Positions 1 through 64,000 are shown, numbered from the stretch's first letter. The stretch is 64,000 nucleotides of DNA from Clostridia bacterium (GCA_044426345.1 JAWXUP010000002.1:32017-96016), one strand, 5' to 3'. Numbers and translations: made by a program. Notes: generated by a model from the sequence alone, not told the origin.

Positions 1-2
1 TC

Positions 3-515
3 CTTGAAGATTTGCTTTCTCCAGAGCAAGGCGAATGGTTTAAACATATTCGTAATGTAACGTCAACTCCACTTTCTTGTGGCGAATTATATAATAATCC
101 AAAAGAATGGGATTATCTGATTACAAACCGTTTGATTGATTTTATACGTGTTCACACAAGTCAAATTGGTGGATTAACTCCTGCTCGTAAACTTGCTATT
201 TTTGCAGAAACATTCGGTGTGAAAACAGCTTGGCATGGTCCTAGTGATGTTTCACCTGTAGGTCACGCAATGAATGTTCATCTTGATTATGCCTCTACTA
301 ACTTTGGTATTCAAGAATGGTCTGGAATTAATGATTTACTTATGGAAATCTTCCCAGGCTCTCCAGAACTTCGCAATGGTTATGTATATTTAAATGGAAA
401 ACCAGGTTTAGGTATGGATTTCAATGAAGAACTTGCTGCAAAATATCCAGCTATTGAAGACGTTGTAGATTGGACTCAAACAAGATATACCGATGGTACT
501 CCTTGTACACCTTAA
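3..515 (+). CDS. Enolase-superfamily sugar-acid dehydratase (ManD/RspA-like), C-terminal part; the 5' end lies upstream of the window
   Basis: The frame is open from the window edge. C-terminal motifs (WHGPSDVSPVG, NFGIQEW) are typical of the mannonate/galactonate dehydratase branch. A terminator follows. Confidence 0.7.
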   Translation, partial: LEDLLSPEQGEWFKHIRNVTSTPLSCGELYNNPKEWDYLITNRLIDFIRVHTSQIGGLTPARKLAIFAETFGVKTAWHGPSDVSPVGHAMNVHLDYASTNFGIQEWSGINDLLMEIFPGSPELRNGYVYLNGKPGLGMDFNEELAAKYPAIEDVVDWTQTRYTDGTPCTP

Positions 516-530
516 TTTTATAATGACAAA

Positions 531-564
531 AGCACTCACTATTTCGATAGCGAGTGCTTTTTTA
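531..564. terminator. Bidirectional hairpin terminator between convergent genes
   Basis: AGCACTCACTAT-TTCG-ATAGCGAGTGCT stem-loop, followed by a T-run on + and TTTTG on -. Confidence 0.7.
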
Positions 565-584
565 TGTAATTTTTGCTGTGGTTT

Positions 585-1409
585 TTATTGTTCATTCGCT
601 CTGCTTATATTATAAACATCGGTTTTTCTAGCACTAAGTAAAGGTAATTGTTTGCGTATATTTTGGTTGTATTCAAAGTCCAAATCATAGTATAATGTAC
701 CCTCTTTTTCATCAAGTCTAGCTAAAACATCACCCCAAGGTGAGGCTATTATCGAATTTGCATAAGAATGATATGAACTCTGCATATCACGCGCCGATGA
801 AGTTCCTATCATAAAAATTTGATTGTCTAATGCACGTGCTCTGAAAAGTAATTCCCAATGCGCAGGCCCTGTTGTCATATTAAAAGCTGCAGGAATTATA
901 ATAGCTTGCACTCCTTCTAGTGCCATAACTCGACTAAGCTCTGGAAAACGAATATCAAAGCAAATTTGTAGTCCGAATTTCCCAAATTCCGTGTCAAAAG
1001 TAACGATTTCACTGCCAGCAGACAGCGTTTCGCTTTCCATAAAATGCTGACCACCTTCAACCGAAATATCAAATAGATGCATTTTACGATGCTTTGCGAT
1101 TTTTTCGCCATTTTTATCAAAAACATAGCTAGTATTAAAGGTTTTTCCATTGTCGTTTTCAGGCATTGAACCAGCTACGAGATAAATTCCACATTCTTTT
1201 GCCACTTTGCTCATAGCTATGAAATTTTCGCCACCTTCTTTTTGTGCATAAACTGGGAAACACGACGTTTCGTATGGACAGCAAAACATTTCCGGTAAAA
1301 CCACCATTTGCGCACCGTTTTTTGTGGCTTGTTTGATTTTATCGGTAGCATTTTTTATATTTTCATCGTTATTTACGGTAACTTTCATTTGAATTAAAGC
1401 AATTTTCAT
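585..1409 (-). CDS. Carbon-nitrogen hydrolase family protein (Nit2/omega-amidase-like)
   Basis: Glu-Lys-Cys triad contexts LPEMF, HRKMHLF and ICFDIRFPE; 274 aa. Confidence 0.85.
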   Translation of the reverse strand: MKIALIQMKVTVNNDENIKNATDKIKQATKNGAQMVVLPEMFCCPYETSCFPVYAQKEGGENFIAMSKVAKECGIYLVAGSMPENDNGKTFNTSYVFDKNGEKIAKHRKMHLFDISVEGGQHFMESETLSAGSEIVTFDTEFGKFGLQICFDIRFPELSRVMALEGVQAIIIPAAFNMTTGPAHWELLFRARALDNQIFMIGTSSARDMQSSYHSYANSIIASPWGDVLARLDEKEGTLYYDLDFEYNQNIRKQLPLLSARKTDVYNISRANEQ

Positions 1410-1663
1410 AAAATCATCTTCTTTCTGAATATATGATGGATATAATATATTATTCTATACTATTTTGCACAAGTTTTCAAGTGATTTTTATAAATCGGCA
1501 ATTTACATAAAATTCTTGCTTTATAAATAGATTATTGATATAATTTAGTTATATATTATAAATAGGACTCCCAATCCAAGATAAGTGTATCTGCCTACTC
1601 TTCTATACTTAGCAACGCTTATCTAAAAGGGAAAATTAGGATTAAATAGAAAGGGTTTTTAAG

Positions 1664-2560
1664 ATGAGAGAATCGATTCATAAGTATTTTAAAGTAGGAA
1701 CTATTCAATGGATGACACACCCAGGACGTGATGTTATAGACAGTTTGACAGAATTATGTAAAGATGATTATTTTGATGCTGTAGAAGTTTGTAAAATCCC
1801 AGATGATGAGCAAAGAGAACAAGCGAAAAATTTACTTGCTCAATCACATCTTAAAGTATGCTATGGTGCACAACCACGTCTTTTAGGTCCACAACTAAAC
1901 CCAAATGATATTGACGAGCAAGGAAGAAAAATGGCAGAGGCAACTTTGATTGAGGCTATAGACGAGGCTGAATATTTAGGCGCGAAAGGTATTGCGTTTT
2001 TAGCAGGGAAATGGGAAATGGAAACTCGCGACTTTGCGTATGCTCAACTGCTAAAAACTACACGTGCTATTTGTGATTACGCTGCAACAAAAGATATGAT
2101 GATAGAGCTTGAAGTTTTTGATTTTGATATGGATAAAGCAGCACTTATTGGACCTGCTCCATATGCAGTACAATTTGCAGCAGATATGAGAATGACACAC
2201 GCAAATTTCGGTTTGCTAGTTGATTTATCACACTTCCCAACAACTTATGAAACTTCAAAATTTGCAGTACGCACAATGAGACCATATATAACTCATTTAC
2301 ACTTCGGAAATGCAGTTGTAAAACCAGAGTATGAAGGATATGGCGACAAACATCCTCGCTTAGGATATCCAAATAGTGCTAATGACGTTGATGAACTAAC
2401 TGATTACTTAACGGTGCTAAAAGATGAAGGTTTCTTTGATGCGAAAAATCCGATGGTGCTTTCGATGGAAGTTACACCAATGCCAGGTGAAGACCCAGCA
2501 ATTATTTTGGCTAACACTAAACGCTGTTTAAATCGTGCGTGGGCTATGGTAGAGGATTAA
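1664..2560 (+). CDS. Xylose-isomerase-like TIM-barrel protein (sugar phosphate isomerase/epimerase family)
   Basis: 298-aa ORF with family-like segments (AEYLGAKGIAF, ELEVFD, VDLSHFP). This is a family-level call only. Confidence 0.55.
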   Translation: MRESIHKYFKVGTIQWMTHPGRDVIDSLTELCKDDYFDAVEVCKIPDDEQREQAKNLLAQSHLKVCYGAQPRLLGPQLNPNDIDEQGRKMAEATLIEAIDEAEYLGAKGIAFLAGKWEMETRDFAYAQLLKTTRAICDYAATKDMMIELEVFDFDMDKAALIGPAPYAVQFAADMRMTHANFGLLVDLSHFPTTYETSKFAVRTMRPYITHLHFGNAVVKPEYEGYGDKHPRLGYPNSANDVDELTDYLTVLKDEGFFDAKNPMVLSMEVTPMPGEDPAIILANTKRCLNRAWAMVED

Positions 2561-2570
2561 GGAGAAAATT

Positions 2571-3536
2571 ATGGATAAAATAGTAGTATTAGATGGATAT
2601 ACAGAAAATCCTGGCGATTTAAGCTGGAGTGGACTGGAAAAATTAGGAGAACTCACCGTTTATGATTATACACCGATAGATGATGAGGAAGAAATAATTA
2701 AACGAATTGCAGATGCTAAAGCTATTTACACAAATAAAACACCTATTACACGAGCTGTTATTGAGGCTTGTCCTAGCGTTGAATTTATTGGTGTATTAGC
2801 AACTGGATATAATGTTGTAGATTGTACGATTGCAAAAGAAAAGGGTATAACCGTATGTAATATTCCAACTTATAGTACAAATGCAGTGGCACAATTTACA
2901 TTTGCACTTTTGCTTGAAATATGTCATAATGTAGGTCATCATAGTAATGCGGTACACGATGGACGTTGGCAAGCAAGCAGAGATTTCTGTTTTTGGGATT
3001 ACCCTTTAATGGAACTTTTAGGTAAAACTATAGGTATAATTGGTTTTGGACGTATAGGTCAAGCGACAGCAGTTATCGCAAAAGCTATGGGAATGAATGT
3101 AATTGCATATAATAGGTCACAAAGTGAACAAGGAAAATTACTAGCTGAATATGTAGATTTGGATACACTTTTTGCAAAAGCTGATATAATTTCGTTGCAT
3201 TGCCCACTTACAGAGCAAACTGAAAATATAATTTGCAAAGAAAATATCGCAAAAATGAAAGATGGCGTTATAATTTTAAATACAGGACGTGGACCACTTA
3301 TCAATGAGCAAGACTTGACAGATGCTTTAAATAGCGATAAAGTTTACGCTGCTGCTGTTGATGTTGTTTCACGTGAACCAATTTTCGCAGAAAATCCACT
3401 ACTTAAAGCAAAGAATTGTATAATAACACCACATATTGCGTGGGCATCGAAAGAAAGTCGCGCAAGACTTATGGATATAGCAGTTGAAAATTATGCACAG
3501 TTTAAAAAAGGTAATCCAATAAATGTAGTGAATTAA
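2571..3536 (+). CDS. D-isomer-specific 2-hydroxyacid dehydrogenase (glycerate/hydroxypyruvate reductase-like)
   Basis: NAD-binding GIIGFGRIGQATA; catalytic region NTGRGPLI...TPHIAW. Confidence 0.85.
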   Translation: MDKIVVLDGYTENPGDLSWSGLEKLGELTVYDYTPIDDEEEIIKRIADAKAIYTNKTPITRAVIEACPSVEFIGVLATGYNVVDCTIAKEKGITVCNIPTYSTNAVAQFTFALLLEICHNVGHHSNAVHDGRWQASRDFCFWDYPLMELLGKTIGIIGFGRIGQATAVIAKAMGMNVIAYNRSQSEQGKLLAEYVDLDTLFAKADIISLHCPLTEQTENIICKENIAKMKDGVIILNTGRGPLINEQDLTDALNSDKVYAAAVDVVSREPIFAENPLLKAKNCIITPHIAWASKESRARLMDIAVENYAQFKKGNPINVVN

Positions 3537-3577
3537 TGAATTATACTAAAAGTTACTTAGAAATAGAGGAAAAATAA

Positions 3578-4789
3578 ATGAAATACGATTTTACAACCGT
3601 TCTAGACCGTTCAGGCAAAGATTCGATAGCTTTTGATGTGCCACCAAAAATTTCAGGAGTGGAAGTTGTGCCTTGCAAAGAAGGTTTAGATAGAATTCCT
3701 ATGTGGGTTGCCGATATGGGATTTCAAACTGTTCCGTCAATTACGGAAAAAATTAGTCAGCGTATAGAACATCCGATTTTTGGATATTTTGAGCCTACTG
3801 ATGAATATTATGATAGCATTATTAAATGGCAGAAAACTAGAAATGGAGCTATGAGTTTAAAAGCTAGCGATATCGGTTATGAAAACAGCGTACTAGGTGG
3901 ACTTATGTCGGCACTTAATGTTTTATGTTCAAAAGGCGATAAAGTTTTGGTTCACAGTCCAACGTATGTAGGTTTTACAGGAGCACTTAAAAATTCAGGT
4001 TATGATATCGTGCATAGTGCGTTGAAATTAGATGAAAACAATGTTTGGCGTATGGATTTTGCTGATATGGAAGAAAAAATAGTATCGCAAAATATCCAGA
4101 CAGCAATTTTTTGTTCTCCACATAATCCTTGTGGACGTGCTTGGGAACATTGGGAGATTGCACAAGCAATGGAAATTTTTGAGCGATACGATGTATACGT
4201 TATAGCTGATGAAATTTGGTCTGACATTATGCTTGATGGCAATAGACATATTCCAACGCAATCGGTATCGCTAGATGCAAAAAATAGAACGGTTGCGTTA
4301 TATGCACCGTCGAAAACTTTTAATCTAGCGGGATTAATCGGAGCTTATCATATTATTTATAACGAAAGATTGCACAATAGAGTTTTAAAAGAATCATCGC
4401 TTAGTCACTATAATGGAATGAATATATTTTCAATGCACGCTTTAATTGGAGCGTATAGTGAGCAAGGTAGTGAATGGGTTTGTGAACTTCGCGAGGTGCT
4501 GACCGATAATATAGACTATGCTTGCGAATTTTTTGATACCAAAGTTAAAGGCATTAAAGTTTCAAAACCACAGGCTACATATATGTTATTTATAGATTGT
4601 ACAGAGTGGCTTATTGAAAATAATATGACGTTAGAACAGTTGATTAAAAAGGGCTTTGAGTATGGTGTTATGTGGCAAAATGGTGAGGCATTTTTTGGGA
4701 AAAATTGTATAAGATTAAATTTTGCATTGCCATTTGCGAAAGCGAAAGAGGCATTAGATAGAATGGATAAATATATTTTTAATGCATAA
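3578..4789 (+). CDS. PLP-dependent C-S lyase of the MalY/PatB family (aminotransferase class I/II fold)
   Basis: SPHNPCGRAW and the PLP-lysine context YAPSKTFNLAGL; 403 aa. Confidence 0.8.
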   Translation: MKYDFTTVLDRSGKDSIAFDVPPKISGVEVVPCKEGLDRIPMWVADMGFQTVPSITEKISQRIEHPIFGYFEPTDEYYDSIIKWQKTRNGAMSLKASDIGYENSVLGGLMSALNVLCSKGDKVLVHSPTYVGFTGALKNSGYDIVHSALKLDENNVWRMDFADMEEKIVSQNIQTAIFCSPHNPCGRAWEHWEIAQAMEIFERYDVYVIADEIWSDIMLDGNRHIPTQSVSLDAKNRTVALYAPSKTFNLAGLIGAYHIIYNERLHNRVLKESSLSHYNGMNIFSMHALIGAYSEQGSEWVCELREVLTDNIDYACEFFDTKVKGIKVSKPQATYMLFIDCTEWLIENNMTLEQLIKKGFEYGVMWQNGEAFFGKNCIRLNFALPFAKAKEALDRMDKYIFNA

Positions 4790-4870
4790 ATTGCATAATT
4801 TTTTATTTTGTGCCACTGCAACTTACAGCTAGTGCTATCTTTTTTCTCGGCAGTCGCTCGCCGCGTGGCT

Positions 4871-4896
4871 GATACTTTTGTGCGTACAAAAGTATC
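4871..4896. repeat. Perfect 11-bp-stem palindrome inside a GC-rich intergenic island (about 4845-4950)
   Basis: GATACTTTTGT-GCGT-ACAAAAGTATC, flanked by CTGATAC/GTATCAG repeats. There is no T-run, so it is not a canonical terminator. Confidence 0.6.
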
Positions 4897-5073
4897 CAAA
4901 AGACGAAAACACAGCTTGTTTTATCAGCGAGCCGTATCAGTCCGCTGCGTAAATAATTTTTCTCTGAAAAATTTTTACTTTGCTAGCTTGTGCTTTGGAA
5001 TTTTATTTGAAGGTTAAGGTAAGTTTTGTTTTTGTGCTATATTTTTTAGCTTGTAACTTTTTCGACAGTCTGG

Positions 5074-5100
5074 GGAACGCATTTTATGCGTTCCTTTTTC
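5074..5100 (+). terminator. Rho-independent terminator
   Basis: GGAACGCA-TTTTA-TGCGTTCC followed by TTTTTC. Confidence 0.75.
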
Positions 5101-5238
5101 GTTGTAAAATTGGTGGAAAAGTAGCGTGTATTTTTGGTAAAAATGCCTATAATCACAAAATATTAACGATAATATTGTAAAAAATACGTATTTGTGGTAT
5201 TATATAAATAGATTTTATTAGAGGATTGAGGTTTTAGA

Positions 5239-6999
5239 GTGAGGAAAGAAAATATTAACAAGGGAAGACTTACAAGGTTTTTACCATACTATCGAAAACA
5301 CGGATTAGCATTGTTTTTTGATTTGTTTTGCACAAGTCTTACAACTATTTGTGCATTAGTTTTTCCAATGATAGTTCGAGAACTTACAACTATCGCAACA
5401 ACTGATTTAGCTAGTTTAACAATTGCATTCGTATTAAAATTAACTGGGCTTTATATGTTTTTGCGTATAGTAGATGTTTTCGCAGGATTTTATATGTCGT
5501 GCTATGGTCACGTTATGGGTTCGAAAATTGAAACAGATATGAGAAGTGATTTATTTAATCACTTGCAAAAATTACCATTTAGCTTTTATGATGAGGCGAA
5601 AATTGGCCAACTTATGTCACGTTTAACATCAGATTTATTCGACGTTACAGAATTTGCACATCACGCACCAGAAGAACTTTTAGTAGCTGGCGTGAAAATT
5701 ATTGGTTCATTTATCATTTTATGCACTGTAAATGTACCATTAACGCTGATAATGTTCTCAGTTTTGCCTTTTATGATGTTATTTGCTTCTATGTTTAACA
5801 AAAAAGTTCGTAAAAATTTTAGAGACCAAAGAGTGCAAGTGGGTGAAATAAATTCACAAGTTGAAGATAGTTTGCTTGGTGTTCGTGTTGTAAAATCATT
5901 TGGAGCAGAAACAGTTGAAATAGAAAAATTTTCTAAAGGTAATAATAAATTTTTAAATATTAAAAAACGTACATATGCTTTTTTAGGTGGGTTTGAGGCG
6001 TCAAATAAATTTTTTGATGCTGTTATGTACACTTTAGTGTTATTTTTTGGTTCGATTTATATGATGAAAGGCAGTATTATAATTGCCGATTTCACGGCAT
6101 ATTTGCTGTATGTTTCAACACTTATCGAGTCTATTAGAAAAATAGTTCAGTTTACAGAACAATTCCAAAAAGGTATGACAGGTATCGATAGATTCTTTGA
6201 AATTATGGATATAGATCCTGTTATCGTTGACAAAGAAGATGCGGATAAACTTGAAAATGTTCGAGGTGATATTGAATTTAAAGACGTAACTTTTACTTAT
6301 GGAGATGTTAACCGTGAGGTTTTATCTAAGCTTAATTTAAAAGTAAAAGCAGGTGATAATGTTGCTCTTGTTGGTCCGTCTGGTGGTGGTAAAACTACAT
6401 TTTGTAATCTTATCCCAAGATTTTACGATGTTACAGACGGTAGTATTTTGGTTGATGGTCAAGATATAAAAGATGTAACGCTTAAATCTTTACGTGATGA
6501 AATTGGCTTTGTGCAACAAGATGTATATCTATTTTCAGGCACAGTTTTTGATAATATTGAATATGGCAAAAAAGGTGCTACATATGATGAGGTTATGGAG
6601 GCTGCCAAGCTTGCTGGTGCAGATGAGTTTATTTCTCAACTTAAAAATGGTTATGATACCTATGTTGGTGAACGAGGAATTAAGCTTTCTGGAGGTCAAA
6701 AACAACGTATTAGTATAGCACGAGCATTTCTTAAAAATCCACCGATTTTAATTTTAGATGAGGCTACCAGTGCATTGGATAATGAAAGCGAACGTATTGT
6801 TCAGCAATCGCTCGAACGTCTATCAAAAGGTAGAACAACGTTTACTATAGCACATAGACTTACAACTATCAAAAATGCAGGAACTATTTTAGTATTAACA
6901 GAAAATGGTATCGAAGAAAGTGGAACGCATATAGATTTAATGCAACAAAACGGAATTTATAGTAATTTATATAGTTCTTATGCTGAAATGAATGCATAA
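5239..6999 (+). CDS. ABC transporter, fused permease/ATPase (MsbA/multidrug-exporter type)
   Basis: N-terminal 6-TM domain; Walker A GPSGGGKTT, signature LSGGQKQR, Walker B ILILDEATS. GTG start behind a GAGG. Confidence 0.9.
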   Translation: MRKENINKGRLTRFLPYYRKHGLALFFDLFCTSLTTICALVFPMIVRELTTIATTDLASLTIAFVLKLTGLYMFLRIVDVFAGFYMSCYGHVMGSKIETDMRSDLFNHLQKLPFSFYDEAKIGQLMSRLTSDLFDVTEFAHHAPEELLVAGVKIIGSFIILCTVNVPLTLIMFSVLPFMMLFASMFNKKVRKNFRDQRVQVGEINSQVEDSLLGVRVVKSFGAETVEIEKFSKGNNKFLNIKKRTYAFLGGFEASNKFFDAVMYTLVLFFGSIYMMKGSIIIADFTAYLLYVSTLIESIRKIVQFTEQFQKGMTGIDRFFEIMDIDPVIVDKEDADKLENVRGDIEFKDVTFTYGDVNREVLSKLNLKVKAGDNVALVGPSGGGKTTFCNLIPRFYDVTDGSILVDGQDIKDVTLKSLRDEIGFVQQDVYLFSGTVFDNIEYGKKGATYDEVMEAAKLAGADEFISQLKNGYDTYVGERGIKLSGGQKQRISIARAFLKNPPILILDEATSALDNESERIVQQSLERLSKGRTTFTIAHRLTTIKNAGTILVLTENGIEESGTHIDLMQQNGIYSNLYSSYAEMNA

Positions 7000-7003
7000 A
7001 AAA

Positions 7004-7043
7004 TACTCACCAGTTTATTTTTGACTGGTGAGTTTTATTTTTT
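7004..7043. terminator. Bidirectional terminator (ABC exporter / LysR gene)
   Basis: ACTCACCAGT...ACTGGTGAGT stem with T-runs on both strands. Confidence 0.8.
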
Positions 7044-7066
7044 ATAAAATTCAATTATTACAAAAT

Positions 7067-7975
7067 TTATTTAATACTTTCGAAATATTCCTTAGCAAGC
7101 TCGATAAAATATTGAGCAGCCTTGCTTTGATAACGATTATTTCTATAACAAACACTTATATTCCAAGTTGGTCTTGTAGATAATCTAAAACACGCTACAT
7201 TGTGATTTTGTTTCACGTAAAACTTTGGAACAATAGAACAAGCCAAGCCTTTTTCGACTATACTTATATTAGCTCGGTTGCTGGTTGTTTCAAGAATAAT
7301 ATTTGGTTCTATGTCATATTCTTTAAAAATTGGGTCGATAACTTCGCGTTGAGTAGATTCTCGATACATTAAACAATACGATAAATCCTTTAAATCTTCA
7401 GCTTGTAAAATTGTATGTGGTTGACCATATGGGGCGACTTTTTCTGCAAGAGGGTGATTTTTAGGTGTTATTAGAAAAAATTCCTCTTTTGATAAATGTT
7501 CTGATACTATTGATGGGATATTATCGTCCTTAACAGATAAAAAAGCTAAATCTAATTCATCTTTTTGTAGCATTTCTATTTGCTTTTTAACGCTAATATC
7601 ACGTGGAGTAATAGTCACTTGAGGATAAGAATGATAAAATCTTGGATATATCGCTAAAAACATATCCATACCACGTTCTGGGGCAAGTGCCATAGTTAGC
7701 GTGGATTTTTTTTGTTCTGCGATGTCTTGAATTTTAAGATATGCTTCATTTTTGATGGATACAATGCGTTTGGCATATTCAACATAAACTTTTCCGGCTG
7801 TAGTAGGTACAAAACTATTACGCGAACGTACAAAAAGTTGGACACCTAGGTCTTTTTCGAGTTTTATAAGTTGTTGATCGAGAGCAGATTGCGTAATATA
7901 AAGTTTTTTCGCGGCTTTTGTAACGCCACCTTCTTCAGCAATTGCTAAAATGTAGTTTATTTGTTTGATATCCAC
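7067..7975 (-). CDS. LysR-family transcriptional regulator
   Basis: HTH N-terminus (M)DIKQINYILAIAEEGGVTKAAKKLYITQSALDQQL. I moved the start to GTG 7975, 6 nt behind a GAGGTGG RBS; the ORF track starts at 7990. Confidence 0.85.
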   Translation of the reverse strand: MDIKQINYILAIAEEGGVTKAAKKLYITQSALDQQLIKLEKDLGVQLFVRSRNSFVPTTAGKVYVEYAKRIVSIKNEAYLKIQDIAEQKKSTLTMALAPERGMDMFLAIYPRFYHSYPQVTITPRDISVKKQIEMLQKDELDLAFLSVKDDNIPSIVSEHLSKEEFFLITPKNHPLAEKVAPYGQPHTILQAEDLKDLSYCLMYRESTQREVIDPIFKEYDIEPNIILETTSNRANISIVEKGLACSIVPKFYVKQNHNVACFRLSTRPTWNISVCYRNNRYQSKAAQYFIELAKEYFESIK

Positions 7976-8079
7976 GATATTCCACCTCATTCTTTAGTAA
8001 TTTTATTCTAACATAAAAGTACCAAGGTGGCAAGCGTAAAAAAGAAAGGCAACCTAAGTTACCTTTCTAAAATTAAAAA

Positions 8080-8973
8080 CTATTTTACAAGTCCCATTTC
8101 AACTAAAACATCACGTAAGATTGCTTTTTCAGAATCTTTAAGTTCAGCGATAGGGTCTAAGCATTTACCAACTGGAATTCCTTGCATTACAAGACCTTCT
8201 TTGATTACTGCAGGGAATGTACCCATAGCACACGCAATACGAAGAGGATTTAGCGTAAATTGTGATTCTAAAGAGCCAGCAAGGTCGCCAGCCATATATT
8301 TTTCATAGATATCAGCGATTAAACGAGGTGCTACGTTTGCACAAGATGCGATAGAACCAGCTGCACCGTGACATAAACCAGAATAGATTAATGTGTCGCG
8401 ACCCATAAGAACGCTGAAGTTTTCAATACCACGAGTTAAACGGATATATTCAACAGCATTTGTCATATCACCAGTACTGTCTTTAACGCCGATAATATTT
8501 GGAATTAAAGCAAGTTTCGCAGCTGTAGCTGGAGTGATAGTAACATTGGTTTTTGGTTGGTTGTTATACATAATAATTGGTAAATTAGTAGATTCAGCTA
8601 CTGTTTTATAGAATGTATATAACTCGTCTTGTGTTTGAGAAACGAACATTGGAGTTAATACAGAAACAGCGTCGATTCCTGGAATTTCTTCGCAGATTTT
8701 AAGTAAACGAATAACACCACGAGTTGTGATATGGCTTGCACCAGCGTAAACGTCAACTCTACCAGCAACTGCCTCAACAGTAACTTCTAATAATTTACGA
8801 TATTCATCATCAGAAAGCGCATAGAATTCACCAGTAGTACCCATTGGGAATACACCGTGGATACCTTCAGCGATTAAATGCTCAATCATTTGTTTGTAAA
8901 CAACGTAATCGATATTTCCTTCAGCATCGAAAGGAGTAATAATTGGAGGTATTATACCTTTTGGTTTAAACAT
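8080..8973 (-). CDS. DapA/NAL-family class I aldolase-type enzyme (candidate 5-dehydro-4-deoxyglucarate dehydratase KdgD or KDG aldolase)
   Basis: GTTGE motif, Schiff-base lysine context IGVKDSTGD, Tyr in MYNN. It lies in an operon with gudD. Confidence 0.75.
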   Translation of the reverse strand: MFKPKGIIPPIITPFDAEGNIDYVVYKQMIEHLIAEGIHGVFPMGTTGEFYALSDDEYRKLLEVTVEAVAGRVDVYAGASHITTRGVIRLLKICEEIPGIDAVSVLTPMFVSQTQDELYTFYKTVAESTNLPIIMYNNQPKTNVTITPATAAKLALIPNIIGVKDSTGDMTNAVEYIRLTRGIENFSVLMGRDTLIYSGLCHGAAGSIASCANVAPRLIADIYEKYMAGDLAGSLESQFTLNPLRIACAMGTFPAVIKEGLVMQGIPVGKCLDPIAELKDSEKAILRDVLVEMGLVK

Positions 8974-8988
8974 TAAAATTCTCCTATC

Positions 8989-9867
8989 TTATAAAGTTTC
9001 GATATCATCAATTTTTTTGTAGTATTTAATAATTGAACTATGGTCATCATTGCCACAATCATTGTTGTGTAACCATTGGAAGATTTCTTGAACTGATGCA
9101 GTCATTGGAACGATAGCACCAACTGAGTGAGCACAATCAAGAGCATTATTTAAGTCTTTGATATGTAAATCAATTTTAAAACCTGGTTGGTCATTAGCAG
9201 CAATCATCATAGGAGCTTTAGCGTCCATAACTGTAGAACCAGCAAGACCACCACGGATAGCTTGGTATACTAATTCAGTGTCAACACCAGATTTTTTAAC
9301 AAAGCTCATAGCTTCTGCTAAAGCTTGAATGTTACAAGCAACTACGATTTGGTTTGCAAGTTTAGTTGTGTTACCAGCACCTAAATCACCACAACGAACA
9401 ACTGATGCACCCATACAAGAAAGTAATTCTTTGTATGCATCAAATACTTCTTGTTTACCACCAACCATAAATGATAAAGAAGCATCAATAGCTTTTGGTT
9501 CGCCACCAGAAACTGGAGCGTCAAGCATTTCAACACCGTTTTTAGCAAGTTCTTCGCCGATTTCTTTAGAGGCAACTGGGTTGATTGAACTCATATCGAT
9601 AAAGGTAGTGCCAGCTTTCATTTGTTTAGCTACACCGTTTTCGCCTAACATAACAGCTTTAACTTGTGGGCTGTTTGGTAACATAGTTAAAACTACGTCA
9701 CAAGTAGCACCGATTTCTGTGCTTGTTGCAGATTTTGCACCAGCAGAAACAACTTCGTCAACTGCAGATTGGTTTAAGTCAGCTACTGTAAGGTCGTAAC
9801 CAGCTTTTAGAATATTTTTAGCCATTGGTTTACCCATAATGCCTAAACCGATTAATCCGATTTTCAT
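8989..9867 (-). CDS. 3-hydroxyisobutyrate dehydrogenase-family reductase (tartronate semialdehyde reductase GarR-like)
   Basis: Rossmann N-terminus MKIGLIGLGIMGKPMA; 292 aa; glucarate operon context. Confidence 0.8.
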   Translation of the reverse strand: MKIGLIGLGIMGKPMAKNILKAGYDLTVADLNQSAVDEVVSAGAKSATSTEIGATCDVVLTMLPNSPQVKAVMLGENGVAKQMKAGTTFIDMSSINPVASKEIGEELAKNGVEMLDAPVSGGEPKAIDASLSFMVGGKQEVFDAYKELLSCMGASVVRCGDLGAGNTTKLANQIVVACNIQALAEAMSFVKKSGVDTELVYQAIRGGLAGSTVMDAKAPMMIAANDQPGFKIDLHIKDLNNALDCAHSVGAIVPMTASVQEIFQWLHNNDCGNDDHSSIIKYYKKIDDIETL

Positions 9868-9910
9868 AATAATTTCTCCTTTGTTTTTCGTTTTTTAATA
9901 TTTTAATTTA

Positions 9911-11200
9911 CTAAATAATATGTCCTAAATCTATTAGATTTCCATTCTCATCGAAAGGTAAATCCATAAGTTCTGAATCTAAAACTAGATTTTCATTTGC
10001 ATTAATTTCATCTAAATATTGATACGACATATAAATCGTTCCGACTTCTAGAGAATTAGCGATACGAATTAAACGAGGTTCATCGCCTTCATATCCGGTG
10101 CAAGTACGTAAACAAGCTTGGATTGCTTGCTTATCGCTTTTCATAACCATAGGAATACGCACATTTTCGATAACAGTAGACGTTAATACGTTTGGATAAG
10201 TTTGCTCGAAGTCGATTTTATCAAATAAACGACGAGTTGTAACGTGAGCCATACCAGTACCAGTTGCATTGTGATGACTTTCATCGCTCAAATCTAGCAC
10301 TGCAACACGTTGTGAAATTAATCCACCAGATGCGTATGGAGTTACAAAAGTACCAGTTATGTTAGAGTCCATACCACTACCAGAGAAGTTTTTACCAATT
10401 GTATCACAAACAAGAACTTCGCATTCTGCTGTATGTATTTTAGGTAATAAATCTATAGCCTTTTTTAAATAAATTGGCTCTAAAGTATGTATCTCATCAG
10501 GTTTCATAACAACTAGTTCGTGGGTTCTATCAAAAGCGTTTTCTAAAATCGCAACACCACAAAGTAGTGGAATTGCTTTCATAACTGTTTCGCCGAAAAG
10601 ACGAACGTTTTTAGCCATATTTTGAAAACCTTCTTTATGGCAATGCTCAGCACCGAATTGTTTACCAATACCGATAGCCATCATTTTCATAATTCCACTT
10701 TCAAAAGGCCCTCTAAAGCAAGTGTGAGGTTTTATGCGATTGACAACGATAACGCCATCAGCACCTAATACGTCTTTGCTTGCGAAAACTTCCACGCCTT
10801 CAGCATTTAAGCCTACAGAAACTGTTTCCATACTGCTTTTTATCGGACAACCCATAGATTCTTCGGTGATTTTAAAACCTTCTAGGATTTTGCGTTGACC
10901 TTCAGAAGTAGCGCCACCGTGACTACCCATAGTAGCTGCTAAAAATGGTTTTCCACCTTGTGAATATACGAAATCAACCAGTGTTTTTAAAATCAAAGGC
11001 ATATTTGCAATACCACGACTACCTGCTGTGATAGCAACCGACATACCTTGCTCGATTTTAATATCTTTTTCAGCTAAATTTGCAAGAATAGTGCTTGAAA
11101 TATCCTCGGTTTTGATATATGAATCATCAAAAACTTGACGTACTTTATAAACTTTTGGTACAGGAACGTCTTTTACAAGATTACTTACTACACTGCTCAT
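9911..11200 (-). CDS. LarA N-terminal-like (DUF2088) domain protein
   Basis: Segments MGSHGG and VNRIKPHTCFRGPFESGIMKMMAIGIGK...AEHCH resemble the His/Lys-bearing LarA_N core. ATG 11200 lies 2 nt after the gudD stop; the ORF track offers TTG 11218. The family call is tentative. Confidence 0.5.
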   Translation of the reverse strand: MSSVVSNLVKDVPVPKVYKVRQVFDDSYIKTEDISSTILANLAEKDIKIEQGMSVAITAGSRGIANMPLILKTLVDFVYSQGGKPFLAATMGSHGGATSEGQRKILEGFKITEESMGCPIKSSMETVSVGLNAEGVEVFASKDVLGADGVIVVNRIKPHTCFRGPFESGIMKMMAIGIGKQFGAEHCHKEGFQNMAKNVRLFGETVMKAIPLLCGVAILENAFDRTHELVVMKPDEIHTLEPIYLKKAIDLLPKIHTAECEVLVCDTIGKNFSGSGMDSNITGTFVTPYASGGLISQRVAVLDLSDESHHNATGTGMAHVTTRRLFDKIDFEQTYPNVLTSTVIENVRIPMVMKSDKQAIQACLRTCTGYEGDEPRLIRIANSLEVGTIYMSYQYLDEINANENLVLDSELMDLPFDENGNLIDLGHII

Positions 11201-11202
11201 AA

Positions 11203-12540
11203 TTAACGTACCATACAAGGACTTTTAGCATTGAATTTCCAACCAGGAATTAGATATTGCATACCAACAGCATCATCACGACCACCAAGGCAGTTTTCAA
11301 GATAAAGTTTATGTGCTTTTTCTAATTGTTCTCTGTCAATTTCAATACCAAGACCTGGAACATTACGAGGAACAGCGATACAACCATCAACGATTTGTGG
11401 AGATTCAACGCAGATACGTTCTCTACCTTCTTGCCAAATCCAGTGTGTATCAATTGCGTTTAATTTACCAGGAACAGCAGCTGCAGTATGAGCTACCATT
11501 GCAAGCGAAATATCAAAGTGATTGTTAGAGTGACAGCCCCAAGTTAAACCGAAACGAGAGCATAATTGACCAACTTGAACGCTACCAGACATTGTCCAGA
11601 AGTGAGGGTCAGCAAGAGGAATATCAACGCTTGATAATGCAAAGCTGTGAGCCATTTGACGCCAGTCAGTAGCAACCATATTTGTTGCAGTTGGAAGACC
11701 AGTAGCACGTCTGAATTCAGCCATTGTTTCACGAGCAGAGAATACGCCTTCAGCACCACAAGGGTCTTCGCAGTATGTTAAAATACCGTGCATATCTTTA
11801 CAATATTCGATAGCATCTTTAAGTAACCAACCACCATTAGGGTCTAAAGTAATTCTAGCGTCTGGGAATTCAGCTTTTAAAGCTTTGATAGCTTTCATTT
11901 CTTCAGGTCCAGCTAAAACGCCACCTTTTAATTTGAAATCTTGGAATTTATATTTTTCGTAAGTTGCTTTTGCAAGAGCTACAATAGTTTCAGGAGTTAA
12001 AGCTTCCTCATTACGTAGACGGTACCAATCACAATCACTGTTTGATTCGTCATCATAAGGAAGGTCGGTTTTTTTACGGTCACCGATATAGAATAAGTAG
12101 CTTAGCATACGAACGCTTTCACGTTGTTGACCATCACCAAGTAATGATGCTACTGGAAGGTCTAAGAATTTGCCGAGTAAGTCTAAAAGAGGAGTTTCGA
12201 TAGCAGTTAAAATATGTACACCTACACGAAGGTCGAAAGTTTGAGCACCACGAACGTCATCTTCTTGAGTGTTAGATTCTAAGTATTTTTGAATTTCAAG
12301 CAAAGTGTTACGATAGTCTGATACTTTAGTGCCGATAACTAAGTGTTCAACAGCAACTAACATATCAGTGATTTTTTGACCACCAGGTACTTCACCTAAA
12401 CCAGTGCGACCATCAGAGTCAGTTAAAATAACCACATTTCTTGTAAAATAAGGTGCATGTGCGCCAGAAAGATTTAATTCCATACTATCTTTCCCAGCAA
12501 CTGGGAATACTTCCATTTTTGTAACTACAGGCATTGCCAT
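11203..12540 (-). CDS. gudD: Glucarate dehydratase (enolase superfamily)
   Basis: N-terminus [33 protein letters not shown] and the 445-aa length are characteristic of GudD. Confidence 0.85.
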
Positions 12541-12576
12541 ATTGTTCAGCTCCTTTTAATAATTATGTATTTTAAA

Positions 12577-12617
12577 CCAAAAAATGCATCAAAAAAGGGA
12601 ATGCCTTATTTGATGCA
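12577..12617 (-). terminator. Rho-independent terminator (minus strand) downstream of the msmK-DUF624 pair, lying in the gudD leader
   Basis: TGCATCAAA...TTTGATGCA stem followed by TTTTTT on the minus strand. Confidence 0.7.
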
Positions 12618-12644
12618 AAATACTTGATTTGTTTGTTCAATTTT

Positions 12645-12673
12645 ATTATAATCCAATATTAAAAATAAGTCAA
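12645..12673 (-). promoter_or_regulatory. Sigma-A-type promoter candidate for the gudD operon
   Basis: Minus strand reads TTGACT-17 nt-TATAAT. Confidence 0.5.
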
Positions 12674-12733
12674 ACTTATTAAATTTATAATATAGTTAGA
12701 AAAACTTATTGAACGAATTTTAAAATATGCTTA

Positions 12734-13501
12734 TTAAATATCTGTTTTTTCAGAAGATAAAACTTGTACATCATCACTACAAATGATGTCTTTATTTTCA
12801 TCTTCGTAGTCATCATCTTCATCGTAGTCTTCGTATTCAGGTTCTTCATATGGTAGTGCATAACGTATAATTCCTGGATATGCAAAAAACATATTTAGGA
12901 AGATTGAAAAAGCGACGCCAAATACCATATAATATATAATTGATAATGGGAAAACATATAAATTTACGAAAAAAAGTATAGCATTCAAGATGAATGAAAA
13001 AACAACAGATTTTGCACATAAAACAGTCATAAAAGCACTATTTTTAAAAATTGCTATAGTTGGTAAATTAATGATAGCTGTAAGTGGGAAAATAAAAACG
13101 TTAAATGCTATAAAAATAATTAAAAGTGCTAGAATAGCATATGCAGCATAACCTATAAGTTCCGCATAGAAGAAATAAGAAAAAGTTAGACCTGCGCCAA
13201 AAAATAAAACAAGAAGGCCAACTAAAATACCTTGTTTAAAATTTATTTTAAAACCGTGTTTGTAATCTGATATTAAATCAATTGGCTCATCTCGAACCAT
13301 TTTTGCACAAACATAATTTACAGCACAAATTGAAGGCCCTATAGTAAATAAAGGAATACAAGTTAGCACAAATAATAAATTTAGACTAACGATTGTCCAA
13401 AATTCACGTAAAAAAATATCAAAAAAAAGTGCAGCGCCTTCTTTTTTTGGAGCGTCTTTGCTAATTCCAGCTCCTGCTTTGTTATAGTTTCTAAAAAACA
13501 T
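12734..13501 (-). CDS. DUF624 (YesL-like) integral membrane protein with an acidic C-terminal tail
   Basis: N-terminus FFRNYNKAG...FFDIFLREFW plus multiple TM segments; tail YEEPEYEDYDEDDDYEDENKD. Confidence 0.7.
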   Translation of the reverse strand: MFFRNYNKAGAGISKDAPKKEGAALFFDIFLREFWTIVSLNLLFVLTCIPLFTIGPSICAVNYVCAKMVRDEPIDLISDYKHGFKINFKQGILVGLLVLFFGAGLTFSYFFYAELIGYAAYAILALLIIFIAFNVFIFPLTAIINLPTIAIFKNSAFMTVLCAKSVVFSFILNAILFFVNLYVFPLSIIYYMVFGVAFSIFLNMFFAYPGIIRYALPYEEPEYEDYDEDDDYEDENKDIICSDDVQVLSSEKTDI

Positions 13502-13575
13502 AATTTTCCTTTCGAATGCTTAAAATACTAGTAAGAGTGCTACAAAAGTAGCACTCTTTTAGTTTGTAATTAAAA

Positions 13576-14682
13576 TTAGATGTGGTTAGTAGTTTCTTTA
13601 TCGTAGATGTGGATTTTGTTAGTATCAATAGCAAGAGCGATTTTTTCATCACGTTTTGCAGCAGCTCTAGTTGGAGCTTTAACAGTGATTTTATTAGCGC
13701 CACAAGAACAGTACATAAATACTTCAGCACCCATCATTTCAGCGATATCAACATTAACTTCGATAATACTAGCATCATCAGCTGACATAAAGATATCTTC
13801 TCTATGTAAATCTTCAGGACGAATACCAACAACAACTTCTTTACCTACTTGAGCTTTAAGAGCAGCTGGAGTAAATCTACCTTCAGGAAGTTTTACTGAG
13901 TAAGTTTCGAAATCAGCGTAGTAAGAACCAGCTTTTTCAGAAATTACAGCATCGATAAAGTTCATTTGAGGAGAACCGATGAAACCAGCAACGAATAAGT
14001 TAACAGGATTATCGTATAAGTTTTGTGGATTATCAACTTGTTGAATGAAACCGTCTTTCATAACAACGATTCTGTCACCCATTGTCATTGCTTCTACTTG
14101 GTCATGTGTTACGTAGATGAAAGTAGTTTGTAATTTTTTATGAAGAGTAGTAAGCTCTGTTCTCATTTGAGTACGAAGTTTTGCGTCAAGGTTTGAAAGT
14201 GGTTCATCAAGAAGGAATACTGCAGGGTTACGAACCATCGCACGACCTAAAGCAACACGTTGACGTTGACCGCCTGATAAAGCTTTTGGTTTACGGTTTA
14301 ATAAGTGAGTGATGTCAAGAGAAGCAGCAGCTGCTTGAACTTTTGCATCGATAACGTCTTTAGGTTCTTTACGAAGTTTTAAAGCGAAAGCCATGTTTTT
14401 GTAAACTGTCATATGAGGATATAACGCATAGCTTTGGAAAACCATCGCGATATCACGGTCTTTAGGTGATACGTCATTTACGAAGTTTTCACCGATGTAA
14501 AGTTCACCTTCAGTGATTTCTTCAAGACCTGCGATCATACGTAAAGTAGTTGATTTACCACAACCAGAAGGTCCAACTAAGATGATAAATTCTTTGTCAG
14601 CGATTTCAAGGTTGAATTCGTGAACGGCTGTAACGCCACCGTCATAAACTTTTTTAACATTTTTAAGACTAATTCCTGCCAT
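13576..14682 (-). CDS. msmK: Sugar ABC importer ATPase (MsmK/MalK/UgpC type) with no adjacent permease genes
   Basis: Walker A GPSGCGKST, signature LSGGQRQR, Walker B FLLDEPLS, and a MalK-like C-terminal regulatory domain. Confidence 0.9.
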   Translation of the reverse strand: MAGISLKNVKKVYDGGVTAVHEFNLEIADKEFIILVGPSGCGKSTTLRMIAGLEEITEGELYIGENFVNDVSPKDRDIAMVFQSYALYPHMTVYKNMAFALKLRKEPKDVIDAKVQAAAASLDITHLLNRKPKALSGGQRQRVALGRAMVRNPAVFLLDEPLSNLDAKLRTQMRTELTTLHKKLQTTFIYVTHDQVEAMTMGDRIVVMKDGFIQQVDNPQNLYDNPVNLFVAGFIGSPQMNFIDAVISEKAGSYYADFETYSVKLPEGRFTPAALKAQVGKEVVVGIRPEDLHREDIFMSADDASIIEVNVDIAEMMGAEVFMYCSCGANKITVKAPTRAAAKRDEKIALAIDTNKIHIYDKETTNHI

Positions 14683-14825
14683 TATTTTTTTCCTCCAATT
14701 TTTAATTATGTTTATTTTTTACAATAATTTACTTGTTAAATATATTATATCAGTGTATAATGTATATATCAAGTGTAAAATTTTGATATTAAAGGTAAAT
14801 TGTTGATATAAGAGGTAAAATATTG

Positions 14826-15203
14826 ATGTTGGATAAAAACGAGTATTCTAGACTAGTAAAAAGATGCATTTTATATATAGAATCTGATTATATGTATATA
14901 TTAGGTGTAGATGATATGGCAGAGACTTTGAATGTTTCAAAAAGTCATTTAATACGTGAATTTTCGAAACAAGTAGGAATTTCGCCAAATAAGTTTCTTA
15001 TTAAAACGAAACTGGAAAGTGCAAAGATATTATTGTTGAATGATGATTTACACATAGAAGCAGTGGCCGAAGCTGTTGGATTTTCTTGCGGAAATTATTT
15101 TTCTAAGGTATTTAAAAAAGAATATGGAATAACGCCGAAAGAATTTATAGCATCTGCACCTGTCGAAAATCCTTCAAAAGTTAATGGAAGTATTTATTTG
15201 TAA
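14826..15203 (+). CDS. AraC-family HTH protein (DNA-binding domain only, about 125 aa)
   Basis: Double HTH region LNVSKSHLIREFSKQVGISP...AEAVGFSCGNYFSKVFKKEYGITPKEF. ATG 14826 lies behind AGAGGT. Confidence 0.8.
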   Translation: MLDKNEYSRLVKRCILYIESDYMYILGVDDMAETLNVSKSHLIREFSKQVGISPNKFLIKTKLESAKILLLNDDLHIEAVAEAVGFSCGNYFSKVFKKEYGITPKEFIASAPVENPSKVNGSIYL

Positions 15204-15233
15204 GAGCTTTTTATTTAAAACAATAACAAAAAA

Positions 15234-15261
15234 ACGCACCACTATTTATATAGTGGTGCGT
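15234..15261. terminator. Bidirectional terminator (AraC gene / HPr-like gene)
   Basis: ACGCACCACTAT-TTATA-TAGTGGTGCGT with an A-run upstream and T-rich sequence downstream. Confidence 0.8.
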
Positions 15262-15275
15262 TTATAATTTTGATA

Positions 15276-15539
15276 CTAGTCATTTAAGTTTGATGTAACA
15301 AGATTTACAAGAGCTGTTACAGCCTCTTCAGCATCTGGACCATCAGCAGTAAGTGTGATAACTGAATCTTTAGTGATACCTAAAGATAAAATACCTAAAA
15401 GGCTTTTTGCGTTAACACGTCTATCTTCTTTTTCAACTAAAATTGTGCTTTTGAATTCATTTGCTTTTTGTATAAAAAATGTTGCAGGTCTAGCATAAAG
15501 GCCTACTTGGTTAGTTACTGTAACTTCTTTCGTAAACAT
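15276..15539 (-). CDS. HPr-like phosphocarrier protein lacking His15 (Crh-like; Ser46 retained)
   Basis: GLYARPAT replaces the canonical GxHARPA; the Ser46 context VNAKSLLGILSLG is retained. ATG 15539 lies 8 nt behind AGGGG. Confidence 0.85.
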   Translation of the reverse strand: MFTKEVTVTNQVGLYARPATFFIQKANEFKSTILVEKEDRRVNAKSLLGILSLGITKDSVITLTADGPDAEEAVTALVNLVTSNLND

Positions 15540-15748
15540 AATAAACACCCCTAAAATCCTTATATTTTTCTTTTAATATTAATGTAGATATTATATTAAT
15601 ATAATACATAATTTTTGTTAAATAGTCAAGAAATATTTTACAAAATCAAAATTATGTTACAAATGCATTATTAAAAAGGTAAAATAAAGCTAGTTTTTAG
15701 TGAAAATTTCAACATTTCATATAAGATTTAACAAAATATGCTATAAAT

Positions 15749-18124
15749 TTACTTGAATGTAATAACCGTTACTCCATCTTCGCCTTCTCCATAACGTCCT
15801 GCACGATATGATTTTATATGACGATTTGTACGTAAATAGTCGCGGATTGAGTTTCTAAGAACTCCAGTACCTTTACCGTGAATGATGTAGCCTTCTTCAA
15901 TATTTGCTAAAATCGAACTCGAAATAAAGCTTTCAACTTCGTCAATGCCAGCGACAACGTCCATACCACGTATATCCACTTCTCGAGAAATTGCCTCGTT
16001 TCTAAGCTGACGTGTAGGTGGTGCTTTTGGAACATTACGTTGTTTTGGTTTTGGTGAATTGATAGGTTTTTGCGTAAACAATTCAACCTCGTCGATATTT
16101 GCAGTGATTTTTAAAATGCCAGCTTTACATACAAGTTTTCCTTGTTTGTCTGGTGGCGTTATAACTGTCGCTATGTTATTTGTTTTAAGTAGACGAATTT
16201 CAACACCAACTTTAAGTTGGTCGGCTGTAGGGACAACTGCATTTTTGCGACGTTGTTTTTGTAGGCTTTTAAGTTCTACTTCGCTTAGGTTTTTATTTAT
16301 TTCTTGACGTGCTTTATTAATATTAGCAGATTTCACGTCTTGCTTTGCAAGTTTTTTCAGTCCTTCAATTTCATCAAAGGCAGCACGAGAGGCACGTTTT
16401 GCATCATCAAGCATTCTTGTAGCTTGAAGTCTGCCTTTTTCGACCATCGCCTCGTATTTTTCGTCGATGGTTTTTTCTTTTGCCTCAGCACGCATTAACG
16501 CATTTTTAGCGATAACACGCATTTTTTCGGTTTCCTTTTTGAATTCTTGAGCTTGAATACGTTCATGTTCAAGATTTGCAAGAATGGTTTCAAAACGGTT
16601 ATGTTCACTTGATAGCAACGATTTTGCACTGTTTATAATTTCGATTTGCAATCCGAGTTTATTCGAAATTTCAAAAGCGTTTGACTTACCTGGTGAGCCG
16701 ATGATTAAGTTATAAGTAGGGCTTAACGTTTCCATATTAAACTCAAACGATGCATTTTGTACGCCAGATGTTTCTAAAGCGTATAATTTTATGTCAGAAT
16801 AGTGAGTTGTAGCAAGTATTCTGCATGAAAATTTACGTGCGTGTTCGATTATTGCAACAGCAAGCGCTGAGCCTTCTAGTGGGTCAGTACCTGAACCAAG
16901 TTCGTCGAATAGCAATAGGTCACCTTTTTCGCATACATCTAATATAGATATGATGTTTGTCATATGTGATGAAAATGTAGAAAGTGACTCGCCGATACTT
17001 TGTTCGTCACCGATATCAGCGTAAACCTTGCCTAAAATATAGATTTCACTACCAAAATCAGCAGGAATATGCATACCCATACTCGCCATCATCGTAAGTA
17101 ATCCAAGTGTTTTTAAACATACTGTTTTACCACCAGTATTAGGTCCTGTGATGATAAGCGTGTCAAATTCAGCACCTATTTCAAGCGATACTGGTACAGC
17201 AGTTTTACGCTCTAATAGTGGGTGAACTGCGTTTATAAGATTAGTGTATCCGTTATCAGATAAAATTGGTTGATAAGCGTTCATATCGACAGATAATTTT
17301 GCTTTTGCGAAGATAAAATCAAGAGCAGTTAGCATTTCAAAGTTCAAACGCAGACTTGTACCGATTTTTTTAACGTCAATAGAGAACATTTTTAAAATAC
17401 GTTCTATTTCCTTTTGTTCGTCATCAAGCAAGATGCGTAGTTCGTTATTCGCCTCGACAACTTCGGTAGGCTCGATAAATAAAGTGTTACCACTACTCGA
17501 AACATCGTGAATTAACCCTCGAACGTCACCTTTATGCTCGGTTTTTACAGGCACAACAAAGCGATTGTTACGTATTGTGATTAAATTTTCTTGCAGATAA
17601 TTATTCTCTTTTGAAATCATCTGATTTAAGTATTCACGAGTTTTTGAATTTAGACTACGGATTTTTCTGCGAATGTCAAAAAGTTCGCTAGATGCCGTGT
17701 CTGCTAGTTCTTCTTCGGAAACTATAGCGTTAGTTATCGCATTTTCCAAGCGTGTATCACCGTGGAGTAGTGAAAAATATCTATCAAGCATAGCAGAACC
17801 AGTAGAAACATCATCGTGATAAGATGAAAGTTCTCGAACCGTACGTAAAAGCAGTGCGATTTGTAGTAATTCCTCGCAAGAAAGCACACCAGAAAGTTCA
17901 GTACGTTTGATTGAATTTTCAGGGTCTACAACTCCGTAAAAACTTGGTGCACCTTGTGTGTCGAGCATAGTTTTGGCTTGGGTTACCTCATCTAAAAGCA
18001 GTTTTACATCTATATTATCATAAATTGGAGCAAGATTTGACACGATGAGCTTTGCACCGTCTGTTACGCATAAATCTTGCAAAAACAATAGAATTTTGTC
18101 AATTTCAAGTTTGTTCTTTTGCAT
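15749..18124 (-). CDS. mutS2: Endonuclease MutS2 (MutS ATPase core plus C-terminal Smr domain)
   Basis: Walker A GPNTGGKT, a long coiled-coil, and Smr end IIHGKGTGVLR; 791 aa. Confidence 0.95.
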   Translation of the reverse strand: MQKNKLEIDKILLFLQDLCVTDGAKLIVSNLAPIYDNIDVKLLLDEVTQAKTMLDTQGAPSFYGVVDPENSIKRTELSGVLSCEELLQIALLLRTVRELSSYHDDVSTGSAMLDRYFSLLHGDTRLENAITNAIVSEEELADTASSELFDIRRKIRSLNSKTREYLNQMISKENNYLQENLITIRNNRFVVPVKTEHKGDVRGLIHDVSSSGNTLFIEPTEVVEANNELRILLDDEQKEIERILKMFSIDVKKIGTSLRLNFEMLTALDFIFAKAKLSVDMNAYQPILSDNGYTNLINAVHPLLERKTAVPVSLEIGAEFDTLIITGPNTGGKTVCLKTLGLLTMMASMGMHIPADFGSEIYILGKVYADIGDEQSIGESLSTFSSHMTNIISILDVCEKGDLLLFDELGSGTDPLEGSALAVAIIEHARKFSCRILATTHYSDIKLYALETSGVQNASFEFNMETLSPTYNLIIGSPGKSNAFEISNKLGLQIEIINSAKSLLSSEHNRFETILANLEHERIQAQEFKKETEKMRVIAKNALMRAEAKEKTIDEKYEAMVEKGRLQATRMLDDAKRASRAAFDEIEGLKKLAKQDVKSANINKARQEINKNLSEVELKSLQKQRRKNAVVPTADQLKVGVEIRLLKTNNIATVITPPDKQGKLVCKAGILKITANIDEVELFTQKPINSPKPKQRNVPKAPPTRQLRNEAISREVDIRGMDVVAGIDEVESFISSSILANIEEGYIIHGKGTGVLRNSIRDYLRTNRHIKSYRAGRYGEGEDGVTVITFK

Positions 18125-18125
18125 T

Positions 18126-18878
18126 TTATCCTCCTATGGATTTATAAAAATCGAGAGTTTTAAATTTATAGTCGGTCTGTGTTAGTACGAAATCTTCGCA
18201 CAAATTATAAAGTATATTAAAGCCACGCTCACCCAAATTAAATGAGTAAAGCTTGTCTAAATCGCAAGTTAAAATGTGATACATTGCGTGTAAAACACCT
18301 TGTGTTATAGGCATTACGTGTGGCGAATTTATGTCTATTAAGCACTCCGAACAGCAAATACAACCGTTTATTGTATCAAAATAAGGCTGGGCGAGTCCAC
18401 TTTTTTTATCGCAAATTCCACATCGGTCTATTACAGGGTGAAAACCAGAGTGAGCGATTAATCGAAGTTCTAACGCACATTTTACGAGTTTCGGAGTTTT
18501 TTTCTGTTTTGCAACAGCGTAAAGCGAGGAAATAAGCGTTCGAGTTACTTCGATATTTACGTGGTCCTCATCGCATAATTTTGAGGCTAGTTGCACAAAA
18601 TAACTGCAAATTGCAAAATGTTCGATGTCTTCGGTTATCTCGAAAAATCGTTCGATAAGCAGTACATCATTTAATATGTATCTGTTTTTATTTGTAAAAA
18701 GTTCGAACTCGGCAAAGGCAAAAAGTCGAGTTTTATTAGCCAGAGGAGCATTTTTACGTCGAACACCTCTGCAAAGTACGGAAATTTTACCGTGGTCATA
18801 GGTGAGGAGCGTTATGTACTTGTCGTGTTCTGAAAAATCAGTCTCAGAAATTATAATGCCTTTGACAGTTATGTTCAT
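18126..18878 (-). CDS. recO: DNA repair protein RecO
   Basis: OB-fold N-terminus and a Cys4 zinc motif (CGICD...CCSEC); lies in the conserved era-yqzL-recO context. Confidence 0.9.
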   Translation of the reverse strand: MNITVKGIIISETDFSEHDKYITLLTYDHGKISVLCRGVRRKNAPLANKTRLFAFAEFELFTNKNRYILNDVLLIERFFEITEDIEHFAICSYFVQLASKLCDEDHVNIEVTRTLISSLYAVAKQKKTPKLVKCALELRLIAHSGFHPVIDRCGICDKKSGLAQPYFDTINGCICCSECLIDINSPHVMPITQGVLHAMYHILTCDLDKLYSFNLGERGFNILYNLCEDFVLTQTDYKFKTLDFYKSIGG

Positions 18879-18975
18879 ATTTCACCTTGATTTTTATTTA
18901 CATTTTGTTATATATCTTGATTTTGAAACTTTTAGTTAAATTGTTTATTTTGAAATCACAATAACACAATAATAT

Positions 18976-19495
18976 GTAGGGGCGAACTGTGTTCGCCCGT
19001 CATATTGCGTGCATTGAATTTAATATTTTACGTAATTTTATTGCGTGTCACGGTACGTCGAGGACGCTGTACCATTACATTTTGCGTAAGATAAACCAAA
19101 TTTCAGCAAATAATTGTAGGGGCGAACTGTGTTCGTCCGTCAAATTGCGTGCATTGAATTTAATATTTTGCGTAATTTTATTGCGTGTCACGGTACGTCG
19201 AGGACGTCGTACCACTACATTTTGCGTAAGATAAACCAAATTTCAGCAAATAATTGTAGGGGCGAACTGTGTTCGCCCGTCATATTGCGTGCATTGAATT
19301 TATATTTTACGTAATTTTTATTGCGTGTCACGGTACGTCGAGGACGCCATACCATTACATTTTGCGTAAGATAAACCAAATTTCAGCAAATAATTGTAGG
19401 GGCGAACTGTGTTCGCCCGTCAAATTGCGTGAATTGAATTTAATATTTTACGTAATTTTATTGCGTGTCACGGACGAACACAGTTCGCCCCTACA
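18976..19495. repeat. Tandem array of four 140-bp REP/BIME-like units bounded by inverted GTAGGGGCGAAC / GTTCGCCCCTAC termini
   Basis: Unit starts at 18976, 19116, 19256 and 19396, an exact 140-bp period. Each unit is a type-1 hairpin, a linker and an inverted type-2 hairpin; the last unit closes with an inverted type-1 copy at 19471-19495. Confidence 0.9.
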
Positions 19496-19512
19496 GGTCA
19501 TAGCAAAATTTA

Positions 19513-19680
19513 TTACTGCACACCATCTGCATCTAAAAAAATTAGCTTTTCGCCTTGTTTCATATTACTGATTTGCACCATATTTTTGTTATATTCATCT
19601 ATATTTTTACTCTTTGTATAAATTAAATATGCCATTGGGTCACCAGTGGACTCAAAAACGTTCCAACAGATTTTCTCCAT
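19513..19680 (-). CDS. yqzL: YqzL-family small protein (55 aa), absent from the ORF track
   Basis: GAGGTG RBS then ATG; MEKICWNVFESTGDPMAYLIYTK... matches the W-x-V/F-x-x-TG-x-x-x-YL signature. It occupies the canonical position between era and recO. Confidence 0.75.
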   Translation of the reverse strand: MEKICWNVFESTGDPMAYLIYTKSKNIDEYNKNMVQISNMKQGEKLIFLDADGVQ

Positions 19681-19771
19681 ATATATCACCTCATACTATT
19701 ATTTTGAGTCGCACGTGGTTTTATATACGATGTAAAATTTGTATTGTTGTTTTAAATTTATTATATAATAT

Positions 19772-19943
19772 GTAGGGGCGAACTGCGTTCGTCCGTCATA
19801 TTGCGTTCGTTGAATTTATATTTTACGTAATTTTTATTGTGTGTTACGGTACGTCGAGGACGCCGTACCCTACGGTATTTGCGATGATTTTTTGCGTGGA
19901 AAAATTTTTCTGTATGGCACGGACGAACACAGTTCGCCCCTAC
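19772..19943. repeat. Single REP mosaic unit (type-1 forward, type-2 inverted, type-1 inverted)
   Basis: GTAGGGGCGAACTGCGTTCGTCCGT ... ACGGTACGTCGAGGACGCCGTACCCTAC ... ACGGACGAACACAGTTCGCCCCTAC. Confidence 0.9.
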
Positions 19944-19953
19944 AGTTTAAATC

Positions 19954-20844
19954 TTACTCATCATACCCAAAGTTTCTCATTTGGAATAAATTATTTCTCC
20001 AGCCTTCTTTAACTTTTACCCAAAGTTGAAGATTTACCTTGCCTTCGAACATTTTTTCTAGCTCAAAACGTGCTGTAGAGCCGATTTTTTTAAGAGATGC
20101 ACCTTGTTTTCCTATAACGATACCTTTATGGCTTTGTTTTTCACAGAAAATAGTCGCTTCGATATCAACAATTCCGTTAGGACGTTCGCTCATACGTTCG
20201 ATATATACAGCAACTCCGTGTGGAATTTCTTTTTCTAGAGAGTGCAACATTTTTTCACGGATAATTTCAGCTACAAGCACTTTTTCTGGTTGGTCTGACA
20301 CCATATCGTCTGGGAAAAGAGCAGGGCCTTCGAAAGCGTTTTTCTTAAATTCTTTTAGCAGTGGTTCTAAACCAATTTTATTTATAGCACAAACTGGAAC
20401 GATAGCGTTGAAATCGTGTGCTGCGCCATAAACTGCCATAACTTCTAGCAATTTTTCTGGTGCAATCGTATCCATTTTATTGATAACTAAAATAGCTGGC
20501 AACTCGAATTGTTTGATTTTGTCGATTAATTCTTGTTCTGGGTCACCGATATTAGCGATTGGTTCTACAACTAGCGCTACAGTGTCAACGTCAGAAACAG
20601 TTTCGTTTACGATTTTTACCATAAAATCACCTAAGCGACTTTTAGGGCTGTGAAGACCTGGTGTGTCCATAAAAACGTATTGCGTATCGTCTTTGTTTAA
20701 AATACCAGTAATTCTTGTACGAGTTGTTTGTGGTTTGTTTGAAACGATAGCAACTTTTGAGCCTACAAGCGCATTAGTTAAAGTAGATTTGCCAACGTTT
20801 GGACGTCCTACGATTGAGATAATCGAAGATTTTGTGATGTTCAT
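19954..20844 (-). CDS. era: GTPase Era
   Basis: G1 GRPNVGKST, G3 DTPG, G4 NKMD, and a C-terminal KH domain. Confidence 0.95.
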   Translation of the reverse strand: MNITKSSIISIVGRPNVGKSTLTNALVGSKVAIVSNKPQTTRTRITGILNKDDTQYVFMDTPGLHSPKSRLGDFMVKIVNETVSDVDTVALVVEPIANIGDPEQELIDKIKQFELPAILVINKMDTIAPEKLLEVMAVYGAAHDFNAIVPVCAINKIGLEPLLKEFKKNAFEGPALFPDDMVSDQPEKVLVAEIIREKMLHSLEKEIPHGVAVYIERMSERPNGIVDIEATIFCEKQSHKGIVIGKQGASLKKIGSTARFELEKMFEGKVNLQLWVKVKEGWRNNLFQMRNFGYDE

Positions 20845-21294
20845 TTATGTTCTCCTTTTGAAGATAAACCACAGGTTTATCAACGTTAATATTATTAAAA
20901 TTCCTATATAAATCACGGTTAAATTCGCTAAAATTATACCTATTTTCGGTGTAAAAATTACAAGTCCGATAATAACACAAGAAATAGCACAAACCAATAC
21001 GGCAGCAGCTGCAATATCTTTAGCGTTTTTTATGAAAATATTATATTCAAAGCCAGTTCGGTTGCATAGACATTCTATCGCTGTGTTTAACAGCTCAGCA
21101 GAAAGCACTTGCGCAAAACACATCATCATAATTGCAAATTCTATTGTAGAAATTTGAGCAAGATGTGAAAAAATCAGTACATACGCAATCGCAACAAGGT
21201 GTATTCGGAAATTTCGCTCGTTATTTACGCAATATTTGATACCATCAAGTGCAAAACCGAAACTTTTTCTTAGTTTTCTTATTCCTCGTTTCAT
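20845..21294 (-). CDS. dgkA: Diacylglycerol/undecaprenol kinase (DgkA family)
   Basis: N-terminus SFGFALDGIKYCVNNERNFRIH plus 3 TM segments; lies between ybeY and era. Confidence 0.85.
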   Translation of the reverse strand: MKRGIRKLRKSFGFALDGIKYCVNNERNFRIHLVAIAYVLIFSHLAQISTIEFAIMMMCFAQVLSAELLNTAIECLCNRTGFEYNIFIKNAKDIAAAAVLVCAISCVIIGLVIFTPKIGIILANLTVIYIGILIILTLINLWFIFKRRT

Positions 21295-21782
21295 CTTCCA
21301 ATACCCAAAATACCTAAAATTTCTTTTTCCTTCGAACGCATTAAATCAGCGTCAATATCATCAGCTTCGTGGTCATAACCTAGTAAATGCAGAACGCTAT
21401 GTACGGTTAAAAACGCAAACTCACGTTCATTTGAATGACCAAACTCGCGTGCTTGCTCGATGATTTTATCATACGAGATAATCATATCTCCTAAAGCTAA
21501 TTCGTTAGTATCTGGGTCGATACATAGGTCTAAATCGTCTTGCATTTCGCCGTTGTGATATTCAACCATCGGGAAAGAAAGCACATCAGTAGCGTAGTCT
21601 TTTTCACGATATTCGCGATTAAGCTGATGGATTTCTTCGTTGTCTGTAATTGTGATGTCTATGTGACAGTCTTGCTCGATTTTGTGATACTCAAGCACAG
21701 CAGTTGCACATTTTAAAATTAGGTCTGGTACGGATTGTTCGATGTCAAGTTCGGTAAAAATTTCTACATTGTGTTTTGGCAT
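21291..21782 (-). CDS. ybeY: rRNA maturation endoribonuclease YbeY
   Basis: Zinc motif HSVLHLLGYDH; 163 aa. Confidence 0.95.
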   Translation of the reverse strand: MPKHNVEIFTELDIEQSVPDLILKCATAVLEYHKIEQDCHIDITITDNEEIHQLNREYREKDYATDVLSFPMVEYHNGEMQDDLDLCIDPDTNELALGDMIISYDKIIEQAREFGHSNEREFAFLTVHSVLHLLGYDHEADDIDADLMRSKEKEILGILGIGR

Positions 21783-21790
21783 AAAATTCC

Positions 21791-22969
21791 TTATCTTTCT
21801 TTTTCTACTCCAATATTTTCTAGAGTTTCGATGTCCATTTGTATAGATATTATATTATTTTCATCATTATATATTTGTGAGTTTTTAACTATATCACCGT
21901 CGATATGCTCGTTTAAAGATTTAAGTAAATTTTGTTCAAGCATACTAAAACCGACGTCGCTATTTATATTTGCAAGCTGTGGTTCATACTCGATATACTG
22001 TTCTGTTTTTAAGTAAATCGGAATGGTGACAGATGGCGACAGCGTAATTTTTCTCACACTTATTATTTTATCATAAAAAGCATACTCATTGCTAGTACTT
22101 TTGAATAAATTTATGGCTTTTTTACCGAAAATTAACGAATAATTCTTAATTTGAGCGCCAGTGTAGTCTTTTGAATAAATTTCAGAGGGTAAAATACGTG
22201 TGATATGATACCAAATCGAGGCTTTAATGTTAGCGATTGAATGAACATAACGCTGAGTGATATCCTCAACCTGTGGATAATTTACAACTTCGCTAGAAAC
22301 TAAAATGTCGCCCTCAAGAAAAGTATGCCCAACATCAACAACTTTTTCACCAGCGAGAACTTCTATTGTGTCGATAAGCCCAGTTTTATCTGCGATTATG
22401 TCGCACGCTACGTCTTTTGAGATTATTTCAGGAGTTTCGTCACGCTCATAAACCTCGACGGTTGCCATATTTCCTTTTAAATTTATCGCCATCCATAAAA
22501 TTTCGTCATTATCTAAAATTATATTATTTCTAACCTCATTTGCATTAATTTCTGATAGTTTTGTGCCGATTTTTATGTTATTTTGCTCTAAAGCATCGTA
22601 AATCATAGCAGTTTTGTCTGTTCCGATAACTTCGATGGCGAAAAGATAGTTAGTTAGAACGAAATAAGTAGCAAAAACTGCAAAAAAACCTAAAATTAGT
22701 GCGTAACGTGTTTTTATTTTAGATAGAACATATGGTAACCCACTTTTTTTTATTACGCTAGATGAACATTTTGCATTTGAAATTATCTTTTGAAGGCGTG
22801 TGTAATCTTCGATTAAAATATTAAGGTGAACCTCGTCTAAACCGTGTTTTGAAATGTTCCAAACGCTGATATTATTTAGTGCACAAAGATTGAAAAAACG
22901 CTCTAAATAAGCACCTGTTACGGATATTTTAAGGACGCCTTTGCAGAAATTTAGCAAGTATAAAATCAT
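21791..22969 (-). CDS. yqfD: Sporulation protein YqfD
   Basis: N-terminus GVLKISVTGAYLERFFNLC, a central TM segment, 392 aa; adjacent to yqfC. Confidence 0.85.
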   Translation of the reverse strand: MILYLLNFCKGVLKISVTGAYLERFFNLCALNNISVWNISKHGLDEVHLNILIEDYTRLQKIISNAKCSSSVIKKSGLPYVLSKIKTRYALILGFFAVFATYFVLTNYLFAIEVIGTDKTAMIYDALEQNNIKIGTKLSEINANEVRNNIILDNDEILWMAINLKGNMATVEVYERDETPEIISKDVACDIIADKTGLIDTIEVLAGEKVVDVGHTFLEGDILVSSEVVNYPQVEDITQRYVHSIANIKASIWYHITRILPSEIYSKDYTGAQIKNYSLIFGKKAINLFKSTSNEYAFYDKIISVRKITLSPSVTIPIYLKTEQYIEYEPQLANINSDVGFSMLEQNLLKSLNEHIDGDIVKNSQIYNDENNIISIQMDIETLENIGVEKER

Positions 22970-22973
22970 AAAA

Positions 22974-23249
22974 TCACCTTAAAAAATCAATGTTTGTAAT
23001 ATTTCCGACTATTAAAATATCGGTTTGAGAAATAGCACCTAAAACAAGGTTAAAACCGAAGATTTTAACGATTAAATCACCACAATTTATGTGAATTTCG
23101 GTGTCATCTAGGTTTAAAATGCCTTTGTGGTTTTCGATTATTACAGTATCGTTTGAAATTACCTCGATTTTAGAAACATCGCGTATTAAATTGGTAGGAA
23201 CTTCGAGTTTTCTCGAGATATCTATCATTTTCTGCTCTATTTTATTCAT
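22974..23249 (-). CDS. yqfC: Sporulation protein YqfC (YabP/YqfC family)
   Basis: 91-aa protein with the YabP-like pattern (IENHKGILNLDDTEI...) directly upstream of yqfD. Confidence 0.8.
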   Translation of the reverse strand: MNKIEQKMIDISRKLEVPTNLIRDVSKIEVISNDTVIIENHKGILNLDDTEIHINCGDLIVKIFGFNLVLGAISQTDILIVGNITNIDFLR

Positions 23250-23290
23250 ATTTCACCTCGTTTTTTTGGGTTGATGGGTATTTTGTGCTT

Positions 23291-23393
23291 GCTCACTCCG
23301 TTAAAATAAAATTTTGCCACCTATCTCTTAGAGGGAGGATTTTTCCCTTGGCTCCCTGTCGAGGGAGCTGTCGTCGCAATGACTGAGGGAGTT
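23291..23393 (-). repeat. Decayed copy of the GGGAG/CTCCC multi-hairpin element (module C)
   Basis: Its reverse complement aligns along its length with 50280-50387 (AACTCCCTCAGTCA..GCTCCCTCG..AGGGAGCCAAGG..CCTCCCT..GGTGGCAAAAT..ACGGAG). Confidence 0.8.
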
Positions 23394-23417
23394 CACGCAC
23401 AATAAACAAACCGAATT

Positions 23418-23733
23418 TGTAGGGGCGAACTGCGTTCGTCCGTTTCATTATATAAAATACCACATAATAAAAAACATCGAATTTGTAGGGTACGGCGTCC
23501 TCGACGTACCGTTTGCCATATAATAAATTTGCACCATTTCAATTTTAATCGGACGTATTGATTTCGACGGGCGAACGCAGTTCGCCCCTACAGATAAATG
23601 GTGGTTTTGCAATTAATTTGAACAAATTTTATTATGTGCACGGGTCGTCGAGGACGCCGACCCCTACTGGTAACATTATTTTTTATATGGTTATATTTTA
23701 TTACACGGCACGGGCGAACACTGTTCGCCCCTA
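23418..23733. repeat. REP cluster of five hairpin modules in the divergent yqfC/ylbJ region
   Basis: Type-1 forward 23418-23442, type-2 forward 23484-23511, type-1 inverted 23566-23590, type-2 variant inverted 23639-23666, type-1 inverted 23709-23733. Confidence 0.9.
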
Positions 23734-23812
23734 CAGAACATCACACAATATATTTATGCAAAAATACTACTTAAATTACCGTTTTTTCATATATATTAAG
23801 CGAGGTGGTTTG

Positions 23813-24889
23813 ATGTTTAATATTTTCACGAAGTTTTTGGTGCTGATGTCTATTTTAGGTGTGGTCATCTTCCCAACTGAGGTTATCGCTACAGGTACAG
23901 AAGCTGTCGAGCTTGCTTTTTATCGTGTAATACCGTCACTTTTTACGTTTTTCGTGTTGCAATCGCTTGTGGTTTCTATGGGGATTTCGGACGTTTTATC
24001 TGATACGTTCGGTGTAATTTTCAAAAAAATATTTCGCGTTTCAGACTCTTCACCATATATTTTAGGCATAATCGGTGGCTATCCAATGGGATTTAAGAGC
24101 GTTATGGAGCTTTATGGTAATAAAAAAATCAGCAAAGATGAGGCAGAGCGAATGGTAGGTTTTTGCAACAATGCAGGGCCTGCTTTTATCATAGGTTTTG
24201 TCGGAGTATTTTTGTTTTCGAATAAAAATATCGGCTATGTTTTGCTTTTAGGACATATTCTAGCAAGTGTAGTAGTTGGTATGATATTTAGTGTAAAAAA
24301 CGAAGAAACAAGGGTATTTCGTATAAAAAAAGTATCGGAAAAACCATTTTATGAAAATTTTATCAGTGCTGTAAATGGTGGTTTTTCATCGGTTTTAATG
24401 GTTTGTGGTTATGTTATATTTTTCAGCATTTTTGCACAGATTTTAACACAGTTTAACGTTTTTAGCACGATTGCGACGATTTTTTCTCCAATTTTGAACC
24501 AAATCGGTATAAATAACGAGCAATTTACTGCAATTTTAATCGGAATGATAGAAATGACTAGTGGTATTAATTATTTGCAAGGTATTGATGCAAGTATTGT
24601 CTTGAAAATCATAATCGCAAGCTTTTTACTAGCTTTTTCAGGTGCGTCTATTCATTTTCAAACGCTTAGCTTTAACAAAGGCTTAAATTTGAGAAAATAT
24701 TACATAACCAAGCTTATTCAGAGCATTTTAGCACCGATTTTCAGCGTAATTGCATACAAAATTATATATTCGAAAGCAAAAACGGTATTTTTAGCTGGAA
24801 ATTATAGCGATTTCAGACACTGTAGCTTTAATGATATTGCAATAATCACACTTTTTTTATTAATTTTATTGAAAAAATCACGTAAATAA
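23813..24889 (+). CDS. ylbJ: Sporulation integral membrane protein YlbJ (nucleoside-recognition/Gate-domain family)
   Basis: GAGGTGG RBS then ATG 23813. The upstream 85 codons of the track ORF run through REP repeats and were discarded. Multi-TM protein with YlbJ-like segments. Confidence 0.75.
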   Translation: MFNIFTKFLVLMSILGVVIFPTEVIATGTEAVELAFYRVIPSLFTFFVLQSLVVSMGISDVLSDTFGVIFKKIFRVSDSSPYILGIIGGYPMGFKSVMELYGNKKISKDEAERMVGFCNNAGPAFIIGFVGVFLFSNKNIGYVLLLGHILASVVVGMIFSVKNEETRVFRIKKVSEKPFYENFISAVNGGFSSVLMVCGYVIFFSIFAQILTQFNVFSTIATIFSPILNQIGINNEQFTAILIGMIEMTSGINYLQGIDASIVLKIIIASFLLAFSGASIHFQTLSFNKGLNLRKYYITKLIQSILAPIFSVIAYKIIYSKAKTVFLAGNYSDFRHCSFNDIAIITLFLLILLKKSRK

Positions 24890-24963
24890 TTGCAAATTTT
24901 TTAATAATGTTGTATAATTAATTCAAGTATATTAAAAAATAAAAAATTGTGAGGTTAATTTCA

Positions 24964-25959
24964 ATGGAAGATAAAAAAATTATATTCAGTGGCGTTCAAC
25001 CAAGTGGTAAATTAACGCTAGGAAACTATTTAGGGGCAATTAAAAACTGGACAGAAATGCAAGACGATTATGACTGTATTTACTGTGTAGTTGATATGCA
25101 CGCAATCACTGTTCGTCAAGAACCAGCTAAACTTCGCGCGCAAACATTAGAGGTTTTAGCTCAATATATAGCTTGTGGATTAGACCCACAAAAAAATACG
25201 TTATTCATTCAAAGTCACGTGCCAGCTCACGCAGAACTTGGCTGGGTTTTAAACTGCTACACAATGTTCGGTGAACTTCAAAGAATGACACAATTTAAAG
25301 ATAAATCTGCTCGTCACTCAGATAATATTACTGCTGGTCTCTTCACTTATCCAAGCCTTATGGCAGCTGATATTTTATTATATCAAACAGATTTAGTGCC
25401 TGTTGGTATCGACCAAAAACAACACGTTGAACTTTGTAGAAATGTTGCTACTCGATTTAATGGTATTTATGGCGACGTATTCAAAATGCCAGAACCATAT
25501 ATGGGTAAAGTTGGCGCGAAAATTATGTCGCTGTCTGAACCAACTAAAAAAATGAGTAAGTCTGATGATAACGTGAACTCATTTATCCTGCTTATGGACA
25601 AACCAGAAGATATTATGCGTAAATTCAAAAGAGCCACTACAGATAGCTATGCTCGTGTTTATATGGGTGAAGATAACTACGGTATTCAAAACTTAATGTC
25701 AATGTATTCTTTAGCTACAGGTAAATCTTTCGATGAAATCACTGCTGAATTTGACGGTCAAGGTTATGGTATATTCAAACCGGCTGTAGGCGAGGCGATT
25801 TGTGAATTATTACGTCCAATTCGTGAGCAAACTGAAGATTTACTTAAAAACAAAGACTACTTAGAACAAGTTTACAAAGAAGGCGCACAAAAAGCTGAGT
25901 ATAAAGCTCGCAGAACACTAGACAAAGTGTATAAAAAAGTCGGATTTATTAAAAGATAA
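24964..25959 (+). CDS. trpS: Tryptophan--tRNA ligase
   Basis: Class I motifs: FSGVQPSGKLTLGNY (HIGH-like region) and KMSKS. Confidence 0.95.
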   Translation: MEDKKIIFSGVQPSGKLTLGNYLGAIKNWTEMQDDYDCIYCVVDMHAITVRQEPAKLRAQTLEVLAQYIACGLDPQKNTLFIQSHVPAHAELGWVLNCYTMFGELQRMTQFKDKSARHSDNITAGLFTYPSLMAADILLYQTDLVPVGIDQKQHVELCRNVATRFNGIYGDVFKMPEPYMGKVGAKIMSLSEPTKKMSKSDDNVNSFILLMDKPEDIMRKFKRATTDSYARVYMGEDNYGIQNLMSMYSLATGKSFDEITAEFDGQGYGIFKPAVGEAICELLRPIREQTEDLLKNKDYLEQVYKEGAQKAEYKARRTLDKVYKKVGFIKR

Positions 25960-25968
25960 GAGGATTTT

Positions 25969-27021
25969 ATGTCTATTCAAAATATTTTGATGATAACAGC
26001 AGCGTTTATATGCGCTATGGCTGTAGCATTTGGAGCGACTCCTATAGTTAAAAAATTTGCTCGTGCAGTTGGTGCTATTGATGTGCCAAAAGACGATAGA
26101 AGAATGCACAAAAAACCGATTCCTAGACTTGGTGGTCTTGCGATTTTCTTCGGATTTTTATTTAGCTTTTTAATTTTTGGAACAATAGATTCGCAGATGA
26201 AAACCGTGCTTTTGGGTGCTGTGATTATCGTGATTTTAGGTATCATTGATGACATCGTGCCACTTGATGCGAAGTTTAAATTTATAGTTCAAATCATTGC
26301 TGCGATAATTCCTGTTGTCGGTGGACTTAAAATTGAACGTATGACAAACTTCATACCTTTTACAAACAATCCATACATCGATTTTGGTATATTTTCAATA
26401 CCGATTACAATATTAGTTATAGTCGGTATCACAAACGCAGTTAACCTAATCGATGGTCTTGATGGACTTGCAGTAGGCGTGTCAACGATTTCTTCGTTCA
26501 CAATGCTCACGATTGCGTTCATCACTCTTCAACCAGAGATAGCTATTTTACTTGCAGCGCTTGCTGGAGCTTGCGTTGGATTTATGCCTTATAATTTTAA
26601 TCCTGCTAAAATTTTTATGGGAGATACAGGCTCAACATTTTTAGGATATATCCTAGCTACGGTGTCTATAATGGGACTTTTCAAATATTATGCGATAGTA
26701 TCATTTGCAGTACCGTTTTTGATTTTAGGACTTCCGATTTTTGACACTGCATTTGCTATGGTGAGAAGAATTATGCACGGACAAAGTCCTATGCAGGCAG
26801 ACCGTGGACACGTTCACCATAAACTTATAGATATGGGTTTTACTCAAAAACAAACTGTGGCGATTTTATATTCAATATCAGGTGTTTTAGGACTTTCTGC
26901 AGTAGTACTTACATCTAGTGGTGAATTAAAAGCACTACTTTTAATAATAACGGTTATAATTTGCGCAGTTATTGGTATGCATCTTATGAGAATGCAAGTC
27001 AATGATGACGATGATGAATAG
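25969..27021 (+). CDS. tagO: Undecaprenyl-phosphate GlcNAc-1-phosphate transferase (TagO/WecA, MraY-like GT4 family)
   Basis: Polytopic membrane protein with NAVNLIDGLDGLA and FMGDTGS motifs. Confidence 0.85.
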   Translation: MSIQNILMITAAFICAMAVAFGATPIVKKFARAVGAIDVPKDDRRMHKKPIPRLGGLAIFFGFLFSFLIFGTIDSQMKTVLLGAVIIVILGIIDDIVPLDAKFKFIVQIIAAIIPVVGGLKIERMTNFIPFTNNPYIDFGIFSIPITILVIVGITNAVNLIDGLDGLAVGVSTISSFTMLTIAFITLQPEIAILLAALAGACVGFMPYNFNPAKIFMGDTGSTFLGYILATVSIMGLFKYYAIVSFAVPFLILGLPIFDTAFAMVRRIMHGQSPMQADRGHVHHKLIDMGFTQKQTVAILYSISGVLGLSAVVLTSSGELKALLLIITVIICAVIGMHLMRMQVNDDDDE

Positions 27022-27030
27022 GAGAATACA

Positions 27031-28179
27031 ATGCAAAAAATAAAAGTAATGACGGTTTTTGGCACTCGTCCAGAAGCTATTAAAATGGCACCTCTTGTGC
27101 TAGAACTTCAAAAAGAAGAAAAAGTTGAAAGTATCGTGTGTTTAACTGCACAACATCGCGAAATGTTAGACCAAGTTATGGATATTTTTGAAATAAAAGC
27201 AGATTACGATCTTGATATTATGGAAAAAAGCCAAACTCTTTGTAAAATCACTACAAAAGCACTTAATGGTCTTGATGAAGTACTTACAACTGCAAAACCA
27301 GACATCGTGTTAGTTCATGGTGATACGTCTACAACTTTTGTAGGCTCACTTGCTGCGTTTTATCATCAAATTCCAGTAGGACACGTTGAGGCTGGACTTA
27401 GAACATATGATAAACATTCGCCTTTCCCAGAAGAAATCAACAGATGTCTTACAGGAACAATCGCAGACCTTCATTTTGCACCAACTAAAAACAATGCAAA
27501 TAATTTGATAAAAGAACAAAAAGCTGGAGATATTTATATCACAGGTAACACGGTAATTGATGCATTATCAGTAACGGTTAAAGATGGTTATAAATTCCGT
27601 GAAAGCAGTTTGAATGATATTGATTTTTCTAAAAAAGTTATCTTAGTTACAGCACATAGACGTGAAAACTATGGTAAACCACTTGAAAATATTATGACTG
27701 CAATTGCAGATTTAGCTAAAGAATTTACAGACGAAATCGAGATTGTATATCCAGTGCATTTAAGTCCTGTAATTCGTGAGGCTAGCCAAAAATATATGGG
27801 TGGCATAGCAAATGTACACCTTATAAATCCTATCACTGTTGACGATATGCATAATTTAATGAGTAAATCTTATATGATTATGACAGATAGTGGTGGTATC
27901 CAAGAAGAAGCTCCGTCTTTAGGAAAACCAGTACTTTGTCTTCGTACAGAAACAGAACGTCCAGAGGCTGTAGATGCAGGGACTGTTAAAATTGCTGGCG
28001 TTGAACACGATACTATATATAATATGGCACGTGAACTTGTAACGGATAAAACGGCTTACGATAAAATGGCACATGCGCATAATCCTTATGGAGATGGACT
28101 TGCAAGTCGTCGTATTGTAGAGGCTATTTTGCATCATTTTGACAAAGAAAATGCACGTCCACAAGATTTTAAAGCATGA
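27031..28179 (+). CDS. mnaA: UDP-N-acetylglucosamine 2-epimerase (non-hydrolysing)
   Basis: MTVFGTRPEAIKMAPL, HVEAGLRT and DSGGIQEEAPSLGKPVL motifs. Confidence 0.9.
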   Translation: MQKIKVMTVFGTRPEAIKMAPLVLELQKEEKVESIVCLTAQHREMLDQVMDIFEIKADYDLDIMEKSQTLCKITTKALNGLDEVLTTAKPDIVLVHGDTSTTFVGSLAAFYHQIPVGHVEAGLRTYDKHSPFPEEINRCLTGTIADLHFAPTKNNANNLIKEQKAGDIYITGNTVIDALSVTVKDGYKFRESSLNDIDFSKKVILVTAHRRENYGKPLENIMTAIADLAKEFTDEIEIVYPVHLSPVIREASQKYMGGIANVHLINPITVDDMHNLMSKSYMIMTDSGGIQEEAPSLGKPVLCLRTETERPEAVDAGTVKIAGVEHDTIYNMARELVTDKTAYDKMAHAHNPYGDGLASRRIVEAILHHFDKENARPQDFKA

Positions 28180-28844
28180 GTAGTAACAAACGATATTTAT
28201 ATGCCTCAATAATATTAGGCGTTGTGCTTGTTATAACTGTACTTTTCATATATTTTTCATCTGCAAAATTTATAGATAAGCCAGAAATTCATTTGCCTAG
28301 CGAAAATTTTACTGAACAGCAGAAAATTGAGTATGAAAATCAACAAATAGTGCAAGATGTAACTATTAATGTGAAAAACTACAAAGAAATTATAGAAAAA
28401 TTGACAAGACTTCAAGAATATTCTATGAGTGTTTTGAATGAAATTTACGCATATGATGTACAGAAAAGTCAGGTTACTAGCGTAACGGTGACTGAAGAAA
28501 GTACTATAGCTATTCGTGACAATGTAGAGTATAAGGTTATTGATGACTCTATTTATATCACAAAAGGCGAGCAAACTACTGTATTTGACAGAATAGATTT
28601 AACCAATGATGAAGTGATAGGAATACCTTCTTATGAGGATATTTTGCAAATTAGTGGTAATGCAATTGTAGAGATGACAGATTTAAATGGCGAACAAGCA
28701 TTACGTGTTGAATATATAGATGCAGAAAATTTGGAGGCATACACGATTTCGCTTGTATCCGGAATGCTTATGAAGTATGAAATTTATGAGCAAGGAATAT
28801 TAGTACGCAATGTAGAGGTTACAAATTTAGTTGTAAATGAGTAG
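28176..28844 (+). CDS. Membrane-anchored hypothetical protein (N-terminal TM segment plus extracytoplasmic domain)
   Basis: ATGA overlap with mnaA; single TM segment ASIILGVVLVITVLFIYF; no recognisable motif. Confidence 0.5.
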   Translation: MSSNKRYLYASIILGVVLVITVLFIYFSSAKFIDKPEIHLPSENFTEQQKIEYENQQIVQDVTINVKNYKEIIEKLTRLQEYSMSVLNEIYAYDVQKSQVTSVTVTEESTIAIRDNVEYKVIDDSIYITKGEQTTVFDRIDLTNDEVIGIPSYEDILQISGNAIVEMTDLNGEQALRVEYIDAENLEAYTISLVSGMLMKYEIYEQGILVRNVEVTNLVVNE

Positions 28845-28847
28845 TGC

Positions 28848-28947
28848 TTAGGGGCGAACTGTGTTCGTCCGTGCCATATAATAAATTTGCACCATTTCAT
28901 TTTAAACGTACGCATTGGTTTTGACGGACGACCACATATCGCCCATA
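28848..28947. repeat. REP inverted doublet (type-1 forward, linker L1, degenerate type-1 inverted)
   Basis: TTAGGGGCGAACTGTGTTCGTCCGT-GCCATATAATAAATTTGCACC...-ACGGACGACCACATATCGCCCATAT; starts 4 nt after the stop codon. Confidence 0.85.
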
Positions 28948-28982
28948 TAAAACAGATATTTTAAAAAAATGTAAAAAAACAC

Positions 28983-29011
28983 TTGCAAAATTTGTTTTTT
29001 TGTGGTATTAT
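28983..29011 (+). promoter_or_regulatory. Sigma-A promoter of the rimP-nusA-infB operon
   Basis: TTGCAA-17 nt-TATTAT with a TG extended -10. Confidence 0.65.
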
Positions 29012-29038
29012 TACAATAATAGAATAATAATGATAAAG

Positions 29039-29064
29039 GAGTGGGTTTGAAACCCACTCTTTTT
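29039..29064 (+). terminator. Leader terminator/attenuator between the promoter and rimP
   Basis: GAGTGGGT-TTGAA-ACCCACTC followed by TTTTT, 20 nt before the rimP start. Confidence 0.65.
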
Positions 29065-29085
29065 GATTGAATAAAGGAGAATTTT

Positions 29086-29550
29086 ATGCAAAATAAAGAA
29101 CTTTGCACTCGCGTAACCGACCTTGTTATGCCTAAAATACAAGAATTAGGCATTGACTTATGGGACGTTGACTTTGAAAAAGAAGGCTCTATTTACTGTT
29201 TGAACATCTATTTAGATGGCGATCGCGAAATTTCTATCGAAGATTGCGAAAAAGTTAGTAGATTTGTAGACCCTTTGCTTGATGCTAGAGTTTTTGACAG
29301 CCTGCCACCATATACGCTTTGTGTTGCGTCAGCGGGACTTGAAAGAAAATTAATAAAACCTTCGCATTTTGAAAAATATATCGGCGAAGTTATCCACGTG
29401 GGATTTTATAAAGCTATCGACGGTATGAAAACTGTTGAAGGTGAGCTTATACAATATAATAATGGTGACATAACAATAAATTTAGATGGTGTTGAACGTA
29501 CTTTCGAAAAATCGTTAGTATCAGTAGCACGTCTTGTTGTACAATTTTAA
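29086..29550 (+). CDS. rimP: Ribosome maturation factor RimP
   Basis: 154 aa directly upstream of nusA; the sequence follows the RimP pattern. Confidence 0.9.
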   Translation: MQNKELCTRVTDLVMPKIQELGIDLWDVDFEKEGSIYCLNIYLDGDREISIEDCEKVSRFVDPLLDARVFDSLPPYTLCVASAGLERKLIKPSHFEKYIGEVIHVGFYKAIDGMKTVEGELIQYNNGDITINLDGVERTFEKSLVSVARLVVQF

Positions 29551-29566
29551 GGAGTGATTTTAAAAA

Positions 29567-30637
29567 ATGAACGCAGAATTTTTTGGAGCATTAGAGCAAC
29601 TAGAGCTTGAAAAGGGAATTAAAGTAGATTATATGTTAGAACGTATCGCAGGTGCGTTAGTTACTGCATATAAAAAAGACAATGTAGGGATAATAGTAGA
29701 AAATGTGTACGTTGAACCTGATGTTAAACGTAAAGAAATCAATATGTTTGCAAAAAAAGAAGTTGTTGACATCGTTGAAGACCCTATTACTGAAGTATCT
29801 TTAGAAGATGCACGTTTAGTTGCTAAAACTGCAAACTATGGTGATATAGTATCAATCGACATTAAAACAAAAGATTTTGGACGTATTGCGGCTCAAACTG
29901 CAAAACAAGTTATCATTCAAGCTATCCGTGAAGCTGAACGTGGTATGATTGCTGAAAGTTTCTCTTCAAGAGAACACGAAATCCTAACTGCTACTGTTCT
30001 TCGTGTTGACCCAAGAACAGGCAACGCTATCTTAGAAATGACTACTGAAGGCGAAAAAGTTGAAGGTATTCTTACAATCGGCGAACAAGTTCGTAACGAA
30101 ATGTTAAATGATGGTGACCATATTAAAGTTTACGTTGTAGAAGTTAAAAAAGCTACAAAAGGCCCTCAAGTTATTATCTCAAGAACTCACCCAGGTCTTG
30201 TAAAACGTTTATTTGAAATCGAAGTTCCAGAAATTTCAGACGGTATCGTTGAAATTAAATCAATCGCGCGTGAAGCTGGTAACAGAACAAAAATGGCGGT
30301 TTATTCAAATGATACATCTATCGACCCTATCGGTGCTTGTGTTGGTAATTCAGGCGCTCGTGTTGCTGGCGTTGTAAATGAAATCAATGGCGAAAAAATT
30401 GACATCATTAAATATTCAGACGATATCGCAACTTACGTAGCAGCAGCATTAGCTCCAGCAACAATCGTAGCTTGCAAAGCATTAGGTGATACTAAAAACT
30501 GCGTAGCTGTTGTTCCAGATGACCAATTATCACTTGCAATTGGTAAAGAAGGACAAAATGCACGTTTAGCAGCAAAATTAACTGGCTGTAAAATAGATAT
30601 CAAACCTCAGTCACAAGTGGATTTAGCTGAATTTTAG
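29567..30637 (+). CDS. nusA: Transcription termination/antitermination factor NusA
   Basis: N-terminal domain, S1 and two KH domains ([11 protein letters not shown]..., [13 protein letters not shown]). Confidence 0.95.
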
Positions 30638-30646
30638 GAGGTACTT

Positions 30647-30919
30647 ATGAAAACTCGTAAAGTACCAGTTAGACAATGTTTAGGCTGTAGAGAGCATTTT
30701 GAAAAACGCGAACTTATTCGTGTTGTAAAAAGTCCTGAAGGAGAAATTTCTTTGGATTTTAAAGGTAAAAGTGCTGGACGTGGCGCATATATATGCCAAA
30801 ATATAAATTGTCTTAACAAAGCCATAAAATCACGTGCAATTTCAAGGGCATTTGATATGGCAATACCAGAAGAAATATATGAAGTTCTTAAAAAAGAACT
30901 GGAAGGAAAAACTGATTGA
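30647..30919 (+). CDS. ylxR: YlxR/RnpM family RNA-binding protein (DUF448)
   Basis: R-x-C-x-GC motif (VRQCLGCREHF) and GRGAYIC. Confidence 0.9.
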   Translation: MKTRKVPVRQCLGCREHFEKRELIRVVKSPEGEISLDFKGKSAGRGAYICQNINCLNKAIKSRAISRAFDMAIPEEIYEVLKKELEGKTD

Positions 30920-31548
30920 ATAAAAACATTTTAGGTACAATTAGCATTTGCAAAAAAGCATCGAAACTTATAGCTGGTGCTGATGTAGTTTTTGCAGCAC
31001 TTGAAGAAAATAAGGCTAGACTTATTGTAGTATCAAGCGATTGCTCGCCAAAAACAATAAAACCGATAGTTTCATTAGCACAAATTAGAGGCGTTGCGGT
31101 GATGACTGCTCCTTGTACAAAAGAGGAACTAGGAATTTCTTGTGGAAAATCGGTATGTGCGGTCGTTGCGATAACAGATATTGGGCTTGCATCTTCGCTA
31201 GGCAAAAAATTAGCTACATCATCAGAGAAAAATGAGCAAGTGTCACAAGTTTTAGATTTAAAGCTTAAACGTAAAATTGAGCGTGAGGAACGTAAAGCTG
31301 ACCCAACTCAAGCACGCGTTAAAAAACCTAAAGTTGAATATCATAAAGATAAAGACCTTCGAACAGAAAATAAAGAACAAAAACATAAATTTGATGATAA
31401 AAAGCCAAGATACGATGAAATTCGTAAAAAGGCTAGAAATGATAGCAAAAAAACTTATAAAAAACACGATGATGAAAATTCATCTTTAAAATATAACGAC
31501 GCTCCGCCTACAAATGGCGTAAAATGGAGCAAATTTAATAACAAATAA
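30916..31548 (+). CDS. ylxQ: L7Ae-family YlxQ-like protein with a roughly 110-aa Lys/Arg/Asp-rich C-terminal extension
   Basis: TTG start overlapping the ylxR stop. The N-terminal 100 aa align with YlxQ (KASKLIAGADVV...LIVVSSDCS...AVVAITD). The rest is low-complexity and basic. Confidence 0.8.
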   Translation: MNKNILGTISICKKASKLIAGADVVFAALEENKARLIVVSSDCSPKTIKPIVSLAQIRGVAVMTAPCTKEELGISCGKSVCAVVAITDIGLASSLGKKLATSSEKNEQVSQVLDLKLKRKIEREERKADPTQARVKKPKVEYHKDKDLRTENKEQKHKFDDKKPRYDEIRKKARNDSKKTYKKHDDENSSLKYNDAPPTNGVKWSKFNNK

Positions 31549-31566
31549 TATATGGAGGTGTAAAAT

Positions 31567-33963
31567 ATGAAACATCGTATTCAAGATATTGCAAAAGATT
31601 TAAAAATGGCTAAAAAAGACGTGCTAGATTTACTAAAAGATGTAAGTCCTAACGCACAATCTATTGATGATGATACTCTAAATTACTTACTTGAAAAAGT
31701 TACAAAAAATAACCAAGTTACTGATATGGCACAAGCACTAGAGGCACAAAAATCAGCTAAACCTGTTGAGAAAAAAGAGGCTAAAAAACCAGCACCAAAA
31801 GCTGAGGAAGTGGCAAAACCTGTAGCTAAACCTGTAGCAAAACCTGAGGTTAAACCAGCACCAAAACCACAACAAAAACCTCAAGCGAAAGCTCAACCAA
31901 AACACCAAGTGTTACGTCCAACTCCGAAAGAACAACCTGTTACTGGTGGCGTTACAATTAAAACAGACGAAACTCCAGCTACACCAAATATGCGTGTAAT
32001 TGACACTCGTTCTGGTGGTGACACAAACCTTGCAAAATATGATGATAAAATCGACAACTTAGTTCCAGATAAAGCATCAAAAATGCAACAAGGTAAGCAA
32101 AAAATCGTTAAAAAATCTGATTCTCGTAGCAGATACGGTCAAAATAAAAAACGTCAAGAAGACCAAGAACGTATGAAAAGACTTGCTGCAATGCAAGCTA
32201 AAACAAAAGCTACAAAAGTTCACGTTCAAATTCCAGAAGAAATCGCAGTTGGTGAGTTAGCTCTTCGTTTAAAACGTACAGCAGCAGATGTTATCAAAGA
32301 ACTTATGAAACTTGGTGTTATGGCATCTATTTCTCAAGTTATCGATTTTGATACAGCAGCTTTGGTTGCAGAAGAAATGAACGGAATTGTTGAAAAAGAA
32401 GTATTTGTAACTATCGAAGAACGTCTATTTGACGAAACTGATGATAATGCAGAAGACTTAGTATCAAGAGATCCAGTTGTTGTTGTTATGGGTCACGTTG
32501 ACCACGGTAAAACTTCACTTCTTGATGCTGTTCGTAAAGCAAAAGTTGCAGATGGCGAAGCAGGTGGTATCACTCAACATATCGGTGCTTACCAAACTGA
32601 AATCAACGGTCAAAAAATCACATTCCTTGACACTCCAGGACATGCTGCGTTTACTTCAATGCGTGCTCGTGGTGCTCAAGTTACCGACATCGCAATCTTA
32701 GTGGTTGCGGCCGACGACGGTATTATGCCACAAACAATCGAGGCAATTAACCACGCAAAAGCTGCTGAAGTTCCAATTATCGTTGCAGTTAACAAAATGG
32801 ATAAAGAGGGTGCAAACCCAGATAGAATTATGCAACAACTTACAGAATACGAACTTGTTCCAGAAGAATGGGGTGGTTCTACAACTGTATGTAAAATCTC
32901 TGCAAAATTCGGTAAAGGTATCGATGAATTACTAGAAATGGTACTTTTAACTGCTGAAGTTGAAGAATTAAAAGCAAATCCAAACCGTCAAGGTAAAGGT
33001 ACTGTAATCGAGGCAAAACTTGATAAAGGTCGTGGTCCAGTTGCTACACTTTTAGTTCAAAATGGTACGCTTAAAACTGGTGATATCATTATCGCTGGTA
33101 CATCTGTTGGACGTGTTCGTGCTATGACAGATGATTTAGGCAATAAACTTGAATTTGCAGGTCCTTCTATGCCAGTTGAAGTTATCGGTTTAGCTGAAGT
33201 TCCATCTGCTGGTGAATTATTCTATTGTGTTGAAAACGAAAGAATGGCTCGTGAACTTGCAGAACAACGTAAAGATGACGAAAAAACTGCTAAAAATAAC
33301 GCATTACAAAAAGTTACACTTGATAATCTGTTCTCTCAAATTGAACAAGGTTCTATCAAAAACTTAAATATCATCGTAAAAGCAGACGTTCACGGTTCTA
33401 CAGAAGCACTTAAAGCATCGCTTGAAAAATTACATCAAGAAGACGTTCGCGTTCGTGTAATTCACTCTGGTGTTGGTGCGATTTCTGAATCAGACGTTAT
33501 GCTTGCAGCAGCATCTGGCGCTATCATCGTTGGTTTCAACGTTCGTCCAGAAAGAACAGCATATGACGTTGCATCTGCACAAGACGTAGATATGAGAATG
33601 TACAGCATTATTTATCAATGTATCGAAGAAATCGAAACAGCGATGAAAGGTATGCTTGCAATTAAATACAAAGAAGTTGTGCTTGGTCACGCTGAAGTAC
33701 GTCAAGTATTCAAAGTTACTGGCGTTGGTACTATCGCTGGTGCGTATGTACAAGATGGTAAATTATCACGTAACGCAGAAGTTCGTGTTGTTCGTGATGG
33801 TATCGTATTCCACGAAGGCAAACTAAATTCGTTAAAACGTTTCAAAGACGATGCGAAAGACGTTGCAGCAGGCTATGAATGTGGTCTAGGTGTTGAAGAT
33901 TACAACGACATCAAAGAAGGCGACATCATTGAATGTTACATTATGGAAGAAATTAAAAGATAA
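31567..33963 (+). CDS. infB: Translation initiation factor IF-2
   Basis: G domain [21 protein letters not shown]; a Pro/Lys/Ala-rich N-terminal region. Confidence 0.97.
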
Positions 33964-33974
33964 AATTATAAATG

Positions 33975-34440
33975 GGGGACGAACTGTGTTCGTCCCTTAT
34001 GTTTAAATTTGGTGGAATTTGTCACTAAATTTATTGTGCGAAAGCTCCCTGCACGCACAAAAAAACAACGCACCTTGTAGGGGCGACCTGTGGTCGCCTG
34101 TGACCACGATATAAAATATCACCATTTTGAAAAAACAACACACCGTAGGGGACGGCGTCCTCGACGTCCCGTTTGCCGTATAATAAGTTTGCAAAAATTA
34201 TCTTTAACGGACGTATTGGTATGACGGGCGAACACAGTTCGCCCCTACAAAAAAACAACGCACCCTTGTAGGGGAGACCTGTGGTCGCCTGTGACCACGA
34301 TATAAAATATCGCCATTTTGAAAAAAACAACACACCGTAGGGGACGGCGTCCTCGACGTCTCGTTTGTCGTATAATAAGTTTGCAAAAATTACGTTTAAC
34401 GGACGTATTGGTATGACGGGCGAACACAGTTCGCCCCTAC
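33975..34440. repeat. REP mosaic between infB and rbfA, including a roughly 192-bp unit duplicated in tandem
   Basis: Headless type-1 hairpin 33975-33997. Then twice: type-3 GTAGGGGCGACCTGTGGTCGCCTGTGACCAC, type-2 variant GTAGGGGACGGCGTCCTCGACGTCCCGT, linker L1, and type-1 inverted. Starts are 34077/34268, 34145/34338 and 34224/34416. Confidence 0.9.
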
Positions 34441-34502
34441 TGTGCAAAAATATCATTATATCATCATATAATCAACATCATAAAAACTAGGAGGAAAACC
34501 TT

Positions 34503-34877
34503 ATGGCTAAAAGAATAGATAGAATTAACGAAGAAGTACTAAAAGCATTATCAGAATTATTAAGAACAGTAAAAGACCCACGTATGGCACACGGATTAGT
34601 GTCAATTAGGCATTGCGAAGTTACAAATGATTTAAGCTTTGCTACAGTTTATGTAAGCGTACTCGGCACTGAAAATGACGGTAAAGAAGTTATGAAAGCA
34701 TTAAATTCTGCGAGTGGATATTTACGTCGCGAATTAGGTCGCAAAGTTAAACTTCGTCACACACCAGAGCTTATTTTAAAACTTGATGATTCTATAACTT
34801 ACGGTGCTCACATCTCAAAAATCATTAACGATTTAGATATCAAACACGACGATGAAGAAGGTGAACTTGATGATTAA
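34503..34877 (+). CDS. rbfA: Ribosome-binding factor A
   Basis: AGGAGG RBS; RIDRINEEVLKALSELL...VSIRHCEVTNDLSFATVYVS. Confidence 0.95.
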   Translation: MAKRIDRINEEVLKALSELLRTVKDPRMAHGLVSIRHCEVTNDLSFATVYVSVLGTENDGKEVMKALNSASGYLRRELGRKVKLRHTPELILKLDDSITYGAHISKIINDLDIKHDDEEGELDD

Positions 34878-35817
34878 TCAAGTATTAGACTTACTAAATC
34901 ACGATAATTTTCTGATTTTAACACATAAAAAACCAGATGGAGATACAACAGGTTCGGCATCTGCACTTTGTCAAATTTTGCGTGCTAAAGGTAAAACTGC
35001 ATACATTGCAAAAAATGAGGATATTACACCTCGTTATGCAGTGTTAGTCAATCCATATTTAGTACCAGATGATTTTTCGCACGATTTTATCATATCAACC
35101 GACGTTGCATCGACTGAACTTTTATGCGATAGTACGAAAAAATACGAAAATGATATCGATATGTGCATAGATCATCACTTTTTGTCGAATAATGGCTTTG
35201 CAAAACAAAATGTTATCATAGATACAGCTGCTTGTGGTGAAATTATTTATGATATCGCTGTTAAATTTGGTGTTGAATTAAATGAAGATATTGCACGTTC
35301 GATTTATATTTCAATCTCTACTGACACAGGCTGTTTTAAATATTCAAACACAACGGTAAATACGCATTTAGTAGCGGCTGAATGCCTAAAACATATCACT
35401 AACGCTGGCGAAATTAACCGTGAATTATTCGATATGAAAACTCGTCAACGTGTTGCAATAGAGCGTAAAATTTTGCAAGAAATGGAAATTTTATTTGATG
35501 GAAAAGTTGCTATTGTTGGGATTTCTAAGCAAGATAAAATTGAAACAGGCGCAACACCAGACGATTTAGACTCAATCGCTGCACTTCCTCGCTCTATCGA
35601 AGGCGTGTTAGTTGCGATTACACTAAACGAGCAAGATAATGGCGATATTAAAGTGTCAGCACGTTCTAGTGGTGACGCTAGTGCATCAGAAATTTGTTCG
35701 ATTTACGGCGGTGGAGGACATCTTCGCGCGGCTGGTGTAACATTTGCTGACGCTACTATGGAGCAAGCAAAAGAAAAAATGATAGAGGCTATAAAAAAGG
35801 TTTGTAAATATGTATAA
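34870..35817 (+). CDS. nrnA: DHH/DHHA1 phosphoesterase (NrnA-type oligoribonuclease/pAp phosphatase)
   Basis: HKKPDGD, DHH (CIDHH) and GGGH motifs. The start is ambiguous (34852 or 34870); both overlap the rbfA end. Confidence 0.85.
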   Translation: MINQVLDLLNHDNFLILTHKKPDGDTTGSASALCQILRAKGKTAYIAKNEDITPRYAVLVNPYLVPDDFSHDFIISTDVASTELLCDSTKKYENDIDMCIDHHFLSNNGFAKQNVIIDTAACGEIIYDIAVKFGVELNEDIARSIYISISTDTGCFKYSNTTVNTHLVAAECLKHITNAGEINRELFDMKTRQRVAIERKILQEMEILFDGKVAIVGISKQDKIETGATPDDLDSIAALPRSIEGVLVAITLNEQDNGDIKVSARSSGDASASEICSIYGGGGHLRAAGVTFADATMEQAKEKMIEAIKKVCKYV

Positions 35818-36712
35818 CGGCATAATTATTATAGATAAACCACAAGAATTTACGTCACATGATGTGATTGCAAAGCTTCGTGGTATGCTTAAAATGAGAA
35901 AAATGGGTCATTCAGGAACGCTTGACCCTATGGCGACTGGCATTTTACCGATTTTTTTAGGTAATGCAACTAGAGCGTCAGATTTTCACGGTGCAACTGA
36001 AAAAGAATATGTTGCAACATTTAAACTTGGTATCGAGACAACAACCGAGGATATTTGGGGCGAAATTATTAATACACAGCCTGTGGATATCAATGTGGAA
36101 AGTGTGTGCAAAGTTGTAGAAAGCTTTCACGGCAAGATTATGCAGACACCTCCTATGTACTCTGCAGTTAAAATAAAAGGACAAAGATTGTATGATATCG
36201 CGAGAAACGGTGGTACGGTTGAACGTCCAGCTCGTGAAATTGAAATTTTTGAAATAGAAATGCTTGCAGACGATACCTTGGAACAAAATGAGTACGCAAT
36301 ACGCGTTTTATGTTCAAAAGGTACGTATGTTAGAACAATTTGTGCAGATATTGGCAAAAAACTTGGTAATATCGCAACTCTTACGTCGCTTAGACGTACA
36401 AAATCAGGCGGATATTTCAAAGGATTTACACTTGATGAAATCCAAGAATTAGCTTATAATGATGATATAGAAAGTATTTTAATGCCGACAGACTCGGTTT
36501 TTTCTGGTTATCACAAAATGTCGGTGAATGAGCAAGGCTTTACGCGTCTAAAAAATGGTACGTTTGCTCGTGACACAGACTGTGAAAATTTCCCAGAAAA
36601 TTTTGAAACCGATGTTGCTGTGTATTATGATGATGTATTTTTTATGCTGGCAAAAAGCTCACCACTTTATGATGGTGGACGTGCTATTTTTCCGGTGAAA
36701 TCATTTTTTTAA
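35810..36712 (+). CDS. truB: tRNA pseudouridine(55) synthase TruB
   Basis: GIIIIDKPQEFTSHDV and the catalytic Asp context GHSGTLDPMATG. Confidence 0.95.
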   Translation: MYNGIIIIDKPQEFTSHDVIAKLRGMLKMRKMGHSGTLDPMATGILPIFLGNATRASDFHGATEKEYVATFKLGIETTTEDIWGEIINTQPVDINVESVCKVVESFHGKIMQTPPMYSAVKIKGQRLYDIARNGGTVERPAREIEIFEIEMLADDTLEQNEYAIRVLCSKGTYVRTICADIGKKLGNIATLTSLRRTKSGGYFKGFTLDEIQELAYNDDIESILMPTDSVFSGYHKMSVNEQGFTRLKNGTFARDTDCENFPENFETDVAVYYDDVFFMLAKSSPLYDGGRAIFPVKSFF

Positions 36713-36724
36713 AAGGAATTATTT

Positions 36725-37624
36725 ATGAAAAAACGTGTTATAGCTGTAGGATTTTTTGACGGTGTTCATAAAGGTCATATGGCTTTGATTAATAAAGTTT
36801 TGCAAGTATCAGGTGAAAAAAACTGTTCGTCAGCAGTGTTTACATTCAAAAAACACCCAGACGAGGTGGTTTTTAACACGCAAGTGCCACTTCTTTGCAG
36901 TAACGAATATAGAGAAACAGAAATTTTGAATTTCGGTGGTGTAGACGAAGTTTTTTTCTGGGATTTTGATGAAAAAAACGCAGCAATGCCTTGGGACGAT
37001 TTTGTGCGTGATGTGTTGATAGAACAATATAATGCTTGCCATATCGTTACAGGTGCAGATTTTCGTTTTGGACACAAAGGAATTGGTGATAGCAAAAAAC
37101 TTGCTGAGTTATGCGACAGACTTGGTGTTGGCTATGACGCTATAGACGAGGTTTGCGTTGATAATCAGCGTGTAAGTTCGAGTAATATTCGAAAATTAAT
37201 CGAGCAAGGTGACGTTGAACAGGCGAAAAATTTGCTGGGTCACCCATATTCAGTACAAGGAATTATTGAGCACGGACGAAAAGTTGGGCGTACTATCGGT
37301 ATTAGGACGATAAATTTATCACTTCCTACAGAGATGCAAAAGCCTGCAAATGGCGTATATATCAGCCGAGTTACTGTTGAAGGTAAGGCATACCAAGGCG
37401 TTACGAACGTAGGTACAGTACCAACTTTTTTAAATGATGATATAATTATAATCGAGGCACATTTACTGGAATTTAGCAAAGATGTATACGGAAAAAGAGC
37501 AAAAGTTGAGTTTTTAAAATTTTTGCGTTTCGAAAAGAAATTTGAGAGTATAGATGAATTAAAAGCTACAATTTTGCAAAATATAGAACAAACAAAAAAA
37601 TATTTTAAGGAGAATGTGTTATGA
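36725..37624 (+). CDS. ribF: Bifunctional riboflavin kinase / FMN adenylyltransferase
   Basis: GFFDGVHKGH N-terminus and kinase domain GRKVGRTIGIRTINL. Confidence 0.95.
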   Translation: MKKRVIAVGFFDGVHKGHMALINKVLQVSGEKNCSSAVFTFKKHPDEVVFNTQVPLLCSNEYRETEILNFGGVDEVFFWDFDEKNAAMPWDDFVRDVLIEQYNACHIVTGADFRFGHKGIGDSKKLAELCDRLGVGYDAIDEVCVDNQRVSSSNIRKLIEQGDVEQAKNLLGHPYSVQGIIEHGRKVGRTIGIRTINLSLPTEMQKPANGVYISRVTVEGKAYQGVTNVGTVPTFLNDDIIIIEAHLLEFSKDVYGKRAKVEFLKFLRFEKKFESIDELKATILQNIEQTKKYFKENVL

Positions 37625-38856
37625 TTAATCTCTTAGCTGGAGCGATTCAAATTCAAACAACAGCTGATGTTAATGATGAAAATATGCCAAAACTTCACTC
37701 ATATATAGAAAAAAACTTCCCACTTGTTAATAAAAATATGGAAAAAACTATCGTAGGGCAAAGTTTGGTATATAAATATAAAGGTGACGATAAAAATTTA
37801 ATGTTTTGTGGTCATATGGACGTTGTTGCGGCAAATCCAGAGTCTTGGGATTTTGACCCATACGGCGCAACAATTACGGACGGTTTTTTATATGGTAGAG
37901 GAGCTATCGACTGTAAAAATGTTGTAATCGGTCTTCTTTGCGCAATGGAAAGCCTATTTGAGCAAGGTTTTAAACCAAAACATACTGTATATCTTGCATT
38001 TGGTCACGATGAAGAAATTGGTGGTCCAAAAGGAGCTACGCAAATTGTTAAAATGCTAAAAGAACAAGGTGTGCACTTGGACTTGGTGTTAGATGAAGGT
38101 GGTCATGTGTCTGCAGATTTTCTACCGGATAGAAATTATGCGACGATTGCGCTTGCAGAAAAAAATATAATGCGTCTGAAAATTACAGCACCAGACAAAG
38201 GTGGTCACGCTGCATATATTAGTACAAAAACAGGGCTTTATCGTCTTTCAAAAGCAATTATTGCAATTGAAGATAATCCAATGCCTATAACAATTATTCC
38301 ATTAATTCAAAAATATAAAGATACTTTAGCAGAATTTTATCCAAACCTTGTGGAAAACTATGAAAATATAGCTAAAAATTCACCTTTCGTAAGAACTACT
38401 ATAGCGCCAACAATGGTTTCGGCATCAAAAGCGGCGAATATTTTACCAAATAATGCAAATGTAGTGTGTGATATTAGAATGTTACCAGGACAAACGATTG
38501 AAGGTGTTGTTGAGCATATAAAATCGGTTACACAAGACTTAGAGCTTGAGTATGAAGTAATAGCTAGTAGCGTTGGTGAAGGCCATGCTACAGATTTCAA
38601 TTCGGATTATTACAAAGCAGTTGAAAGTTTAATTAAAGAAAAATTTGATGATGCGATTGTGGTTCCTGCGCTTATGGCAGGAGGAACAGATGCACGTCAT
38701 TATCAAGAAATTTGCGATGTTGTTCTACGTTTTATGCCAATGCATATGACAATGGATTCTAGCAAAAGAATTCATACGGATAATGAACGTATCAGCGTAG
38801 AATCTTTTGAAAAAGCGGTTGATTTTTATAGAACATTTATCGAAAGAAATGTATAA
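37621..38856 (+). CDS. M20-family metallopeptidase (carboxypeptidase/deacylase-like)
   Basis: GHMDVV, GRGAIDCK and HDEEIGG metal-ligand motifs; ATGA overlap with ribF. Confidence 0.8.
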   Translation: MINLLAGAIQIQTTADVNDENMPKLHSYIEKNFPLVNKNMEKTIVGQSLVYKYKGDDKNLMFCGHMDVVAANPESWDFDPYGATITDGFLYGRGAIDCKNVVIGLLCAMESLFEQGFKPKHTVYLAFGHDEEIGGPKGATQIVKMLKEQGVHLDLVLDEGGHVSADFLPDRNYATIALAEKNIMRLKITAPDKGGHAAYISTKTGLYRLSKAIIAIEDNPMPITIIPLIQKYKDTLAEFYPNLVENYENIAKNSPFVRTTIAPTMVSASKAANILPNNANVVCDIRMLPGQTIEGVVEHIKSVTQDLELEYEVIASSVGEGHATDFNSDYYKAVESLIKEKFDDAIVVPALMAGGTDARHYQEICDVVLRFMPMHMTMDSSKRIHTDNERISVESFEKAVDFYRTFIERNV

Positions 38857-38866
38857 AATCATCACT

Positions 38867-39042
38867 TATAGGTTGGGTTAAAATGTGTTTATCCGTGACT
38901 GCACAAAATCAAATACTATTTGTCAAGTTTTTTAAAAACTTGCTATATCCAAACGAGTAGTTTGGTCGCTATCGCAATAGCGAAACACTCCTTTTTCATC
39001 GAATTTTATATTATTTTACGGGCGAACACTGTTCGCCCATAC
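38867..39042. repeat. Decayed REP inverted doublet
   Basis: The left arm TATAGGTTGGGTTAAAATGTGTTTATCCGTGAC is an AT-mutated type-1 copy. The right arm ACGGGCGAACACTGTTCGCCCATAC is nearly intact. Confidence 0.65.
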
Positions 39043-39160
39043 AAATTCGGTGAAATCCAAAAGTGTGACGCAGTCACCAAAACAATAAATTTGCACAAAA
39101 TGAAAAATTTATATCTTTTGGTGAAAAGACTATTTTGAAAATGAGTTTTTCGACAAACTG

Positions 39161-39185
39161 AGGAGACTTTCTAGGTCTCCTTTTT
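39161..39185 (+). terminator. Rho-independent terminator
   Basis: AGGAGAC-TTTCTAG-GTCTCCT followed by TTTTG. Confidence 0.7.
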
Positions 39186-39362
39186 GTGTGAAGAAACAGA
39201 GATACAAGAAGTTATAAGGTTACAAAATATATGATTTAGTTACTTGACTAACATTTTAACAGTGATACTAATTTTTTTGAAAGATAATTGATACAAATAA
39301 CATAATAAATTTCATTTTAGTGATATTTTTTTATTTAAAACTCCAAATTTTGCAATATACAC

Positions 39363-39391
39363 TTGAAATTCTTGCAAAAATATATTATAAT
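39363..39391 (+). promoter_or_regulatory. Sigma-A promoter of putP
   Basis: TTGAAA-17 nt-TATAAT. Confidence 0.65.
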
Positions 39392-39446
39392 ATAAGATAG
39401 TAATGTTTTGGACAAACAAAAGCTAAATTTTAGGAGGGTAAAATTT

Positions 39447-40937
39447 ATGACATCTAGCGTAATTATAGCATTTATAATTTATATGTGCTGTATGATTGGA
39501 ATTGGTGCGTTTTTCTATAAAAGAACAGCCAATGTAAATGACTATTTCTTAGGAGGTAGAAAAATCGGTGCATGGGTAACATCTATGTCGGCTCAGGCAT
39601 CTGATATGAGTGGTTGGTTGTTGATGGGGCTTCCAGGTGCTGCGTATCTTTCAGGTTTATCAGCTTCGTGGATTGCGATTGGTTTAGGTATTGGTACATA
39701 TTTAAACTGGAGAATTGTTGCAAAACGTATTCGTCAGTATACAAAAGTTGCAGGTGATAGTATCACACTTCCTAGCTATTTTAGAAACAGATTCCGTGAT
39801 GAAAAAGGTATTTTAAGTATGGTTTCGGCTATATTCATTATCATCTTTTTCTTAATTTACACAGCATCTGGTTTTGTTAGCTGTGCGAAATTATTCTCAA
39901 CAGTTTTCGGTTTTAATTACACAGCATCTCTTATTATAGGTTGTCTTGTAATTATCTGTTACACTTTTGCAGGTGGTTTCTTTGCGGTTTCTTGGACAGA
40001 CTTTTTCCAAGGTATTTTGATGTTTTTTGCGGTTATCATCGTTCCAGTTGTAGCTTTACGTTCAATTGGTGGTACAGCTGAATTTGCAAGTCAAATCAAT
40101 GCGATAAACACAAATATGTTTAACATCTTTAAAAACCTTGACGGTACAAATTTATCAGCGATTTCAGTAATTTCGCTTTTAGCTTGGGGACTTGGTTATT
40201 GTGGTCAACCACATATCCTTATCCGTTTTATGGGTATTTCTTCACCTGATGAAATCAAAAAATCACGTAGAATAGCTACAGTTTGGGTGGTATTTTCTTT
40301 AACAGCTGCTGTAATTATCGGTATGATTGGTAGAGTTTACCTTACAACTCAACTGGATTCTGTAACATCTGAAACAGTTTATATCTTAATGGTTTCTCAA
40401 GCATTCCCAGGATTCTTAGGTGGTATCTTACTTTGTGCAGTATTAGCATCAATTATGAGTACATCAGATTCACAACTTTTGGTAACAGCCTCTTCAATTA
40501 CTGAAGACTTTTATAAATTATTTGATAAAAAAGTATCTGATAAAAAATTAATGCTTATCGGACGTGGCTCGGTTGTTGTTGTTGCTGTAATTGCTTGTTT
40601 CATCGCATCAGACCCTAACAGTAGCATTTTAGGTCTTGTATCTTATGCGTGGGCTGGATTTGGTGCAACGTTTGGACCTCTTGTAGTTCTTTCTTTATTC
40701 TGGAGAAGAACAACATTAAAAGGTGCGATTGCAGGTGTTGTTTCTGGTGGTATAACAACTATCATTTGGAATCAACTTGCTGTAGTAACAGGCGGTGCAG
40801 GTATTTTTGGTCTATATGAAATCGTTCCAGGTTTCTTAATTTCTTTAGTTTTCATCTACATATTTAGTATAATAGATAAAGAGCCAAGCAAAGAAATTCT
40901 AGACGAATTTGATTCTTACACAAAATGTAACGACTAA
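39447..40937 (+). CDS. putP: Sodium:proline symporter (SSF family)
   Basis: AGGAGGG RBS then ATG 39447; YFLGGRKIGAWVTSMSAQASDMSGWLLMGLPG is a typical PutP N-terminus; about 13 TM segments. Confidence 0.9.
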   Translation: MTSSVIIAFIIYMCCMIGIGAFFYKRTANVNDYFLGGRKIGAWVTSMSAQASDMSGWLLMGLPGAAYLSGLSASWIAIGLGIGTYLNWRIVAKRIRQYTKVAGDSITLPSYFRNRFRDEKGILSMVSAIFIIIFFLIYTASGFVSCAKLFSTVFGFNYTASLIIGCLVIICYTFAGGFFAVSWTDFFQGILMFFAVIIVPVVALRSIGGTAEFASQINAINTNMFNIFKNLDGTNLSAISVISLLAWGLGYCGQPHILIRFMGISSPDEIKKSRRIATVWVVFSLTAAVIIGMIGRVYLTTQLDSVTSETVYILMVSQAFPGFLGGILLCAVLASIMSTSDSQLLVTASSITEDFYKLFDKKVSDKKLMLIGRGSVVVVAVIACFIASDPNSSILGLVSYAWAGFGATFGPLVVLSLFWRRTTLKGAIAGVVSGGITTIIWNQLAVVTGGAGIFGLYEIVPGFLISLVFIYIFSIIDKEPSKEILDEFDSYTKCND

Positions 40938-40944
40938 TTTTAAA

Positions 40945-40975
40945 AGCTGTGGCTTAGGTCACAGCTTATTTTTTT
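40945..40975 (+). terminator. Rho-independent terminator
   Basis: AGCTGTG-GCTTAGGT-CACAGCT followed by TATTTTTTT. Confidence 0.8.
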
Positions 40976-40986
40976 GAGAGGATTAT

Positions 40987-41835
40987 ATGAAAAAATTTCT
41001 AAGTTTATTAATAGTTGTCATTCTAACGGTAGCAACGTATATCTCGGACTTACCAGAAACTGATACAACTTACGTCGATACTGTTGTAAATGAGATGACA
41101 GCAGGTACAAAAGTTTGCTTTATAGATGTTCAGCAAGGCGATAGTAGCCTAATAATTACAGGCAATCAAGCTATTTTGATTGATGGTGGTAGAAATGCAG
41201 ATGAGACTAATGTCTGCGAATTTATTAGCGAGCAGGGTATAGAGAGCATTGATTTAGTAATCGCAACACATCCTCACGAGGACCATATTGGTGGGCTTGA
41301 CGCAGTTATTGAAAATTTTGTTGTATCAAAGCTTTTAATGCCAGATGTACCATACAATACGCAAACTTATGAAGATGTAATTACTGCAGCTGATGAAAAC
41401 AACACGGACATAATTTATCCTGAAGATAATAATTTTTTCGAATTTGATAGTGGACTAACACTCACTGTGCTTTTGCCTTCGGAGGATTTTGAAAGCTCGG
41501 ATACAAATGATGACTCAATAGTATGTCGAGTAGTAATAGGCGAAACTAGCATCTTCTATACAGGAGATATGGAATATAAACTTGAAGAAGAACTTATGTC
41601 TCAAGTACAGCAATCAGATATACTTAAAGTTGGTCATCACGGAAGCGATACATCAACGACAGAGGAATTCTTAGATAAAGTAAATCCTTCCATAGCAATT
41701 ATATCTTGTGGTTTTGCTAACAAATACGGGCACCCACATGCAGATGTTATAGATCGCTTAACAGCTAGAGGAATTGAAATTCGTCAAACACAATATGAAG
41801 GTGATGTTATATTTGAATTTGATGCTGTGGTATAA
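40987..41835 (+). CDS. Secreted MBL-fold metallo-hydrolase (ComEC C-terminal-domain-like)
   Basis: N-terminal signal/anchor; HPHEDHIGG metal motif; GHHGS. Confidence 0.8.
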   Translation: MKKFLSLLIVVILTVATYISDLPETDTTYVDTVVNEMTAGTKVCFIDVQQGDSSLIITGNQAILIDGGRNADETNVCEFISEQGIESIDLVIATHPHEDHIGGLDAVIENFVVSKLLMPDVPYNTQTYEDVITAADENNTDIIYPEDNNFFEFDSGLTLTVLLPSEDFESSDTNDDSIVCRVVIGETSIFYTGDMEYKLEEELMSQVQQSDILKVGHHGSDTSTTEEFLDKVNPSIAIISCGFANKYGHPHADVIDRLTARGIEIRQTQYEGDVIFEFDAVV

Positions 41836-41890
41836 AATGTCGCTACATAAAAAATAATGAACTCACTAATTACAACATTTCTCAGTTTGA

Positions 41891-41927
41891 GCGGATAACT
41901 ACTTATTATTTGGGTTATCTGCTTTTT
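41891..41927 (+). terminator. Rho-independent terminator
   Basis: GCGGATAAC...GTTATCTGC followed by TTTTT. Confidence 0.7.
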
Positions 41928-41947
41928 CTATGCCTAAACGCAAAATT

Positions 41948-41973
41948 GGCGTGAAATCCGAAGACTTCACACC
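41948..41973 (-). terminator. Minus-strand terminator of the amt gene
   Basis: Minus strand reads GGTGTGAAGTC-TTCG-GATTTCACGCC, with G-U pairs that work only in this orientation, then AATTTTG. Confidence 0.6.
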
Positions 41974-42009
41974 AACTCTGCTGTATTAAATTTATTAAGG
42001 GTAGGCTAT

Positions 42010-43707
42010 TTATTCTTCATCTTGAAGAGCATCGTAATCTTCTTCGCCTGTTCTGATTTTTACAACATTTGTAATGTCATATACGAAGATTTTACCGTCG
42101 CCGATTTTACCAGTATATAAAGATTTTTTGATAGTTGTAACGATTGTATCAAGAGGTATTTTAGCGATAACAATTTCAACTTTAACTTTTGGTTGCAATA
42201 CAGTTTCAACAGATGTACCACGATATGTAGAAGTAGAACCTTTTTGCATACCATAACCTAAAACTTGAGTAACTGTCATACCAGTGATACCGATGGCATC
42301 AAGAGCATTTTTAAGTTTTTCAAATTTTTCTTGTTTAGTAACAACAACGATTTTACGCATTTGAGCATCTGGGTGAGATTTATTTGAAACTGGAATAGCA
42401 ACTTCAGAAGGAATTTGAATTTCTTCTTCAACCATTGCTGATGTTGAACCTAAGTTCATAGGGATTGGCATAAAGTCTGCGTATGAAGTAGCAAGACCGT
42501 GTTCTGTAGAGTCAAGACCAAGAACTTCTTCTTCAGCTGTAACACGTAAGCCGTGGAATTTTTTGATGCAGTAGAAAGCGATAGAAATTGTAACAACTGT
42601 CCATGCAACAACTGCACAGATACCGATTAATTGAATCACGAATAAGCTAATACCACCACCGTAGAATAAACCACCGTCAACAGCGAATAGACCTACTGCA
42701 AGTGTACCCCAGATACCGTTTACACCGTGAACTGCGATAGCACCAACTGGATCATCGATTTTTAGTTTGATGTCGATAAATTCAACAGCAACAACAACTA
42801 AGATACCAGCAACTAAACCAACCATTAAAGCACCGAAAGCATCTAAAGTAGCACAACCTGCTGTGATACCAACAAGACCGGCAAGAGAAGCATTTAGTGT
42901 CATAGAAACGTCTGGTTTACCATTTTTAATCCAAGTGAAAGCCATAGTAGTAACTGATGCAACAGCAGGAGCTACTGTAGTAGTTAAGAAAATAGAACCT
43001 AAACCGCCAACGCCTTCTAAAGCAGTTGCAGCAGCGCCATTAAATCCATACCAACCAAACCAAAGAATGAATACACCAAGAGCACCTAAAGTTAAGTTAT
43101 GTCCTGGGAAAGCTTTAACTTCAACTTCGCCAGTTTTAGGATTTTTAACATATTTACCAATACGAGGTCCTAAGAATAATACGCCGATTAAAGCTGATAC
43201 ACCACCAACTGTGTGGATTGCTGCCGAACCTGCAAAGTCGATAAAGCCCATTTGACATAACCAACCTTCAGCATTCCAAATCCAACCAGCTTCGATTGGG
43301 TAGATAACAGCACTTAAAATACCACTGTAGAATAAGTATGCACTAAATTTAGTACGTTCTGCCATAGCACCTGAAACGATTGTTGCAGTTGTAGCACAGA
43401 ATACTAAGTTAAATACGAAAGAAGACCAAGGGAAATTTGCGTAGTCAGAGAAGATATTCAAGTTTGGCATACCGATGATACCCATGATATAATCTTCGCT
43501 CATCATAATTGTAAAACCTATGAATGTGAACATTACTGTACCTAAACAGAAGTCCATAAGGTTTTTCATAATGATATTACCTGCGTTTTTTGCTCTTGTA
43601 AAACCAGTTTCAACCATTGCGAAACCAGCTTGCATAAAGAATACTAGTGCGGCACCTATAAGGAACCATACACCATATAATTCTGACATTACTGATGCTG
43701 CGTCCAT
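42010..43707 (-). CDS. amt: Ammonium transporter (Amt) fused to a C-terminal P-II (GlnB/GlnK-like) domain
   Basis: Amt core ([22 protein letters not shown]). Residues about 450-565 read [13 protein letters not shown]...[14 protein letters not shown]...GDGKIFV, a complete P-II fold (nt 42013-42360). Confidence 0.9.
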
Positions 43708-43758
43708 AATAATTTCCTCCTAAGAAAAATGTTAATTTAGTTATCAATTTGCGAATAC

Positions 43759-43783
43759 AAATTATTTCCTCATCAAATAATTT
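43759..43783 (-). promoter_or_regulatory. Hairpin 2 of a twin-hairpin RNA element upstream of amt
   Basis: Minus strand reads AAATTATT-TGATGAGGA-AATAATTT. Its loop is identical to that of the hairpin at 43809-43834. Confidence 0.5.
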
Positions 43784-43787
43784 ATAT

Positions 43788-43848
43788 CAGAAAAGGGTGT
43801 ATCTAAAGACTATAATTCCTCATCAAATTATAGTTTTAAATACACCCC
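43788..43848 (-). terminator. glnN terminator / intercistronic attenuator before amt; its apex is twin hairpin 1
   Basis: Minus strand reads GGGTGTAT..ACTATAATT-TGATGAGG-AATTATAGT..ATACACCC followed by TTTTCT. I see no promoter between it and amt. Confidence 0.65.
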
Positions 43849-43880
43849 ATTGTGTTATTTAATTTGCGTGCAATATTAAA

Positions 43881-45968
43881 TTAGTTTACGCTGTAAAGGA
43901 TTTCTGCGTATGTAGGTAAGCTCCAGTGTTTTTTAGGAACCATCATTTCAAGTTTATCAACTTCTGCACGAACTTCTGTAGTTAACATATAAACTGTGTG
44001 ACGGAAGTACTCTGCAAGTTCTAAAGTTTCTTCGATGTCACCAGCAGCAACAACAGCAGATTCAAGTTCTTCAAGTTTAGCATACATAGCAGTTGTAGTA
44101 GCTGAAACTTCTGTAGCTAAAGATATATCTAAATCAGCGTTGATACCAGCAGCTTTTTTACCAGCGATTAAGCCAAGTAATTCAGCTTGGTAAGACATAG
44201 ATGAAGGAGAGATTTCTTTTTTAACAAGGTCGATTAGCGTTAAAGCTTCGATGTTGATAGTTTTTAAGTATCCTTCAAGCATGATTTCACAACGAGAGTG
44301 AACTTCAGCTGCGGTGAAAACGTGGTGTTTCTCAAATACTGCAACATTTTTTGGAAGGATAAATGTTGGTAATGCATCAACTGTAGTTTTGAGGTTAAGA
44401 AGACCACGTTTTTCAGCTTCAATAACCCACTCATCTGAATAGTTATTACCGTTGAAAATAATTTGTTTGTTTTCTTTGATTGTTTTACGAACAAGTACTT
44501 TTAAAGCAGCTTCGAAATCTTCTGCAACTTCTAATTCGTCAGCAAAGATATTTAAAACTTCAGCAACGATTGTGTTTAAGATAATGTTTGGACCAGAAAT
44601 TGAGAAAGTAGAACCTAACATACGGAATTCAAATTTGTTACCAGTGAAAGCGAATGGAGAAGTTCTGTTACGGTCTGTAGTATCTTTAGGGAAGTGTGGA
44701 AGAACAGTAGAGCCAAGTTCCATTTGCATACGTGCAATATCTTGGTATTCAGCGTCTGCTTCTAAAGCGTCGATGATTTGTGCAAGTTCGTCACCTAAGA
44801 ACATAGATACGATTGCAGGAGGTGCTTCGTTAGCGCCTAGACGGTGGTCATTACCAGCGTTTGCAACAGATAAACGAAGTAAATCTTGATATTCGTTTAC
44901 AGCTTTGATAACTGCAACTAAGAATAACACGAATTGAGCATTTTCGTAAGGAGTTTCACCTGGTTCTAAAAGGTTTAAACCAGTGTCTGTAGAAAGTGAC
45001 CAGTTGTTATGTTTACCAGAACCGTTAACACCAGCGAATGGTTTTTCGTGAAGTAAGCAAGCTAAACCGTGACGGTCTGCAACTGATTTCATAAGTTCCA
45101 TTGTAAGTTGGTTGTGGTCTGTAGCGATATTTGTAGTAGTGAAGATTGGAGCAAGCTCGTGTTGAGCAGGAGCAACTTCGTTATGTTTTGTTTTAGCTAG
45201 GATACCAAGTTTCCAAAGTTCAGCGTCTAAATCTTTCATATAAGCTGAAACTCTAGATTTTAAAGTACCGAAGTAGTGATCGTCTAGTTCTTGACCTTTT
45301 GGAGGGCGAGCACCGAATAATGTTCTACCTGTGTACATAAGGTCAGGACGAGCTAACCACATTTCTTTATCAATTAAGAAATATTCTTGTTCTGGGCCTA
45401 CTGTAGAGTTTACTTTAGTAGCTGTAGTGTTACCGAATAAACGTAAAATTCTAAGTGCTTGAGTATTTACAGCGTCCATAGAACGAAGAAGTGGAGTTTT
45501 TTTGTCAAGTGCTTCACCAGAATATGAGCAGAAAGCAGTTGGGATACATAAAGTACCATCTTTAATGAAAGCGTAAGAAGTAGTGTCCCAAACTGTGTAA
45601 CCACGAGCTTCGAAAGTACTTCTAATACCACCATTTGGGAAAGAAGATGCATCAGGTTCGCCTCTTACAAGTTCTTTACCAGAGAATTCCATCATAATGT
45701 TGCCATCGTTAGTTGGAGAGATAAAGCTATCGTGTTTTTCAGCAGTGATACCTGTCATTGGTTGGAACCAGTGAGTAAAGTGAGTAGCACCTTTTTCGAT
45801 TGCCCAGTCTTTCATAGCTGCTGCAACAACGTCAGCGATGTCAGCTTCAAGATATGTACCTTGTGCGATTGATCTTTTTAGAGATTTGTAAGCGTCTTTT
45901 GGTAATTTGTTTTTCATTACTGTGTCATTGAAAACCATGCTACCAAATAATTCAGGAATTTGTTTCAT
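43881..45968 (-). CDS. glnN: Glutamine synthetase type III
   Basis: 695 aa; the N-terminus [15 protein letters not shown]...[12 protein letters not shown] is characteristic of GSIII. Confidence 0.9.
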
Positions 45969-46070
45969 ATGGATATTTCCCCCTTATAAAATTTAAAGCC
46001 CAATACAAAGAGCCTTTTTGAAATTTGAACAATAACCGATTGATTATTGCTTTTTTCGCTTAAAAAAACG

Positions 46071-46110
46071 AAAAAAGGGGTTGCGAACCGTACTACAGTT
46101 CACAACGCCC
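46071..46110 (-). terminator. Leader terminator about 10 nt after the predicted glnN transcription start
   Basis: Minus strand reads GGGCGTTGTGAAC-TGTAGTAC-GGTTCGCAACCCC followed by TTTTTT. Confidence 0.6.
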
Positions 46111-46127
46111 TTGTTGTTTATGTATGT

Positions 46128-46156
46128 ATTATATGATATGCAAGATGTTTTGTCAA
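46128..46156 (-). promoter_or_regulatory. Consensus sigma-A promoter of glnN
   Basis: Minus strand reads TTGACA-17 nt-TATAAT. Confidence 0.7.
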
Positions 46157-46444
46157 CGGTTTTTAAATAAAAAAATTAAAAAAAGGGTTTTGTACAATTT
46201 TTACAGAATTAGCTATATGTTTTTTGGTTATAATTTACAAATATGATTTTGCCGTTATCACGGTGAGCGTAAGTCCTTGGCATATGTTTTGATGTATTTT
46301 AAAATAGCTATGCATATTTTTGAACAGAACGTCGAGGACATAAAATGAAAAAAATGGATTAAAACCACTACAAAAAAATCAATAATAACGCATTATATAA
46401 ATAAATTTCGATAAAAAAACGGACATTTTATACACTTTATCTAA

Positions 46445-46473
46445 TTGACAAAAAAACTAAAATATTGTATAAT
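46445..46473 (+). promoter_or_regulatory. Consensus sigma-A promoter of glnA
   Basis: TTGACA-17 nt-TATAAT. Confidence 0.7.
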
Positions 46474-46480
46474 ATTTTAG

Positions 46481-46591
46481 TGAACAAAGGCGTTCATCAA
46501 ATAATGTAAGGTACGTTAAAAAAAACGATTTTTTTAGGAAAATCGTTTAAAACAGACCATTTTGCAGTGTTTGATGAGCGTCTTTATTATT
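46481..46591 (+). promoter_or_regulatory. Structured glnA 5' leader: two small AAGG-loop hairpins competing with a 14-bp long-range helix plus a U-rich tract
   Basis: P1 TGAAC-AAAGGC-GTTCA (46481-96); P2 AATGT-AAGGT-ACGTT (46503-17). AGGCGTTCATCAAA (46488-501) pairs with TTTGATGAGCGTCT (46570-83), followed by TTATTATT. Confidence 0.45.
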
Positions 46592-46604
46592 AAGGAGGGA
46601 AAAA

Positions 46605-47912
46605 ATGTCAACTACTATTAAGGATATTATGTCTTTTGTAAAGGAAAACGATGTGAAGTTTATAAGACTTGCATTTTGTGACCCTTTTGGTGTGCATAAA
46701 AATATTTCAATTATGTCTGACGAACTTGAATCAGCTTTTATAGATGGTGTTTCTTTTGATGCTTCGGCTATAGATGGTTTTGCAGATGTTGCCCAGTCGG
46801 ATTTGTTACTAATTCCAGATCCTTCAACTTTAACAGTACTTCCTTGGCGTCCATATCCTGGACGCGTTATTCGTTTTTACTGTAAAGTTACATATTTAGA
46901 CAAAACTCCGTTTGAGGCTGACAGTCGCCATATTTTAAAACAGGCACTTGTTCGTGCTAGTCAAATGGGATATGCTTGCGATATTGGTTCAAAATGCGAA
47001 TTTTATTTGTTTAAAACAAATGAAGATGGCGAGCCTACCAAAATTACATTAGATCAAGGTGGTTTCTTTGATATTTCTCCTCTAGATAAAGGCGAAGATA
47101 TTAGGCGTGAAATTTGTCTATATCTTGAAGAAATGGGATTAAATCCTGAAAATTCACATCATGAAAAAGGTCCTGGACAAAATGAAATTGATTTCAAAAG
47201 TTCAGATGCCTTAACTGCAGCGGACAATTTATTAACGTTTAAATCTGCGGTAAAATCAATTGCAGAGAGAAACGGTTTGTATGCCTCATTTATGCCAAAA
47301 CCTCTTTTGAATGAAAGTGGAAGTGGACTTCATATAAATCTATCATTATATAACCGAGGCGTAAATATATTTAAAGATATAGAGGGAAATAAGGCTGGAA
47401 GAAGTTTTGTTGAAGGCGTGTTGCAAAAAACTGCTGAGATGACATTGTTTTTAAATCCGATTATAAATTCTTACGAACGCTTAGGTAAATGCGAAGCTCC
47501 AACTTATGTTTCTTGGTCAAGACAAAATCGTTCGCATTTAATTAGAATGCCGATTAAAAGCGAGGAATTAAGCTATATGGAATTACGTTCGCCAGACTCT
47601 TCTGTAAATCCTTATATTGCATTTGCGCTTATAATTCACGCTGGTTTAGATGGTATAGAACAAAAATTAGAGCTACGTGATGCATCTACACAAAATTTAT
47701 ACATTGAAAATGATACTAAAGATTTGCAAAGCATACCAAACACTTTATCTAAAGCACTTGAAGTAGCAAAAGCTAGTGAATTTATTTCGAATTACTTAGA
47801 TGAGAATATGCTTTCTAAATATTTTGATGCAAAAGAAAAAGAAATTTTAGAGTTAGAAAAATCAACGGGTAGGGAAGATTTTTATGCTCAGAAATATTTT
47901 AAAAAAATCTAG
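46605..47912 (+). CDS. glnA: Glutamine synthetase type I
   Basis: AGGAGGG RBS; DVKFIRLAFCDPFG, KPLLNESGSGLHINLS, NPYIAFA motifs; 435 aa. Confidence 0.92.
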   Translation: MSTTIKDIMSFVKENDVKFIRLAFCDPFGVHKNISIMSDELESAFIDGVSFDASAIDGFADVAQSDLLLIPDPSTLTVLPWRPYPGRVIRFYCKVTYLDKTPFEADSRHILKQALVRASQMGYACDIGSKCEFYLFKTNEDGEPTKITLDQGGFFDISPLDKGEDIRREICLYLEEMGLNPENSHHEKGPGQNEIDFKSSDALTAADNLLTFKSAVKSIAERNGLYASFMPKPLLNESGSGLHINLSLYNRGVNIFKDIEGNKAGRSFVEGVLQKTAEMTLFLNPIINSYERLGKCEAPTYVSWSRQNRSHLIRMPIKSEELSYMELRSPDSSVNPYIAFALIIHAGLDGIEQKLELRDASTQNLYIENDTKDLQSIPNTLSKALEVAKASEFISNYLDENMLSKYFDAKEKEILELEKSTGREDFYAQKYFKKI

Positions 47913-47943
47913 ATGAGATAATTTTGTATTAAAATTAAGAAGG

Positions 47944-48525
47944 GTGGTAGTTTTTTTGGATAGTGCTTTAATTGTATCTAGTTCAGATAAAGGTAACGAC
48001 TTTTTTGTAAGTATGCTACGCCAGATTTTTTGTTCAAAAGTTACCACTGTAAAAACTTGTGGGGAAACAAGGCGTTTTATGATGGAACGTGACTTTGATT
48101 TGTATATTATAAATAGCCCTCTTACAGATGAAACAGGTGAAAATTTATCCATTCATATTGCTACTAGAAGTAGTAGTCAAGTTATTTTGGTGGTTAAAGC
48201 CGAACTTTATGATGTTATTTCGTCAAAAGTCGAAGATTATGGAGTTATTACAATAGCAAAACCGATTAATAGACATATGTTTTGGACGGCCTTAAAACTT
48301 GCTAAAGCATCTGGAAATAGATTGAAAATGTTGAAATCGGAAAACACAAAACTTACAAAAAAAATAGACGATATAAAAATAGTTGATAGAGCAAAATATT
48401 TACTTATATCATATTTAAATATGACAGAACCACAAGCTCATAAATATATCGAAAAACAAGCGATGGACTTGCGTGTTTCAAAACGAAAAATCGCAGAAAA
48501 AATACTCAGAACGTATGAAAATTAA
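47944..48525 (+). CDS. ANTAR-domain RNA-binding regulator with a non-phosphorylatable (pseudo) receiver domain
   Basis: C-terminal ANTAR motif VDRAKYLLISYLNMTEPQAHKYIEKQAMDLRVSKRKIAEKI. The receiver has SSS for the acidic pair and IIN for the phospho-Asp, with K-P retained. The start is uncertain (GTG 47944 or TTG 47956). Confidence 0.8.
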   Translation: MVVFLDSALIVSSSDKGNDFFVSMLRQIFCSKVTTVKTCGETRRFMMERDFDLYIINSPLTDETGENLSIHIATRSSSQVILVVKAELYDVISSKVEDYGVITIAKPINRHMFWTALKLAKASGNRLKMLKSENTKLTKKIDDIKIVDRAKYLLISYLNMTEPQAHKYIEKQAMDLRVSKRKIAEKILRTYEN

Positions 48526-48544
48526 TTTAAGAAGGTAGTAAAAA

Positions 48545-50149
48545 ATGACAAAATACATATTTGTAACCGGTGGTGTTGTATCCGGACTTGGAAAAGGAAT
48601 TACAGCAGCAGCTCTTGGTAGACTGCTTAAACAACGTGGCTTTAAAGTTGCTGCACAAAAATTAGACCCATATATGAACGTAGACCCAGGTACTATGAGT
48701 CCGTTCCAACACGGTGAAGTTTTCGTTACTGACGATGGTGGAGAAACAGACTTGGATTTAGGTCACTACGAACGTTTTATAGATGAAAACTTAACTAAAT
48801 TCTCAAATTTAACTTCTGGTAAAGTGTATTTCAGCGTACTTGCACGTGAACGTTCTGGAGGATATTTGGGAGAAACTGTACAAGTTATCCCTCATATCAC
48901 AAATGAAATCAAAGACTTTATTTACAAAGCAGCTGAAAAAACTTCTGCTGATATATTAATCACAGAAATCGGTGGTACAACTGGTGATATCGAAAGCCAA
49001 CCATTCTTAGAAACAATCCGTCAAATTTCTATCGAAAAAGGTAGAGAAAACTGCTTATTTATACACGTTGCTCTTGTACCATACCTTAAAGGTTCTGGTG
49101 AACACAAGTCAAAACCTGCACAACATTCTGTTAAAGAACTTCGTGGTATTGGTATTTCACCTAATATTATTGTAGCACGTGCTGACGAGCCATTAAGTCA
49201 CGGAATAGCTGATAAAATTGCACTATTTTGTAACGTTAAACCAGATTGTGTTATCGAAAATATTACACTTCCATCATTATATGAAGCACCACTTATGTTA
49301 CACGAAAACGGTTTAGACGAAGTGGTTTGTCGTGAATTGAATTTACAATGTAAAGAACCAGACCTTACTGAATGGAGAAATCTGTGCAGAAAAGTTAATG
49401 AAGTTTCAGGCGAAGTTACAATTGCCATCGTTGGTAAATATGTTCAACTTCACGATGCTTATCTTTCTGTTATGGAAAGTTTACGTCACGCCGGAATAGA
49501 TGCTGGTTACTCTGTAAACTTAAAATGGGTAGACAGCGAAACTGTAACAGATGAAAATTCTGCTGAACTTTTTGCAGATATCGACGGTATGGTTATTCCA
49601 GGTGGATTTGGTGATAGAGGTATTGAAGGTAAAATTTCTGCTTGTAAATATGTTCGTGAAAATAATGTACCTTTCCTTGGAATTTGTTTAGGTATGCAAA
49701 TTACTGTTATTGAATATGCACGTCACGTTTTAGGACTTTCTGATGCACATTCTGCAGAATTTTCACAAACAACAACTAACCCTGTAATCCATATTATGGA
49801 AGACCAAATTGCAATTACAAATAAAGGTGGCACAATGCGACTTGGCGCATATCCTTGTAAAGTTTCAGAAGGAACATTACTTAAAGAATTGTACGGTGAA
49901 AATATGATTTCAGAACGTCACCGTCATAGATATGAATTTAACAACGATTACCGTGAAAAATTAGAACAAACTGGTTTTGTAATTTCTGGTACATCGCCTG
50001 ATAATAACTTGGTTGAAGCTATTGAAATACCAGCAAATGATTATTTCGTAGCGGCTCAATTCCACCCGGAATTTAAAAGCAGACCAAACAAACCACACCC
50101 ACTTTTCAAAGGCTTGATTAACGCAGCTATTAAAGCTAAAAACGCGTAG
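48545..50149 (+). CDS. pyrG: CTP synthase
   Basis: [17 protein letters not shown]-terminus and GATase active site GICLGMQ. Confidence 0.97.
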
Positions 50150-50165
50150 GAAATAAATATTTTCT

Positions 50166-50520
50166 GTAGGCTATGTTCTTACGTGACACGAAATAAAATG
50201 TAAATGCACTTTGTAGGGTACGGCGTCCTCGACGTACCGTGGTACGCAACCTAAGTATTATCGTGCAAAAATATCGTGTAAACTCCCTCAGTCACTGCGG
50301 TGACAGCTCCCTCGGAGAGGGAGCCAAGGAAAAAAGCCTCCCTGTCGAGGGAGGTGGCAAAATCTTTGATTTTGACGGAGGGAGTTTACACGCAATAAAA
50401 TATCAATGCACTTTGTAGGGTACGGCGTCCTCGACGTACCGTGTACGCAACCTAAGTATTACCGTGCAAAAATCAAAATCAACGCACAAAATATGACGGA
50501 CGAACACAGTTCGCCCCTAC
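50166..50520. repeat. REP mosaic with a roughly 202-bp direct duplication flanking module C
   Basis: Decayed type-1 copy at 50166. Type-2 GTAGGGTACGGCGTCCTCGACGTACCGT at 50213 and 50415, each with about 45 nt of identical flank. Type-1 inverted copy ends at 50520. Confidence 0.9.
50280..50387 (+). repeat. Module C: a roughly 108-nt GGGAG/CTCCC multi-hairpin element (candidate structured RNA or MITE)
   Basis: Closing helix AAACTCCCTC/GAGGGAGTTT encloses four hairpins: GTCAC-TGCG-GTGAC, GCTCCCT-CGGAG-AGGGAGC, CCTCCCT-GTCG-AGGGAGG, CAAAATC-TTT-GATTTTG. Confidence 0.7.
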
Positions 50521-50619
50521 AAATTTATTGATTTTTCGTGATAAAGCGTGAAAATGCACAAAAAATGCGTATTACCTTTAGCTAACTTGAGCGAAAACAT
50601 AGAATTTCAATTAAAGTTA

Positions 50620-50648
50620 TTGTATAAAAATAAAAAAAGTGGTATAAT
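50620..50648 (+). promoter_or_regulatory. Sigma-A promoter of dapL
   Basis: TTGTAT-17 nt-TATAAT with a TG extended -10. Confidence 0.6.
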
Positions 50649-50679
50649 ATTCTAAAATAATCAATTTACGGAGGAAAAA

Positions 50680-51861
50680 ATGAAAATTAACCAAAATTAT
50701 AAAAATTTAAAAGATAGCTATCTTTTTTCTACTATCGCGTCAAAAGTACGTGAATTCTCAGCTGCAAACCCTGATAAAAAAGTTATCAGACTTGGTATCG
50801 GCGACGTAACTCGTCCTCTCGCTCCAGTTGTAATCGAAGCTATGCACAAAGCTGTTGATGAAATGGGTGTTAAAGAAACTTTCAAAGGTTATGGCGATGA
50901 ACAAGGTTACGGTTTCTTACAAGAAGCAATACAAACTTACTACGCTAAAAAAGAAGTTTCTTTAGATTTATCTGAAATTTTCATCAGTGATGGTGCAAAA
51001 AGCGATTTAGGTAACATTCTTGATATTTTAGATGTTGACAACGTTGTTTTAGTACCAGACCCAGTATATCCTGTTTATGTTGACACAAACATTATGGCTG
51101 GCAGAAAAACAATTTTTATGGACGGTAACACAGAAAATAGTTTCCTTCCAATGCCAGATTACGCTGTAGATTGCGATATTATCTATCTTTGTTCTCCAAA
51201 CAACCCAACTGGTGGTGTTTATAATAAAGATGGCTTAAAAGCTTGGGTTGATTATGCTATTGCTAAAAATGCAGTAATTTTATTCGACTGTGCTTACGAA
51301 ATCTTTATTTCTGACGAATCTCTTCCTACAAGCATTTACCAAATCGAAGGTGCTGAAAAATGTGCTATCGAATTCTGTTCATTCTCTAAAACTGCTGGTT
51401 TTACTGGTGTTAGATGTGGTTATACTGTAGTTCCAAACGCACTAGTATTTGATGATACAAAACTTAACAAATTATGGTTACGTCGTCAAACTACAAAATT
51501 CAATGGTGTACCTTACATCGTTCAATGTGGTGCTGCTGCTGTATTTACAGAAACAGGTATTGCTCAAATTAAAGAAAGCGTTGACTACTATATGGCAAAC
51601 GCACAAATCATCGCTAAAACACTTACTGAAATGGGTATGTGGTTCATCGGTGGTGACAATTCTCCATACATCTGGTTAAAATGCCCAGGTGGTATGACTT
51701 CTTGGGAATTCTTCGATTTCCTACTTGAAAATGCAAACGTTGTTGGTACTCCAGGTGCTGGTTTTGGCGAAAAAGGTGAAGGTTTCTTCCGTTTAACTGC
51801 TTTCGGTGAAAAAGAAAACGTTATCGAAGCTATGGAAAGATTTAAAAAATTACAATTTTAA
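50680..51861 (+). CDS. dapL: LL-diaminopimelate aminotransferase
   Basis: N-terminus [35 protein letters not shown], and PLP-lysine context [12 protein letters not shown]. Confidence 0.88.
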
Positions 51862-51865
51862 TCAT

Positions 51866-51899
51866 AACCGACACTTATTAATTTAAGTGTCGGTTTTTT
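51866..51899 (+). terminator. Rho-independent terminator
   Basis: AACCGACACTTA-loop-TAAGTGTCGGTT followed by TTTT. Confidence 0.85.
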
Positions 51900-51925
51900 C
51901 AAATTTATAAGGTGAGGTGGCTAAT

Positions 51926-52780
51926 ATGGAACATAAAATTGCACTAAAAAATGGTCAAATGATAAACAGATTAGGTCAAGGAACTTGGTATATGGGTGAA
52001 AATCCTACAATTGCAAAAAGTGAGATTGATACGCTAAAACGTGGTATTGAGCTTGGTATTAATCTTATTGACACAGCTGAAATGTATGGTTCGGGAAAAT
52101 CTGAACAGTTGATTTCAAAAGCTATTTCAGATGTTTCTCGTGAAGATTTATTTGTAGTATCAAAAGTTTATCCACACAACGCATCACAGGTGAAATTAGA
52201 AAAAAGTTTGGATAATTCGCTAAAACGTCTGAAAACTGATTATTTAGATATGTATTTGTTGCATTGGAGAGGTTCTGTACCTCTAGCTGAAACGGTGTAT
52301 TGTATGGAGCAACAAGTTGAAAAAGGTAAAATTAAAAGCTGGGGCGTTTCGAATTTTGATACTGAAGATATGGAAGAACTTTTGAGCGTTGAAAATGGTG
52401 AAAACTGTGCGTTAAATCAAGTTTTATATCATTTGGGCTCACGTGGTACAGAATTTGATTTGCAAGCATATTTGAAAGCTCATAATATTCCGATGATGGC
52501 ATATTGTCCACTTGCTCAAGCTGGTAGATTGGACAGAGGATTGTTCAATGACCCTGTTGTGTGTCAGCTTGCGAAGAAATATAATGTTTCATCGGCTAAT
52601 ATTTTACTTAATTTTGTTATGTTTGATGAGAATGTTATTGCAATTCCAAAAGCATCGAAAGTGGCACACGTTGAGGATAATGCGAAAGCGTTGGCATTTA
52701 AATTAACGGTTGAAGATATGAAAATGCTAAACGCTAAGTTTCCGGCACCGACTTACAAGCAATATTTGGATATTGTGTAG
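51926..52780 (+). CDS. Aldo/keto reductase
   Basis: GQGTW, IDTAEMYG and LHW motifs. ATG 51926 lies behind AGGTGAGGTGG. Confidence 0.88.
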   Translation: MEHKIALKNGQMINRLGQGTWYMGENPTIAKSEIDTLKRGIELGINLIDTAEMYGSGKSEQLISKAISDVSREDLFVVSKVYPHNASQVKLEKSLDNSLKRLKTDYLDMYLLHWRGSVPLAETVYCMEQQVEKGKIKSWGVSNFDTEDMEELLSVENGENCALNQVLYHLGSRGTEFDLQAYLKAHNIPMMAYCPLAQAGRLDRGLFNDPVVCQLAKKYNVSSANILLNFVMFDENVIAIPKASKVAHVEDNAKALAFKLTVEDMKMLNAKFPAPTYKQYLDIV

Positions 52781-52825
52781 ATATTTTACGTATAGGTGTC
52801 ACGGACGAACACAGTTATCCACTAC
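52781..52825. repeat. REP fragment (partial linker L2 plus degenerate type-1 inverted copy) abutting the stop codon
   Basis: ATATTTTACGTATAGGTGTC-ACGGACGAACACAGTTATCCACTAC. Confidence 0.75.
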
Positions 52826-52866
52826 AAAAATTACGATTTTGGTTACAATTTATATATAGAAAATCA

Positions 52867-52903
52867 AGCATCAGCTATTTTTACAGCTGGTGCTATTTTT
52901 TTG
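52867..52903 (+). terminator. Rho-independent terminator
   Basis: AGCATCAGCT-loop-AGCTGGTGCT followed by ATTTTTTT. Confidence 0.8.
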
Positions 52904-53042
52904 CTTAAAACAACTTTACACAGCGAAAATATTACTGTATGATTAAGGTAGTTAAAATATTCTTAAGAAAATCTTAAATATTTACACAGTTTATTTTTAA
53001 AGACTATTTGCGTTATAATAGGACTATAAAGAGGAGGATACT

Positions 53043-53735
53043 ATGCAAAATATTTTGATATGCGATGATGAACGAGATATCGTTTCTGCACTGAAAATTT
53101 ATCTTACAGATAACGACCATAAAATTTTTGAGGCTTATAATGGCAATCAAGCACTCGATATAGTCCGAGAAAACGATATACACGTGGTTCTTATGGATAT
53201 TATGATGCCAGAACTTGATGGAATTAATGCACTTACTAAAATTCGTGAGATAAGCAATGTACCAGTGATTTTTCTTTCGGCGAAAGACCAAGACTGTGAT
53301 AAAATTTTAGGTCTTAATATAGGAGCTGATGATTACATAACAAAACCGTTTAACCCTGTTGAAGTTATCGCTCGTGTGAAATCGGCGCTTAGACGTTATA
53401 CAATGCTTGGGTCAAGAGTGATTACGAGAGAAAAAATGATAAATGGTGGAATAGAACTTGATAATGTAACGAAAGAGATAAAAATTGACGGAAAAATTGT
53501 GCCATTTACTCCCAAAGAGTTTGATATTTTGAAATTATTTATGGAAAATCCAAATCAAGTGTTCTCAATAAAACAAATCTACGAAAATGTGTGGAATGAG
53601 TACGCTTTTGGTTGCGAAAGCACGGTTGCCGTTCATATTAGACATATCAGAGAGAAAATTGAAATAAATCCTGCCGAACCTCGCTATTTAAAGGTTGTTT
53701 GGGGACAGGGATATAAAATGGAGCTGATTAAATGA
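53043..53735 (+). CDS. OmpR/PhoB-family response regulator
   Basis: Receiver (ILICDDE, VLMDIMMPELDG, KPF) plus a winged-helix output domain (YLKVVWGQGYK). Confidence 0.92.
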   Translation: MQNILICDDERDIVSALKIYLTDNDHKIFEAYNGNQALDIVRENDIHVVLMDIMMPELDGINALTKIREISNVPVIFLSAKDQDCDKILGLNIGADDYITKPFNPVEVIARVKSALRRYTMLGSRVITREKMINGGIELDNVTKEIKIDGKIVPFTPKEFDILKLFMENPNQVFSIKQIYENVWNEYAFGCESTVAVHIRHIREKIEINPAEPRYLKVVWGQGYKMELIK

Positions 53736-55936
53736 AAAAAATAATTTACACACCGTTTATGAAAGTCTTAATGACGGTAATTTTGTTGATTTCTGTTTGC
53801 ACTTTCGCTTATATGACTATTTTTACTTATGAAATGAATAGCGACAAGTATAGCTATAAAACAATAAACGAAATTCATCAAGATATTATTTCTGAAAATT
53901 TTGAATCGTTTGCACAATATATTTTGAGTTCAAATATCAAAGATGTTAGCAATGATTATGTTGCACAGTGGCGTATAAATTCGATAAATGACACTAGTGA
54001 ACATAATTTCAGATATATTTTTTCGCTAGATAGCACTGAAATTTTTTCGAATTTCGATAATGAAGCATCAATTTATAATGAAAATATGGATTATGATATT
54101 ATAAAAGTAACATATTTTGATGAAGAAAAACAAGTTGCGTTTAGTGAATATTATCTTGATGCAGGCGAATTGATGTGGTTGGACGATGACGAAATTGCAG
54201 ATGAATATTATTATAACGATATTATGTGGTCGGAAAATTTACTAAGCACATCGAGTGAGCTTTACTCAAAAATACCTGCTTATATTTCACGTGAAACATT
54301 TTTGGCAGATATTGAAACTAGCACGCAAGCTTTAGAAATTGTAGAAGATATGTTTAATACTGAAACTACATCAGATGCATTAACACAAACGCCTACTTAT
54401 GAGGATAGCACAAAAAATGATTACACCGTGTATGCAAAAGTTGTCGGTGAGTATTCGATAGATGCATATTACATTGCAAATACAGACGTTATAGACCATA
54501 TAGCTGTAGAATTAGCAAAAAATAGCGTAAATTACGAATTATCTAAATATTATGAAGTGATTTTGCTATCATCAATTATACTTTGTGGGATTTGTTCGGT
54601 TGGACTTCTATTTTCTTGGGGCAGAAAAAATGGTACAGAGCAAATTCAAACTAGCGAGTTAGAAAAAATACCTTTCGATTTATACATAACAATTTCGGCG
54701 ATTATTGCAAGCATTCCATTTGTGATTTACCAAAATAGTTATCAAACATATCAATTTATTGCATTTGAAATAGCAGAAGAAATAATTCCGTTTATTTGCG
54801 TGGGTATCGCATCAGTTGTGGGATTTTTGGCAGTTAGAACCACTATAATTCGATTTAAAGCTCGCACTATAATAAAAAATACGATGTTATGGAAATTATT
54901 GTGCCTGGTTGCAAAACCTTTTGAAAAACCGTATTTATTTGTTAAAAATCAGCTTGAAGAGGCAACAATTGTGTCAAAAGTTCTGTTTTGGGCGATTGTG
55001 TACGCAGTGATTTCAACAATCTTATCGCTTGTTATTTCGCCATTTATTTTTAATATTCTGGAAAAAGCGATTTTATTACCGTTTCTAGTTGCCCTTGCTG
55101 TAATGCTGAAAAAACTCAAAATTAGTGGTGAAATACTATCTAAAGGCGATATAAATCATACAATTGACACTAAATATTTGTTTGGTGATTTCAAAGAACA
55201 CGCAGAAAATCTCAATGAAATAAAATACGGTTTACAAGAATCGGTTTCAGAACAAATGAAAAGTGAGAGACTTAAAACTGAGCTTATAACAAATGTTTCG
55301 CACGATATAAAAACTCCACTGACATCTATCATAAATTACGTGGATTTAATTTCGAAAGAGGAAACAGAAAACGAAAAAATTAAGGAATATAGCACTGTTT
55401 TGAGCAAAAATTCATACAGATTAAAAAAATTAATCGAAGATTTGGTATCAGCATCAAAAGCGTCTACTGGAAATATGGAAGTCAATTTTGAAGATGTTGA
55501 TTTAAGTATGTTGCTTACTCAAACTATTGGCGAATATAGTGAGCGTTTTGAGGAAAATCAACTCGAAGTTGTAGCGACAAACATCACCGAGCCGATTATT
55601 ATTTCAGCAGATGGCAAACTAATATGGCGTGTTTTAGACAATCTTTTCGGAAATATTTGCAAATATTCACAACAAAATACACGAGTATATCTTGATGTAA
55701 TAGCAAATGAAAAAAATGTGATTATTAACGTAAAAAACATATCAAAATACCCATTAAATCTACATTCTAGCGAACTTTTAGAACGTTTTGTTCGTGGAGA
55801 TAGTTCTAGGCATACTGAAGGTAGTGGTCTGGGATTATCAATAGCGAAAAGTTTGGTAAATCTTCAAAAAGGTACACTTGATTTAATGATTGATGGTGAT
55901 TTGTTCAAGGTTGTTATTACATTTGATAGATTATAG
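53732..55936 (+). CDS. Sensor histidine kinase with a large extracytoplasmic domain and a multi-TM sensor region
   Basis: H-box SHDIKTPLTSI, N-box DNLFGNICKY, G-box GSGLGLSI; a roughly 240-aa loop after TM1 and 4-5 further TM segments. Confidence 0.9.
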   Translation: MKKIIYTPFMKVLMTVILLISVCTFAYMTIFTYEMNSDKYSYKTINEIHQDIISENFESFAQYILSSNIKDVSNDYVAQWRINSINDTSEHNFRYIFSLDSTEIFSNFDNEASIYNENMDYDIIKVTYFDEEKQVAFSEYYLDAGELMWLDDDEIADEYYYNDIMWSENLLSTSSELYSKIPAYISRETFLADIETSTQALEIVEDMFNTETTSDALTQTPTYEDSTKNDYTVYAKVVGEYSIDAYYIANTDVIDHIAVELAKNSVNYELSKYYEVILLSSIILCGICSVGLLFSWGRKNGTEQIQTSELEKIPFDLYITISAIIASIPFVIYQNSYQTYQFIAFEIAEEIIPFICVGIASVVGFLAVRTTIIRFKARTIIKNTMLWKLLCLVAKPFEKPYLFVKNQLEEATIVSKVLFWAIVYAVISTILSLVISPFIFNILEKAILLPFLVALAVMLKKLKISGEILSKGDINHTIDTKYLFGDFKEHAENLNEIKYGLQESVSEQMKSERLKTELITNVSHDIKTPLTSIINYVDLISKEETENEKIKEYSTVLSKNSYRLKKLIEDLVSASKASTGNMEVNFEDVDLSMLLTQTIGEYSERFEENQLEVVATNITEPIIISADGKLIWRVLDNLFGNICKYSQQNTRVYLDVIANEKNVIINVKNISKYPLNLHSSELLERFVRGDSSRHTEGSGLGLSIAKSLVNLQKGTLDLMIDGDLFKVVITFDRL

Positions 55937-56030
55937 AGCGAAATTTGGTATTTTTGTGGTGATGAGCCTAATGTAGCACCTATGTGAATGCTCGTCACCC
56001 TAATATACCTATCTTGAAAAGGAATAATTT

Positions 56031-56837
56031 ATGAAAATTTACAAAATGTATTTTAGTCCAACAGGAACTACCGAGAAAATTGCAAATGAAATCTCTGGAA
56101 ATATAGCGAAAAACTTTAATGAAGAGGTTATTTCTTGCGATTTTACGTTAAAACTTGCTCGAGAAAGAGAATATACGTTCAAAAAAGATGATTTGCTGAT
56201 AATCGGAGTACCAACTTATGCAGGTCGAGTGCCTAATGTTTTGCTGGATTTTTTAACGCACAATATCAAGAGTAATGGTGCTTTGGTACTACCATTTGTG
56301 CTTTTTGGTAATAGAAATTACGACGAGTCACTTATGGAACTTTTGATGATTTTAAACACGAATGGTTTTGTAAATGTTGGAGCTGGAGCATTTGTTGGTG
56401 AACATTCATTTTCAAGGAAATTAGGTGCAAATAGACCAGATTTGGCAGATTTATTGCAAGCAAAAGAGCTTAGTGGTATGGTTTGCGATAGGATTTTGGG
56501 TGGGATTTGCGAAAATAATATAAAAATTGATGAAAACTATAAAATAAAGCCATATTACACTCCACGAGATAGAAATGGAGTTGGTGTTAATATTTTGAAA
56601 GTAAAGCCGAAAACTAACGATAAATGCGATGATTGTAAAATTTGTGCAAAAATTTGTCCGATGGGTTCAATTTCTTTTGAAAATCCACGTGAAGTAATTG
56701 GAATTTGCATAAAATGTGGGGCTTGTGAGAAAAAATGTCCTCAAAATGCGAAATATTATGATGATGCTAATTATTTATATCATAAATTTGAACTAGAAGA
56801 GCAGTTTGAAAGACGTGCAAACAATGTGATTTTTTAA
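56031..56837 (+). CDS. Flavodoxin-like domain protein fused to a 2x[4Fe-4S] ferredoxin domain
   Basis: N-terminus YFSPTGTTEKIA; CDDCKICAKICP and CIKCGACEKKCP clusters. Confidence 0.75.
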   Translation: MKIYKMYFSPTGTTEKIANEISGNIAKNFNEEVISCDFTLKLAREREYTFKKDDLLIIGVPTYAGRVPNVLLDFLTHNIKSNGALVLPFVLFGNRNYDESLMELLMILNTNGFVNVGAGAFVGEHSFSRKLGANRPDLADLLQAKELSGMVCDRILGGICENNIKIDENYKIKPYYTPRDRNGVGVNILKVKPKTNDKCDDCKICAKICPMGSISFENPREVIGICIKCGACEKKCPQNAKYYDDANYLYHKFELEEQFERRANNVIF

Positions 56838-56890
56838 CGCATAATTTTATAAAATTTACGAACAATATTAGAAAAAGGAGCGTGAATTTT

Positions 56891-57574
56891 ATGGATAACG
56901 AGAGCGTAAAAAAGGACGATGATAGCGAAGGTTTGCAGATTACCACGAAGAATAGTCGAGGGAATATACACTGCATTACGATTGCTGGTCAAATAGAGGG
57001 ACATTTGGCACTTCAAACGGAGCAAAAAGCTACAAAATATGAAAATATTATACCAAGGTTGGTGGCTGTTGAGGAAAGCGACGAGATTGACGGATTAATG
57101 GTGTTATTGAATACAGCCGGTGGAGATGTTGAGGCAGGACTTGCGATTGCAGAGGCTATAGCAGGAATGAGCAAACCTGCAGTAGCACTAGTTTTGGGAG
57201 GTGCTCACTCGATAGGAATACCAATCGCAGTGTCGGCTGATAAGACATTTATCGCAAAATCTGCAAGTATGACAATCCACCCTGTGCGAATGACTGGTAT
57301 GGTTATCGGCGTCCATCAAAGTTTTGAGCATTTTAAGAAAATCCAAGATAGGATTATTGATTTTGTGGTGGAGCATAGTGAAGTTAATGCTGAGCAGTTT
57401 AGATATTTAATGCTAAATACAGGGGAACTTGTCAGCGATATTGGAACGATAGTCAATGGTGAAGAGGCTGTGAGTATCGGGCTTTGCGATGAGGTTGGGA
57501 CACTTGGTGAGGCTCTGAAGTGCTTGCATGAAATGATAGATGAACGCAGTGCAGATATTAATAAAGATAATTAG
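56891..57574 (+). CDS. ClpP-fold serine protease-like protein (TepA/SDH family)
   Basis: IAGQIEGH..., LLNTAGGDVEAGLAIAE..., GGAHSIGIPIA pattern. ATG 56891 lies behind AAGGAG. Confidence 0.7.
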   Translation: MDNESVKKDDDSEGLQITTKNSRGNIHCITIAGQIEGHLALQTEQKATKYENIIPRLVAVEESDEIDGLMVLLNTAGGDVEAGLAIAEAIAGMSKPAVALVLGGAHSIGIPIAVSADKTFIAKSASMTIHPVRMTGMVIGVHQSFEHFKKIQDRIIDFVVEHSEVNAEQFRYLMLNTGELVSDIGTIVNGEEAVSIGLCDEVGTLGEALKCLHEMIDERSADINKDN

Positions 57575-57620
57575 GCCTCGTTAAGTTTAATCGAGAGTTA
57601 AATAATGGTTACAAATACAA

Positions 57621-57651
57621 AAATCTATGGGTACAACCGTAGATTTTTTTT
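57621..57651. terminator. Bidirectional terminator
   Basis: AAATCTATGG-GTACAA-CCGTAGATTT with T-runs in both directions. Confidence 0.8.
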
Positions 57652-57656
57652 GTTAG

Positions 57657-58688
57657 CTAAATTTTCCTGCCTTCAACAAAGTTTTTTCCAATAATCAAAA
57701 TAAATGGACATATAATAGCACCGACTACGCCTAGTATTTTTGCTGATAAAATCATACAAATGATGGTTAGAAGAGGACTGACACCTATTTTGTTTGATAA
57801 AATTTTAGGTTCTACTATGTTTCGAATAATAACACACACGGTGTAAAGTATCAGTAAATTAAATGATTTTAGTGTATTTCCAATAAAAAACTCGAAAACT
57901 AAGTACGGAATTAGTATAAAACCTATGCCAACGCAAGGAAGTGTGTCAAAAAGAGATACAAACAAAGCAAATTTTAATGAATTTTCAATTCCGATGAGCA
58001 AAAAACCAACGGTCAGTAACGCGGTGTTAATTGTAAAAATTACAAATGAGGAGAATATGAGGGTATTTAGGGTACTAAAAAAGCTGTTTTTTATTTGAAT
58101 TACGATAGCAAAACGAGGGTTTGACAGTAGTTTTTGAAAAAAATCGTACTCTATTAGAAAAAATATGCTTGAAAGTATTACTAGAACTAAATTTAAAAAT
58201 ATATTCGGTAGAGTTTTTACTATATTTGATAGGATTTTAGCGATAAATAATGAAAAATTCGCACATAAACTTGCTATTTGCGAAGAAAAAAACTCTAATG
58301 CGTGTAAAAAATAGCTTTTGAAGGTAGGATTTATAAAAAAGTAGGAGAATTGAGACTGCCATTTAGCGAAGTCATAATTTGAAAAATTTTGATATGTTGG
58401 AGATAACTTAAAATATAGTTCTTTAATGTCAAAGGTAAGATTTGTTAAAAATACAGTGAAAAAAGTAAAAATTATAGCATAAAAAGTGCAAATGGATATG
58501 ATATTAGCTGTAAATACTCCTAAATTTAGAGATTTTTGCAAAAAAGTAGATACAGTTCGTAAAATAATAGCGATAATTACACCTATACAAAGAGGTAGAA
58601 TCTTTATAAAAATATATTTCGAGAATACAAAAATTAAAAAACAAATCAGAAAATAGTATAAACAATTTATGATAAAATCCTTTTTCAT
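57657..58688 (-). CDS. ytvI: AI-2E/PerM-family permease (YtvI-like sporulation integral membrane protein)
   Basis: 343-aa polytopic protein with a C-terminal pattern (VEPKILSNKIGVSPLLT) typical of the family. Confidence 0.7.
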   Translation of the reverse strand: MKKDFIINCLYYFLICFLIFVFSKYIFIKILPLCIGVIIAIILRTVSTFLQKSLNLGVFTANIISICTFYAIIFTFFTVFLTNLTFDIKELYFKLSPTYQNFSNYDFAKWQSQFSYFFINPTFKSYFLHALEFFSSQIASLCANFSLFIAKILSNIVKTLPNIFLNLVLVILSSIFFLIEYDFFQKLLSNPRFAIVIQIKNSFFSTLNTLIFSSFVIFTINTALLTVGFLLIGIENSLKFALFVSLFDTLPCVGIGFILIPYLVFEFFIGNTLKSFNLLILYTVCVIIRNIVEPKILSNKIGVSPLLTIICMILSAKILGVVGAIICPFILIIGKNFVEGRKI

Positions 58689-58789
58689 AACTTCACCTCA
58701 ATAATTTATATGAAAATTTTGTATTTTTTATTGATAAATTTTACTTTGTATGATAAAATAATAATATCTATATGAAGGAGAAATACACT

Positions 58790-59161
58790 ATGTTATATCA
58801 ATCAGGTGAAGACTACTTAGAAACTATTTTGCTTTTGCAAAATGAAAAAGGCTATGTTCGTTCTATTGACATCGCAACGAAATTAGGGTTTAGTAAGCCA
58901 AGTATTTCTCGTGCAATGAGCAATCTTAAAAAAGAAGAATACATCGAAATGGATGTAAAAGGATACATAACTTTCACAGAAAAAGGCTTAGCTATGGCCT
59001 CTAAAATTTATAACAGACATAAAATTATAACCGAATTTTTAATGGTTACGCTTGATGTTTCCCATGAAATTGCAGAAGAAGATGCTTGTAAAATTGAGCA
59101 TGTTATTAGCCACGAGGCTTTTATGAAAATGCAAGAATTTTTGAAAAATAAAAAACAATAA
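58790..59161 (+). CDS. mntR: DtxR/MntR-family metal-dependent transcriptional regulator
   Basis: SGEDYLETILLL...VRSIDIATKLGFSKPSISRAMSNL; AAGGAG RBS 9 nt before ATG 58790. Confidence 0.85.
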   Translation: MLYQSGEDYLETILLLQNEKGYVRSIDIATKLGFSKPSISRAMSNLKKEEYIEMDVKGYITFTEKGLAMASKIYNRHKIITEFLMVTLDVSHEIAEEDACKIEHVISHEAFMKMQEFLKNKKQ

Positions 59162-59189
59162 AAAAATTAAAAAACTTTTGAAAAAGCCA

Positions 59190-59218
59190 TTGACAAAAAA
59201 GTCGATGGCTGTTATAAT
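59190..59218 (+). promoter_or_regulatory. Consensus sigma-A promoter driving a structured leader
   Basis: TTGACA-17 nt-TATAAT. Confidence 0.65.
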
Positions 59219-59281
59219 AAACACAGTTAGTTGAGGCTAACCAACGTTGCAAAACGTTAACCCTCTTTATAAATCGCTTTT

Positions 59282-59312
59282 AAGCACCGACTTTTTATAG
59301 TGGGTGCTTTTT
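59282..59312 (+). terminator. Leader terminator upstream of the DUF3343/cysteine-desulfurase pair
   Basis: AAGCACCGAC-loop-GTGGGTGCTT followed by TTTT, about 60 nt before the start codon. Confidence 0.6.
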
Positions 59313-59372
59313 AGTACCCTTTTTTCGGAAATACATATAATAAATGTATAGAAAAAAATAAGAGGAGGGCGT

Positions 59373-59633
59373 ATGGGAAAAATTTTTATTGTGTGTAAAT
59401 CTATAACGAGCGCACAAAAAATTATGAATATAGTTACAAAAAACGGTTTTTGGGCAAATATTTTACGCACACCAAGTGAAATTAGACTAAAAAGTTGTTC
59501 ATATAGCGTTGTTTTTTACGAAAAAGACCTGCAAGGCATTATCAATACCTTAAAAAGCAGAAATTATCCGATTTTAAGCCTCTATATAAAAAACGATGGG
59601 TTTTATCAAAAAATGGAAGGTGATTTTGAATGA
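59373..59633 (+). CDS. DUF3343 small protein (putative S/Se carrier-like)
   Basis: 86 aa; AGGAGGG RBS; ATGA overlap with the downstream desulfurase. Family call is by pattern (IFIVCKSITSAQK...CSYSV). Confidence 0.6.
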   Translation: MGKIFIVCKSITSAQKIMNIVTKNGFWANILRTPSEIRLKSCSYSVVFYEKDLQGIINTLKSRNYPILSLYIKNDGFYQKMEGDFE

Positions 59634-60748
59634 TTTACTTTGATAATGCAGCTACTACATTAATAAAGCCTAAAAAGGTTTATGAACAAATGAATTTTTT
59701 GCTTAAAAATTGCGCAAATGCAGGTCGCTCTGGACATAAACCGAGTATGAAAAGCTCGGAAGTGATTTTCGATACACGTCAAAGTATATGCAAATTATTA
59801 AACTTCGACAAACCAGAAAATGTAATTTTTACGTATAATGCAACATATGCGCTTAATCTTGCAATAAAAAGTATGATTTATGAAAAATGCAAGGTTTTAA
59901 CGTCTAGTTTTGAGCATAATAGTACGATAAGACCACTTATGGCTATGGAGAATGTAGAAGTTGTGGTAGTTGAAAGTCCACTATATCAAAGTGAAGAATT
60001 TATAGAAAAATTTGAAAAAAGTATAACAGAAGATGTGAAATTTGCAGTAATTAATCACGTATCTAATGTTTTTGGATATATTTTACCTGTAAAACAGATT
60101 GATGAAATATGCTATAAAAATGGCATCAAATTAATACTAGATGCATCGCAGTCAGCTGGAATTTTGGATATAGATTTGCAAGAATTTAAAAGTTTAGTGG
60201 CAATCTGTATGCCGTCGCATAAAAGTTTGTATGGTGTTATGGGTGTTGGTATATTAGTGATGGTAGAGCAAGCTCAGAGAAGTGTTATAGAAGGTGGTAC
60301 AGGTAGTTTATCTTACAGTATGTATCAGCCTGATTTTCTTCCAGATATGTTAGAGTCTGGCACGCCAAACGCACCAGCTATAGGCAGTTTGAAGTGTGGC
60401 ATTGAATATGTAATGCAAAGTGAAAATATTACTAACAAATTGTTTAATCTTGCCAGATATATTGCATTAGAACTTGGAAAATGTTCGGATACGAAAGTTT
60501 TCTTTTGCGATGATATTAATGTGCAAAGCGGAGTTATTTCTTTCTATAATGAAATAATAGATAACGAAGAACTTTCTATGAGATTTGCTGATGTTTCAAT
60601 TTGCACGCGAGCAGGATATCATTGTTCGCCTCTGGCACATAAATCTGCAAAAACAGATGGTACGGTGCGTATAAGTTTTAGTACGTTCAATAATTTTTAT
60701 GAAGTTGAAAAATTTATAGATATTTATAGGAAAATTTTGAAAATATAA
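59630..60748 (+). CDS. Class V aminotransferase-fold cysteine desulfurase family protein (SufS/CsdA-like group II)
   Basis: PLP-lysine context MPSHKSLYG and active-site Cys loop TRAGYHCSP. Confidence 0.8.
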   Translation: MIYFDNAATTLIKPKKVYEQMNFLLKNCANAGRSGHKPSMKSSEVIFDTRQSICKLLNFDKPENVIFTYNATYALNLAIKSMIYEKCKVLTSSFEHNSTIRPLMAMENVEVVVVESPLYQSEEFIEKFEKSITEDVKFAVINHVSNVFGYILPVKQIDEICYKNGIKLILDASQSAGILDIDLQEFKSLVAICMPSHKSLYGVMGVGILVMVEQAQRSVIEGGTGSLSYSMYQPDFLPDMLESGTPNAPAIGSLKCGIEYVMQSENITNKLFNLARYIALELGKCSDTKVFFCDDINVQSGVISFYNEIIDNEELSMRFADVSICTRAGYHCSPLAHKSAKTDGTVRISFSTFNNFYEVEKFIDIYRKILKI

Positions 60749-60772
60749 ACGCAAATACCCCAAAAGTGTGAA

Positions 60773-60805
60773 ATAAGTAAAAAATAAGTAAAAAATAAGT
60801 AAAAA
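60773..60805 (+). repeat. Three tandem 11-bp AT-rich repeats (ATAAGTAAAAA)
   Basis: Copies start at 60773, 60784 and 60795. Confidence 0.85.
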
Positions 60806-60834
60806 TAGCTGGTAATAGCACGGAAATATTGAAT

Positions 60835-60864
60835 TAATCCACAATGTCCACAGCTTAATCCACA
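60835..60864 (+). promoter_or_regulatory. Cluster of three same-orientation DnaA-box-like 9-mers
   Basis: TAATCCACA (60835), ATGTCCACA (60844) and TAATCCACA (60856), against the consensus TTATCCACA. Confidence 0.45.
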
Positions 60865-60926
60865 GATGTTGTGTATCTTGTGGAAGGGCAAAATCATATT
60901 TTATGTAACAAAAGTGTAAAAATATG

Positions 60927-60954
60927 CTCCTGAATTAAATTTAGGAGTTTTTTT
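60927..60954 (+). terminator. Rho-independent terminator
   Basis: CTCCTGAA-TTAAA-TTTAGGAG followed by TTTTTTT. Confidence 0.75.
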
Positions 60955-61012
60955 ACTTGAAAAATTTTCAAAAAAGGTATATTATAATAGTAATGGAAAA
61001 AGAGGTGAAACA

Positions 61013-61501
61013 ATGATAAATATCGTGCTACACGAGCCAGAAATTCCACAAAACACAGGAAACATTGCAAGAACGTGTGCTGCAACTGGTGCAAACTTGC
61101 ATTTAATAGAACCACTAGGGTTTGATATTTCTGAAAAATCGGTAAAGAGAGCCGGTTTAGACTATTGGAATTTGGTTAATATATTCGTATATAAAAATAT
61201 CGAGGAATTTTTTGAAAAAAACGCAGGTGGAAATTTCTATTTCGGAACAACTAAAGCAAAAAAAACATATGCTGAAATGGAATATAAAGAGCCTACATAT
61301 TTAATTTTCGGCAAAGAAACAAAAGGTCTTCCAGAAGATTTAATTGAACAGCACTTAGATACTTCAATTAGAATTCCTATGGTATCATCGGCGAGAAGCC
61401 TTAATTTGTCAAATGCTGTAGCGGTCGTATTGTACGAGGCGTTAAAGCAAAACGATTTTGAACTGTTGCAAACGCAAGGTTCACTTACAAAAGGAGATTA
61501 G
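61013..61501 (+). CDS. trmL: tRNA (cytidine/uridine-2'-O-)-methyltransferase TrmL (SpoU family)
   Basis: IVLHEPEIPQNTGNIARTCAATG and a C-terminal knot region (SLNLSNAVAVVLYE). Confidence 0.9.
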   Translation: MINIVLHEPEIPQNTGNIARTCAATGANLHLIEPLGFDISEKSVKRAGLDYWNLVNIFVYKNIEEFFEKNAGGNFYFGTTKAKKTYAEMEYKEPTYLIFGKETKGLPEDLIEQHLDTSIRIPMVSSARSLNLSNAVAVVLYEALKQNDFELLQTQGSLTKGD

Positions 61502-61502
61502 A

Positions 61503-62360
61503 ATGATAAAAATTGTTACTGATTCAGCAGGGGATATATCCAAGGAGAAAGTGCAGGCACACGACATTGAAATTTTGCCTGTACTCATTACGCACAAAGA
61601 CAAAACTTTTCGCGAATTTTATGATATAACAACTCTTGAATATTACGATTTATTACTATCTAGCGAAGAAATCCCGAAAACATCACAGGTTTCTATTGAA
61701 GCTTTTATGCAATGCTTTAAAAAAGCAAAAGAAAATGGAATCAAACAACTACTATATATATCTATAAACGGTAACGGTAGTGGTACTTTCCAAACTGCAA
61801 ATATAACTCGTGATATGTTCTATGAAGAATGTGGACGAGATATGCAAATTGAGATTTTAGACTCAGAAACATATTCATATATATATGGAGAAGTTGTTGT
61901 AAATTGTGCGATAAAAGTAAAAGAGGGTAAGACTTTTGAAGAAATTATCGAGTTTGCAAAAAAAGAAATTGCTTCATGCGAGGCATATCTTGGAGTTTTC
62001 GACTTGAAATATCTTAAAAAAAGCGGTAGAATTTCTGGTGGAGCGGCATTTGTTGGCGAGGCTTTAGGTCTTCGTCCGATATCTTATGTCGGAAAAGGTG
62101 AAGTTACTGTGTGCGAAAAAGTTCGTGGTGACCTTAATGTTTACAAAAAACTCGCATCTAAAGCTAAGGAAAACTGCACAAATCCAGAACAAAAAATTGG
62201 TTATATTGCACACGGAATTTGCGATGAAGAACATTTAGATTTTTTAGAAAATGAACTTTTGAATACTGTAGGATTTAAAAAAGTTGAGAGAGTTTTGCTT
62301 GGAGCGGCTATTACAACTAACGCAGGACCAAAATCGGTCGCTGTATTTTATCATAAATAA
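61503..62360 (+). CDS. degV: DegV-family fatty-acid-binding protein
   Basis: AAGGAG RBS then ATG 61503; MIKIVTDSAGD N-terminus; 285 aa. Confidence 0.88.
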   Translation: MIKIVTDSAGDISKEKVQAHDIEILPVLITHKDKTFREFYDITTLEYYDLLLSSEEIPKTSQVSIEAFMQCFKKAKENGIKQLLYISINGNGSGTFQTANITRDMFYEECGRDMQIEILDSETYSYIYGEVVVNCAIKVKEGKTFEEIIEFAKKEIASCEAYLGVFDLKYLKKSGRISGGAAFVGEALGLRPISYVGKGEVTVCEKVRGDLNVYKKLASKAKENCTNPEQKIGYIAHGICDEEHLDFLENELLNTVGFKKVERVLLGAAITTNAGPKSVAVFYHK

Positions 62361-62431
62361 CAAAAAATCAACTTGCATACGATGAAAAATTGCTCAATAT
62401 ACATATAATTATATTTTTTTATATATTTATC

Positions 62432-62460
62432 TTGAAAAAAAGTTACATAATGTGTATAAT
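62432..62460 (+). promoter_or_regulatory. Sigma-A promoter of pgk
   Basis: TTGAAA-17 nt-TATAAT with a TG extended -10. Confidence 0.65.
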
Positions 62461-62498
62461 ATAGTTAATTGATAAATTTTAAACAAACGGAGGCTATT

Positions 62499-63707
62499 AT
62501 GACTTATAACAAAAAAAGCGTAGAAGACATTGACGTAAAAGGTAAAAAAATTATTGCACGTTGTGATTTCAACGTACCACAAGATGCCGATCTTAACATC
62601 ACAGATGATAAAAGAATCACAGCATCTCTTCCAACAATTAAATATTTAATCGAACAAGGTGCAGCTGTTGTACTATGTTCACACTTAGGTCGTCCAAAAG
62701 GCGAAGCTAATCCAAAATATTCTTTAGCACCTGTTGCAAAAAGATTATCAGAACTTCTAGGACAAGAAGTAGCTCTAGCTGCTGACGTTATTGGCGAAGA
62801 TGCTAAAGCAAAAGCTGCGGCACTAAAAGCAGGCGAAGTTATGTTACTTGAAAACGTTCGTTTCCACAAAGAAGAAGATGGCAAAGATGAAGTTGCTAAA
62901 GAAGCTTATGCAAAAGAACTTGCAGCTTTAGTTGGCGAAGATGGTATCTATGTAAACGATGCTTTCGGTACTGCTCACCGTTCTCACGCATCTACTGCTG
63001 TATTATCTAAATTCTTACCAGCTGTTTGTGGTAAATTAATTCAAAAAGAACTTGAAATTATGGGTGGCGCTTTAGAAGCTCCAGTTCGTCCATTCGTTTC
63101 AATCTTAGGTGGCGCTAAAGTTTCAGACAAAATCGGCGTTATCACAAATCTTATAGAAAAATGTGACACAATCGTTATCGGTGGTGCTATGGCTTATACT
63201 TTCGCAAAAGCTGCTGGTGCTGAAATCGGTAAATCTCGTTGTGAAGAAGATAAATTAGATCTTGCAAAATCAATCGTAGAAAAAGCTCAAGCTAAAGGCG
63301 TTAAATTATTACTTCCTGTAGACTCTGCTTGTGCTGCTGACTTTGCAGACGTTGCTCCTACAATGTGCGAAACTAATGCAATCCCAGCAGAATTAATGGG
63401 CCTTGATATCGGACCAAAAGCTATTGCTGAATACTGTCAAGCTGTTGCAGATGCTGGTACTGTTGTATGGAACGGACCTATGGGCGTTTTCGAATTCGAA
63501 AACTACGCTGCAGGTACAAAATCAGTTGCTGAAGCTATCGCAAACTCAAATGCTATTTCAATCATCGGTGGTGGTGACTCTGCTGCAGCTGTTGAAATCT
63601 TAGGTTTTGCTGATAAAATGACTCACATCTCAACTGGTGGTGGTGCATCTTTAGAATTCTTAGAAGGCTTAGAACTTCCAGGTATTGCTTGTCTACTTGA
63701 CAAATAA
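62499..63707 (+). CDS. pgk: Phosphoglycerate kinase
   Basis: GGAGG RBS then ATG 62499; [15 protein letters not shown] and GGGDS motifs. Confidence 0.97.
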
Positions 63708-63737
63708 GTAAAAAGTGTTAAAAATAAGTAAAAAAGG

Positions 63738-63766
63738 TTGAAATATGCCTTTGAAAATGTTATAAT
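63738..63766 (+). promoter_or_regulatory. Sigma-A promoter of tpiA
   Basis: TTGAAA-17 nt-TATAAT with a TG extended -10. Confidence 0.6.
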
Positions 63767-63810
63767 ATATAAAGATTTATAGATAATCTTGATGATAAAG
63801 GATGAAAATT

Positions 63811-64000
63811 ATGAATACTAGATACCGCAAAACTATTATTGCCGGAAACTGGAAAATGAATAAAACTCCTGCTGAGGCAAAATTATTAATCGAAGAATTA
63901 AAAGTAACAGTTGGCAAAGTGAAATTTTGCGATGTTGTTTTATGTGTACCTTTTGTTGACATCCATGCAGCTGTTAAAGCAACTCGTGGAACAAAAATAG
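63811..64000 (+). CDS. tpiA: Triosephosphate isomerase, N-terminal part (runs off the window)
   Basis: MNTRYRKTIIAGNWKMNKT... carries the AGNWKMN signature; the frame is still open at 64000. Confidence 0.9.
   Translation, partial: MNTRYRKTIIAGNWKMNKTPAEAKLLIEELKVTVGKVKFCDVVLCVPFVDIHAAVKATRGTKI

Follow-up and report, generated by a model that had tools for sequence, protein, structure and literature searches.

The window analyzed in the present study is a 64,000-nt stretch (JAWXUP010000002.1:32017-96016) of a Clostridia bacterium genome (GCA_044426345.1; 2.95 Mb, 34% GC, 168 contigs), hereafter the source genome. In this window, the spacer between pyrG and an aminotransferase gene contains REP units and a structured element, Module C. 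The spacer is 530 bp in the source genome versus 56-70 bp in five syntenic relatives, which indicates that the REP/Module C mosaic was inserted and does not represent a conserved leader or trailer. The only ORF found across Module C is a mechanical ORF of 59 aa. The features are listed in Table 1.

Table 1. Positions of Module C, its parts and the neighboring REP units in the window.
Feature	Position	Strand	Description
Module C copy 1	50275..50392 (core 50280-50387)	+	Outer 5-8 nt of arm complementarity included; inverted repeat, fold, 100% self-match
L half-module	50283..50325	+	Block CTCCCTC 50283-50289; hairpin 1 50291-50304; hairpin 2 CTCCCTC/GAGGGAG 50306-50324
A-rich linker between L and R	50326..50335	+	Length varies among copies
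R half-module	50336..50384	+	Hairpin 3 CCTCCCT/AGGGAGG 50337-50354; hairpin 4 50358-50374; purine block GAGGGAG 50378-50384
Module C copy 2, decayed	23292..23393	-	BLAST, 83.8% identity over positions 2-105
REP type-2 unit, left of Module C	50186..50272	+	GTAGGGTACGGCGTCCTCGACGTACC plus flanks; direct repeat families D1 and D2
REP type-2 unit, right of Module C	50388..50473	+	D1 and D2; 95-97% identity to the left unit; inverted repeat I1
REP type-1 hairpin	50498..50516	-	GGGCGAACnnnGTTCGYCC, GTAG head; family of at least 156 copies

An earlier note on this DNA described positions 50280-50387 as a closing helix around four hairpins, and the minimum-free-energy fold returned the same coordinates: a AAACTCCCTC/GAGGGAGTTT helix enclosing hairpins at 50291-50304, 50306-50324, 50337-50354, and 50358-50374. 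The plus strand folded at -57.2 kcal/mol (z = -5.96), and none of 200 dinucleotide shuffles was as stable. The reverse strand folded equally well (-52.6 kcal/mol, z = -6.07), a first hint that Module C is a palindrome of DNA and not an RNA. The closing helix is thus present; however, it had been drawn too short, since the arms 50275-50294 and 50373-50392 pair and give Module C terminal inverted repeats of 20 nt with 95% complementarity. Its outermost pairs are contributed by the first 5 nt (ACACG) of the right REP type-2 unit. The same note reported a duplication of approximately 202 bp around the element. The spacing of 201-202 nt was reproduced, whereas the actual repeat is an 87-nt REP type-2 unit, with Module C located exactly between the two units.

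The inverted and decayed second copy was also recovered (23292-23393, minus strand, 84% identity); its hairpin 1, hairpin 3 (GAGATAGG), and 3' arm (GGAGTGAG) contain mismatches. A count of two copies is true of the window only: the source genome has 74 BLAST matches of at least 60 nt, 60 of which are full length. These copies are almost all intergenic, and many are at contig ends. The median pairwise identity of their cores is 86%, and several pairs at separate loci reach 98-100%.

The suggestion that Module C is a separate repeat family within REP mosaics was supported, with a GTAG-type REP located within 60 nt of 43 of 58 copies. REP types 1 and 2 beside Module C carry GTAG heads, and Module C itself does not. 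Tandem units of a REP and Module C recur with a spacing of approximately 178 nt, and in a subfamily of approximately 30 copies, REP units are always present on both sides, some in tandem. Approximately 15 copies lie in unique DNA; therefore, the unit formed by the half-modules L and R is a discrete entity. In many of the solo copies, both sides have similar AT-rich flanks of the AATAAAAT type. Internal-deletion variants, in which two CTCCCTC cores are fused, are also present. We considered whether partial copies are the ends of a larger element and rejected this possibility because each of them is either a split copy or an internal deletion from one repeated CTCCCTC core to another.

No clean target-site duplication was found in the flanks of Module C, and the REP-REP spacers that contain no element were too diverged to define its boundaries or a duplicated target. 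Regarding empty sites at the strain level, the exact protein of the downstream gene had no match, and the relatives from metagenomes (72% identity or less) were informative for synteny and spacer length only. A search of plasmids for modules gave no match. L-type modules were present on ten unannotated 'Bacteriophage sp.' contigs from human feces, one module on each.

Half-module anatomy and the third block

Each copy of Module C consists of two inverted half-modules of approximately 45 nt, L and R, with their hairpin sides adjacent and a short variable linker between them. The layout of L is [CTCCCTC]-AGTC-hairpin 1-GACAG-[CTCCCTC loop GAGGGAG]-CC, and that of R is G-(CCTCCCTC loop GAGGGAGG)-TGGC-hairpin 4-GAC-(GGAGGGAG). 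When read on the minus strand, L has the order C-stem, G-stem, hairpin, and G-block. R is an inverted paralogue of L, and the purine strand of both has the order C-stem, loop, G-stem, inner hairpin, and G-block. The half-modules were counted with an IUPAC pattern and a reversed-sequence control, because the MAFFT alignment was out of structural register. The pattern gave 119 matches in the source genome and 0 in the reversed control, and the R half-module described here matches this pattern (CTCCN{4,12}RRRRRGSTGKCN{8,28}CKGRRGR).

Among the genomic copies, the three CTCCCTC-type blocks are nearly invariant, and drift is seen in the loops and in the A-rich linker. Pairing in hairpin 1 is 99%, with double changes in three of its five pairs, and its compensatory changes are UA to GC (four), AU to GC (three), and CG to UA (seven). 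Covariation also held for the structure as a whole, with a score of 0.091 against 0.071 +/- 0.004 for shuffled alignments and at most 0.052 for all slid controls. In this count, some of the apparent mispairs in hairpins 2 and 3 are register shifts caused by copies with 4-nt loops.

Homologues are patchily distributed in the same genus, family, and order. In the family and order, the homologues are arranged as L alone, R alone, L-R, or a permuted R-X-L. A pattern scan with one genome per species found the L-R form on more than 117 contigs. Among the L-R matches listed, nearly all are from uncultured Oscillospiraceae, Ruminococcus, Acutalibacteraceae, and other Clostridia of guts and rumens, and those outside the Clostridia include Bifidobacterium felsineum and a Bifidobacteriaceae genome. 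The linker between L and R is 4-30 nt in the other genomes and unrelated in sequence. In Ruminococcus MAGs, the module termini are extended by approximately 19 nt. The cores of the relatives vary (CTCCCTC, CTCCTT, CCCTCC, and CCCCCTC), and the three blocks of a module change in concert.

Folding with DNA parameters gave two hairpins in all 167 collected half-modules, with 76 distinct inner stems. The inner-hairpin loops are closed by C-G in 143 of the 167, and 80 are C-GNA-G triloops. GCGNAGC, reported as an extraordinarily stable DNA mini-hairpin (PMC13037366), occurs 46 times on the purine strand versus once on the complement, and the corresponding numbers for CGNAG are 108 and 17. The copies of the source genome have drifted from the GNA type to CGCA and TTT loops. 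Since L and R have their purine strands on opposite strands of the DNA, no single transcript contains both sets of GNA loops. This split argues for folding as DNA and not as RNA.

The earlier note regarded the CTCCCT/AGGGAG helices as three interchangeable ones. Alternative Watson-Crick pairing needs a third block that is a direct repeat, whereas an intrastrand (H-DNA-like) triplex needs a mirror repeat. A mirror repeat on a single strand is the hallmark of triplex-forming DNA; to Watson-Crick folding or to a dimer that binds duplex DNA, it is meaningless. The CTCCCTC core of the source genome is self-symmetric, and the mirror rule thus rests on the relatives. Among the unique L variants of relatives with non-self-symmetric cores, the mirror fit was better in 21 and the direct fit in 0, with 38 ties. 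For the unique R variants, these numbers were 24, 5, and 16, and several of the five direct-favoring cases are parsing artifacts. One example in the relatives is AAAGGAGGG...GGGAGGA. With T allowed opposite A, the mean match was 6.44 nt for the mirror versus 5.30 nt for the direct relation. Arms paired with the hairpins of other elements gave a mirror fit of only 5.10 +/- 0.135, and none of 2,000 permutations was as high as the observed value. In these relatives, the third block is, therefore, a mirror of the purine strand of the hairpin and not a direct repeat, and it cannot exchange Watson-Crick partners.

The mirror covariation, seen in more than 100 Clostridia MAGs and in one Bifidobacterium, is consistent with a BoxC/PIT/TMECO-type intrastrand triplex of DNA. 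As judged from these sequences, the purine strand of each module, when single-stranded, can fold back into a compact structure of the triplex type, and we infer that the modules may adopt this fold in vivo.

To our knowledge, the BoxC/PIT/TMECO repeats have been known for approximately 30 years, and no function or partner protein has been assigned to them. Holder et al. (2015, PMC4666352) defined TMECO by the consensus CCCTCNCCC-N3-6-GGGNGAGGG-N3-GGGNGAGGG, namely, a C-stem, a G-stem, and a second G-block, and described these repeats as intergenic, multi-copy, and arranged in inverted pairs of two types. In E. coli, type A is always paired with type B (PMC4666352). That paper cites Hoyne et al. 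(2000) and BoxC papers of the 1990s. In E. coli TMECO, footprinting did not support a stable triplex in vivo, and PIT elements of E. coli showed no promoter or terminator activity (PMC4666352).

R on the plus strand and L on the minus strand of Module C have the same succession of a pyrimidine stem, a purine stem, and a second purine block, and the third block is compatible with a triplex on the purine strand of the hairpin (for Module C, by way of the relatives). As in TMECO, the elements are short, lie between genes in multiple copies, and combine conserved stems with loops that vary; their copy number differs sharply between related genomes, and they form inverted pairs of two subtypes, here L with R. 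However, the core of Module C is CTCCCTC/GAGGGAG and not CCCTCNCCC/GGGNGAGGG, and its second loop is a covarying hairpin of 15-30 nt (often GCGNAGC in relatives) instead of 3 nt. Furthermore, the hosts are Clostridia and Bifidobacterium rather than Proteobacteria, and Module C fuses both modules into a palindromic unit of approximately 108 nt with paired third blocks. Because the core sequence and the second loop differ from the definition of TMECO, Module C shares only the architecture and is not a member of TMECO. Triplex searches that allow only loops of 1-6 nt, such as ITxF, would overlook a module with a second loop of this length.

DUF559 cassettes and the source genome

In one genome of our sample (G036), an R module, an ORF of 133 aa, and an L module form a single unit. 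The ORF encodes a DUF559 protein (PF04480, E = 8e-28); the purine third block of R is located 5-8 nt before its ATG, and the ORF reads through L. The cassettes of the relatives likewise have R upstream of the DUF559 gene and L at its 3' end, with the third blocks facing the gene. The resemblance of AGGGAGG to a Shine-Dalgarno sequence, which had been pointed out earlier, is thus borne out in the relatives, in which the start codon of DUF559 follows the 3' arm at a distance of 5-8 nt. However, no ORF follows the arm in the source genome.

We sampled 121 genomes of the order, 27 with and 94 without DUF559. When assessed by eye, modules flank DUF559 on one or both sides at almost all of 30 loci; by a strict structural rule, they do so at 19 of the 30, and on both sides at 10. 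At least five modules were present in 16 of the 27 genomes with DUF559 versus 5 of the 94 without it (Fisher p = 4e-9), and at least 15 modules in 11 and 3, respectively (p = 2e-6). The association was retained at the level of genera (at least five modules in 13/22 with and 3/65 without DUF559; p = 2e-7). DUF559 was the sole gene recurrently framed by modules in the 121 genomes. Within a genome, the outer hairpin and its loop are the same in solo modules and in the cassette, as exemplified by CTCCCTC-TGAC-GAGGGAG in both forms in G115. Moreover, the extension beyond the arms (e.g., ACAAT/ATTGT) is identical in the L-R units and cassettes of relatives. In E. coli K-12, a canonical TMECO lies approximately 170 nt downstream of the DUF559 gene ycjD. 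Our literature search found no paper linking BoxC to ycjD/DUF559 or DUF559 to flanking inverted repeats. DUF559 is a very large protein family for which we know of no established function.

Based on these sequence relationships, Module C is a Clostridial variant of the BoxC/PIT/TMECO architecture and homologous to the ends of DUF559 cassettes. L-R is the inside-out arrangement of the R-ORF-L cassette, which indicates that it is not a simple deletion derivative. The two forms look as if they were cuts of one circle or concatemer.

The source genome is an exception. Its 119 half-modules represent the highest count among the 121 sampled genomes; however, an HMM search found no DUF559 in it, and tblastn with 15 relatives as queries for relics returned only noise (best E = 0.086). 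The Y1/RAYT transposase (PF01797) is also absent, despite at least 156 GTAG-type REPs. DUF559 is likewise absent from G011, G073 (33 modules), and G102 (70 modules; 75% complete). In G002, of the same genus, the DUF559 domain is present only inside a frame of 1697 aa. The modules of the source genome are nearly all L-R units joined with hairpin sides adjacent (43 pairs), and the cassette-end layout, with an ORF between the modules, is not found there. A cargo gene between arms-inward module pairs was considered and rejected because these pairs enclose only REP spacers of approximately 80 nt or unrelated genes. Accordingly, examinations of DUF559, Y1 transposase, and arms-inward pairs did not identify an autonomous parent with Module C termini in the source genome. 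The presence of many modules in genomes without DUF559 indicates that the nuclease is unnecessary for persistence, and the near-identical copies suggest that it is perhaps unnecessary for multiplication.

Comparison with mobile repeats and probable origin of Module C

REP/BIME repeats are palindromic units that alternate in orientation, have two kinds of spacers, and cluster in intergenic mosaics. In a REPtron, inverted repeats stand on either side of a nuclease- or transposase-like gene that is present in one copy, and they may outlast this gene. Our modules similarly alternate with two kinds of spacers, cluster in mosaics, flank a single-copy nuclease gene in inverted orientation in some genomes, and can persist in genomes where this gene is absent. 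However, Module C lacks the GTAG head by which REPs are recognized, and the mirror third block and the inner mini-hairpin have no counterpart in REPs. The partner gene is a PD-(D/E)xK Vsr-like DUF559 and not a Y1 HUH transposase, and the source genome is full of GTAG-type REPs, yet has no RAYT. Correia, RUP, and BOX are examples of MITEs or foldback elements. Module C resembles these in its size (approximately 110 nt), non-coding nature, long terminal inverted repeats, copy number (tens), internal-deletion variants, and intergenic location. In contrast to a MITE, it has no IS parent with its ends, and the related gene-bearing unit is inside-out.

The orientation of Module C relative to genes was biased in the source genome. 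Its commonest context is between co-directional genes (31 of 54 copies), and the upstream gene is co-oriented with it in 42 of the 54 (p = 5e-5). Relative to tandem flanking genes, co-oriented copies prevailed by 31:6 (p = 4e-5). We rejected the replication strand as the cause because the agreement with GC skew was only 35:25. A match to a terminator-like consensus is present on the minus strand only (50354-50337; CCTCCCTCGACAGGGAGG followed by CTTTTTTCCT), with its T-run derived from the A-rich linker, and a promoter-like match (TTGACG-18-TAAAAT) is present on the plus strand at the right end of Module C. In the favored orientation, the terminator-like site points away from the genes. Since this hairpin and its T6 face away, the bias may reflect selection against polar insertions. 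In other genomes, the modules show no orientation bias (24:27), and their linkers mostly lack an A/T run. E. coli TMECO shows no orientation bias either (PMC4666352).

We consider it probable that Module C is an orphan, non-autonomous MITE/BIME-like repeat composed of triplex-type modules, the family of which was seeded by a DUF559 nuclease. A structure-specific DUF559 nuclease would have seeded and spread the modules through cleavage at folded module ends, followed by repair-mediated copying. In the source genome, the nuclease gene would have been lost or is unassembled, and the L-R units would persist as orphans that are still duplicated jointly with the REP arrays, either through recombination or through slippage. 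The strand bias relative to genes would then arise from selection against the minus-strand terminator-like hairpin and T-run. A more tentative proposal, which we regard as possible but doubtful, is that L-R units and R-DUF559-L cassettes are linear cuts of one family, the ends of which are a triplex/mini-hairpin recognized by DUF559.

Other explanations need to be weighed against an orphan repeat seeded by a DUF559 nuclease. Module C may serve the host as DNA or RNA punctuation similar to E. coli REP/BIME by terminating or insulating transcription, protecting mRNA 3' ends from exonucleases, or binding nucleoid or topoisomerase proteins. Such a role would account for the 42 of 54 copies downstream of a co-oriented gene, the very stable structure of both strands, the terminator-like hairpin with T6 and the promoter-like match, and the near-invariant CTCCCTC-type blocks among drifting loops. 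However, in the 31 copies of the commonest context, the terminator faces away from both genes and is unused, and the bias looks like avoidance. In addition, other genomes have no orientation rule (24:27), the pyrG spacer of the syntenic relatives has no element at all, and decayed and internally deleted copies are present. The absence of promoter or terminator activity in E. coli PIT (PMC4666352) points in the same direction, and we regard a host-useful punctuation as unlikely. A classical MITE moved in trans by an ordinary transposase (unassembled or encoded by a phage or plasmid), with DUF559 as a passenger between repeats, is similarly an improbable explanation. Terminal inverted repeats of at least 20 nt, the lineage-specific extension of the termini by approximately 19 nt in Ruminococcus MAGs, the similar AT-rich flanks at many solo copies, near-identical copies even though DUF559 is absent, and L-type modules on ten 'Bacteriophage sp.' fecal contigs are all compatible with a MITE. 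However, the source genome contains no longer element with Module C ends, the partial copies are internal deletions rather than the ends of a larger element, plasmids gave no matches, and DUF559 is the only gene recurrently framed in the 121 genomes. Furthermore, the mirror-block rule has no role in the known recognition of ends by transposases.

The earlier note also offered a small structured RNA. As a structured ncRNA, either a small RNA or a cis-regulatory switch, Module C would use alternative pairings between the SD-like and anti-SD-like CTCCCT/AGGGAG blocks. Its strong fold, the compensatory changes in hairpin 1 and the outer stem, the strand bias relative to upstream genes in the source genome, and the 3' arm that is the Shine-Dalgarno sequence of DUF559 in relatives are in line with an RNA. 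However, Rfam gave no match at the gathering score in the window and none at E of 10 or less in 50100-50700, and the 74 copies are dispersed beside unrelated genes. Both strands fold equally, the DNA-type GNA loops follow module polarity and thus lie on opposite strands in L and R, alternative Watson-Crick pairings are not conserved because the third blocks are mirrors, and other genomes show no orientation rule. We consider an ncRNA to be very unlikely, and Module C is most likely a non-coding repeat at the DNA level rather than an RNA gene.

The module repeats have practical consequences: they break short-read assemblies, with many contigs ending in them, and create spurious small ORFs. In the Clostridial branch, variation shows selection for the mirror (triplex-type) relation and DNA-type mini-hairpins, not for RNA helices, and the repeats accompany DUF559 genes from genus to genus. 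The source genome, which combines the largest repeat population in the sample with the absence of a nuclease gene, is a natural test of whether spreading depends on the enzyme or whether it was required just to found the family. If L-R units and cassettes were indeed cuts of one family with folded ends recognized by DUF559, they would represent a second bacterial partnership between a nuclease and a repeat, independent of REP/RAYT and extending over Clostridia, Actinomycetota, and E. coli (BoxC/ycjD). On this view, Module C would represent the non-autonomous form, a large orphan population that is still multiplying without its enzyme.

Repeats in the pyrG-aminotransferase spacer

The spacer between pyrG and the aminotransferase gene is 530 bp in length, and the same spacer measures 56-70 bp in five syntenic metagenome relatives (protein identity 68-70%). 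The entire mosaic of REP repeats and Module C, the folded repeat of approximately 108 nt, in this spacer is inserted, lineage-specific DNA. Two REP types were identified in the genome: the GTAG-headed TGTAGGGGCGAACnnnGTTCGCCC, with at least 156 copies genome-wide, and GTAGGGTACGGCGTCCTCGACGTACC. Both occur as tandem arrays whose spacers are 42-47 nt long. A search of the assembly for a Y1/RAYT transposase (PF01797) did not find any.

The right end of hairpin 4 of Module C and the conserved flank ...GCACGCAATAAAAT together form a promoter-like match (TTGACG-18-TAAAAT, 10/12) that faces outward from the module. The same flank motif also opens a type-2 REP unit without any Module C.

Positions of the repeats, variants, and loci
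Feature	Source	Position or locus
pyrG-aminotransferase spacer	window	50150-50679
REP site	window	50498-50516
REP site	window	23423-23441
REP site	window	23480-23515
Type-2 REP unit opened by the flank motif	window	50186
Promoter-like match	window	50372-50401 (+)
Module C internal-deletion and split variants	source genome (G000)	C59:2566-2629, C90:8225-8299, C14:40423-40596
DUF559 cassettes	related genomes	L043/L070 (G036:C53), L073, L054-L057, L061, L064, L069
ycjD region	E. coli K-12 (L282)	1351.0-1351.8 kb

Internal variants and the two ends of Module C

Module C also exists in internal-deletion and split forms, in which two of the repeated CTCCCTC cores are joined; for example, the 3' arm is fused to the 5' strand of hairpin 3. 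These variants suggest recombination or slippage between the module's own repeated blocks.

In many genomes, one position at the base of the inner hairpin consistently separates the inverted half-modules L and R. It forms a T-A pair in L (TGTC...GAC), whereas a G-A mismatch is conserved in R (TGGC...GAC). This difference may be a way of distinguishing the two ends.

DUF559 cassettes and ycjD

In the DUF559 cassettes (R-ORF-L), the upstream module places its purine third block (GGAGGG...) 5-8 nt ahead of the ATG, and this block therefore doubles as the DUF559 Shine-Dalgarno sequence. The downstream module encodes the last ~15 codons of the ORF (...SLPQSATLTAPSSEGA). In E. coli K-12, the DUF559 gene ycjD is followed by a partial duplicate of its own 3' end and then by a canonical TMECO, the BoxC/PIT-type intrastrand-triplex repeat (CCCCTCGCCCCTCTGGGGAGAGGGTTAGGGTGAGGGG); a degenerate TMECO copy is also present inside the 3' end of ycjD.

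Occurrence beyond the genome

Ten short unannotated contigs from human faeces, labelled 'Bacteriophage sp.' (including MT836505 and MT838583), each carry one L-type module with an identity of 80-91%. In Ruminococcus sp. MAGs (L094, L113, L121, L124, L125, and L189), a much longer palindrome is centred on the L-R unit, whose halves are joined hairpin to hairpin. Since the flanks of this unit, CCACTATCCACAACTTAAG and CTTAAGTTGTGGATAGTGG, are inverted repeats in these MAGs, the terminal extension past the modules is lineage-specific. Clear L-R elements of the family are also present in Actinomycetota genomes, namely, Bifidobacterium felsineum (L135, NZ_PEBJ01000001.1), a member of Bifidobacteriaceae (L158), and L086. 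Their presence in this phylum implies cross-phylum transfer or very old ancestry.
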